DNA of 32,000 nucleotides from contig NZ_CP027570.1 of assembly GCF_003010495.1 (NCBI RefSeq), positions 390,001 to 422,000 of the forward strand. Direction: 5' to 3'. Positions 1 to 32,000 of the stretch are shown one piece after another. The DNA is from Megasphaera elsdenii DSM 20460. Lineage in GTDB: Bacteria > Bacillota > Negativicutes > Veillonellales > Megasphaeraceae. How positions within the stretch are numbered: position 1 is the stretch's first letter; each line of letters starts with the position of its first letter. The notes beneath the pieces were generated by a model. The model ran no database searches. It had not been told where the DNA came from and was given only the letters and a program-made list of their open reading frames with translations. Made by a program: the position numbers and the translations under genes.

Positions 1-29
1 AGCTGCGCATCAATTGCGCAGCTTTTTTT
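1..29. terminator. Intrinsic terminator hairpin at the window edge (AGCTGCGCA-tcaat-TGCGCAGCT followed by a T-run on the + strand)
   Basis: Perfect 9-bp stem at 1-9/15-23, with a T-run at 23-29. It lies 8 nt beyond the phoU stop. It may also close the minus-strand pst-phoU operon, but a minus-strand U-tract would fall outside the window. Confidence 0.55.
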
Positions 30-36
30 ATGCCTA

Positions 37-687
37 TTATAATCTGATTTCGTTGGTATCGCGATAGATGAGCCATTCGGCGATATTGTTGGCGTGGTCG
101 GCCATGCGTTCGATGTATTTGACGACCAGGACCAGGTCGATGTAGTCCTTGGAGTTTTCCGGATGGGCCGTCATTTCGGCAGCCAGCGTTTCCATGAGGT
201 TGTTGAAGGCCTGGTCGACGATATCGTCTTTATCGCGCATGAGGCTGGCCTGGGACGAAGTGCCCCGCTTTTTATAGAAATCAATGACATCGCTGACCAT
301 AGAGGCCATGACGCCGTACATTTCCTTAATGCCCTGCGGCAAGGGTACGTTGTGATGAGTCTGTTCCAAATGGATGACGTAGTGGCTGATGTCGGCGCAA
401 TGATCGGCAATGCGTTCTAAGTCGGAGAGGATTTTCAACGTCGCCATCAAGCTCCGGTAATCAGCCGCTACGGGACCCTGCATCATACTGATGGTCAAGT
501 CTTTCTTCATGCAGTTCTTGACCAGTTCATCGATGACGTCATCGCCATCGTAGATACGCTGGGCCAGTTCGATATCTTTCTGTTCCAGCGCCTTCCAGGC
601 ATTATCGACGGCCTGTTCGACCTTTATGCCCAAGTTGATCATATCGTTTTTCAATTCTGCTACGGATTTTTCGTAAATTTCCAGCAT
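37..687 (-). CDS. phoU: Phosphate signalling/transport accessory protein PhoU
   Basis: 216-aa ORF with two PhoU-type helical repeats carrying acidic metal-binding motifs (DDVIDEL, LERIADHCADI, IERMADHANNI). It is the last gene of the pst cluster. Confidence 0.9.
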   Translation of the reverse strand: MLEIYEKSVAELKNDMINLGIKVEQAVDNAWKALEQKDIELAQRIYDGDDVIDELVKNCMKKDLTISMMQGPVAADYRSLMATLKILSDLERIADHCADISHYVIHLEQTHHNVPLPQGIKEMYGVMASMVSDVIDFYKKRGTSSQASLMRDKDDIVDQAFNNLMETLAAEMTAHPENSKDYIDLVLVVKYIERMADHANNIAEWLIYRDTNEIRL

Positions 688-704
688 AAGTGCCTTTCCT
701 CCTC

Positions 705-1460
705 TTAACCGAAACGGCCGGTAATGTATTCTTCCGTCTTGGGATTGGACGGATTGGTGAACATATTCAAAGTATTATCGTATTCAATGAGTTCGCCTAA
801 GAGGAAAAATGCCGTCTTATCGGAAATGCGGCGGGCTTGCTGCATGCTGTGTGTGACAATGACGATCGTATATTTTTCCTTCAGTTCTAAGGCCAGGTCT
901 TCGATTTTCTGCGTCGAAATCGGGTCCAAAGCAGATGTCGGTTCGTCCATGAGGATGACCGATGGATCGGCTGCTAACGTACGGGCGATACAGAGACGCT
1001 GCTGCTGACCACCAGAGAGGCCGAGGGCGCTCTTACTGAGGCGGTCTTTCATTTCATCCCAGCAGGCAGCCTGGCGCAGGCTCTTTTCGACGATGGCGTC
1101 GAGCTGCTTCTTATCTTTGATGCCCTGGATGCGCGGACCATAAGCGATATTTTCATAGATGCTCTTCGGGAACGGCGTCGGCTGCTGGAAGACCATGCCG
1201 ACACGGTAGCGCAGGGCCAAAGGGTCGACTTCTTTGAAGATATCTTTGCCTTCAAAGCGGATATCCCCAGTAACCCGACAGCCTTCAACCCAGTCGTTCA
1301 TGCGGTTCAGTGTCTTGAGGAATGTCGATTTGCCGCAGCCAGACGGGCCGATGAGAGCCGTGATTTCATTCTTCTTAATCTTCATGTTGATGTCTTTCAA
1401 GGCCTGGAAATCATTATAAAAGAGATCCATATGGCTGACATCGAAGGTATATTCTGACAT
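705..1460 (-). CDS. pstB: Phosphate ABC transporter ATP-binding protein PstB
   Basis: 251 aa with Walker [13 protein letters not shown] signature LSGGQQQR and Walker [12 protein letters not shown]. Size and position are typical of PstB. Confidence 0.95.
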
Positions 1461-2338
1461 TATTTATTTCCTCCCATTTTCTTGTCAATTCGATAGCTGA
1501 GATAGCGTGCAGCCAGGCTGAAGACGAGGACCATGACCATCAGGATGGCCGACGACGCAGCTGCCTGCTGGGCCGCATCGGCATGAAGAGCTTCCGTGCG
1601 CAGGGCCCAGATGTGCAGGGCCAGGGTTTCGCCGGGACGGAAGGGATTGAGGGGACACGACGTGGCCGTAATATCCCAGTTCGTCCAGTCGATATCCGTC
1701 GACATACCGGCCGTGAACATCAGGGCTGCGGCTTCACCGAAGCCACGGCCAGCGGCCAGGATGAGGCCGGTCATGATGCGCGGGAAGCAGGCCGGCAAGA
1801 GGACATGCCAGATGGTCTGCCAATGCGAGGCCCCCAGGCCCAGGCTGCCGTTACGGTAGCTCGACGGCAAGTTGCGCAGGGCGTCTTCGGTGACGGACGT
1901 GACCAAAGGCAGGGTCAGGATGGATACGGCCATGGCGCCGGCCATGAGGTTCCATTGGGAACCGGTCATGACGATGAAGACCAGGTAGCCGAACAGGCCG
2001 ACGACGATAGACGGCAGGGATGCCAAGGTTTCGACAGCCATGCGGACCCAATGAGTGATGCGCCCTTTCTTGGCGTATTCAGCCAGGAAAATGCCGGCCG
2101 GGATCCCCGTAATGGTACTGGCGACGAGGGCCAGGACGACCAGATAAATCGTATTGAAGAACATGTTCCCCAACCCCGTCGGGCTGAAGGACAAGAGCTG
2201 CGGCGTCATACCACTGATGCCGCTGACGACGACGTAGAGGACAAAGGCGATGAGCAGGATGACGGCAAAAGCAGCGCCAGCCGTAAAAAGGGCCGTCATC
2301 ATTTTATCTTTATTTTTTTTCGTTTCCACACTTGTCAT
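1460..2338 (-). CDS. pstA: Phosphate ABC transporter permease PstA
   Basis: 292-aa polytopic membrane protein located between pstC and pstB, with a 1-nt overlap with the pstB start. Confidence 0.9.
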
Positions 2339-2339
2339 G

Positions 2340-3263
2340 TTAATTCCGTCCCCCTTTTACTTCGGAAGCGGCATTGATCTGATGAATGACGAAGATGAAC
2401 AAGAACGACAGCAGGAACAGGACCAAAGCCATCGTCCACAGAGCTGCGTTGTATTCACCGCCTTCCATGGCGCCGCCCATGTCGGCAGAAATAGCTGTCG
2501 TCAGCGTACTGGCCGGCAGGAACAGGGACGTCGGGAAGACTTTCATCTGGCCGATGACCATGGCGACAGCCAGGGCTTCGCCCAAAGCACGGGCCAGGCC
2601 TAGGATAATGCCGGTGAAGATACCGCTTTTCGCTGCCGGCAGGACGACGTGGGCAATCGTTTCCCACCGCGTCGCACCGAGGCCGTAAGACGCTTCACGC
2701 CAGGACTTAGGCACGGCGGCCATGGCATCGGCAGCCATAGTCGTAATGGTCGGGAAAATCATGATAGCCAGGACAATGCCGGCAGCCAGGACGGAAAAGC
2801 CAAAGGGCATGGGGAAAATGTGGCGCAGGGCCGGGATGAGGACGGTCATGCCGACGAAGCCATAGACAACGGACGGGATGCCCGTGAACAATTCGATAGC
2901 CGGCTGGATGAGGCGCCGCCGCTGAGGCGTCGCGATTTCCGTCATATAGATGGACGAAGCCAGGCTGAAGGGCAGGGAAATGATCAGCGACAAGAGACAG
3001 GTGACCAGCGAACCGGCCAGGAACATGGCCGCCCCGACCTGGCCGCCGCCTTCGGCGGTATCACTCGGTTTCCACTGACCGGAAAAGAGAAATTCCGTCA
3101 CGCTGTGGCCAAAGGTGAAAAACGTATCTGTACCTTTAATGAAGAGAAAAGCGCCAATGAGAAGCGGCACCAGTGCCATACCGATGCCGCAAATAGTGAT
3201 GAACGTTTTGGCTGCTTTCTCGTTGCGGTGAGCCCGTTGGACTACCGTTTCGATTGCATTCAT
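2340..3263 (-). CDS. pstC: Phosphate ABC transporter permease PstC
   Basis: 307-aa polytopic membrane protein directly downstream of pstS and abutting pstA. Confidence 0.9.
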   Translation of the reverse strand: MNAIETVVQRAHRNEKAAKTFITICGIGMALVPLLIGAFLFIKGTDTFFTFGHSVTEFLFSGQWKPSDTAEGGGQVGAAMFLAGSLVTCLLSLIISLPFSLASSIYMTEIATPQRRRLIQPAIELFTGIPSVVYGFVGMTVLIPALRHIFPMPFGFSVLAAGIVLAIMIFPTITTMAADAMAAVPKSWREASYGLGATRWETIAHVVLPAAKSGIFTGIILGLARALGEALAVAMVIGQMKVFPTSLFLPASTLTTAISADMGGAMEGGEYNAALWTMALVLFLLSFLFIFVIHQINAASEVKGGRN

Positions 3264-3281
3264 GTCGTTCCTCCAGTAAAA

Positions 3282-4160
3282 TTAGTGAACTTCTTTGGTC
3301 TGCATCTTCGAGCTTACGCCATAGCCGAGTTCTTCGATGCGTTTGCCGTAATCGGCGCCCGTAATGTATTCGATGAAGGCTTTGACGGCAGCTTTCGGTT
3401 CTTTGCTGGTGTAGATATGTTCATAGCCCCAGACGCTGTAGGTACCGTTATAGGTATTTTCCAGGGTCGGTGCTACGCCATCGATGGAAACGGAGTCGAC
3501 TGTGTCGTTATTGAGCAGGTACGGCAGTGCAACATAGCCGATAGCGCCCGGATTCTGAGCGACGCTCTGGATGAGGATACCGGAGTTATCCGTTTCCAGG
3601 GATTTATTGTCGGCTTCTTCCGCGCCGTTGATAGCGTACTGTTTGAACAGGGCCCGCGTACCGGACGTCTTCGGGCGGGTAACCAGGACGATTGGCATAT
3701 CTTTGCCGCCGACATCTTTCCAGTTCGTGACTTTCGCCGTGAATACGTCCTGTAACTGCTGACGGGTCAGGTTCTTGACGCCTACGTCTTTATTGATGAT
3801 CGTAGCGACCGTCATGACACAGACTTTATGGTCTTCCAATTTTTCCGCTTTGGCTTTATCTAGTTTCGTTTCAGCCGGTACGTCGGAGTTGCCCATATCG
3901 ACAGAACCATCGGAAACCTGTTTCAGACCCGTGCCAGAACCGCCGGCATTCAAGGTGATCGTTACGTCTTTATTCGTCGTCTTGAATTTTTCAGCTGCAT
4001 CTTTGACCAAAGGCAGCAGCGCCGAAGAACCCGAACCGGTAATACTGCCGGAAACAGCCGAACCTTTCCCGGCATCTGCTTTCTGCTGACTTCCGCAGCC
4101 GGCAGCCCCAATGGCCATAGTAGCAGCTAAGGCGACAAGAACTAACTTTTTCCATTTCAT
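3282..4160 (-). CDS. pstS: Phosphate-binding lipoprotein PstS
   Basis: 292 aa. It has a signal peptide with a lipobox-like AIGAAG-C, PstS-like GSGSSAL and TSGT segments, and an AAAGGAGAGG RBS 8 nt upstream of the ATG. Confidence 0.9.
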   Translation of the reverse strand: MKWKKLVLVALAATMAIGAAGCGSQQKADAGKGSAVSGSITGSGSSALLPLVKDAAEKFKTTNKDVTITLNAGGSGTGLKQVSDGSVDMGNSDVPAETKLDKAKAEKLEDHKVCVMTVATIINKDVGVKNLTRQQLQDVFTAKVTNWKDVGGKDMPIVLVTRPKTSGTRALFKQYAINGAEEADNKSLETDNSGILIQSVAQNPGAIGYVALPYLLNNDTVDSVSIDGVAPTLENTYNGTYSVWGYEHIYTSKEPKAAVKAFIEYITGADYGKRIEELGYGVSSKMQTKEVH

Positions 4161-4235
4161 AAAAAATCCTCTCCTTTGAATAAACGAATCTGAGATGTTC
4201 CTGATTCTGAATACAGTCTTATCCTACCAAGGAGA

Positions 4236-4263
4236 TGTAAGGACTTTATGTATGTAATGTAAA
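4236..4263 (-). promoter_or_regulatory. Candidate Pho boxes (PhoP/PhoB-type direct repeats) upstream of pstS
   Basis: The minus strand reads TTTACA (4263-4258), TACATA (4252-4247) and CTTACA (4241-4236). These are three TTnACA-like hexamers with exact 11-bp phasing, about 75-100 nt upstream of the pstS ATG. Confidence 0.5.
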
Positions 4264-4270
4264 ATATTGT

Positions 4271-4306
4271 AAAAAAGGCGCTGTCCCATGAAGACAGCGC
4301 CTTTTT
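4271..4306. terminator. Bidirectional intrinsic terminator after phoR (A6-GGCGCTGTC-ccatgaa-GACAGCGCC-T5)
   Basis: Perfect 9-bp GC-rich stem at 4277-4285/4293-4301, flanked by an A-run and a T-run. It separates phoPR from the pstS promoter. Confidence 0.8.
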
Positions 4307-4341
4307 GAGTTTGAAGTTGAAAGTTTGATGTTTGATGTATC
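4307..4341 (+). repeat. Five tandem degenerate heptamers (GAGTTTG AAGTTGA AAGTTTG ATGTTTG ATGTATC) abutting the terminator
   Basis: Read directly from the sequence. The 26-nt string at 4300-4325 is identical to 23237-23262, and a reverse-complement copy lies at 14231-14265. Confidence 0.8.
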
Positions 4342-4396
4342 GGACGGGTATGGGGCCCCTGACCGGAAAATCATCCCTACGGATGGCCCCTCCTCC

Positions 4397-6097
4397 CTAC
4401 ATCGGTAAGGTGATGGTAATCGTCGTGCCTTCGTTTTCCTTGCTGCTCAAGGCGATAGTGCCGTGATGCTGTTCGACGATGTGCTTGACGATAGCCAGGC
4501 CCAGGCCGGTCCCTTTGATTTTGCGGGACCGGCTGGAATCGGCCCGGTAAAAGCGTTCAAAGACGCGCTGCTGTTTGTCTTCAGGGATGCCGATGCCCGT
4601 ATCACAGATGCTGAAAAAGGCCTTATGGTCGTCGTGGCGGACAGTGATGTAGACATGGCCGCCTGGGCGGTTGTACTTGACGGCATTGTCCAGGAGATTC
4701 ATGATCAGTTCCCGGAAAAGGCCGCGGTCGGCCAGCACTTCGGTGTCGTCCATGGTACACTGGACGGTCACTTTCTTTTCCGTCAGGACCGGCTCCATAA
4801 ATTCTACGATATCCTGGACCAAGTCGCGCAAGCATAGCCGTTCCAGGTTAACTTGGCGCTTGCCGTCTTCGATGCGGGCCAAGTGCATGATTTCTTCGAT
4901 CATCTGCAAGAGGCGCAGGGCTTCCTTACGGATGAGCGTCCCGAAATGGATGACGTCGTCTTTATTCTTGAAGAGGCCCGTCGACAAGACTTCGGCAAAG
5001 CCGCTGATGGAAGTAAGCGGCGTCTTCAGTTCATGGGATACATTGGACGTAAATTCCCGCCGCAGCTGTTCCCGGTGTTCTTGTTCGGTCACATCATCGA
5101 TGATGAACAACATGCCGTAGAAATCATCATTTTTATAGACTGGCTGAAGAGTCAGCAGATAGAGGCGGTCCGCCCGCATGAGTTTCGTCTCACAGACACT
5201 GTCCATATGCTGCAGCCTGTCCCAGGGCGCATCGGGAAGGAGTTCCTGGAGGTTGCGCTGCAGGACAGCCTGTGTATTCCCAGCGCCCAGGAAGCGGGCT
5301 GCCCGCAGGTTGAGGCCGGCAATGCCATAGGATTTATCCGTCAGGATGACGCCTTCCTGGAGATTTTCCATGATGAGGCGCATGATATTGCGCTGTTGTT
5401 CCAGACTGCGCATATTATCCGCAATGGTCTGGCTCTGCAAAAAGACCTTGTCCACTAAGGGCTGTAATTCATGGTCGACGCGCGGCGGCTGGACCATCTT
5501 CACATCGCTGTCATTGATCTGGCGGATGAACAAAGCCGTCTGCCGGAGCGGGCTGAGCAGGCTCGCCGTCAGCAGGCGCGAGGCCTTGACACAGGCCAGG
5601 GCCGACAGTCCCAAGAGCAGGAGGGCCCACGGCAGGAGGCTGAGGAAGTGAGCATAAAACGTATCCCTTTCCAAGCTGATCCGCAAGATGGTCCCATCAG
5701 GCAATTTCTTGGCATAATAATAGAGGGCCTTAGACAGGGTCTGGGAATCGCGGACGGCTGTCCCTTCCCCATTTTCAATCGCCGCCCGTACTTCCGGCCG
5801 GGCCAGGTGATTTTCCATGATTCCTTTATCGTAATCCGATTCAAAGAGGACATCGCCGCGGGCATTGATCCAAGTGATACGCAGGCCGTTCGTATGATGG
5901 ATGCCGATTTTCTTCAAATACAGGGACGTATCATGGCCTTCTTCAAGGGCCGTTTCGACGACATCCATGGTCATCGTCAATTCCTGCTGGATCTGATGCT
6001 GTGTAGAACGCCAGAAGAACCACGTCGAAATGAGCAGGGTCACAGCCATACAGGCCAGGCCCATGGACAACAGGCTGAGATAGACTTTCCGCTTCAT
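4397..6097 (-). CDS. phoR: Sensor histidine kinase, PhoR-like
   Basis: 566 aa. It has two N-terminal TM segments flanking an extracytoplasmic region, H-box SHELKTPLTSI, and ATP-lid motifs LLDNAVKY, DTGIGIP and GTGLGLAIV. It overlaps the upstream response regulator by 4 nt. Confidence 0.85.
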   Translation of the reverse strand: MKRKVYLSLLSMGLACMAVTLLISTWFFWRSTQHQIQQELTMTMDVVETALEEGHDTSLYLKKIGIHHTNGLRITWINARGDVLFESDYDKGIMENHLARPEVRAAIENGEGTAVRDSQTLSKALYYYAKKLPDGTILRISLERDTFYAHFLSLLPWALLLLGLSALACVKASRLLTASLLSPLRQTALFIRQINDSDVKMVQPPRVDHELQPLVDKVFLQSQTIADNMRSLEQQRNIMRLIMENLQEGVILTDKSYGIAGLNLRAARFLGAGNTQAVLQRNLQELLPDAPWDRLQHMDSVCETKLMRADRLYLLTLQPVYKNDDFYGMLFIIDDVTEQEHREQLRREFTSNVSHELKTPLTSISGFAEVLSTGLFKNKDDVIHFGTLIRKEALRLLQMIEEIMHLARIEDGKRQVNLERLCLRDLVQDIVEFMEPVLTEKKVTVQCTMDDTEVLADRGLFRELIMNLLDNAVKYNRPGGHVYITVRHDDHKAFFSICDTGIGIPEDKQQRVFERFYRADSSRSRKIKGTGLGLAIVKHIVEQHHGTIALSSKENEGTTITITLPM

Positions 6098-6777
6098 ACA
6101 TTCCCTCCAATGACGTATCCGACGCCGCGCACGGTATGGATGATCTTGCCGCCATCGCCCAGCTTCTGGCGCAGGCTCTTGATGTGCATGTCGATGGTCC
6201 GGCTTTCGCCTTCATAGGTAAAGCCCCAGACCGCTTCCATGATCTGTTCCCGCTTGAGGACGATATCCGTATTGACCAGGAGATAGCGCAGGAGTTCAAA
6301 TTCTTTTACCGTCAAGTGACACGGCTTGCCCTCGACGGTGACGACATGCTTTTCCTGGTCCAGGGCAACCGGCCCATACGTATAGAGATTCGTTTCCGTA
6401 TTCTGCCGGCCCGAACGGCGCAGGACAGCGCGGATACGGGAAATGAGCTCGACGATGCCGAAGGGTTTGCAGACGTAATCGTCGGCGCCACCGTCCAGGC
6501 CTTTGACAATGTCATATTCGCTGGTCTTGGCCGTCAGCATGATGACGGGAAGCGTCTTATACGGCTGGGTCTTGCGCAGTTTTTCCAATATGTCGTTGCC
6601 GCTTTCACCGGGCAGCATGATGTCCAAAAGGAGCAAAGCCGGCATCCGCTTCTCTAAGGCCGGCCAAAATTCCTTGCTGTCGGCAAAAGTCTCGACTTCA
6701 AAATCCTGGCTGCGCAGGGCATAACCGACGAGTTCACGAATATTTTCATCATCTTCGACACAGTAAATCAAAGGCAT
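6094..6777 (-). CDS. phoP: OmpR/PhoB-family response regulator, PhoP-like
   Basis: 227 aa with a receiver domain (LLLDIMLPG context) and a winged-helix output domain (TVRGVGYV). It is adjacent to the pst operon and to Pho-box-like repeats. Confidence 0.88.
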   Translation of the reverse strand: MPLIYCVEDDENIRELVGYALRSQDFEVETFADSKEFWPALEKRMPALLLLDIMLPGESGNDILEKLRKTQPYKTLPVIMLTAKTSEYDIVKGLDGGADDYVCKPFGIVELISRIRAVLRRSGRQNTETNLYTYGPVALDQEKHVVTVEGKPCHLTVKEFELLRYLLVNTDIVLKREQIMEAVWGFTYEGESRTIDMHIKSLRQKLGDGGKIIHTVRGVGYVIGGNV

Positions 6778-6824
6778 AGGGCTACAGTCCTTTCATGTAA
6801 AATCCAGTTTTCTCATTCTATTCC

Positions 6825-6869
6825 ATTATAGCGCAAAACCGGCTAAAAACAGTGTAAAAAGAGGGTAAA
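6825..6869 (-). promoter_or_regulatory. phoPR promoter region: -10 TATAAT plus three Pho-box-like direct repeats
   Basis: The minus strand reads TTTACC-ctctt-TTTACA-ctgtt-TTTAGC (6869-6842, 11-bp period), then 11 nt, then TATAAT (6830-6825). This suggests autoregulation. Confidence 0.55.
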
Positions 6870-6873
6870 AAAA

Positions 6874-7045
6874 GGGCTTGTCGCACGACGACAAGCCCTT
6901 TAAAGTTGTTAGTGGCTAGCAGTTAGTTGTTAGCGGATGGCTTTAAATTTGAAGGTTTTCTCTGCAAACTACAAACTCTGTGCTACAAACTATAAAGTAA
7001 ACGGGGCCTCTCATGATGGCAGAAACCTTCGTGCGGCAGTGCCCC
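6874..7045. repeat. Composite intergenic element, copy A (hairpin 1, heptad array, inverted heptad array, hairpin 2)
   Basis: Hairpin 1 is GGGCTTGTCG-cacga-CGACAAGCCC (6874-6898) and is preceded by A7, giving a minus-strand terminator. Heptads AAGTTGT TAGTGGC TAGCAGT TAGTTGT TAGCGGA occupy 6903-6937. Inverted heptads CTGCAAA CTACAAA CTCTGTG CTACAAA CTATAAA occupy 6962-6996. Hairpin 2 is GGGGC...GCCCC (7003-7045), containing CATGATGGCAGAAACCTTCGTG. The whole element aligns with 10608-10771. Confidence 0.8.
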
Positions 7046-7047
7046 TT

Positions 7048-8559
7048 TTAGAAATCGAAGTCCTTGGCCTTGATCTTGACCTGCCATTCTTTATCGACCT
7101 GTTTATAGGTAATGGTCGCAATGAAGGAGTGGAGGTCGCGGACCCAGGTGTAGTTGCGGTCGGAAATGTGATCATCGTCGAGGTCCTGGGCCCAGGAGAA
7201 GATGACCGTATCCCGCGGTGTCAGGACGTAGCCGATGGACAGGCCGTGCTGACGGGGGTCATCGAGGGTATCGAAGCGATACGGCGTGTAGCCGCTGACG
7301 TTGTGTTTCTTATACCAGAAGCTGGTCCACAAGCGATCGTTGATGCCCTGGTTGAGGATGACGCCGGAATAAGGATCGCGGCGCTGAGCATCATCGGTAG
7401 AATACCAATCCTTGCGGTAGCCGGCGAAGAAGCGCACATTGGCACGCTGCCATAAGGGGATAGGCGTATGAGTGATTTCCGTGCGGAAGCCTTTATGGGT
7501 CCCCGTCTTGACGCCATCTTCGGCCCAGCGGCCCCAGTTGGCACTGGAATCGATGTAAATGCCGGTGTCGCCGAGATGGAGGCGCGGTGCAAAGTATTCC
7601 AGTTCCGGCCACTTCGTAGCCCAGATGTTATCGTCGTTATCGGTACTTTCCTCCTTGCTGTAGCCAAAGCGGAAGGACCCGATTTTGGTATCCTTCTGTA
7701 TCTGTGCCGCCGGCTTGAGGCCATTCTTGGAGTTCAAGGCATAGCTGGCATGGAATTTCAAGTCACCTGACTGATTAAGCGGTACATCAGCATACCCCCG
7801 GACGCCGATGCCGTCATCGCTGTTATACGTCGGCCGCGGCAGCAACGTAAAGATGTAATGCTTGGTTTTATTCTTGTTATCCAACCGGCCCTCGTAATGG
7901 CCATAGGTGAACAGGCGGACGTGCTTGAACCAGAGGGCCGTATTTTCAGCCGTGAACTTTTCCCCCGGATAGATGCGGATATCGTCACCGGTAATATAAT
8001 AGTCCGGCGTCTTGGCAACGGCATGGGGCGTCGTAATCAGGCCGTGCTTGACGTAGCCGATATTGTCGTACATTTCGGCATCGGTCCCGCGGATATAGGT
8101 CGTAGGACCCATGAAGCCTTCGACCTTATCCATGCTCATGCTGCCGTTCTGGCTGTTATAGGTCACATCCTGCCCGGTCAGGGCATTGGTCTCATTGACA
8201 TAGACCACAGGCCCTTTCGTATGGTAGACGCCGCTTTTCATATTGCCTTCGACATAGTTGGCATGGACTTCATCCATGCCCTGCTTGATGTCGACATTAC
8301 CCCGGCTCTTGACATAGCCGTCGGCATTACGGGCGAAAAAGGTATCGGCCGTCATATGGACGGGCTGCTGCGGCAGGACGACGTCTTGCGAAGCGGCGGC
8401 CTGGTCCAAATCGACAGGCAGGATTTTCTTTTCTGTCACGGGAACGGCCATGACCTTATCCGTATGAAGTTTAGCTGTATCAGCGGCACTGGCCGAAAGA
8501 GTCAGCGGCAGCAGGGCTGCGATCATCGCCGCTGTCCACGTTTTATTCATTCGCGTCAC
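7048..8559 (-). CDS. Outer-membrane protein, OstA/LptD-like (short form)
   Basis: 503 aa. It has a signal peptide (LTLSASA-AD) and an N-terminal OstA/LptA-like beta-jellyroll segment (GNVDIKQGMDEVHANYVEGN...VVYVNETNALTGQDVTY). The C-terminal half is rich in aromatic and alternating residues and ends in a terminal Phe (DFDF), typical of beta-barrel OMPs. Confidence 0.6.
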   Translation of the reverse strand: MTRMNKTWTAAMIAALLPLTLSASAADTAKLHTDKVMAVPVTEKKILPVDLDQAAASQDVVLPQQPVHMTADTFFARNADGYVKSRGNVDIKQGMDEVHANYVEGNMKSGVYHTKGPVVYVNETNALTGQDVTYNSQNGSMSMDKVEGFMGPTTYIRGTDAEMYDNIGYVKHGLITTPHAVAKTPDYYITGDDIRIYPGEKFTAENTALWFKHVRLFTYGHYEGRLDNKNKTKHYIFTLLPRPTYNSDDGIGVRGYADVPLNQSGDLKFHASYALNSKNGLKPAAQIQKDTKIGSFRFGYSKEESTDNDDNIWATKWPELEYFAPRLHLGDTGIYIDSSANWGRWAEDGVKTGTHKGFRTEITHTPIPLWQRANVRFFAGYRKDWYSTDDAQRRDPYSGVILNQGINDRLWTSFWYKKHNVSGYTPYRFDTLDDPRQHGLSIGYVLTPRDTVIFSWAQDLDDDHISDRNYTWVRDLHSFIATITYKQVDKEWQVKIKAKDFDF

Positions 8560-9736
8560 CTGCGGTATCGGATTGAATCGTCACGACGGCCTGCTGGTCA
8601 TCGTTGTGTTTGCTATTGTCCAGGTCGACAGGCGTTACCGTACCATTTTGGAGGCCGGCCTGCAAATCGCCTCCACTGCTCTGGGGAGCTGTATCCGTAT
8701 CAGTATAGGCCCCTGTATCGCCATTCCCGCTATTGTCGACGTCATTGTTGGCAACGGGCGCAAAGGACGGGACCTGTACGCCGCTGGCTGCCATATTGGC
8801 CGTCTTCATATTGTCCATGACGCCGTTTTCCTTGAATCCGACGACTTCGGCATTTTCCTTCGTTTCGGCATACATCGTCGTCCCTGCAGGAATATCGACT
8901 TCATTGCCATGGACGAAAAGACCGCCGACCAGGCCGACCGGGCCGAGGATGATGGCGCCAGCTGCTGACGCGCCGACAGCGCCGGCCGTCCGCTTATATT
9001 CTTCCTTGGTCTTATCGCCCACCGTAAGGGCTACCGGTGATCCATCGGCAGCGCGGACATTGTCATAAGTAATCTCAATCTTGCCATCTTTGCCAAAACG
9101 GCCCGACTTCCGGGCTTTCGTCACCGTCCCCGTCGCTTCCATGCCGCGAGGGATGGCGATGACATCGCCGACGCAGACGTCATCAGCCACGGCAAAGCGG
9201 ACGACGTCACCTTCCTGGATGGTCTTAGAATTGAGGGCATCGATATTAGTCATCGTCACCAGTGTATTGGCCGGGATCGTGACGGTCTGGGACACGTACT
9301 TCTTATTGCCCAGGAGTGCCTGGCGCAGGGACAGGACGCGGCCTTCCAGGGAACCGCTCAAGGTCTTGCCATCGATGCTCTGTTCCAGCGATTCCACCCG
9401 GACCAGAAGAGGTTCATCCGTAATCTGGCCGGAGTACTGCCACTGCATGAGATTGACTGCCGTCAGCAAAGATAAATCGGAACCCGAATTTCCATATACA
9501 TCTTTATATAAGGCATTGGTCTTGTCCTGCAGGCTGCCCGAAACGGTCGACTGCCCATTGAGCAGTTTGTCCAGGGCAGCAATACGGTCGTTCAAGGATC
9601 CAGTCTGCGTCGTCCCGTAGACCGTCGTTTCTACTTTATCCGCTTTTTCCAGAATCGTATAATTCGCTGCACTGGCAGCCATGGTCCCGCACAGGGCCAT
9701 GACCGCCAGGATGCAGGCAGCTTTCTTTTTCCACAT
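8543..9736 (-). CDS. Secreted/periplasmic hypothetical protein with three N-terminal GSLxD(R/K) repeats, a glycine-zipper segment and an Asn/Asp/Thr-rich tail
   Basis: The ORF-track start (9751) is a TTG. The ATG at 9736 (MWKKKAACIL) has a GGAGG RBS 7 nt upstream. Signal peptide ends at AASA-AN. The repeats are TGSLNDRIAALDKLLNG, SGSLQDKTNALYKDVYG and SGSLEGRVLSLRQALLG. The glycine zipper is GAVGASAAGAIILGPVGLVGG. The gene overlaps the LptD-like gene by 17 nt. Confidence 0.7.
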   Translation of the reverse strand: MWKKKAACILAVMALCGTMAASAANYTILEKADKVETTVYGTTQTGSLNDRIAALDKLLNGQSTVSGSLQDKTNALYKDVYGNSGSDLSLLTAVNLMQWQYSGQITDEPLLVRVESLEQSIDGKTLSGSLEGRVLSLRQALLGNKKYVSQTVTIPANTLVTMTNIDALNSKTIQEGDVVRFAVADDVCVGDVIAIPRGMEATGTVTKARKSGRFGKDGKIEITYDNVRAADGSPVALTVGDKTKEEYKRTAGAVGASAAGAIILGPVGLVGGLFVHGNEVDIPAGTTMYAETKENAEVVGFKENGVMDNMKTANMAASGVQVPSFAPVANNDVDNSGNGDTGAYTDTDTAPQSSGGDLQAGLQNGTVTPVDLDNSKHNDDQQAVVTIQSDTAGDANE

Positions 9737-9808
9737 AGGCGTAACCTCCAAATTTCAGTCTCATTTTATAATCATGATATCGTCTAGGCTTTTATGGATA
9801 CTATCTCC

Positions 9809-9837
9809 ATTATATAGGAGTGATGTCTAAATTGCAA
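9809..9837 (-). promoter_or_regulatory. Sigma-70-type promoter for the 397-aa/LptD-like gene pair
   Basis: The minus strand reads TTGCAA (9837-9832), a 17-nt spacer, then TATAAT (9814-9809), about 70 nt upstream of the ATG at 9736. Confidence 0.55.
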
Positions 9838-9920
9838 TAAAATTGACCGTGAATGGCCGGTTCTTCCCCGCCTCATTTAATTAATAATTATTTTCAATTA
9901 AAAGTTTTACAAAATTACTC

Positions 9921-9949
9921 TTGATTTTCCCCTATCGGTCTGTTATAAT
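9921..9949 (+). promoter_or_regulatory. Sigma-70-type promoter for rubrerythrin
   Basis: TTGATT (9921-9926), a 17-nt spacer, then TATAAT (9944-9949). Confidence 0.6.
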
Positions 9950-9957
9950 GTAGCCAT

Positions 9958-9978
9958 AACAAATAAAAGTTATTTGTT
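9958..9978 (+). promoter_or_regulatory. Perfect 9-bp inverted repeat AACAAATAA-aag-TTATTTGTT immediately downstream of the -10 (candidate operator)
   Basis: Read directly. The position overlaps the predicted transcription start, which is typical of a repressor site. A further 10-bp palindrome AATAATTATT lies at 9883-9892. Confidence 0.45.
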
Positions 9979-10034
9979 AGTATTCAGTTAATATCCATTT
10001 TATTCAAAATGTATTATAATATCAGGAGGAATGA

Positions 10035-10586
10035 ATGATGAAAAAATTTGTATGCGGCATCTGCGGTTTTGTTTATGAAGGTACGGAAGCTCCGGAAAAG
10101 TGTCCTCAGTGCGGCGCTCCGAAAGAAAAATTCACGGAACTCGTCGCTGGCGTCAAAGAATACGCTGACGAACATCGCGTAGGCGTTGCTAAAGGCGTCG
10201 ACGAACGCATCCTTGAAGGCCTCCGCCTCAACTTCACTGGTGAATGTTCCGAAGTCGGCATGTACCTCGCTATGAGCCGTGTCGCTGACCGCCAGGGCTA
10301 TCCGGAAGTCGCAGAAGCTTACAAACGCATCGCTTTCGAAGAAGCTGAACACGCTGCTAAATTCGCTGAACTCCTCGGCGAAGTCGTTACCGACGACACC
10401 AAGACCAACCTCGAAATGCGTGCTGCTGCTGAACAGGGCGCTTGCGCAGGCAAGAAAGAAATCGCCACCCTCGCTAAACAGCTCAACCTCGACGCTATCC
10501 ATGACACGGTTCATGAAATGGCAAAAGACGAAGCTCGCCACGGCCGTGTATTCGATGGCCTCCTGGCTCGTTACTTCGCAAAATAA
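10035..10586 (+). CDS. rbr: Reverse rubrerythrin (N-terminal rubredoxin-like CxxC...CxxC domain plus C-terminal ferritin-like di-iron domain)
   Basis: 183 aa. The N-terminus is [27 protein letters not shown]. Di-iron ExxH motifs are EEAEHAAKF and DEARHGRVF. An AGGAGG RBS lies 5 nt upstream. Confidence 0.9.
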
Positions 10587-10607
10587 TCCGTTTAGGAATG
10601 CAAAAAA

Positions 10608-10771
10608 GGGGCTTGTCGCATGACGACAAGTCCCTTTTTGAGTATTAAGTTTTCAGTTTATAGTTTTTAGTGAAGGTTTTTAAATTTAAAGCTATCTTCT
10701 ACAAACGCCGTACTACAAACTATGAAGCAAAAGGGCCCTGCATGATGGCAAAAACCTTCGTGCGACAGCCC
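10608..10771. repeat. Composite intergenic element, copy B (between convergent rbr and the LysR gene)
   Basis: Hairpin 1 is GGGGCTTGTCG-catga-CGACAAGTCCC (10608-10634), flanked by A6 and T5, giving a bidirectional terminator. Heptads GAGTATT AAGTTTT CAGTTTA TAGTTTT TAGTGAA occupy 10640-10674. CTACAAA units occur at 10699 and 10713. Hairpin 2 is 10733-10771 and contains CATGATGGCAAAAACCTTCGTG. The element is collinear with 6874-7045. Confidence 0.8.
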
Positions 10772-10782
10772 TTTTTTTACAC

Positions 10783-11706
10783 TCACCCAGCGACATCGCA
10801 GATGACGCTGATGACGGCTTTGTCCGCCTTGGACAAATAGCGTCCCCGCTTATAGGCCAGGACGACGTCCCAATCGTCCAAATAGGCCCGCAGGGAAAAA
10901 TACTTCGGTTCCACGGCCGGCGTATTGGCTACAGCCAGGCCGCCCGGTACGATAGCCGCGCCGACGCCGATGCCGGCCAGGGTCTGCGCCGTGGCCATGT
11001 CCGTCGTTTCCAGAGCCACGGTCGGCGATATATCCAGGGCTTCGACAAGGGAAAAAAAGGAATGGCGCAGTTCCTGCCCTTCTTTCATGACCAGGAAAGG
11101 ATGGCCGTCAAGGCTATGATAATCAAAGGCCGGGTAGCGGGAGTGGCGCTTCTTATCATACAGCGGTTCCCGTTCCAGGTCCCAGGCCGGTGAGATGGCC
11201 AGGAGCAGTTCTTCCTGGAAAAGCTCAACATATTCCAAATCCGAATGGCCGGCCGTCCTGACGACGATGGAAAAATCCGTCTTCCCTTGGAGGGCGAAAT
11301 CTTCCAGTTCCCGCGTCGTCCCTTCTTCCAGGCAGATATCGATATGCGGATAGCGTTCATTGATGACAGGGATCGCCTTGGCCAGTATCGTCGAACTCCG
11401 ATAATTGGAACTGCCAATGCGCACGGTCCCGCCAATGGTCTGCCCCAAATCCTGGATCCGTTGTTCCCGTACTTTACACAATTCCTGTATCTGTCCTTCG
11501 ATGTCCAGATAAATCCGCCCGGCTTCCGTCAAGGTCACGGGCTGATGGGAACGGTCAAAGAGTTCGGCTCCGATATGGCGCTCGATACGGCGGATGAACT
11601 GGCTCAACGACGGCTGGGTGATATATAATTTGTCTGCTGCCGCCAGGAAACTCCCTGTTTCGGCAATTTTACGGACATATTCATATTCTCTTCTTTCAAA
11701 ATCCAT
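10783..11706 (-). CDS. LysR-family transcriptional regulator
   Basis: N-terminal HTH (ETGSFLAAADKLYITQPSLSQFIRRIE) followed by a periplasmic-binding-like effector domain. I moved the start to the ATG at 11706 (MDFERRE), which has an AAGGAG RBS 6 nt upstream. The track ORF starts at 11724. Confidence 0.85.
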   Translation of the reverse strand: MDFERREYEYVRKIAETGSFLAAADKLYITQPSLSQFIRRIERHIGAELFDRSHQPVTLTEAGRIYLDIEGQIQELCKVREQRIQDLGQTIGGTVRIGSSNYRSSTILAKAIPVINERYPHIDICLEEGTTRELEDFALQGKTDFSIVVRTAGHSDLEYVELFQEELLLAISPAWDLEREPLYDKKRHSRYPAFDYHSLDGHPFLVMKEGQELRHSFFSLVEALDISPTVALETTDMATAQTLAGIGVGAAIVPGGLAVANTPAVEPKYFSLRAYLDDWDVVLAYKRGRYLSKADKAVISVICDVAG

Positions 11707-11746
11707 AAGCTCTCCTTTATGCAATAAAAATACTTCGCATACCTAA

Positions 11747-11766
11747 TTATAACGCAAAAACTATAA
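11747..11766. promoter_or_regulatory. Possible LysR-type binding site in the divergent intergenic region (TTATA-N10-TATAA dyad; TATAAC direct repeat)
   Basis: The dyad TTATAacgcaaaaacTATAA was read directly. It lies between the divergent LysR and Usp genes. Support comes from the sequence pattern only. Confidence 0.3.
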
Positions 11767-11843
11767 CTCGTATACGACAAAACCACTTTGACGCCAGCCT
11801 CCTTCGAGATTATCCTAAAGATACCCTTGAAGGAGGTATTTTC

Positions 11844-12743
11844 ATGAAATCATATCATCATATCCTCGTCCCCATCGACGGGTCTGATTATGCAAAACAA
11901 GCCTTACAACATGCCATCGATATTGCCAAACTGACCGGCGCTTCGATTACGCTGCTGAACGTCGCCAATATGGCCGACATCATCAATCAGTTCAGTCAAA
12001 TGGAAAATACGAGCGAATTGACAATAGACGAACTCTCCGCAACTGCTCAAGTCAACAGTACGGGCTTATTGAAAGAATTCGCCAGCCTGGTCCCGACGTC
12101 GATTCCGGTCCAATCCCTTTTTGAACTCAGTGCCCCGGAAGTATCGATTCTACAAGAACAAAAAGCTTTGCCAGCCGACCTCATCTGCATGGGCCGCGGC
12201 AGTAAACAGCCTCTCAAGAATTTCCTGCTCGGCAGTGTCAGCACCTATGTCATTACCCACGCACCGTGCCCGGTCCTCCTGGCTCACGACGAAAAGAAGG
12301 GGCCGTACCGTCACATCCTGGTACCCGTAGACGGCTCGGAATCATCGCTCCAGGCCCTGAAGCAGGCCGAAATCCTGGCCAAGGGAGATCAGGCTTCGCT
12401 GACCGTCCTTTACGTCGCCAGCATCAGCGACAGCCTGCACGATACAGCAGTCCCCGATACGATGGAACCGCATAAACTACAGGAACTGGCAGCCCACATG
12501 CGGTCCAAAGGCCATAACGCCTTCCTGCGCTGCCAGGAACAACTATCGTCTGACCTCCCCTTACAATGTCTTTATAAAATCGGCTCTCCCGGCCCGGTCA
12601 TCTTGCAGACCGCAGCCGATATTGATACAGACCTCATCGTCATGGGCAGCCGCGGCCTGAACCGCATCCAAAGCGTCCTCTTAGGCAGCGTCGGCCGTTA
12701 CGTGGCCTCTCATTCCGGTCTGCCCGTCCTCATCATCCGCTAA
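11844..12743 (+). CDS. Tandem universal stress protein (two UspA domains)
   Basis: 299 aa. The motif HILVP(I/V)DGS appears twice (residues ~5 and ~155), and each half ends in G(S/R)RG...LGSV...PVL(L/I), typical of ATP-binding Usp domains. An AGGAGG RBS is present. Confidence 0.85.
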   Translation: MKSYHHILVPIDGSDYAKQALQHAIDIAKLTGASITLLNVANMADIINQFSQMENTSELTIDELSATAQVNSTGLLKEFASLVPTSIPVQSLFELSAPEVSILQEQKALPADLICMGRGSKQPLKNFLLGSVSTYVITHAPCPVLLAHDEKKGPYRHILVPVDGSESSLQALKQAEILAKGDQASLTVLYVASISDSLHDTAVPDTMEPHKLQELAAHMRSKGHNAFLRCQEQLSSDLPLQCLYKIGSPGPVILQTAADIDTDLIVMGSRGLNRIQSVLLGSVGRYVASHSGLPVLIIR

Positions 12744-12770
12744 CAGCGGCTTCATTCATTTTCTCAGGAG

Positions 12771-14177
12771 ATGATACCCTTGAATACACTCGTACATAAA
12801 GCCCAAAAAGAATCGGTCGCCCTGCTGGTCAACCGCATCATGGCCGAAAAAAATCCCGAAGACCGCAAGAAAACCTTGAAACGCCTAACGACAATCATGG
12901 AAACGTTCTTCGGCGATTTATTTGAAAAAGAATCGTTCGACAAGGCCCGCAAGCTCATCGACGAAGATGGCAAGTGGTTCCAGTTCCTCAACCGCGCCTT
13001 GGACACCTTGAATCCCAATGTCGTCCGCACCGCCGTCATGGACCTCGGTTTTGAATCAGGCTTCTACGGCCTGCGCACGCGGGATGCAGCCAAAGCCAAA
13101 TACCACTGCAACATCCCCTGGGCCATCCTCTTCGACCCGACGAGTGCCTGCAACCTGCACTGCATCGGCTGCTGGGCTGCGGAATACGGCCACACGCTGA
13201 ACCTGTCTTATGAAGTCATGGACAAAATCGTAAGCCAGGGGAAAGAAGTCGGCTGTCATTTCTACCTCCTCACCGGCGGCGAACCGCTGGTCCGCAAGGC
13301 CGATATCCTGAAACTCTGCCGGAAGCATCCGGACTGTGAGTTCCACGCCTTCACGAACGGCACCCTCATCGACGACGATTTCTGCCAAGAAGTCGTCAAA
13401 GTCGGCAATCTGAGCTTCTCCCTCAGCGTCGAAGGCTTCCGCGAAGTCAATGACAGCCGCCGCGGCCCAGGCGTCTTCGACAGGGTCATGCATGCCATGG
13501 ACCTGCTGCGCCAGTACGGCATCGTCTTCGGTACGTCGATCTGCTACACCCGCAAAAATATCCAGACCGTCACGTCGGACAAATTCTTGGACCTCCTCAT
13601 CAGCAAAGGCGCCTGGTTCACTTGGTACTTCCACTACATGCCCGTCGGCAACGACGCTTCTATCGATTTATTGCCCACGCCGGAACAGCGGGCCTATATG
13701 GTACGCCGCATCCGTGAAATCCGCAGCGTCAAAGGCGGCAAGCCGATATTCGCCATCGACTTCCAGAACGACGGCCAATTCATCGACGGCTGTGTCGCCG
13801 GCGGCCGCAATTATTGCCATATCAATCCCAACGGCGACGTCGAACCGTGCGTCTTCATCCACTACTCCAGCGCCAACATCAACGACCAGGACCTCATCCC
13901 CTGTCTCCAGCAGCCCCTGTTCCAAGAATATGCCAAAGGACAGCCCTTCAACCATAATCACCTCCGCCCCTGCCCGATGCTGGAAAATCCCCAGGCCCTC
14001 ATCGATATGGTCAAACGGACAGGCGCCAAATCGACAGACATGCAGTCCCCGGAATCGGTAGAACATCTCTGCGCCAAATGTCAGGCCTATGCCAAACATT
14101 GGCAGCCGGCAGCCGATAAATTATGGACTGACATCATCCAGGCCGATAAAAAACAGACAGAACAGGAAATCTCGTAA
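12771..14177 (+). CDS. Radical SAM enzyme with a Cys-containing C-terminal auxiliary (SPASM/twitch-like) region; function unknown
   Basis: 468 aa with CxxxCxxC (SACNLHCIGCWA), a GGEPL SAM-binding motif, and downstream cysteines (GCVAGGRNYCHINPNGDVEPC, RPCP, CAKC). AGGAG abuts the ATG at 12771, so the in-frame TTG at 12780 is an alternative start. Confidence 0.8.
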   Translation: MIPLNTLVHKAQKESVALLVNRIMAEKNPEDRKKTLKRLTTIMETFFGDLFEKESFDKARKLIDEDGKWFQFLNRALDTLNPNVVRTAVMDLGFESGFYGLRTRDAAKAKYHCNIPWAILFDPTSACNLHCIGCWAAEYGHTLNLSYEVMDKIVSQGKEVGCHFYLLTGGEPLVRKADILKLCRKHPDCEFHAFTNGTLIDDDFCQEVVKVGNLSFSLSVEGFREVNDSRRGPGVFDRVMHAMDLLRQYGIVFGTSICYTRKNIQTVTSDKFLDLLISKGAWFTWYFHYMPVGNDASIDLLPTPEQRAYMVRRIREIRSVKGGKPIFAIDFQNDGQFIDGCVAGGRNYCHINPNGDVEPCVFIHYSSANINDQDLIPCLQQPLFQEYAKGQPFNHNHLRPCPMLENPQALIDMVKRTGAKSTDMQSPESVEHLCAKCQAYAKHWQPAADKLWTDIIQADKKQTEQEIS

Positions 14178-14230
14178 GCCCTTCATGGATATCCAAAAGG
14201 GTGAGGCAATAACTTTTAAATTTTGTCCCA

Positions 14231-14265
14231 TCCACATCAAACTTTCAACTTCAAACTTCAAACTC
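14231..14265 (-). repeat. Heptad array, reverse-complement copy of the GAGTTTG/AAGTTGA module
   Basis: The minus strand reads GAGTTTG AAGTTTG AAGTTGA AAGTTTG ATGTGGA immediately after the terminator T-run. The order matches 4302-4341 and 23239-23264. Confidence 0.8.
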
Positions 14266-14322
14266 AAAAAAGAGGCTGTCGCATTATGCATTTTTTTGCT
14301 TAATGCGATAGCCTCTTTTTTA
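14266..14322. terminator. Bidirectional terminator between the convergent radical-SAM and TVP38 genes
   Basis: The 16-bp stem is AGAGGCTGTCGCATTA (14271-14286) paired with TAATGCGATAGCCTCT (14301-14316), with one G-T pair. It is flanked by an A-run and a T-run. The TVP38 stop codon sits in the T-run. Confidence 0.8.
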
Positions 14323-15018
14323 CATTCCGCTATGATAGCGGTTTTTTTTTATGTGGCGTTTGCGCCACCAGATGATACCGTAGATGATAGATACCAGGGC
14401 CAGCAGGATGAGCAGGCGGCCCCAATGTTCCTGGATGCGCAGGAGATCATGGCCCAGCCAGACTTCGACCAGGACAGCCGGCATCTTGCCAAAGAAGTTG
14501 GCAATGAAATGGTCACGGTAAGAAATATGGCTCAAGGCACTGAAAGCAGTGACGACGACATTCGGCGCATACGGGATGGCCCGGCCCATCATGACTGTCT
14601 TGATGCAGCTATAGGAATCGAGTTTTTCCAGCATCTTGCTCTTGGAAATGACTTTCTGTGCCTGTTTGCGGAGCAGCGTCCGAGTCAGACGGAAACTGAT
14701 TTCAATGCCGATGACTTCCCCAATCCAGGAAATGATGATGCCCGGGATGAGGCCGAAAATGATCCCATTGACCGTCAAGAAAGGAATGGACGGCAGGCCA
14801 ATGGCATTGACAAAGGCAATCATGAAAATACTGATGCCGATAGCATAGAAGCCAAAAGAAGCAATGTAATCGGCTAACCCATCCAAGTCGCCGCTGACAG
14901 TCAGATGCCACATGATGGAATAAAAATCAGGTGCCATGAGCTGAATCGACAAAAACATCACGATGACGAGCAGACCCCCGCCGATATGAAGGAGCCAGCC
15001 TAAATATTTATCATTCAT
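14320..15018 (-). CDS. TVP38/TMEM64 (DedA-related) family membrane protein
   Basis: 232 aa and polytopic. It has the family-typical segment IPFLTVNGIIFGLIPGIIISWIGEVIGIEISF and a basic C-terminal tail. Confidence 0.75.
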   Translation of the reverse strand: MNDKYLGWLLHIGGGLLVIVMFLSIQLMAPDFYSIMWHLTVSGDLDGLADYIASFGFYAIGISIFMIAFVNAIGLPSIPFLTVNGIIFGLIPGIIISWIGEVIGIEISFRLTRTLLRKQAQKVISKSKMLEKLDSYSCIKTVMMGRAIPYAPNVVVTAFSALSHISYRDHFIANFFGKMPAVLVEVWLGHDLLRIQEHWGRLLILLALVSIIYGIIWWRKRHIKKNRYHSGM

Positions 15019-15063
15019 AGAAATACGGTCCTCACGTAATAATGAATTTTTTCGTACCCTTTA

Positions 15064-16137
15064 TTATACCATATCTTCCGGTTCCCTGTCTGCTATGAGC
15101 TTCACTTTTTCCGCCTGTCCCAGGCGCTGGCTCAGGACGAGGAAGTCGTCGAGCTTCTGCCGGGCCAGGCCGCTGTCGATGAGGCGGGCCGCCTTGCGGA
15201 TGCCGGCATAGAGATTGAGGACGCTGCCGCCGACGTAGAGGCCAGCGCCTGCGTTGAGGAGGACTGCCGTCCGGGCCCCGCCCTTGTGTCCATCGAGGAC
15301 GGCACGGGTAATGGCCGCGTTATGCTTCGGCAGGCCGCCGCGCAGTTCATCGCGCGAAGCCCTGGGCAGGTTGAAATCTTCCGGCCTGATTTCATACGTC
15401 GAAAACGATTCCGGCGTAAATTCACAGATCGTCGTCGCCGCAGACGCCGAAATTTCATCACTGCCATCCTGGCCATAGACAACCATGCCGTGACGGACAC
15501 CGAGGGCAGCCAGGACATGAGCCATGGGCTCGACCAGATGCGGTGCATTGACGCCGAGGATCTCATATACGGCGTGAGCCGGATTGGTCAAAGGCCGCAG
15601 GACATCGAAGACAGTATAAATGCCCAACTGTTCGCGGACAGCATCGATGCGTTTCATCATGTAGTAGTAATACCGCGTATAAAAATAACAAAGGCCGATC
15701 TGTTGGAGCATGTCCAGACAACTTTCGGGACTGAGGAAGATATTGGCCCCCAAGGCCTCCAGGACATCGGCCGACCCGCTGCGAGACGTCTTGGCCCGAT
15801 TGCCATGCTTGGCGACGCGGACGCCGCCGGCGGCGATGACGAACGATGCCGTCGTCGAGATATTGAAGGTCTTAGTCCGGCCGCCGCCAGTACCGACGAT
15901 ATCGAAGACGTCCATCGTGCAGGGAACGTGCATACTATATTGCCGCATAGTCCGGGCAAAAGCCGTGATTTCTTCTTCCGACGCGCCTTTCGTCGTCAAG
16001 GCTGCTAAAAAACCGGCCAACTGGACATCAGAAATCGTCCCTTCCATAATCTGCTCCATGACGATGGAACTTTCCCGCTGGTTAAGGTCCTTTCCCTTAG
16101 TAATGGTTTTCAGTAAACTGGTCAGCATCATACTCAC
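15064..16137 (-). CDS. Anthranilate phosphoribosyltransferase (TrpD) family paralogue, divergent and orphan
   Basis: 357 aa. It retains KHGNR, SGSADVLEALG and DGSDE, but has GTGGG in place of GTGGD and YYYYMMK...IYTVFDVLRPLTNPA in place of the usual HPAMK...RTxFNxLGPLxNPA. No other trp genes are in the window. Confidence 0.7.
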   Translation of the reverse strand: MSMMLTSLLKTITKGKDLNQRESSIVMEQIMEGTISDVQLAGFLAALTTKGASEEEITAFARTMRQYSMHVPCTMDVFDIVGTGGGRTKTFNISTTASFVIAAGGVRVAKHGNRAKTSRSGSADVLEALGANIFLSPESCLDMLQQIGLCYFYTRYYYYMMKRIDAVREQLGIYTVFDVLRPLTNPAHAVYEILGVNAPHLVEPMAHVLAALGVRHGMVVYGQDGSDEISASAATTICEFTPESFSTYEIRPEDFNLPRASRDELRGGLPKHNAAITRAVLDGHKGGARTAVLLNAGAGLYVGGSVLNLYAGIRKAARLIDSGLARQKLDDFLVLSQRLGQAEKVKLIADREPEDMV

Positions 16138-16174
16138 CTCCGCCTGAAAAAACGGAACCGTACTATTCCCTTTT

Positions 16175-16183
16175 ATTATAGCA
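16175..16183 (-). promoter_or_regulatory. Possible extended -10 (TGcTATAAT) upstream of the TrpD-like gene
   Basis: The minus strand reads TGCTATAAT, 38 nt upstream of the ATG. There is no convincing -35. Confidence 0.3.
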
Positions 16184-16212
16184 TATTATGCCCATCAGCG
16201 CCGCAAAAAGGC

Positions 16213-16998
16213 TCATTCTTCCTCTAACTCGGCAATGCGCTGTTTCAATTCCCGTTCTTCGTAAAAAACTTTTTCCAGGCACAGGCCCTGGGCTGGTGCC
16301 GTCGCTCCCAGCTGGGTCCGGTCGCCACCTTCCAGGATTTCCCGGAAGCGGTCCGGCGTCAGGCGGTGGAGTCCCAGGTCGACGAGGCCTCCGGCGATGT
16401 TGCGTACCATGTGGTAGAGGAAGCCGTCGCCGACGACGTCGATGTCGAGGACATGGCCCCGCTCGTGAAGGGTAATAGAGTACATGGTCTTGACGGGATT
16501 CATGGGCGTCGTATTCTGGCCTTCAAACGCCGAAAAATCATGCGTCCCCAAGAGGATAGCCGCGCCTTCGCGCATGGCCTGCCGGTCCAGGGGTTTGCGG
16601 ATGAACCAGGCATAGCGCAGGAGGAAAGGGTCGTGCATGCGGTTATTGTCGATGGAATAGCGATAGTGCTTGCCGACATTATCATGGCGGACGCTGAAGC
16701 GGTCCGGCATCTCTTTAGCCGATAAGACGGCAATTTCCGGCGGCAAATAGCCCTTCATGGCATACGGAATCTTTTCCGTCGGAATCGAGCCCTGGCCGTA
16801 GAAGTTGACGACCTGGCCGCGGGCATGGACGCCGGCATCGGTGCGGGCGGCGCCGTAAATGGTGATGGGTGTCCGGAAAATAGCCGACAGCCCCTGCTCG
16901 AGGCAGCGCTGGATCGATTCGGCATTGGTCTGGCGCTGGAAGCCGTGGAAATCGGTGCCATCATAGGCAACGACGAGGCAGATATTCTTCTTCATCAT
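16213..16998 (-). CDS. truA: tRNA pseudouridine(38-40) synthase TruA
   Basis: The N-terminus is VAYDGTDFHGFQRQ, and the catalytic-Asp context is GAARTDAGVHA. I placed the start at the ATG at 16998, which overlaps the ecfT stop (ATGA). The track start at 17004 is a GTG. Confidence 0.9.
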   Translation of the reverse strand: MMKKNICLVVAYDGTDFHGFQRQTNAESIQRCLEQGLSAIFRTPITIYGAARTDAGVHARGQVVNFYGQGSIPTEKIPYAMKGYLPPEIAVLSAKEMPDRFSVRHDNVGKHYRYSIDNNRMHDPFLLRYAWFIRKPLDRQAMREGAAILLGTHDFSAFEGQNTTPMNPVKTMYSITLHERGHVLDIDVVGDGFLYHMVRNIAGGLVDLGLHRLTPDRFREILEGGDRTQLGATAPAQGLCLEKVFYEERELKQRIAELEEE

Positions 16999-17792
16999 AA
17001 CCACCGCATAGCCGCCAGGACGGCCGTGACAATCAGGACGGCGGCCATGGCGATGCCGTCGCGATAGGTATAGGACAATTCATTCATCCGCGTCCTCCCT
17101 TCGCCGCCGCGATAGCAGCGGGCTTCCATCGCCGTTGCCAGGTCATCGGCCCTGCGGAAAGCGCTGACGAAGAGCGGCACCAGGAGGGGAATCATATTCT
17201 TGCCGCGCTGCAAGAGGCTGCCACTGGTAAAATTAGCCCCCCGCGCCGTCTGGGCCTTCATGATGCGGTCCGTTTCTTCCAGGAGCGTCGGAATGAAGCG
17301 CAGGGCGATGGTCATCATCATGGCCAGTTCGTGTGCCGGCACGCCGATGCGCTTGAAAGGATTGAGCAGGTGTTCAATGCCGTCGGTCAGGACGATTGGC
17401 GACGTCGTATAGGTCAGGAGCGACGAAAAGACGATGAGGAAGACCAGGCGGGCCGTCATGAGCGCCCCCTGGTACAGGCCTTCTTTGGTGATGTGGAAGA
17501 TACCGTACTGCCAGAGGACATCGCCAGGCGTCGTGAAGATATGGACGCCCATCGTGAAGATGATGATGACCCACAGGGGCTTCAAGGACTTGAGGATGAA
17601 TTTCACCGGCAGGCGGGAAATGGCAAAACTCAAGGCGACGAAAGCCGTGACCAGGGCATATGAGGCCAGGGAATGGGCAAAGAAGATGGCGATGATGAAA
17701 ATCATCGTAGCTACGATCTTGATACGCGGATCGAGTTTATGTAAGAAAGACGTGCCGGGAAAATACTGGCCCAGCGTAATATCAGTGAGCAT
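16995..17792 (-). CDS. ecfT: ECF transporter transmembrane component EcfT
   Basis: 265-aa polytopic protein with the conserved ARG coupling motifs (AQTARGANF and the SAFRRADDLATAMEARCY region). It follows two EcfA ATPases. Confidence 0.9.
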   Translation of the reverse strand: MLTDITLGQYFPGTSFLHKLDPRIKIVATMIFIIAIFFAHSLASYALVTAFVALSFAISRLPVKFILKSLKPLWVIIIFTMGVHIFTTPGDVLWQYGIFHITKEGLYQGALMTARLVFLIVFSSLLTYTTSPIVLTDGIEHLLNPFKRIGVPAHELAMMMTIALRFIPTLLEETDRIMKAQTARGANFTSGSLLQRGKNMIPLLVPLFVSAFRRADDLATAMEARCYRGGEGRTRMNELSYTYRDGIAMAAVLIVTAVLAAMRWL

Positions 17793-18654
17793 GGCCCTTG
17801 CCTCCTTTCAGGCAGTCGAAAATAGCCTGTGCCCCTTCTTCGACGGTCCGGACCCGGTCGTCGACGGCAAGGCCCCGTCCCTGGAGGTATTGGAGCACTC
17901 CCGTGACGGGCGGCACGGATACACCGGCATCGTGCAAGGCGCGCTGCTGGGTCGCAAAGATATCCAGCGGTTCGCCGTCGAGGACGATATGGCCCTGGGA
18001 CAAGACCAGCAGGCGGCTGGCCAGGCGGGAAATATCGTCCATATTATGGGAGACTAAGATGACCGTAATGCCCTTCTCCTGATGCCAGCGCTGGATTTCT
18101 GAAAAGATTTCCCGCCGGCCGATGGGATCCAGTCCGGCCGACGGTTCGTCCAGGATGAGATACGACGGGTGGATGGCGATGACGCCGGCAATGGCAACGC
18201 GGCGCATCTGGCCGCCGCTCAGGCGGAACGGCGAGCGGTCGGCATAGGTCTTGTAATCGAGGCCGACGAAGTCCATCGCTTCTTTGACCCGTTCTGTCAC
18301 TTCGTCTTCGCTCAGGCCGAAGTTGCGCGGCCCGAAGGCGATGTCTTTGGCAATCGTTTCTTCAAAGAGCTGATATTCCGGGTACTGGAAGACCATGCCC
18401 ACTTTGTGGCGCACGGCCATGGCTTCTTTCGTCTTCTTGCCGATATCCGTCCCGTCGACGGTCACGGTCCCGGCCGTCGGCTTGATGAGGCCGTTGAGGA
18501 TCTGGACCAGCGTCGACTTGCCCGAGCCGGTATGACCGATGATGCCGACAAATTCCCCTTTATGGATTTCGACATCCGTATCGTAAAGGGCGGTCTTCTC
18601 GAAAGGCGTCCCGATTCCGTAGGTATAGGTCACATTGCTTAACTTAATCGACAT
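17782..18654 (-). CDS. ecfA2: ECF transporter ATPase EcfA2
   Basis: 290 aa with Walker A GHTGSGKST, signature LSGGQMRRVA and Walker B LILDEPSAGLD. It is the second ATPase of the ecfA1-ecfA2-ecfT set. Confidence 0.9.
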   Translation of the reverse strand: MSIKLSNVTYTYGIGTPFEKTALYDTDVEIHKGEFVGIIGHTGSGKSTLVQILNGLIKPTAGTVTVDGTDIGKKTKEAMAVRHKVGMVFQYPEYQLFEETIAKDIAFGPRNFGLSEDEVTERVKEAMDFVGLDYKTYADRSPFRLSGGQMRRVAIAGVIAIHPSYLILDEPSAGLDPIGRREIFSEIQRWHQEKGITVILVSHNMDDISRLASRLLVLSQGHIVLDGEPLDIFATQQRALHDAGVSVPPVTGVLQYLQGRGLAVDDRVRTVEEGAQAIFDCLKGGKGHAH

Positions 18655-19478
18655 AATGCATCTCCTAATTCTTCCTCGGTAATAATGGAATCCGGCAAAT
18701 CAAGGCCTTTCTGGCGCAGCCGTTCTGCCAGTTCGGCAGCTACGGGCACGTCGAGACCCATAGCCTTCAGTTCCTTGACATGCGTAAAGACGTCGCGCGG
18801 CGTCCCGTCCATCTTCATTTCGGCCCGGTCGACGACGACGACGCGGTCGGCCTGGACGGCTTCTTCCATGAAATGAGTGATGATGATGATGGTAATGCCT
18901 TCGTCATGGAGCTGATGGAGCGTATCCATGACTTCCTTGCGGCCGACGGGGTCAAGCATGGCCGTCGGTTCGTCCAGGACGATGCAGTCACACTGCATGG
19001 CCAGGATACCGGCAATGGCGACGCGCTGCTTCTGGCCGCCGCTCAAGAGGTGCGGCCCGTGTTTGGCATAAATAGTCATATTGACGCGGCGCAGGGCATC
19101 GCTGACACGGGCCTTGATTTCATCAGACGGGATGCCCAGGTTTTCCGGCCCAAAAGCCACGTCTTCTTCGACGACGGCGGCGACGATCTGGTTATCCGGA
19201 TTCTGGAAGACCATGCCCACATGCTGGCGTATCTTCCAGATATTGGCGGGGTCATCGGTCCGCATGCCGCAGACTTCACACGTGCCGGACGTCGGCGTCA
19301 GGAGGACATTGAAATGCTTGGCCAACGTCGACTTGCCGGAACCGTTGGTCCCGATGATGGCGACAAATTCGCCCTTGCCAATTTCCAGGGAAATATCCTT
19401 CAAGGCATAGACCACCTTGCCGTCTTCATCTTCATAGGTATGGCTGAGATGATCCGTTTTAATCATAGGTTCTGTCAT
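18639..19478 (-). CDS. ecfA1: ECF transporter ATPase EcfA1
   Basis: 279 aa with Walker A GTNGSGKST, signature LSGGQKQRVA and Walker B IVLDEPTAMLD. An AAGGAG RBS is present. Confidence 0.9.
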   Translation of the reverse strand: MTEPMIKTDHLSHTYEDEDGKVVYALKDISLEIGKGEFVAIIGTNGSGKSTLAKHFNVLLTPTSGTCEVCGMRTDDPANIWKIRQHVGMVFQNPDNQIVAAVVEEDVAFGPENLGIPSDEIKARVSDALRRVNMTIYAKHGPHLLSGGQKQRVAIAGILAMQCDCIVLDEPTAMLDPVGRKEVMDTLHQLHDEGITIIIITHFMEEAVQADRVVVVDRAEMKMDGTPRDVFTHVKELKAMGLDVPVAAELAERLRQKGLDLPDSIITEEELGDALCRLS

Positions 19479-19501
19479 ACTAACTCCTTAGTTATTCATG
19501 G

Positions 19502-21607
19502 TTAAAAAATACGGCTTCCGACCTGGTAGACGACGAAGGTCAGGCCCCAGGCGACGGCAACTTGGAAACAGACGGAAAAGGCCGTCCACTTCCAGCTGTG
19601 CGATTCAGCGTGAATCGTGGCGATTGTCGCGGCGCAGGGGATATAGAGCAGGGAAAAGAGCATCATGCAGTAGGCATTGAGCTGGGTGAACCCGCCTTGA
19701 CTCATCATGGACGCCAGGGCTGCCAGGGCCGCCGGCGAATTGATGTTGACGCCATCGAAGAGGACGGCAAAACTGGAAACGACGACTTCCTTGGCGGAAA
19801 TACCGGCCAGGAGGGCCAGACAAATCTGCCAGTACCCCAGGCCGATGGGCGCAAAGAAAGGTACGATGGCCTTGCCGATGATAGCGCCGAAACTGTCGGC
19901 CATGTCGCCATAACCGGCGGGGCCGAAGTTGAGGATGAACCACATGAGGATGGATGCGGCGAAAATGACCGTACCGGCACGGCTCAAGTAGTCCTTGATC
20001 TTTTCCCAGACGTAGATATAGACCGTGTGGGCACTGGGGCGCTTGTATTCAGGCAGTTCGATGAGCAGGTCGTTTTCCTTCTTGACATGACTGAAGACAT
20101 TCATGGCCTTCAAGGCGACCAGGGCCACGACGATGCCGATGAGGTACATGGAATAGGCGACGATCATGGCGTCGTTAGGGAAGAACATACCCGAAAAGAG
20201 GATGTAAATCGGCAGGCGGGCACTACAGGACATGAACGGCGTGACCAGCATCGTCCGATAGCGGTCGCGCTTATCTTCCAGGGCCCGCGAAGCCATGATG
20301 GCCGGTACACTGCAGCCGAAGCCGAGGATCATGGGGATGAAAGCCCGGCCCGATAAGCCCAGGCGGTTCATGATGTCATTCATGACATAGGCCACGCGGG
20401 ACATATAGCCGCTGTCTTCTAAGAGGGCCAGGGCGAAAAAGAGGATACAGATGTTGGGCAGGAAAGTCAAAATCCCGCCGACGCCAGCGATGATGCCGTC
20501 GCAGACCAGGGAAATGAGCATATCATCAGCGCCCAGCGAGGTCAGTCCCCCTTCCGCCATGGCCGACAGGGCATCGATGGACCCTTGGAAGGAATCCTGT
20601 ACCATGTCGCCGACGAAGAAGGTCAAGAAGAAGACGATAGCCATGATGGCCAGGAAAATCGGAATGCCCAGCCATTTATCGGTCAGGTAGCGGTCGACGG
20701 AGTCCGTAGCAGCCGCCTTCGACGCCTGATTGACGACGACTTCATGGATGATTTCTTCGATGAAGGCGTATTTCTCCGTAATGATATCCGTTTCATAACT
20801 GCGGTCCAGGACGTGGTGGACGTCGTCGACGGGATATTTGGCCGCAATCTCCGGATCCTTTTCAAGGAGCTTCAAGGCATGCCAGCGATGATTGTACAAG
20901 TCCGGATATTTATCGTGCAAAAGGTGGCGCACGGCGTCGATGCGGTCTTCCATTTCATCGCTGTAGACCATGGCAAATTCACTGTGATGGTTGTGCTGAT
21001 GATTGGTCTGATCCGAATGGTTGTGGATGAGCCGGTCCGGATGGACGTGGTCCTTATGATGGACGGCGGCATGGAGCAGGACGCTCAGGCCGCGGCGTTT
21101 CAAGGCCGATACGGGGATGACCGGCACGCCGAGCATTTCCGGCAGACGGTGCAAGTCGATTTCCATACCCCGCTTCTCGACGATATCCATCATATTCAAG
21201 GCGACGACGACGGGCTTGCCCAGTTCCAGGAGCTGCAAGGTCAGGTAGAGATTGCGTTCCAGGGCCGATGCATCGATGACGTCGACGATGACGTCGACAT
21301 CGTCACTGAGGATGAAATTACGCGAAACCTGTTCTTCCATGGTATACGACGTCAAGCTGTACGTCCCGGGCAGGTCGACGAGGTGGATGTGATAACCGTG
21401 GGCATTGATGGCGCCTTCGACCTTTTCGACGGTGACGCCGGGCCAGTTGGCCACTTTGAGGTTGGCCCCGGTGTAGGCGTTGAACAAAGTCGTCTTGCCG
21501 CAGTTCGGGTTGCCGATGAAAGCAACTGTCATTTCCTTCTTTTCCACTTGGGCCGGTGCCTTAGGAACCTGTGCTTCCCTCGTCTGCGCCTTTACTTCGC
21601 TAGTCAT
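19502..21607 (-). CDS. feoB: Ferrous iron transporter FeoB
   Basis: 701 aa with an N-terminal G domain (GNPNCGKTTLFN, DLPG, NMMD) and a polytopic permease domain. The start ATG overlaps the feoA stop (ATGACTAG). An internal ATG at residue 26 is an alternative start. Confidence 0.93.
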   Translation of the reverse strand: MTSEVKAQTREAQVPKAPAQVEKKEMTVAFIGNPNCGKTTLFNAYTGANLKVANWPGVTVEKVEGAINAHGYHIHLVDLPGTYSLTSYTMEEQVSRNFILSDDVDVIVDVIDASALERNLYLTLQLLELGKPVVVALNMMDIVEKRGMEIDLHRLPEMLGVPVIPVSALKRRGLSVLLHAAVHHKDHVHPDRLIHNHSDQTNHQHNHHSEFAMVYSDEMEDRIDAVRHLLHDKYPDLYNHRWHALKLLEKDPEIAAKYPVDDVHHVLDRSYETDIITEKYAFIEEIIHEVVVNQASKAAATDSVDRYLTDKWLGIPIFLAIMAIVFFLTFFVGDMVQDSFQGSIDALSAMAEGGLTSLGADDMLISLVCDGIIAGVGGILTFLPNICILFFALALLEDSGYMSRVAYVMNDIMNRLGLSGRAFIPMILGFGCSVPAIMASRALEDKRDRYRTMLVTPFMSCSARLPIYILFSGMFFPNDAMIVAYSMYLIGIVVALVALKAMNVFSHVKKENDLLIELPEYKRPSAHTVYIYVWEKIKDYLSRAGTVIFAASILMWFILNFGPAGYGDMADSFGAIIGKAIVPFFAPIGLGYWQICLALLAGISAKEVVVSSFAVLFDGVNINSPAALAALASMMSQGGFTQLNAYCMMLFSLLYIPCAATIATIHAESHSWKWTAFSVCFQVAVAWGLTFVVYQVGSRIF

Positions 21608-21830
21608 GGTCCTTCCCCCTTACTTCGATGTGCGACGAAATCCCTTTGCCCAAAGCCAGGCGGGTACTGCGCATCTTGATGATGACCGTTCCTTCGTTCT
21701 TATTGTTGAGCACGGAGATTTCCGTCCCTTCGATCATGCCCAGGGCCTGCAGACGTTTTTCCGTCTGGTCCGGCAAGGTCAATTTTTCTACAATATAATC
21801 GCAACCGATTTTCCCTTCTGCTAAAGTCAT
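21600..21830 (-). CDS. feoA: FeoA family protein
   Basis: 76-aa SH3-like FeoA (RLQALGMIEGTEISVLNN...IIKMRSTRLALGKG). This is the C-terminal part of the 130-aa track ORF. The start is the ATG at 21830, 11 nt after the DUF805 stop. Confidence 0.85.
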   Translation of the reverse strand: MTLAEGKIGCDYIVEKLTLPDQTEKRLQALGMIEGTEISVLNNKNEGTVIIKMRSTRLALGKGISSHIEVRGKDHD

Positions 21831-21841
21831 ACTGCCGCCCC

Positions 21842-22399
21842 CTATCGCGCCCGTTCCGGGCCATAGGCATTGTCGCCGGACGTCCCCTTGACGGTAAACA
21901 AGCCCAGATAAGACACAGCCATGATCGACTGAGCTGCCATAGCGGCTGTATCCTGTCCCAGGACGGGCAGGACATAGCTGGCCAGGTAACAAATAAAAGG
22001 AACGGCGAACATGAGGCCCGGCTTGTTGATGTCGTGACAGCGGCGGACGCCCAGGGAAATCTGGGACCAGACAGCCGGAATGGACAGCAGGACGAAGATA
22101 ATCGCGAAAATGATGGCATATTCCATATGATTGATCAAAATAGATTCAACGATCTTGCTGTAGAGGATGATAGAGAACATGAACTGGGCGAACATTAAAA
22201 TCAATGTCCGGAAAATAAAAGGCCGGCGCTGAATACGGCCGGTAAAGCGGAAATACTTGGCCTTCAGATCGGCAAAGTCACGGAAACTGACCAGGCTGTT
22301 TTCGCTCCCCGGACCGACAGGCATGGCAAAACCGCGGTGAATCCGGGCTGATTGGCGGGACCGCTTCTTCAATTTAATTTTTTGATTGCGTTGAGACAC
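21842..22399 (-). CDS. DUF805 (YhaH/YhaI-like) inner membrane protein
   Basis: 185 aa with DUF805 hallmarks FTGRIQRRPF and VRRCHDINKPG. It uses a GTG start with an AGGAGG RBS 8 nt upstream, and has a basic N-terminal extension. Confidence 0.75.
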   Translation of the reverse strand: MSQRNQKIKLKKRSRQSARIHRGFAMPVGPGSENSLVSFRDFADLKAKYFRFTGRIQRRPFIFRTLILMFAQFMFSIILYSKIVESILINHMEYAIIFAIIFVLLSIPAVWSQISLGVRRCHDINKPGLMFAVPFICYLASYVLPVLGQDTAAMAAQSIMAVSYLGLFTVKGTSGDNAYGPERAR

Positions 22400-22515
22400 A
22401 ACGATTACCTCCTATAAAATGCTTACAGTACTATCCTACTATATTCATGGCCTCGATTCAATTCATTTCTGTCAAAATATGATATAATAGAAAAAATTAC
22501 TTTAAGGAGGTCCTT

Positions 22516-22977
22516 ATGGAATCTACTGTCTTTACGAATCTGCGCGGCTCTGAAGGAGCCCTGACCTTTAATTTTTTCTGTGAATCCTTGATTACCTCAC
22601 TCCATACCTTGACGCACGTCATGGAAGATGCCGGCATCGCCGTCCCGGATAACGTCGGCGACGTCGCCGACGCCCTGGGAGAAATGGGCAGCCACCTCAT
22701 GGAAGACTACCAGCGCGGCGAACTCGACCTGGGCCGTTTCAAAGATGAAATCCTCGATTTCTACGACCTCAACTTCGCCGTCAACGACGCCCTGGCTTCG
22801 GCCATCATGAGCCACGACGACCTGCAGTACTATTACTACGTCTATATGCAGGGCCTGTATATCTTCTTCCCCAACATGATGGAAGCCTTCAACGCCGACA
22901 TCGAAGACGAAAAAATCATCCCCTTCCTTGACGAACTGGCCAACGAATTTCGCCAGCTCGCCGGCAGCGGATCGTGA
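22516..22977 (+). CDS. Hypothetical small acidic, predicted-helical protein
   Basis: 153 aa with a strong AAGGAGG RBS 6 nt upstream of the ATG, and an extended -10 (TGATATAAT) about 25 nt further upstream. I recognise no motif. Confidence 0.6.
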   Translation: MESTVFTNLRGSEGALTFNFFCESLITSLHTLTHVMEDAGIAVPDNVGDVADALGEMGSHLMEDYQRGELDLGRFKDEILDFYDLNFAVNDALASAIMSHDDLQYYYYVYMQGLYIFFPNMMEAFNADIEDEKIIPFLDELANEFRQLAGSGS

Positions 22978-22984
22978 TGGCGCC

Positions 22985-23083
22985 CTGCGGCCTAGTGGCT
23001 CGTGGCTTCGGACTGCGGCCTAGTGGCTCGTGGCTTCGGACTGCGGCCTGGTGGCTCGTGGTTTCGGCCTGCGGCCTAGTGGC
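22985..23083 (+). repeat. Tandem 28-bp repeat, 3.5 copies (CTGCGGCCTAGTGGCTCGTGGCTTCGGA), equal to four CTnnGGn heptads per unit
   Basis: Copies at 22985-23012 and 23013-23040 are identical. Copy 23041-23068 has three substitutions. A partial copy lies at 23069-23083. The array starts 8 nt after the stop of the 153-aa gene. It shares the 15-mer TAGTGGCTCGTGGCT with 31420-31434. Confidence 0.9.
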
Positions 23084-23100
23084 CGCATCGTAAGGACCGT

Positions 23101-23198
23101 CCGTAGGGGCCGTCCCAAAGGGCGGCCCGTTGTGGGAATCCCACCATCGGCAATCCGTAGGGGCGACCACGTGGGCGCCCGTTGCGGGAATCCCGCAT
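23101..23198 (+). repeat. Two tandem ~54-bp GC-rich modules (CCGTAGGGG + hairpin + CCCGTTG + hairpin)
   Basis: Module 1 hairpins are 23107-23128 (GGGCCGTCC-caaa-GGGCGGCCC) and 23132-23144 (GTGGG-aat-CCCAC). Module 2 hairpins are 23161-23180 (GGGCG...CGCCC) and 23184-23196 (GCGGG-aat-CCCGC). The second stem differs by a compensatory T:A to C:G change. Confidence 0.7.
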
Positions 23199-23208
23199 CT
23201 CGTTCCAT

Positions 23209-23243
23209 AAAAAGGGCTTGTCGCACGACGACAAGCCCTTTTT
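23209..23243. terminator. Bidirectional terminator (A5-GGGCTTGTCG-cacga-CGACAAGCCC-T5) shared by the 153-aa gene and uppP
   Basis: Perfect 10-bp stem at 23214-23223/23229-23238. The sequence is identical to the hairpin at 6874-6898. Confidence 0.8.
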
Positions 23244-23264
23244 GAGTTTGAAGTTGAAAGTTCA
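23244..23264 (+). repeat. Heptads GAGTTTG AAGTTGA AAGTTCA following the terminator
   Basis: Together with the T-run, this forms a 26-nt exact match to 4300-4325. Confidence 0.8.
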
Positions 23265-23278
23265 GCCCCTTATTTCGA

Positions 23279-23312
23279 CCTGCGGGACGCCCTCTGGGCG
23301 TCCCCTACGAAT
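23279..23312 (-). repeat. Inverted third copy of the CCGTAGGGG-hairpin module
   Basis: The minus strand reads TTCGTAGGGGACGCCC-aga-GGGCGTCCCGCAGG, with a perfect 9-bp stem at 23284-23292/23296-23304. It is in inverted orientation relative to the modules at 23101-23198, so the two bracket the terminator. Confidence 0.65.
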
Positions 23313-23338
23313 GCAGCCTACGAATTGAGTCTCACAAA

Positions 23339-24166
23339 TTACAGGATGAAGAAGTAGACAAAGGAAATGACGGCTACGACGAAGCGATAGTAGGCAAAGG
23401 ATGCCAGCGTCGATTTATTCATGAACTTCAGGAACCAGAGGACCGAAATGTAAGCGACGATGAAGGCCGTAATGAAGCCGATGATGATCATGACCAGGTC
23501 GTTTCCGCTGAGGTCGCTCAAGCTCTTCAAGAGGTCGTAGAAGCAGGCGACGATCATGACCGGCACGGCGATGATGAAGGAAAAGTCAGCCGCTGCCTTC
23601 CGGCTGAGGCCCAGGAAGAGGCCGCCGGCGATGGTCGAACCGGAACGGGAAAAGCCAGGCCATAAAGCCAGGACCTGGAACATGCCCGTCAGGAAAGCCT
23701 GGGCAATGGTCATCCTTTCGACGTCGTTGCAGACCGTCTTGGTATGGGATTTTTCAGCGACGAGCATGAAGATACCGCCGATGATGAGGCCGATGATGAC
23801 CGTACCGGCTGAAAAGAGATAGGTCTTGATGGCATGGTGGGCCAGATAGCCGATACCCATGACCGGTACGATACCGGCCGCGATGTGAGCCAGGGTCAGA
23901 CCCGTATCGGTGCGGAACCAGTTTTCCCGGCGGAAGAGGTCCCAGCAGCGGTACTGGTGGAGCATGCGGATGAATTTCTCTTTATAGATGATGATGACCG
24001 ACAAGATGGCGCCAAGCTGGATGAAGACTTCAAAGACACTGGCCCGGGGTCCTGTAAAGCCGAGCATATCGCCGACGAGAATCATATGGCCCGTCGAAGA
24101 AACTGGCAAATATTCAGTCACCCCTTCGACGATACCCAGGATGACGGCAATAATATAATCACTCAT
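23339..24166 (-). CDS. uppP: Undecaprenyl-diphosphate phosphatase UppP (BacA)
   Basis: The N-terminus is GIVEGVTEYLPVSSTGHMILV, and PGFSRSGSTI is also present. I placed the start at the ATG at 24166 (MSDYII), which has an AAGGAG RBS 8 nt upstream. The 316-aa track ORF runs upstream into a terminator hairpin. Confidence 0.9.
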   Translation of the reverse strand: MSDYIIAVILGIVEGVTEYLPVSSTGHMILVGDMLGFTGPRASVFEVFIQLGAILSVIIIYKEKFIRMLHQYRCWDLFRRENWFRTDTGLTLAHIAAGIVPVMGIGYLAHHAIKTYLFSAGTVIIGLIIGGIFMLVAEKSHTKTVCNDVERMTIAQAFLTGMFQVLALWPGFSRSGSTIAGGLFLGLSRKAAADFSFIIAVPVMIVACFYDLLKSLSDLSGNDLVMIIIGFITAFIVAYISVLWFLKFMNKSTLASFAYYRFVVAVISFVYFFIL

Positions 24167-24221
24167 TTTTCTAACTCCTTTTCGCGGAACACTTGATGAA
24201 AAGCTTACAACAATACTTGAA

Positions 24222-24230
24222 AGTATACCA
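24222..24230 (-). promoter_or_regulatory. Possible extended -10 (TGgTATACT) for uppP
   Basis: The minus strand reads TGGTATACT, about 55 nt upstream of the uppP ATG and just downstream of the preceding terminator. Confidence 0.35.
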
Positions 24231-24241
24231 CAATGGCAGGT

Positions 24242-24289
24242 AAAAAAAAAGTGCTGCTGCGCAAAGAGTACTTCTTTGCGTAACAGCAC
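24242..24289 (-). terminator. Strong intrinsic terminator after the BrxF-like gene
   Basis: The minus strand reads GTGCTGTTACGCAAAGA-agtac-TCTTTGCGCAGCAGCAC followed by T9. The stem is 6 + 8 bp with a 3x3 internal loop. Confidence 0.85.
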
Positions 24290-24321
24290 TTACAGAGACG
24301 AGGGCCTGTGAAAAACGGCCT

Positions 24322-24789
24322 TTATTCATCCAGGCAAATGACGTGATTCGGGTTGTCGATGACGAATTTAGCATATTTCGGATCGCCATTGTGTTCAAAG
24401 TACAAGGTATTGCCTTCCAAACTGCCGCGCCAGCTGACGATGATCGGGCATTCCCGGCTCAACTTCTTCAACATGGCGACGGGGTCGAGGTTCAAGATCG
24501 GTGCGAACAGAAATTCCACGTTATCAATCATGACGACACGGGCATTGAGGCGGTGGATTGCTGCCGATACCAGGGCAATGGCCTTATCCGGGCGGTCGGC
24601 ACGAGGAATTTCCAAAAATTCATCGTCAAAGAGTTCCCGGGCTTCACAGATTTTCCAGCCGTCCTGGAAAGTCAGTTCACGAATCAGTTTGCTCTTGCCG
24701 GAACCAGGGCCGCCAATGAGAATCAACAATTTTTCATCGTCCTGGGCAATGTACTTCCACCGTTTTAAAACATCTGCATCTGTAACCAT
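24322..24789 (-). CDS. Small P-loop NTPase, BrxF-like (BREX type 3 small ATPase family; tentative)
   Basis: 155 aa from the ATG at 24789, which has a GAAGGTG RBS. The track start at 24798 is a GTG. Motifs are Walker A GGPGSGKS, Walker B-like VVMIDNVEFLF, and a C-terminal segment IIVSWRGSLEGNTLYFEHNGDPKYAKF. This matches my memory of the BrxF pattern (LLDNxExLF...WxG...LxYAxPGHPEY). Coding confidence is high, but the family assignment is unverified. Confidence 0.55.
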   Translation of the reverse strand: MVTDADVLKRWKYIAQDDEKLLILIGGPGSGKSKLIRELTFQDGWKICEARELFDDEFLEIPRADRPDKAIALVSAAIHRLNARVVMIDNVEFLFAPILNLDPVAMLKKLSRECPIIVSWRGSLEGNTLYFEHNGDPKYAKFVIDNPNHVICLDE

Positions 24790-24824
24790 GAAAATCACCT
24801 TCGTTTTCTTATATTATTTATTTT

Positions 24825-24854
24825 ATTATACCTAACTTTCATCATATAAGTAAA
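24825..24854 (-). promoter_or_regulatory. Sigma-70-type promoter for the BrxF-like gene in a very AT-rich spacer
   Basis: The minus strand reads TTTACT (24854-24849), an 18-nt spacer, then TATAAT (24830-24825). Confidence 0.55.
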
Positions 24855-24901
24855 GCATTTTTGCTATTTTATTTTGACATATGATAAAGCAGTATGTAGC
24901 A

Positions 24902-26158
24902 TCATTTCAAACCATACCGTTCCATCGGGTCCTGGATGTTCTTGATGGGCGTCGCCGTCAAGATGATGTCATCGACATAGGGCTCGTTGTGGCGCACGAC
25001 GATGACCAGGGATACGCCCTTCTGATACGGGCTGTCATAGTAATAGGCGTCGACGGATTTCTCCTTATCCGGTCCCCATTCGATGCGGTCCGGCCGGCCG
25101 TATAAAGCCAGGATTGTCGAGACGTGATAGCCCAAGGTCGCGCCGCGGCCCGTGTAAGCGTTATTCGTCAAGAGGAAGACTTTCTGCACAATGTTGCGCC
25201 GGTCTACTTCGACGCCGTAATCGCCATAGAGCCAGAAATTACTGTTGTTGCGCTTGACCAGGTTAGTCCACATGTTGTACTTGTTCGCTTCAAAAGGCTG
25301 GTTGAGGCCGAAGCCCATGAGGGTAAAGTCCCGTTCGCCCAATTTCATGCGGTCCGCCGCTTCTTCTCCCGTAATGTACGGCGGCCGTACCGGCATGAGG
25401 GCCACTCGTTCGATGCGGCGGTTGCCGATGGCAAAGACGTACATGACATCTTTCCGCGGGCTTTCATAGGTAAAGTAATAGACGTTGGCATCGGCGTCGC
25501 GCAGGACGGAATCGGGCAGGCCGTACTGGCGCAACAGCACTTCTGCCGGATATTTCAGGCGGACATCCCGGCCGATGAGGATGTTCGTCCCAGACGACAG
25601 GAACATCGATTCTGCCCCGGGAATGACGGCTTTCCGGTTCCCGGCACTGTAGCGCAGGCTGTCCGCCGTCTTGTTGCGGAAGACGAAGCGCATCTTCAAG
25701 TCCTTGTCGTTGTACTGCATGGTCGTATAATGGGTACTGCGCGAAAACTTCGTCGGCGGCCCGAAGATGCGTTTGACCTTGGCCGGGCTGTCGCCATGAT
25801 GGATACTGCCAATATAGAAATCGCTGGCCTGCAGCGGCGGGATAGACAGCGTATTCAGGGAGTCGAGGAGGACGCAGTCATCATCCGTCGGTACATGGGC
25901 CGTCTCTTTTTTACTATCTTTGCCGTCTTTATCGGTTTTATCCGCTTTTTTATCCACCTTGCCGTCTTTATCGCTTGTCCCGTATGCAGCGGCTTTGACA
26001 GCCTTAGGGGCTGTCTGGCTAGTCCCGGCCTTCTCAGCCGTAACAGCCGCAGCCCCGGCCAGGGCTTTCCCCGTTTTTTCCGCCGGAACTGCTCCCATAG
26101 CGGTTCCCCAGGCCAAAGACACAGCAAAGACCAGTGCAGCCATAGCTGTACGTTTCAT
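24902..26158 (-). CDS. Secreted hypothetical protein with a Lys/Asp-rich linker and repeated G...(V/L)...(F/Y)G-x-P modules
   Basis: 418 aa with a signal peptide (SLAWGTAMGA-VP) and the linker DKDGKVDKKADKTDKDGKDSKK. The modules are IGSIHHGDSPAKVKRIFGPP, IGRDVRLKYPAEVLLRQYGLP and LGYHVSTILALYGRP. A GAAGGAGGG RBS is present. Confidence 0.7.
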   Translation of the reverse strand: MKRTAMAALVFAVSLAWGTAMGAVPAEKTGKALAGAAAVTAEKAGTSQTAPKAVKAAAYGTSDKDGKVDKKADKTDKDGKDSKKETAHVPTDDDCVLLDSLNTLSIPPLQASDFYIGSIHHGDSPAKVKRIFGPPTKFSRSTHYTTMQYNDKDLKMRFVFRNKTADSLRYSAGNRKAVIPGAESMFLSSGTNILIGRDVRLKYPAEVLLRQYGLPDSVLRDADANVYYFTYESPRKDVMYVFAIGNRRIERVALMPVRPPYITGEEAADRMKLGERDFTLMGFGLNQPFEANKYNMWTNLVKRNNSNFWLYGDYGVEVDRRNIVQKVFLLTNNAYTGRGATLGYHVSTILALYGRPDRIEWGPDKEKSVDAYYYDSPYQKGVSLVIVVRHNEPYVDDIILTATPIKNIQDPMERYGLK

Positions 26159-26187
26159 GGCGTCCCTCCTTCGTAGGATTGAGAAAA

Positions 26188-26360
26188 CGGAGCTGTCCTA
26201 GGAAGACAGCTCCGTTTTACGTTGGTCGCAAGCCGTTCATCGTTTGTCGCAAGGGATCCAACAATATCAAGCCATCGCGATGAACGACGAACGACGAACG
26301 AAAAACTGTTAAGTCAAAGGAATCGTGCATGATGGCAGAAACCTTCATGGAACCGTCCTT
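26188..26360. repeat. Composite intergenic element, copy C (variant heptads)
   Basis: Hairpin 1 is CGGAGCTGTC-ctaggaa-GACAGCTCCG (26188-26214), flanked by A4 and T4. Heptads CGTTGGT CGCAAGC CGTTCAT CGTTTGT CGCAAGG occupy 26220-26254. Inverted heptads GAACGAC GAACGAC GAACGAA occupy 26282-26302. A 9-bp inverted repeat CGTTCATCG/CGATGAACG is present. Hairpin 2 (26317-26360) contains CATGATGGCAGAAACCTTCATG. Confidence 0.75.
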
Positions 26361-26363
26361 ATC

Positions 26364-27875
26364 TTATTTATGCTGTTCCGGACGGCTCAACGGGAAGAGA
26401 AGGACGTCGCGGATGGACGGGCTGTTGGTCAGGAACATGACCAGGCGGTCAATGCCAATGCCCAAGCCGCCTGTCGGAGGCAGGCCGTATTCCAGAGCGC
26501 GGCAGTAGTCTTCATCCATCTGATGCGCTTCGTCATCGCCGCGTTCCCGTTCTTTCATCTGTTCGATGAAGCGGTTACGCTGGTCGATGGGGTCATTCAA
26601 TTCCGAGAAACCGTTTGCCAGTTCACGGCCGTAGATAAAGGCTTCGAAACGATAAGTCAGGAGCGGATTATCGCGGTCCTGTTTGGTGAGCGGCGAAATT
26701 TCCAGGGGATGACCGGTGATGATGGTCGGCTGGATGAGGTTTTCTTCGACGAATTTTTCAAAGAAAGCGTTGATAATCTTGCCGACGCCATCGAACTGGC
26801 CGTATTCGACGTCATGTTCGTCAGCCATCTTGCGGGCTGTTTCGACGTCTGTAATGCCTTCGAAGTCAGCACCGCTGAATTTCTTGACCGCTTCGATCAT
26901 GGTCATGCGGTCCCAAGGCGGCGTGAGGTCGATTTCTTTGTCGATATAGGTCAATTTCATCGTGCCATAGAGCATTTCAGCCAGTTTGGAAACCATGTCT
27001 TCAGTGATGTTGATGACATCTTCCAAGTCGCCGTAAGCCTGGTACAATTCAACCGTCGTAAATTCCGGATTGTGCCGCGTGTCGATGCCTTCGTTGCGGA
27101 AGCAGCGGTTCATTTCATAGACTCGTTCCAAGCCGCCGACGAGGAGGCGTTTGAGGTGGAGTTCCGGAGCGATGCGCAGATAAATGTCCATATCGAGGGC
27201 GTTGTGATGCGTCTTGAACGGACGGGCAGCCGCGCCGCCGGCAATGGTATGGAGCATCGGCGTTTCAACTTCCAGGAAATGACGGTCGTCGAGGTATTTG
27301 CGGATGCCTTTGATGATCTTCGACCGTTTGATGAAGGTATCTTTGACTTCCGGGTTGACGATGAGGTCGAGGTAACGCTGACGATAACGCGTTTCCTTGT
27401 CCGTCAGGCCATGGAATTTTTCCGGCAGCGGGCGGAGGGATTTGGACAAGAGGGTCCATTTTTCGACGCGGATCGTCGTTTCACCGGTATGAGTAACGAA
27501 GACCGTCCCTTCGATGCCGACGATATCACCGATATCGAGGAGTTTGAATAAGGTATATGATTCTTCACCGAGAACATCTTTACGGAAATAGAGCTGGATT
27601 TCACCACTCAAATCGCGAAGGACGCAGAAAGCCGTCTTGCCGTGGCGGCGGATAGCCATGAGGCGGCCGGCGACACTGACGACGGTTTCATTCTTTTCCA
27701 GTTCTGCAGCGTCATCCTTGACTTCCTGTGCATGATGATCCCAGTTGTATTTCTGACCGAAGGGATAGACGCCGGCGTCGATAAATTCCTGCATCTTTTC
27801 GCGGCGGACCTTCATTTGGTCATTCAATTTTTCTTCTTCAATAATAGGCGTTTCTTTTTCTTTCGTATCCGACAT
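26364..27875 (-). CDS. lysS: Lysine--tRNA ligase (class II) LysS
   Basis: It has an N-terminal OB-fold region and class II motifs (FRNEGID..HNPEFT, GGLGIGIDRL). I placed the start at the ATG at 27875 (MSDTKEKE), which has an AGGAGG RBS 6 nt upstream. The track ORF is 19 codons longer. Confidence 0.95.
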   Translation of the reverse strand: MSDTKEKETPIIEEEKLNDQMKVRREKMQEFIDAGVYPFGQKYNWDHHAQEVKDDAAELEKNETVVSVAGRLMAIRRHGKTAFCVLRDLSGEIQLYFRKDVLGEESYTLFKLLDIGDIVGIEGTVFVTHTGETTIRVEKWTLLSKSLRPLPEKFHGLTDKETRYRQRYLDLIVNPEVKDTFIKRSKIIKGIRKYLDDRHFLEVETPMLHTIAGGAAARPFKTHHNALDMDIYLRIAPELHLKRLLVGGLERVYEMNRCFRNEGIDTRHNPEFTTVELYQAYGDLEDVINITEDMVSKLAEMLYGTMKLTYIDKEIDLTPPWDRMTMIEAVKKFSGADFEGITDVETARKMADEHDVEYGQFDGVGKIINAFFEKFVEENLIQPTIITGHPLEISPLTKQDRDNPLLTYRFEAFIYGRELANGFSELNDPIDQRNRFIEQMKERERGDDEAHQMDEDYCRALEYGLPPTGGLGIGIDRLVMFLTNSPSIRDVLLFPLSRPEQHK

Positions 27876-27891
27876 GTTATTCCTCCTAGGA

Positions 27892-28380
27892 TTATTCTGC
27901 ATCAGGCGGCAAGATGCGGTATTTGATTTCACCTGCCGGTGCTTTGACGGTAACGATAGCCGGATTGGCAGTATCGATGACCTGGCCGAGAATGGCCTTC
28001 CCTACAGGAGATTCATTGGAGATGCGGCCGTTGAACGGATCGGCTTCAGCCGTACCGACGACGGTGTATTCGAAGCGGTCGCCTGTTTCGACATCTTCCA
28101 GGATGACTTTCGAACCGAGGCGGACTTTATCCGAACCGTCATCGGTTTCCTTGATGATCTTCGCCGTGCGGATTTTAGCTTCCAATTCGGCAATGCGGCC
28201 TTCGATGATGCCCTGTTCATTCTTGGCGGCATCGTATTCGGCATTTTCGCTCAAGTCACCAAGGGCGATTGCTTCTTTGATGCGCTGGGAAATTTCAATA
28301 CGGCGAACTGATTTCAGTTCATTCAATTCATCTTTTAACTTCTGTAACCCTTCCTGGGTAATCAGCGTTTCATTAGTCAT
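27892..28380 (-). CDS. greA: Transcription elongation factor GreA
   Basis: 162 aa with an N-terminal coiled coil carrying the acidic tip (LGDLSENAEYDAAK) and a C-terminal FKBP-like domain. Confidence 0.95.
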   Translation of the reverse strand: MTNETLITQEGLQKLKDELNELKSVRRIEISQRIKEAIALGDLSENAEYDAAKNEQGIIEGRIAELEAKIRTAKIIKETDDGSDKVRLGSKVILEDVETGDRFEYTVVGTAEADPFNGRISNESPVGKAILGQVIDTANPAIVTVKAPAGEIKYRILPPDAE

Positions 28381-28449
28381 GATTTTCCTGATCCTCCTGC
28401 GATATAATCACGTTTCACTATGATATCTTTAATTTATACCGTACTCTTA

Positions 28450-28478
28450 ATTATATGCATATCTGTCCCTTGTGTCAA
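28450..28478 (-). promoter_or_regulatory. Consensus sigma-70 promoter for greA-lysS
   Basis: The minus strand reads TTGACA (28478-28473), a 17-nt spacer, then TATAAT (28455-28450). This leaves a leader of roughly 65 nt before the greA ATG. Confidence 0.7.
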
Positions 28479-28499
28479 TAAAGCGGCTTTCGTATCGCT

Positions 28500-29486
28500 T
28501 CAGCGCGCCTTGTCCATCATATCGCGGACGATGGATCGAAATTCATCAGCCGAAGCGGCGCGATTGATTCTTTCGCGGAGTGCTGCCGAGCCGTAGAGGC
28601 CGTGCGTATACCAGGACGCATGGGAACGCATTTCCCGGACGCCGATGTATTCGCCTTTATAGGCCAGCAGGGCTTCGAAATGGGACAACATCTGTTCATA
28701 GCGTTCCATCGCCGTCGGCGGTGGCAGGACTTCCCCCGTCGCCAGGTAATGGCGTATCTGCGGGAAAATCCAGGGATTCCCCTGGGCACCGCGGCCGACC
28801 ATGACGGCACCGCAGCCCGTTTCCTTCATCAGGGCAGCAGCCGACGGGCCATCTACGACATCGCCGTTGCCGATGACCGGGATGGATACGGCCTGGACGA
28901 CGGCTTTGATTTTTTGCCAGTCCGCCTTGCCGCTATAGAATTGTTCCCGTGTCCGGCCGTGGACCGTGACGGCAGCCGCACCGGCCGCTTCAGCCCGTTT
29001 GGCCAGCTCCGGTGCCGTAAACGAAGCGTCATCCCAGCCGGTACGCATCTTGACCGTGACCGGAATGGACACGGCGCGGACGACGGCACGGATGACCTTC
29101 TCTGCCAGGGGCAGGTCCTTCATCAGGGCCGACCCATCGCCATTCTTGACGACCTTCTTGACGGGACAGCCCATATTGATGTCGACGATATCGGCGCCGG
29201 CTTCTTCGACGACAGCCGCTGCCTGGGCCATGACCTCCGGATCCGAACCGAAAATCTGCATGGACAGGGGATGTTCCCCGTCTTCGATGTGCAGCAGTTC
29301 TTCCGTATGCTGGTTGCGATAGCGGATACCCTGGGAACTGACCATTTCCGCACAGACCAGGGCCGCCCCATAGCGGTGGGCGATGACCCGGTATGGCGCA
29401 TCACAGACGCCGGCCATCGGCGCCAGGATGACCGGCGCCTCGAGTTCGACCGTGCCGATGGAGAAAGGCTTAATGGTTGCGGTCAT
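28500..29486 (-). CDS. dus: tRNA-dihydrouridine synthase (DusB-like)
   Basis: 328 aa. It is a TIM-barrel flavoenzyme with motifs [14 protein letters not shown] and TVHGRT. It overlaps coaX by 17 nt. Confidence 0.9.
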
Positions 29487-30234
29487 AAATGATTCTCAGC
29501 CCTTCCAGGGTCAGCATGGGTTCGACGACGTCGATAGCGTCCGTTGCCGGAGCGACGATGACAGCCAGGCCGCCGGTAGCGACGACTTTGGCCTTACAGC
29601 CCAGTTCCTTGCGCATGCGGGCCACGATGCCGTCTACCTGGCCGACGAAGCCATAGAAGACACCGGCCTGCATACTTTCGACGGTGTTGCGGCAAATGAC
29701 CTTATCCGTGCTGACGACTTCGATACGCGGCAATTTCGCCGTGCGCTGTACCAGGGCATCTGTAGAGATGCCGATGCCCGGGCAGATAGCACCGCCGAGG
29801 TAGGTCCCTTTCTTGTCGACGGCGCAGAAGGTCGTCGCCGTGCCGAAGTCGATGATGATGACCGGGCCGCCGAATTTTTCATACGCTGCGACAGCGTTGA
29901 CGATGCGGTCAGCGCCGACTTCACGGGGATTATCGTATTTAATGTCCATGCCCGTCTTGACGCCCGGTCCGATGACCAGCGGTGTCAGGCCGAAATAGCG
30001 CTGGCACATGCGTTCCAGCGTGGGCATGACCGGCGGGACGACGGACGAAATGATGATGGCATCGATTTCGTCGGAGTTGACGCCGTTCAAATAAAAGAGG
30101 TTGCGGATGAGGACGCCGTATTCATCGGTCGTACGGAGACGGTCCGTCGATACGCGCCAGTGGTCCATGAGCTCCTTTCCCTTGAAAATGCCCAGGACAA
30201 TATTGGTATTCCCTACATCAATGACTAATAACAT
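29470..30234 (-). CDS. coaX: Type III pantothenate kinase CoaX
   Basis: 254 aa with an N-terminal DVGNTN phosphate-1 motif, GADR and IIDFGTATT. Confidence 0.9.
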
Positions 30235-30273
30235 AACTTTATCTCCTGCCTACTATAAGTTGATAATACGCCT

Positions 30274-30303
30274 ATTATAATAACAGAGTTTTCCTGTCTT
30301 GAA
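30274..30303 (-). promoter_or_regulatory. Possible promoter for coaX-dus
   Basis: The minus strand reads TTCAAG (30303-30298), an 18-nt spacer, then TATAAT (30279-30274). Confidence 0.4.
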
Positions 30304-30321
30304 TAGTCTTTTCCCAAGAAA

Positions 30322-31290
30322 TTAGACGGGCCGGACATGAATATCCCCTGCCATGACGACTTCTGTACCGGCTGCCGTATCGACGAGGAGATTGCCGTTT
30401 TCATCGATATCCCGTGCCATGCCGGAAAAAGTCCGGTTCACGGAACTGACGGTCACTTCCTGCCCCAGCATGCACGACAAGGACCGCCATTCGGCCAATA
30501 CCTGGCTGAACCCCTGGCGGCAGACCGTATCGTAGAGCCGTTCGATTTCTGCCAGCAGCGTTTCCAGCAGGGCTAGCCGGCTGACACGGATGCCTTCCCG
30601 GGCAAAGCTGGTGACGATGGATTTCAAGTCTTCCGGCAAATCATCGGCCATGATGTCCGTGTTGACGCCGATGCCCATGATGATGTAATTGACCTTTTCA
30701 GCCGACCCGTTGAGTTCGGTCAGGATGCCGACCATCTTCCGCCCCTGGACCAGGATGTCATTGGGCCACTTGATGCCGCAGTCTGCCAGGCCGTGCCGGC
30801 GGATGGAGCGGGCTACGGCGACGGCAGCCAGCAAGGTCATCTTAGCCACTTCCATGGGAGAAATATCGGGCCGCAGGATCAAGGAAAACCAGACGCCCTT
30901 GGCATAGGGAGAGAGGAAGGTCCGATTGATGCGGCCGCGCCCGCCCGTCTGTTCTTCTGCCACGATGATCGTTCCTTCCGGCGCCCCCTGGTCAGCCAGT
31001 TTCTTGGCGACGTTATTCGTCGAATCGACCCGCTCCCGATAGACGACAGGGCGGCCGACGAACTTCGTCTGCAAACCATCAAGGATGGCCTTTTCCGACA
31101 AGAGTTCCGGAGCTTCCCGCAGACAATAGCCTTTCTTGGTATAGGACTCGATGACATAGCCCCGCTGCTTCAGCGCACGGATATGTTTCCATACGGCCGT
31201 CCGGGAAATACCGAGCTGGTCGGAAATCTGCTGCCCCGATACAAATTCATCCTTATGGTGTATCAAAAAATCGAGAATATCTTGTCTCAT
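30322..31290 (-). CDS. birA: Bifunctional biotin--[acetyl-CoA-carboxylase] ligase / repressor BirA (class II, with N-terminal HTH)
   Basis: The HTH is SGQQISDQLGISRTAVWKHIRALKQRGY, and the ligase motif is GGRGRINRTF with KWPND. The start is at the ATG at 31290 (MRQDIL). The track ORF adds 12 codons. Confidence 0.9.
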   Translation of the reverse strand: MRQDILDFLIHHKDEFVSGQQISDQLGISRTAVWKHIRALKQRGYVIESYTKKGYCLREAPELLSEKAILDGLQTKFVGRPVVYRERVDSTNNVAKKLADQGAPEGTIIVAEEQTGGRGRINRTFLSPYAKGVWFSLILRPDISPMEVAKMTLLAAVAVARSIRRHGLADCGIKWPNDILVQGRKMVGILTELNGSAEKVNYIIMGIGVNTDIMADDLPEDLKSIVTSFAREGIRVSRLALLETLLAEIERLYDTVCRQGFSQVLAEWRSLSCMLGQEVTVSSVNRTFSGMARDIDENGNLLVDTAAGTEVVMAGDIHVRPV

Positions 31291-31328
31291 CACAATCACC
31301 CCTGCCGCTGCCCCTGGCAGCCCCATTC

Positions 31329-31352
31329 AAAAAAAAGCGCCACCAACGGCGC
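31329..31352 (-). terminator. Short intrinsic terminator-like hairpin about 40 nt upstream of birA
   Basis: The minus strand reads GCGCC-gttggt-GGCGC followed by T8. It is a second terminator, about 250 nt downstream of the ftsH stop. Confidence 0.5.
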
Positions 31353-31419
31353 ACAATATGCCTATTCTATGTAAAAATTTTAACATAAACCATCCCCCTG
31401 TCAAGGGGAGGCTGGGAGG

Positions 31420-31482
31420 TAGTGGCTCGTGGCTAGCAGTTAGTAGTCAGCAGTCAGTGGCCTGCCAGCTAGTGGCCCGTAG
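31420..31482 (+). repeat. Nine consecutive degenerate heptads (TAGTGGC TCGTGGC TAGCAGT TAGTAGT CAGCAGT CAGTGGC CTGCCAG CTAGTGG CCCGTAG)
   Basis: Read directly. The first two units match the 28-bp tandem repeat at 22993-23007, and the TAGTGGC-TAGCAGT-TAG pattern matches 6910-6926. Confidence 0.8.
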
Positions 31483-31542
31483 AAAGAATCTCCAAATATC
31501 CAGCGGATCGCCCACGTAGTGTTCTTTTTCAATTCAAAACCA

Positions 31543-31591
31543 TCCACTAACAACTTAAAAGGGTTTGTCGTCATGCGACAAACCCTTTTTT
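31543..31591 (-). terminator. ftsH terminator: conserved-family hairpin followed by AAGTTGT TAGTGGA heptads
   Basis: The minus strand reads A6-GGGTTTGTCG-catga-CGACAAACCC-TTTT-AAGTTGTTAGTGGATGG. It is the same hairpin as at 6874 and 23214, but with a compensatory C:G to T:A pair. The trailing AAGTTGTTAGTGG also matches 6903-6915. Confidence 0.8.
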
Positions 31592-31601
31592 CACTTGTTT
31601 C

Positions 31602-32000
31602 CTATTTTTCTTCGTCAGCCTTTTTCTCTTCGTCGTCTTTATCGGTCAGGCCTGTAGTCAGGCCGCCTTTGGGGACGGGGTTGCCCCAGGGGCTGATCTG
31701 TATTTCTGTCTGTTCTGCCTTGGGAGCAGCCGGTTCGGCTTTTTCTTCCTTGGCTTCAGGAGCGGCTGTGGTGTCCGGTGTTCCGGCTTCCGTCGTTTCC
31801 GCCGGGACAGCCGGTGCAGCTTCCGTTTCCTTTTTCTGGTCTTCCGGCCCTTCCAGGGTACCGTACTTGACCAGGTTGTCGACTTGCTGATGGTTGATCG
31901 TTTCGACTTCCATCAGGGCGTCGGCCATATGCTTCAGCGTATCCAGGTGTTCGCGCAGCATGTGGAGTACGTCGGCATAGGCTTCGGATACGGTATCGTG
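31602..32000 (-). CDS. ftsH: ATP-dependent zinc metalloprotease FtsH, C-terminal end (partial; the gene continues beyond the window)
   Basis: The frame is open to the window edge. It translates as ...HDTVSEAYADVLHMLREHLDTLKHMADALMEVETI..., which is FtsH C-terminal helical-domain-like, followed by a Pro/Ala/Glu-rich tail. The position upstream of birA-coaX-dus-lysS fits Firmicutes synteny. Confidence 0.8.
   Translation of the reverse strand, partial: HDTVSEAYADVLHMLREHLDTLKHMADALMEVETINHQQVDNLVKYGTLEGPEDQKKETEAAPAVPAETTEAGTPDTTAAPEAKEEKAEPAAPKAEQTEIQISPWGNPVPKGGLTTGLTDKDDEEKKADEEK

Follow-up and report, generated by a model that had tools for sequence, protein, structure and literature searches.

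The BIMEs of E. coli are mosaics of REPs. REPINs consist of two inverted REP sequences that form a long hairpin and are mobilized by the RAYT transposase (Bertels & Rainey 2011, PMC3116915; PMC3337134). Here we describe a composite intergenic repeat in a 32,000-nucleotide stretch of DNA from Megasphaera elsdenii DSM 20460, the whole of which was analysed and is referred to below as the window. Other systems against which this repeat has to be set are the pneumococcal BOX element, composed of boxA, boxB repeated n times and boxC; the Correia elements of Neisseria and the ERIC/IRU elements of enterobacteria, which are palindromic, MITE-like repeats of 100–150 nt; and the cyanobacterial STRR sequences, long homogeneous heptanucleotide arrays in the Nostocales, for which our literature search on STRR heptanucleotides returned only fingerprinting uses. 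IS1397/ISKpn1 and class C group II introns, which have their own enzymes and measure 1–2 kb, insert into REP loops or directly after terminators.

We consider it likely that the Megasphaera element is a genus-specific, non-coding, mosaic palindromic intergenic repeat of the REPIN/BIME/BOX type, which is mobile and at the same time serves the host as an intrinsic terminator in both directions. Repeats of this general sort are familiar from other bacteria, and the present one is a further instance of them rather than a novel type of system; it adds a case from the Negativicutes, with an unusual grammar, to the few bacterial mosaic repeats (REP/BIME, BOX, Correia) that have been well dissected.

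Architecture of the composite element

The window contains three copies, A (6874–7045), B (10608–10771) and C (26188–26360), which align end to end in the same order with a mean column identity of 78%. The collinearity claimed for them in the earlier note is therefore real, and every string that it quoted lies where it had been placed. The 22-nt core that it had singled out in hairpin 2, CATGATGGCARAAACCTTCRTG, begins at 7012, 10741 and 26328, in each case on the plus strand, and these three occurrences in the window compare with no match in 100 dinucleotide shuffles.

Two GC-rich hairpins of a single sequence family lie in inverted orientation, giving terminal inverted repeats of ~20 nt, and the interior between them is a near-palindrome of ~100 nt in which GT-rich heptads, an AAATTT dyad centre and complementary AC-rich heptads follow one another. 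The hairpins share the pattern AAAA-GGnnYTGTCGCA...TGCGACARnnCC-TTTT. Hairpin 2 corresponds to hairpin 1 plus a 17-nt apical insert, CATGATGGCARAAACCT, that makes a small stem-loop of its own, and it is because of this insert that the core appears conserved. An nhmmer model of hairpin 2 matches its 3' half, TTCRTGCGACAGC, to simple hairpins of the hairpin-1 type, of which it covers the loop and the 3' half; hairpins 1 and 2 belong to the same palindrome family in opposite orientation, with pairing arms between them. The composite is, in other words, an inverted pair of half-elements, each made of a TGTC-family palindrome and an arm of 4–5 heptads; their joining at the AAATTT dyad produces both the inverted-repeat ends and the near-palindromic interior. 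The left end, AAAAGRGGCTGTCGCA, and the right end, TGCGACAGCCYCTTTT, are reverse complements of each other, forming terminal inverted repeats of about 16–20 nt, and the length of the composite, near 180 nt, is uniform across subfamilies.

In copy A, hairpin 1 (6874–6898, no strand assigned), a member of the TGTC..GACA hairpin family, is a 10-bp GC-rich palindrome between A7 (6867–6873) and T3; the left terminal inverted repeat is AAAAAAAGGGCTTGTCGCACGA. Five GT-rich heptads (GTTGTTA, GTGGCTA, GCAGTTA, GTTGTTA and GCGGATG; lag-7 identity 0.61) make up the left arm (6905–6940, plus strand), which pairs with the complementary AC-rich heptads (CTGCAAA, CTACAAA, CTCTGTG, CTACAAA and CTATAAA; lag-7 identity 0.52) of the right arm (6955–6997, plus strand). 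The dyad centre between them (6941–6954, no strand assigned) is CTTTAAATTTGAAG by alignment and direct reading, and its family consensus, CTTTAAATTTAAAG, is a perfect palindrome. Hairpin 2 with its T-run (7003–7049, plus strand; core 7012–7033) combines a hairpin-1-type stem with the 17-nt insert and adjoins the TAA stop (7048–7050) of the LptD_N-like gene; the right terminal inverted repeat is TCGTGCGGCAGTGCCCCTTTT. Copy B begins with a hairpin 1 (10608–10634, no strand assigned) that is the predicted terminator of the rubrerythrin gene and is kept in every strain, even in those without the rest of the element. Its arms (10640–10676 and 10692–10727) enclose the centre (10677–10691) and are followed by hairpin 2 (10733–10771; core 10741–10762, plus strand). 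In copy C, hairpin 1 (26188–26214, no strand assigned) lies upstream of the next minus-strand gene, whose start codon is only ~25 nt away; arms of CGT/ACG-type heptads (26220–26255 and 26274–26309) surround the centre, and hairpin 2 (26319–26360; core 26328–26349, plus strand) adjoins the lysS stop codon.

The heptad arms described in the earlier note hold up across the family. Over 60 distinct copies, lag-7 identity in the arms is 0.443 against 0.265 ± 0.005 in shuffles, TRF reports periods of 7, 14 and 28, and the two arms pair in 81% of cells, compared with 35–41% in most slid controls and 60% in one control. At the in-phase heptad position, C-type arms have C-G where A/B-type arms have A-U, the outer stems of both hairpins show compensatory changes, and heptad number changes in steps of 7. 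Heptad arrays beside shared-stem hairpins are GT-rich on the 3' side of either strand. A reading of the heptads as three-frame stop-codon arrays was rejected, one frame being open in several arms and stops being few in C-type arms; so was a small peptide encoded by the ATGATGGCA... core, whose variable positions are non-synonymous (E/K, V/M) and whose frame enters unrelated flanks.

As expected of a mosaic, halves of the composite are also found alone. The three copies of the earlier inventory are all genuine, but four half-elements in the window, each consisting of hairpin 1 and heptads, had been overlooked. One (4272–4338, plus strand) has a hairpin-1-type palindrome, a T-run and GTTTGAA-type heptads, and its arm sequence fills site A in other strains. 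Another (14234–14319, minus strand, inverted) runs from hairpin, T-run and GTTTGAA heptads to the centre, without a right arm or hairpin 2, and the matching site in WILCCON 0056 holds a full C-type composite. At 23209–23262 (plus strand), a hairpin 100% identical to hairpin 1 of copy A is followed by heptads, and at 31544–31594 (minus strand, inverted) a hairpin, a T-run and GTTGTTAGTGG show 90% complementarity, across 51 nt, with the left end of copy A.

Family distribution and strain polymorphism

The exact core has 108 copies in 102 stretches, all from genomes of the M. elsdenii clade except for two MAG contigs, which are probably mis-binned. Strain WILCCON 0056 accounts for 66 of them, and a large number of its contigs break off within the element, so the family breaks short-read assemblies. 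Its 25 complete C-type copies have a median pairwise identity of 99.4%, and 16 of them do not differ at any of 164 nt. C-type arms are single-copy in the other genomes sampled, where they are confined to the lysS site; they have gone from one to about 38 copies in one lineage, a recent burst of the family in one genome. The family is thereby well suited to studying how a repeat can burst although no transposase is visible. The earlier note had named a lack of further copies, together with an A/B similarity at shuffle level, as grounds for giving up its reading; many more copies exist, and its preference for common descent over independent terminators is upheld by the 108 exact-core copies, their restriction to Megasphaera and the near-identical burst.

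Between strains, copies are gained, lost or replaced as whole cassettes at fixed sites. The family provides convenient markers for telling apart strains of M. elsdenii, which lives in the rumen and gut and is used as a probiotic. At site B, a segment of ~138 nt (10640–10771) is present or absent between otherwise near-identical flanks, the site being filled in L103, L106–L109 and L111 and empty in L104, L105 and L112. The edges of this indel are a direct repeat of 15–16 nt, CGACA(A)GCCCCTTTTT, that includes half a hairpin, and L103 carries 14 extra nucleotides, equal to two heptads. At site A, identical flanks enclose an unrelated cassette in 8 of the 10 places compared. L024 has hairpin 2 alone where its ortholog, L098, has the full composite. 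Presence and absence at site B and the swapped cassette at site A agree with the suggestion in the earlier note of a non-autonomous MITE/REP-like element or a mobile terminator cassette. Site C is orthologous in five genomes at an identity of at least 95%, with substitutions only in loops and one 21-nt deletion, and is as conserved as the neighbouring coding sequence; this high conservation, together with the conserved apical insert, could reflect a specific function outside the repeat model.

The flanks are A-runs of 4–7 and T-runs of 3–9 and contain no unambiguous target-site duplication. Because every boundary falls within an A/T run or a repeated hairpin half, insertion is indistinguishable from deletion between direct repeats. 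At the loci examined, there is no transposase-like ORF between copies and no longer element with the same ends, and no duplication of fixed length can be defined, in keeping with the earlier note, which had seen neither a transposase nor a duplication. ORFs with repeats on both sides, considered as candidate autonomous partners, are ordinary metabolic genes, and the additional 1.2 kb that WILCCON 0056 carries at site B proved to be a gene for a membrane protein rather than an IS. We found no RAYT, judged by a Y..NP..AG-type motif, among ORFs of 80 aa or more across roughly 0.8 Mb of DNA, a fraction of each genome. Plasmid and phage searches returned no match to the element and no parent IS with its ends, and literature searches for MITE or REP repeats in Megasphaera returned nothing. 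Rfam gave no match in the whole window at gathering thresholds, and permissive scans of copies A and C reached at best 22 bits, against thresholds of 41–229, with generic hairpin noise only. The other ground on which the earlier note would have given up its reading, a match to an already described element, thus failed as well, with nothing matching in Rfam, plasmids, phages or the literature searched.

These observations bear directly on whether the composite is a classical MITE, i.e., an internally deleted IS with terminal inverted repeats, served by a DDE transposase encoded elsewhere and producing a fixed-length target-site duplication. The end inverted repeats are those of such an element, and the uniform ~180-nt length, the copy-number burst and the insertion polymorphism would all suit it. 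However, the flanks vary in length as A-runs and T-runs do, no transposase adjoins any copy at the loci examined, the ends are halves of hairpins that are abundant on their own, and halves and modules recombine freely, unlike those of a unitary MITE. A classical MITE consequently seems improbable to us. In a mosaic palindromic repeat, copies would plausibly spread or be exchanged when the hairpin halves, which are directly repeated, and their A/T runs recombine or undergo gene conversion; alternatively, some hairpin-directed transposase might act in trans.

Terminator form, gene context and remaining readings

For hairpin 1 of copy A, the folding energy is −21.9 kcal/mol on the plus strand and −22.6 kcal/mol on the minus strand (z about −7), and the minus-strand stem runs into U7, the classical form of an intrinsic terminator. 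Hairpin 1 of copy B (−24.4 kcal/mol, plus strand) is followed by U5 on the plus and U6 on the minus strand, and that of copy C (−24.1 kcal/mol, minus strand) by U4. Hairpin 1 has, in sequence form, the GC-rich stem-loop and U-run of an intrinsic terminator. Hairpin 2 of copy A folds at −21 kcal/mol on the plus strand; only on this strand is hairpin 2 followed by a U-run, which measures 4–7 in copies A and B and is lacking in C. A simple promoter/terminator scan of the three copies returned no sigma-70-like promoter and missed hairpin 1 of copy A; as this scanner is too crude for hairpins, we take terminator form from the folds and from direct reading. On this basis, hairpin 1, with its A-run, stem and T-run, is probably a bidirectional intrinsic terminator, and a second terminator, against plus-strand read-through, is probably formed by hairpin 2 and its U-run. 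Like REP/BIME elements, the complete structure is probably a barrier to 3' exonucleases and an insulator between adjacent genes, and at dozens of loci the family may affect read-through and the stability of mRNAs.

The three window copies lie in unrelated gene contexts, as had been proposed: A between a gene with a weak LptD_N match and an OmpR-type response regulator, B between rubrerythrin and LysR genes, and C between a class II lysyl-type tRNA synthetase and a protein without a Pfam match. In all three, hairpin 2 ends 2–11 nt before the stop codon of a minus-strand gene. The earlier note had given this as a constant rule, which stands for the window but not for the family, where the core lies within 21 nt of a converging gene in only about 20 of 104 copies. 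More broadly, copies favour gene 3' ends and shun divergent promoter regions: for 77 of 104 copies, the neighbour on the 3' side is a converging gene, and divergent intergenic regions hold only 5 of 67. In burst copies, hairpin 1 directly follows stop codons. At site C, no promoter space is left between hairpin 1 and the next gene, so the element must pass or supply some transcription there.

Hairpin 1 is not private to the composite but a member of a much larger family of terminator-type palindromes. The TGTC..GACA stem is common to 132 of 273 terminator-like hairpins, even far from any composite, which means that about half of the terminator-like hairpins in these genomes have one stem sequence; T-runs accompany 110 and A-runs 105 of 129 TGTC hairpins. 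A bolder reading, possible but doubtful, is that most intrinsic terminators of the M. elsdenii clade come from one self-propagating palindrome family. New copies would then arise by recombination with, or insertion into, resident terminator hairpins, a process that could be called terminator conversion, and the period-7 arms might be register-shifting homology or footprints left by a single-strand nuclease that is directed to hairpins and recognizes the 17-nt apical insert. If this were true, the selfish element and the transcription stop signals of its host would be one thing.

It is also conceivable, though we think it unlikely, that the copies encode a multi-copy structured sRNA or cis-regulatory RNA, in which a plus-strand transcript would run through hairpin 1 and the heptad stem to hairpin 2, whose U-run would be its own terminator and whose apical loop would be a binding site. 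The plus-strand folds of the copies are better than those of shuffles (z −2.6 to −3.4), but copy C folds better on the minus strand. The plus-strand-only U-run of hairpin 2, the compensatory stem changes and the loop-restricted changes at site C, which is as conserved as the adjoining coding sequence, would be expected of such an RNA. The arm mismatches (G:T 47 versus A:C 20) seem to favour a transcript as well, yet this excess is unusable for assigning a strand because G:T pairs were already scored as pairs when the structure was chosen. An RNA gene is further opposed by the lack of a sigma-70-like promoter at any of the three copies, by Rfam matches nowhere near threshold and by the occurrence of copies in every orientation relative to neighbouring genes, while a genome with 16 identical copies, variable presence between strains and the swapping of cassettes are what mobile DNA shows.

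The period of the arms raises the question of a protein-binding platform, since HutP binds UAG-N4 repeats and TRAP binds (G/U)AG repeats. Here, an NAG (UAG) triplet every 7 nt would be recognized by a ring-shaped RNA-binding protein controlling termination at the adjacent hairpin. In A/B-type copies, UAG-N4 does recur four or five times along the GT-rich strand of each arm, and the arrays always adjoin terminator hairpins; at the same phase, however, C-type arms have UCG and GTTTGAA-type arms AAG or AUG. What is conserved is period 7 and no particular word, and the arrays are self-complementary palindromes at dozens of unrelated loci, which makes this platform very improbable. That independent terminators are alike by chance or convergence, or through a DNA-uptake-sequence-like motif as in Neisseria and Haemophilus, is barely credible: Neisseria terminators do contain paired uptake sequences and the TGTC..GACA stem does recur far from composites, but the collinear 170-nt similarity, which includes loops and spacers, and the absence of the core from the shuffles rule out chance, and the hairpin motif, unlike uptake sequences, is largely intergenic and not enriched in coding sequence (7 of the 16 GCGACAR sites lie in non-coding DNA, which makes up 9% of the window, and none of the top 9-mers of the window is related to the motif).

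Comparison with known repeat systems

A mobile, mosaic palindromic repeat that also terminates transcription thus remains our preferred reading, and its likeness to REPs, REPINs and BIMEs is extensive. Like them, it is non-coding and extragenic, lies at gene 3' ends and consists of imperfect GC-rich palindromes in inverted pairs around a spacer. It is likewise mosaic, modular and lineage-specific, with tens to hundreds of copies, within-genome bursts, and both singlets and doublets. In contrast to REPINs, the Megasphaera palindromes are flanked by A-runs and T-runs and have no 5' GTAG, which occurs only inside some heptads; their spacer is a 100-nt heptad palindrome, and no RAYT was found in the DNA examined. 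A separate GTAG-type REP family co-exists in the same Megasphaera genomes.

With BOX, the element shares a modular build, complementary ends, an internal module of variable number, stable hairpins, an intergenic location and the lack of a known transposase. However, the internal unit of BOX is 45 nt rather than 7 nt, its ends are not terminator hairpins, and there is no sequence similarity. Correia and ERIC/IRU elements are comparable in size, terminal inverted repeats, the potential of the whole element to form a hairpin, presence or absence among strains and effects on neighbouring transcripts, whereas the TA duplication, IHF site and promoter-like ends of Correia are not seen here, nor is any sequence similarity. 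STRR sequences are likewise tandem intergenic heptamers with several alternative 7-nt words per genome, but the Megasphaera arrays are short (4–5 units), degenerate, arranged in complementary inverted pairs and attached to terminator hairpins. Finally, the composite can be read as having inserted at a terminator palindrome already in place, either within its loop or next to its T-run, in the manner of IS1397/ISKpn1 and class C introns, from which it differs in being a 180-nt element without an ORF or intron domains.

Architecture of the composite element

The three segments described in the earlier note, copies A (6874-7045), B (10608-10771) and C (26188-26360), have exactly the sequence reported there, and in a MAFFT alignment all three run collinearly from hairpin 1 to hairpin 2 with a mean column identity of 78%. 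The 22-nt core within hairpin 2, CATGATGGCARAAACCTTCRTG, proposed to be conserved, occurs three times in the window, on the plus strand every time, and not once in 100 dinucleotide-preserving shuffles. Using a repeat finder, we located four half-elements (hairpin 1 plus heptads) missed by the earlier note, at 4272-4338 and 23209-23262 and, inverted, at 14234-14319 and 31544-31594; the unit at 23209 has a hairpin that matches hairpin 1 of copy A at every position (100%). A listing of the intergenic regions places a hairpin-1-plus-heptad unit in nearly every one in the window that has a gene 3' end.

Across about 100 copies, reverse-complementing the left end, AAAAGRGGCTGTCGCA, gives the right end, TGCGACAGCCYCTTTT; the element ends are terminal inverted repeats. 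Between them lie 4-5 GT-rich heptads, a dyad centre whose consensus, CTTTAAATTTAAAG, is a perfect palindrome, and 4-5 AC-rich heptads complementary to the first arm. With hairpins at both ends and complementary arms around the dyad centre, the composite, ~180 nt long across all subfamilies, is therefore an inverted dimer of a "hairpin plus heptad arm" unit. Hairpin 2, GGGGCCTCG-[CATGATGGCARAAACCT]-TCGTGCGACAGCCCC, is a hairpin-1-type palindrome with a 17-nt apical insert, since the 3' half of its nhmmer profile (TTCRTGCGACAGCnCC) aligns to the loop and 3' half of simple hairpins (e.g., GGCGCTGTC-TTCGTGCGACAGCGCC) and since the two hairpins can be set side by side (on the minus strand, copy A has GGGCTTGTCG-TCGTGCGACAAGCCC as its hairpin 1). 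The insert folds into a small stem-loop of its own. The 7-nt periodicity is highly significant: lag-7 identity within the arms is 0.443 versus 0.265 +/- 0.005 in shuffles, with harmonics at 14 and 21, and TRF reports periods of 7, 14 and 28. Four arm dialects were counted among the copies: TAG-type (copy A), AGTTT-type (copy B), CGT-type (copy C) and GTTTGAA-type (half-elements and one IMG/VR contig).

Structural conservation, a point the earlier note had raised for checking, is evident in an RNAalifold analysis of 15 diverse copies, in which both hairpins are recovered and their outer stems carry compensatory changes: two pairs of hairpin 1 switch from G-C to C-G in 5 of the 15 sequences, and hairpin 2 shows G-C to A-U and C-G to U-A changes. 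Solitary or variant copies of hairpin 2 have quite different outer stems that remain complementary (e.g., GCCCTG/CAGGGC; GGGACCGTCG/CGACGGTCCC; GGACTGTTT.../...AAACAGTCC). Between the arms, 81% of cells pair with the register set by hand, compared with 35-41% in slid controls and 60% in one of them, and the observed pairing/covariation score was reached by 0 of 500 shuffles. Alternative registers, offset by multiples of 7, also pair. In-phase heptad positions in both arms are A-U in A/B-type and C-G in C-type copies; this switch is a concerted change across all heptads, and these pairs are the informative ones. Arm mismatches of the G:T kind outnumber A:C by 47 to 20, an excess biased by the pair-selection rule. 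The better-folding strand is plus for A and B and minus for C, and the pairing and covariation data fit RNA and single-stranded or cruciform DNA alike.

Distribution and exchange between strains

Two 3.5-kb pieces of M. elsdenii DSM 20460 (HE576794.1) are exact matches to the window, which places it at roughly 124.85-156.85 kb there. We scanned 185,579 species, each represented by a single genome, for the exact core and found 108 copies in 102 stretches, confined to elsdenii-group Megasphaera bar two MAG contigs labelled Mollicutes and Holdemanella. The former (L092, "Mollicutes bacterium") carries the Megasphaera element and is 99-100% identical to the M. intestinihominis locus L090; the latter (L100, "Holdemanella sp.") likewise carries the element. 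Given this near-identity of one of the pair, both are probably mis-binned Megasphaera contigs in public MAGs. Copy numbers reach 66 in Megasphaera sp. WILCCON 0056, 18 in MAG HGUT-00612, 9 each in MAG HGUT-02555 and M. intestinihominis, and 4 in M. elsdenii MSK.21.52. Many WILCCON 0056 contigs end 30-40 nt outside the core with constant polarity, the signature of an assembly-breaking repeat. Searches of 72,556 plasmids and 50,697 phage records gave no similarity, no Rfam family matched, and we found no literature on MITE or REP sequences in Megasphaera. A copy with a GTTTGAA-type arm lies directly 3' of a gene on one IMG/VR contig.

WILCCON 0056 carries 25 complete C-type copies, spread over different loci, whose median pairwise identity is 99.4%; 16 of them are identical over 164 nt. 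Among the other genomes sampled, C-type arms have a single occurrence, the lysS site. That site (site C) is orthologous in five genomes with at least 95% identity, substitutions being limited to two loops, that of hairpin 1 and the central one; in one copy three heptads (21 nt) are deleted. At site B, an identical rubrerythrin is encoded on ten contigs, seven of them filled as in the window (one filled allele is longer by 14 nt, two heptads), whereas the other three (L104, L105, L112), joined by the more divergent L110, hold only hairpin 1, T7 and the same downstream DNA. The filled/empty difference of ~138 nt is flanked by the direct repeat CGACA(A)GCCCCTTTTT. At site A, an identical response regulator is found in ten places, whose flanks are identical outside the stretch between the A-run and the T-run; two carry the cassette of the window and eight an unrelated one, with a different hairpin 1, GTTTGAA heptads identical to window 4306-4340 and a variant hairpin 2, CATGAGGACATATACCCCCATG. 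Modules also vary singly: the orthologs L024 and L098 have hairpin 2 alone versus the full composite, L012/L051 and L037/window 14178-14319 have hairpin 1 in common with different downstream modules, and L095 has hairpin 1 and the left arm of copy A with the right half missing. Taken together, the burst, presence/absence, cassette swaps and module mixing suggest that the element is mobile or exchangeable DNA. All junctions fall in A-runs, T-runs or repeated hairpin halves, and for this reason no fixed target-site duplication is callable and insertion is inseparable from deletion between direct repeats. No transposase was found adjoining the copies.

At the stop codon of the rubrerythrin gene (orthologous to window ~10578-10590), 8 bp are duplicated in tandem, CAAAATAA, in the metagenome-derived strains of L104 and L112, which lack element B. 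In WILCCON 0056 (L095, 6502-7587), an extra gene for a 361-aa multi-pass membrane protein lies between the rubrerythrin and LysR genes; the rubrerythrin terminator differs from that of the window, and the composite is absent.

Gene ends and terminator form

With the core as reference for orientation, 77 of 104 copies have a convergent gene on their 3' side, and among the 67 copies with both neighbours known the arrangement is convergent in 26, co-directional in 36 (23 + 13) and divergent in only 5; the family thus favours gene ends and avoids promoter-only regions. That hairpin 2 always abuts a stop codon is true of the three window copies but of only ~20 of 104 family-wide. In the WILCCON 0056 burst copies, hairpin 1 directly follows the stop codon of the upstream gene.

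Hairpin 1, a strong palindrome (-22 to -24 kcal/mol, z about -7), lies between an A-run and a T-run and thus has the layout of a bidirectional intrinsic terminator. Hairpin 2 folds at about -21 kcal/mol and has a U-run of 4-7 in A and B, on the plus strand only, and none in C. A stretch total of 752 kb contains 136 TGTC..GACA hairpins, the stem family of hairpin 1; a T-run accompanies 110, and an A-run 105, of the 129 whose flanks are complete. Period 7 is present in 35-43% of their flanks against a 2% background, and these flanks are GT-rich 3' of the hairpin and AC-rich 5' of it. Of 273 terminator-like hairpins that lie over 1 kb away from every core (L001-L102 and the window), 132 have the YTGTC...GACAR stem, and a single sequence family seems to dominate the terminators of this clade. 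REP/BIME sequences are known for terminator, 3'-end protection and insulation roles, and by analogy we infer that these elements may act in all three ways. At site C the ribosome-binding site of the next gene follows hairpin 1 too closely to leave room for a promoter, and termination at this site must therefore be incomplete. Only ~25 nt separate hairpin 1 of copy C from the downstream start codon of that gene (hairpin and gap, 26159-26214; gene, 24902-26158), which encodes a 418-aa protein with no Pfam match and is probably co-transcribed with lysS through element C.

Neighbouring repeats and known relatives

A second, unrelated repeat family has the classical REP form, GTAG followed by a GC-rich palindrome (e.g., GTAGGGGCGACCACGTGGGCGCCC). 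Its units lie at 23103-23131, 23157-23184, 23279-23308 (inverted) and 4340-4396 in the window and number about 93 in the 720 kb of Megasphaera loci fetched. Many of them adjoin heptad elements directly, and a unit in L077 continues in register into CTACAAA heptads, to which it is fused. This family implies a RAYT-type gene somewhere in these genomes, and the fetched DNA contains no RAYT motif. A 28-nt (4 x 7) tandem repeat, CTGCGGCCTAGTGGCTCGTGGCTTCGGA, with 3.5 copies at 94% identity, occupies 22985-23083, beginning just past the 3' end of the plus-strand gene 22516-22977, and a similar heptad tract (TAGTGGC/TCGTGGC/TAGCAGT) lies at 31420-31480. The palindromic module CCCCTTATAGGGGAGCTGGCCGCCGAAGGCGGTCTGAGAGGTT recurs in L082, L087, L099 and L123 (8500-8560; compare window 31385-31420), replacing or adjoining heptad arms in several loci. 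On the minus strand at 31327-31352, immediately upstream of the start codon of gene 30322-31326, a terminator-like hairpin, GCGCCGTTGGTGGCGC, not of the TGTC type, is followed by T8 and may be an attenuator or leader structure.

Several readings of the motif were set aside. A HutP/TRAP-like "UAG every 7 nt" pattern fits the A/B-type arms but fails for the C-type and GTTTGAA-type arms. The motif does not behave like a DNA uptake sequence, and the ATG-containing core is under no coding constraint.

Among known systems, the closest in architecture and function include REPINs and BIMEs, mosaic inverted REP pairs at gene ends (PMC3116915, PMC3337134), although the Megasphaera element, unlike a REPIN, lacks GTAG, and RAYT was not found in the fetched DNA. 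Palindromic MITEs of the Correia/ERIC type are also among the closest, but the Megasphaera element differs from a MITE in having no definable target duplication; no parent IS was found in the fetched loci, plasmids or phages. It resembles pneumococcal BOX in its complementary ends and internal unit of variable number, and cyanobacterial STRR in its heptamers. Because it matches each of these systems at most incompletely, we class it as a Megasphaera-specific mobile mosaic repeat of terminator palindromes and heptad-periodic arms; overall, our data support the interpretation of the earlier note, common descent as a MITE/REP-like element or mobile terminator cassette. The repeat class is familiar; what is unusual is its grammar, namely one stem in about half of the terminator-like hairpins, strand-symmetric heptad flanks and concerted word changes, together with a transposase-less burst, and both can be followed directly.

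Follow-up and report, generated by a model that had tools for sequence, protein, structure and literature searches.

The 32,000-nt window analysed here, from Megasphaera elsdenii, encodes the pst operon, phoPR, an ECF transporter, feoAB, uppP and the block lysS-greA-dus-coaX-birA-ftsH; neither a tRNA nor a tmRNA was found in it. M. elsdenii and its close relatives belong to the Negativicutes. The gaps between the genes contain tandem arrays of degenerate 7-nt units (heptads), and the focal array, at 31420..31482, is located 15 nt upstream of the -35 box of a putative birA promoter on the minus strand. For comparison between strains we used 20 loci from isolates and gut metagenomes, one of which (L134; GCA_000283495.2, HE576794.1) is 100% identical to the window over 16,777 nt, and the other 19 of which are 98.3–99.6% identical to it. 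The genus sample consists of 711 kb of DNA from five Megasphaera species, with loci picked by the presence of a terminator-like hairpin (hairpin A, described below); genus-wide counts from autocorrelation and TRF therefore rest on hairpin-A-selected loci and not on whole genomes.

The 7-nt rhythm reported for this DNA is real. Lag-7 identity is 0.46–0.93 in all nine intervals listed by the initial annotation, compared with 0.24–0.34 after shuffling (5000 mononucleotide shuffles per interval; p ≤ 0.009 each). The focal 63 nt have a value of 0.59 against 0.25 for shuffles, and the weakest array is that at 26220-26254 (0.46). In the pooled intergenic DNA of the window (3.0 kb), identity peaks at lags 7, 14, 21 and 28 (0.306–0.318 versus ~0.26), whereas the coding DNA carries a period-3 signal only. 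A sliding scan of 42-nt windows with a threshold of at least 62% lag-7 identity marks 4297-4345, 10629-10679, 14227-14276, 22979-23078, 26273-26321 and 31411-31466, all of them intergenic, and not one 42-nt window in the 29 kb of coding DNA reaches this threshold. The same pipeline applied to 50 kb of E. coli K-12 as a control gave no period-7 array and a lag-7 identity of 0.249.

The words said to be shared between loci are present, TAGTGGCTCGTGGCT at 22993, 23021 and 31420, and TAGTGGCTAGCAGTTAG at 6910 and, with one extra unit, at 31420-31443; the TAG register at 6910, 6917, 6924 and 6931 is likewise as described. The focal array had been read as nine back-to-back heptads. An array is indeed found there, but its last three heptads are off by one base because one unit has 8 nt (CTGCCAGC). 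The period had also been set apart from helical phasing, to which it is not wholly unrelated, since three units (21 bp) equal two helical turns.

The period-7 peak, for which autocorrelation of the intergenic DNA of the genome had been proposed, also appears in the genus sample, where, among hairpin-A-selected loci, enrichment extends beyond the intervals first listed. In 72.9 kb of non-ORF DNA from the sample, identity at lags 7, 14 and 21 is 0.312, 0.303 and 0.304 (versus ~0.26). These peaks persist at 0.283, 0.280 and 0.283 (versus ~0.268) when matches to the repeat element described below are masked. With ORFs of 100 aa or more set aside, TRF yields 178 arrays in the 711 kb (75 kb of non-ORF DNA); 148 of the 178 have a period of 7 (118), 14 (21), 21 (8) or 28 (1). 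Seventy-five of these are separated from any exact hairpin A by more than 300 nt and do not fall in element matches; they are often located 3′ of other terminator hairpins and 5′ of GTAGGGG palindromes, and the longest of them spans 131 nt of CGCAGGT units. The unit families in the sample are TAGTGGC, TTTGTAG, TTTGAAG, CATCGTT and CGCAGGT, and also GGGGTTA.

A repeat element of about 183 nt

Most of the larger gaps of the window are filled by whole copies or fragments of a single element. It is composed, in order, of an A-run, hairpin A (GGGCTTGTCG-loop-CGACAAGCCC), array 1 (some five G/T-rich heptads that follow the pattern KKKN-T-[A/C]-G), a core, a shorter run of complementary-type heptads (array 2, with inverted-type units such as CTACAAA), hairpin B and a T-run. 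The core is conserved and AT-rich (TTTAAATTT; GATGGCTTTAAATTT; CGGATGGCTTTAAATTTGAAGG in alignment A1); hairpin B contains the conserved CATGATGGCAGAAACCTTCGTGCG in alignment A1. A profile built from this alignment was used to search the window and the 711 kb of Megasphaera DNA with nhmmer. The features of the window are as follows.

4271..4345, plus strand: partial copy in the phoR 3′ region (E = 1.6e-4, match 4271-4323; lag-7 identity 0.71); hairpin GGCGCTGTC-CCATGAA-GACAGCGCC (4277-4301), T-run, then TTTGAAG TTGAAAG TTTGATG TTTGATG
6867..7049, plus strand: full copy with sharp ends, aligned in A1 (E = 1.5e-65); hairpin A 6874-6898; array 1 6899-6940, TTTAAAG TTGTTAG TGGCTAG CAGTTAG TTGTTAG CGGATGG; core 6941-6961 (CTTTAAATTTGAAGG...); array 2 6962-6996, CTGCAAA CTACAAA CTCTGTG CTACAAA CTATAAA; hairpin B ~7003-7045, then T-run
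10602..10777, plus strand: full diverged copy, 74% identical (E = 5.5e-43); array 1 TATTAAG TTTTCAG TTTATAG TTTTTAG; array 2 of CTACAAA type
14227..14321, plus strand: array with long terminator hairpin, between convergent genes (lag-7 identity 0.68; weak profile matches at 14204-14320); array 14231-14268, CATCAAA CTTTCAA CTTCAAA CTTCAAA CTCAAAAAA; hairpin 14272-14315, then T-run
22985..23083, plus strand: 28-bp higher-order repeat, 3.5 copies (TRF score 177), of the four heptads CTGCGGC CTAGTGG CTCGTGG CTTCGGA, immediately 3′ of the stop codon that closes a 153-aa ORF
23103..23180, plus strand: two GTAG-headed, GC-rich, REP-like palindromes, GTAGGGGCCGTCCCAAAGGGCGGCCC and GTAGGGGCGACCACGTGGGCGCCC (-12.7 to -20 kcal/mol)
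23208..23260, plus strand: partial copy (E = 6.3e-11) with an exact hairpin A (23214-23238), then TTTTTGAG TTTGAAG TTGAAAG
23283-23308, minus strand: third GTAG-headed palindrome, in the same gap
26183..26364, plus strand: strongly diverged full copy (E = 3e-15, model positions 4-184); hairpin 26188-26214; array 1 26215-26254, TTTTACG TTGGTCG CAAGCCG TTCATCG TTTGTCG; array 2 26273-26302, CGAACGA units, the complement type of array 1; hairpin B-like segment with ATGATGGCAGAAACCTTC
31420..31482, plus strand: focal array, TAGTGGC TCGTGGC TAGCAGT TAGTAGT CAGCAGT CAGTGGC, one 8-nt unit, TAGTGGC
31483..31539, no strand assigned: spacer of the focal copy, compared with L034, L047, L012 and the element core
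31540..31591, minus strand: partial copy (E = 8.7e-13, model positions 4-55)

The profile assigns every locus listed earlier to a full or partial copy except the 28-mer, which shares its gap with a partial copy. In the 711 kb there are 334 profile matches, 63 of them covering at least 150 of the ~185 model positions, and the copy at 6867..7049 has 40 long BLAST matches at other loci (70–100% identity, most 89–97%). A scan for the hairpin pattern, with one genome per species, gave at least 120 stretches, almost all of which, among the matches listed, come from the five Megasphaera species. Exact hairpin A has a period-7 flank in 66 of 97 copies, compared with 1.1% of random 42-nt windows. As judged from these comparisons of sequence, the ~183-nt repeat is intergenic and Megasphaera-specific. 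No Rfam family reaches its gathering score in the window, and matches to the element are at chance level (E = 0.18, 0.4); the plasmid and phage collections contained no related sequence, and we found no published description of the family. The initial annotation had envisaged that the arrays could turn out to be decayed fragments of one known element with no conservation of register; one family is indeed involved, but not, as far as our literature search shows, a known one, and the register is conserved.

Element copies fall into subfamilies by the type of array 1: TNGYTAG (6867 in the window), TTTNNAG (10602), TTTGAAG/TTTGATG (4304, 14231 and 23244; also L059 and L079) and xxxxTCG (26215; also L054 and L062). 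The type of array 2 follows that of array 1 as its complement in four subfamilies, with three mosaic copies breaking the rule. Despite these mosaics, such a match is unexpected for neutral spacers and counts against that description. In most copies the number of heptads is exactly five, and their degenerate sequence is shared between species. Because these five-heptad arrays are constant between species, slippage appears to be slow in most element copies, and the arrays could be conserved for a reason. Aligned in a common phase, which was picked after seeing the data, the array families give a unit consensus of roughly T-K-G-N-T-[A/C]-G. The shared pattern (T at position 5, A or C at 6, G at 7) hints at a constraint, or simply at common descent.

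By its sequence, the focal 63 bp form the inverted arm of a degenerate copy of the element, with a weak nhmmer match to array 1 of the profile (E = 0.003). The other end of this copy is the partial match at 31540..31591, which contains a hairpin A variant at 31561-31585 (GGGTTTGTCG-TCATG-CGACAAACCC), a T-run and the start of array 1, with two heptads in the window and four or five in most strains. The intervening spacer holds, on the minus strand, a degenerate core (GGATGGTTTTGAATTGAAA) and the half-remnant of a GTAG-headed palindrome (CTACGTGGGCGATCCGCTGGATATTTGG). The order along the minus strand is thus hairpin A, shortened array 1, degenerate core, half GTAG palindrome and focal array. The hairpin at 31561-31585 is missing from the terminator scan list, presumably because its flanking A and T runs pair with each other and use up the tail.

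Length changes and allele exchange

Outside the arrays the gaps are nearly invariant between strains, and inside them length changes by whole units, in agreement with the slippage-type variation that a comparison of array lengths was proposed to reveal. Across the 20 strain loci, indels within arrays measure 7, 7, 14, 21, 28, 56 and 56 nt; one further indel is a 50-nt deletion made up of six heptads and an 8-mer. Added units copy their neighbours, as in TCGTGGC TCGTGGC. In the focal array strains differ from the window by +7 nt and -50 nt, and 31540..31591 carries strain insertions of 21 nt and 14 nt. Indels of 28 and 56 nt leave the strains with 1.5, 2.5 or 3.5 copies of the 28-mer at 22985..23083, and two strains have a 7-nt deletion at 14247. 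The same step separates element copies from one another: array indels in alignment A1 are of 7 nt, and the distances from hairpin to core are 22, 36/37 and 43–45 nt, that is, in steps of 7. Near 14222-14284 we also observed ‘deletions’ of 1140 nt and 54 nt, in one strain each, which may be artefacts of assembly or alignment. Two metagenome assemblies have N-gaps exactly at the element.

Whole copies also come and go. The copy at 10602..10777, in the gap between the LysR and rubrerythrin genes, is absent in five or six strains (about half), where the empty allele consists of a single hairpin, GGGCTTGTCGCATGACGACAAGCCC, with T7 and is 137–138 nt shorter. In the filled allele CCCTTTTT is found on both sides of the extra 137–138 nt, whose ends repeat CGACA(A)G-CCC-TTTTT. 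These CCCTTTTT flanks are part of a hairpin arm and T-run, and a deletion between direct repeats fits them as well as a target-site duplication does. The phoP gap contains two quite different element alleles, of TAGTGGC type and TTTGAAG type, between identical flanks. The site orthologous to 4271..4345 in another species (L115) has hairpin A with a TAGTGGC-type element, and the orthologous site upstream of pstS in another species holds yet another variant. Insertion, deletion and conversion via short hairpin homology could each account for the empty, filled and swapped alleles, which do not distinguish among these events.

Terminator-like hairpins and GTAG palindromes

The element sits at the 3′ ends of genes. 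An ORF ends at it in 28 of 32 scorable copies, with the stop codon often abutting the A-run, and it has the anatomy of an intrinsic terminator, in which a GC-rich hairpin is joined to a T-run at the end of a gene. In the G-rich orientation a hairpin with T-run is located 5′ of the array in 81 of 180 cases and on the 3′ side in 27. The homopolymer run next to hairpin A is short on the array side (mean 3.7) and long on the far side (mean 5.1). Because the long run is on the far side of the hairpin, convergent transcripts probably each run through to the far end of the element before they stop.

The predicted fold of the G/U-rich strand RNA of 6867..7049 has three stem-loops (z = -5.2; complement, z = -2.9). 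Compensatory changes occur in hairpin A and at the base of hairpin B. The central stem, formed by array 1 with array 2, pairs in 91.6% of cells, with a covariation of 0.069 against 0.067 in shuffles; RNAalifold did not keep this stem, whose covariation is no better than that of the shuffles. From their anatomy and position, the two hairpins are most likely the working parts, forming a putative bidirectional terminator or 3′-end module, and the heptads are most likely expandable spacer DNA. A sigma-54 promoter, a Chi site, a G-quadruplex and a small ORF were considered by eye for the arrays and hairpin B, and each misfits in spacing or composition; the hairpin B variants would moreover be non-synonymous in a small ORF.

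GTAG-headed palindromes are recurring neighbours of the arrays. In 830 kb of DNA we counted 175 GTAGGGG sites, 137 of them with stable hairpins, and GTAGGGG lies 3′ of a G-rich array in 17 cases versus 2 in the opposite arrangement. It is these palindromes, and not the heptads, that match the sequence definition of GTAG REPs, namely the head, high copy number and compensatory stem variants. A 2013 survey placed GTAG REPs in Proteobacteria, Cyanobacteria, Chloroflexi and PVC only, and the palindromes described here would extend REP-like repeats to a phylum absent from that survey. A tblastn search with E. coli RayT gave no match in ~1.1 Mb of partial Megasphaera genomes, in which a single-copy gene is easily missed, and none of the ORFs flanked by GTAG palindromes in these partial genomes is transposase-like.

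Origin and role of the heptads

The arrays are heptanucleotide tandem repeats of a known kind, with 7-nt tandem units, many intergenic loci and variation by whole units. According to Mrazek 2007, as cited in PMC4679880 and PMC4692102, heptanucleotides are the commonest class of long simple-sequence repeat in most surveyed prokaryotic genomes, and polymerase slippage was proposed as their cause. Reported heptamers include the cyanobacterial STRR, GGGAATC of Xanthomonas, GGGGAYT of Nostoc and TAACTGA of Beggiatoaceae; our literature search found no report of heptamer repeats in Megasphaera. The likeness to LSSRs and STRRs extends to the inverted orientation of some pairs, to the presence of several unit families per genome, to differences in length and sequence among close relatives and to slippage as the proposed cause. 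In contrast to those repeats, the Megasphaera arrays occur in a diderm Firmicute (Negativicutes) and have other units. They are also mostly short and degenerate (4–9 units, up to ~18), are physically linked with intrinsic terminator hairpins and form part of a defined ~183-nt multi-copy element. STRRs proper have a cyanobacterial host and the units CCCCAGT, TTGGTCA and CAACAGT, and the present arrays, with their M. elsdenii host and the units TAGTGGC, TTTGTAG, TTTGAAG, CATCGTT and CGCAGGT, fall outside that class. The Beggiatoaceae TAACTGA repeats lie just upstream of start codons, whereas the Megasphaera arrays are at gene 3′ ends.

As a package, the element resembles BIME/REP, ERIC, Correia, BOX and RUP sequences, which are also modular, multi-copy, non-coding and hairpin-rich, lie between genes and mostly downstream of coding regions, are present or absent by strain, contain a conserved AT-rich centre and probably become part of transcribed 3′ UTRs. 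The GTAG-headed palindromes alongside it add to the likeness with BIME/REP. It differs from the BIME type in that its arms are heptad tandem repeats and it is bounded by terminator-like hairpins with A and T runs; it also lacks terminal inverted repeats, a known transposase partner and a clear target duplication. The initial annotation had suggested expansion of a seed heptamer by slipped-strand events inside a mobile element. The strain indels and duplicated neighbours bear out unit-wise expansion inside a multi-copy ~183-nt element, but not strict transposition, since our searches found neither terminal inverted repeats, nor a clear target duplication, nor a parent transposase. The terminal inverted repeats of a MITE, matching those of a parent insertion sequence, are missing from the element, which ends in hairpins A and B, with 3′ arms that are direct and not inverted repeats of each other. 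Contingency loci share the polymorphism in unit number between strains, which probably arises by slippage. They differ in a unit of 1–5 nt, compared with 7 nt here, and the Megasphaera arrays are outside ORFs, not between -35 and -10, most of them at 3′ ends, next to genes with housekeeping functions (birA, ftsH, pst, uppP).

We consider it probable that the arrays are heptanucleotide tandem repeats, similar to STRRs and LSSRs, whose changes arise by slippage and which either are carried by repeated terminator hairpins or have been seeded there. They would gain and lose whole units by replication slippage or by recombination between in-register units. Such changes would keep the 7-nt register, with unit sequences drifting and becoming homogenised within each array. 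The period would recur in many gaps if a repeated terminator module takes the arrays along or if they are seeded next to it. The module itself was probably spread and exchanged by short-homology recombination between near-identical hairpins, which would explain the empty and filled alleles and the swaps between identical flanks. This model of slippage and recombination gives no account of why the unit is 7 nt.

An alternative that we regard as unlikely is that the heptads form a multivalent platform for a putative protein covering ~7 nt per monomer, on DNA or on 3′-UTR RNA. Binding to the G/T-rich strand or its C/A-rich complement would then modulate termination, RNA stability or a neighbouring promoter. 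The candidate kind of binder is a cold-shock-domain protein, S1 or another single-strand binder, and a cold-shock domain has a footprint of 6–7 nt. The common-phase consensus across array families, the five units kept in element copies, the polar order of hairpin, T-run, G-rich array and GTAG palindrome and the much better folding of the G/U-rich strand are all consistent with a platform, and Csp, S1 and CsrA have been proposed for the Beggiatoaceae TAACTGA heptamers (PMC4679880). However, the units differ widely (TAGTGGC, TTTGAAG, CGCAGGT, CATCGTT, GGGGTTA), arrays occur at both sides of transcripts, strains differ freely in the number of units and show nothing that would compensate, the common phase was picked post hoc, and the analysis yielded no candidate protein.

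It is more doubtful still that a REP-associated Y1 transposase, or a related nuclease-ligase, generates the arrays as by-products of its action at TAG/GTAG. Such an enzyme would cut and rejoin at (G/C)TAG by the palindromes and thereby duplicate or delete 7-nt steps that resemble the palindrome head (TAGGGGC compared with TAGTGGC). The abundance of stable GTAGGGG palindromes and their bias towards the 3′ side of G-rich arrays suggest some such connection, as do TAGGGGC and TAGGGGT units inside arrays (L045; L121) and the GTAG REPs that the heptamer-rich Xanthomonas and Nostoc/Anabaena genomes also carry. Many arrays, however, have no TAG at all (CGCAGGT, TCGTGGC, CATCGTT, TTTGAAG), and the RayT search and the flanking ORFs described above yielded no candidate. 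We know of no 7-nt stepping activity of RAYTs.

A third reading takes up the frame-independent stop cassettes raised in the initial annotation: the arrays would close all six frames and halt ribosomes that read into the terminator region, which now appears very improbable. It fits the YTAG units, which give stops on both strands, and the TGA units; as a general description it fails on the 36 of 198 arrays that have no stop in any of six frames and on several major unit families that are stop-free. All three frames of the G-rich strand are closed in 80 of the 198 arrays, and all six in 63, compared with 4.9% (G-rich strand) and 1.4% (C-rich strand) of composition-matched shuffles. Such closure is nevertheless automatic for any period-7 unit with one stop triplet, because 7 mod 3 = 1 brings a TAG or TGA, once the unit holds one, into every frame; by our estimate ~28% of random units per strand would close the frames. 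Many of the arrays counted are copies of one element and not independent, and the position of an array is often beyond the terminator of the gene ending at it. Finally, the reading that the signal stems from chance or composition, without any true periodicity, is in keeping with single arrays that are short (median 30 nt) and degenerate, but is already refuted by the shuffles beaten at every interval, the lack of signal in coding DNA and the E. coli control, and strain indels in 7-nt steps.

The unit length, for which slippage at repeated terminator hairpins offers no account, could in principle be set by a dedicated molecular ruler and not by generic slippage, an idea to which we give little credence. 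Candidates are a Y1/RAYT-type enzyme stepping at (G/C)TAG or a 7-nt single-strand binder selecting K4-T-[A/C]-G units. If true, a ruler would explain the co-occurrence of heptamer repeats and GTAG palindromes in Xanthomonas, Nostoc/Anabaena and a Firmicute, as well as the joint change of unit type in both arms of the element.

Megasphaera provides a compact and tractable case in which to study the preference of bacterial tandem repeats for 7 nt, with short arrays anchored at a fixed phase to terminator hairpins and several unit families. With hundreds of public assemblies of gut strains, among which the arrays vary by whole units, slippage rates become directly testable, as do any binding protein and the influence that unit number may have on termination. 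The element breaks metagenome scaffolds, and it could serve as a strain-typing marker in M. elsdenii, which is used as a ruminant probiotic.

GTAG-headed palindromes beside the heptad arrays

Recurring neighbours of the heptad arrays are REP-like, GC-rich palindromes headed by GTAG. Three of these lie in the window:

23103–23128, plus strand, GTAG-headed GC-rich palindrome
23157–23180, plus strand, GTAG-headed GC-rich palindrome
23283–23308, minus strand, GTAG-headed GC-rich palindrome

Further examples are present in L012, L034, L047, L057 and other loci compared with the window. Their stems include compensatory variants (e.g. GTAGGGGCCGTCCC-AAA-GGGCGGCCC versus GTAGGGGCGACC-ACGT-GGGCGCCC), and a stable hairpin is found at 137 of the 175 GTAGGGG sites in the 830 kb scanned. 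Judged by sequence, these palindromes fit the definition of GTAG-REPs; Firmicutes are absent from the taxa given in the 2013 survey of these repeats. The segment at 23089–23165 contains a tandem duplication of the 5′ half of the palindrome with a 13-nt period (CGTAAGGACCGTC CGTAGGGGCCGTC), and a unit of ~53 nt containing the palindrome is present or absent there depending on the strain.

Sequences flanking phoP and birA, and the FtsH product

A-tracts with 11-bp phasing (AAAACAGGGTA × 3.8; lag-11 identity 0.81) span 6827–6882. They lie a short way upstream of the phoP promoter region, directly adjoin the element and may form curved DNA.

The predicted birA promoter (TTGACA-16-TAAAAT; 31404–31377, minus strand) has a −10 box overlapped by the near-palindrome TATGTAAAAATTTTAACATA (31368–31387), which we infer to be a candidate BirA operator. 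Between this promoter and the birA start codon at 31326 lies one additional feature that may act as a leader attenuator:

31337–31352, minus strand, terminator-like hairpin GCGCCGTTGGTGGCGC followed by T8

The called FtsH product (window 31602–32000; around 9700 in L001–L010, the corresponding loci of other strains) varies among strains, at 641, 674, 677 and 681 aa, and one strain carries a 9-nt deletion at 31801 within the Glu/Ala/Pro-rich tail.

Context and conserved parts of the element

In the LysR/rubrerythrin gap of two metagenome scaffolds (L131 and L138), N-runs sit exactly at the position of the element, indicating that short-read assemblies are broken by it. A typical Megasphaera element arm with hairpin A is also found on a contig labelled as a Peptococcaceae MAG (L094, JAXJBF010000108.1), which is probably mis-binned.

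Among the matches listed, the 25-nt hairpin pattern also occurs in the Phycisphaerae MAG K_Offshore_80m_m2_006 (L030, L035, L066, L113, L114), a genome unrelated to Megasphaera. Here the hairpins belong to a different GC-rich multi-copy repeat that lacks heptads; the hairpin sequence by itself therefore does not account for the heptads.

Comparison of the copies in the window locates the hairpin B loop region (ATGATGGCAGAAACCTTC) as follows:

7014–7031, hairpin B loop region
10744–10761, hairpin B loop region
26331–26348, hairpin B loop region

Variants of this loop are non-synonymous when read as peptide. The loop is among the best-conserved parts of the element, being kept even in strongly diverged copies, and it may, in combination with TTTAAATTT, serve as a recognition site.
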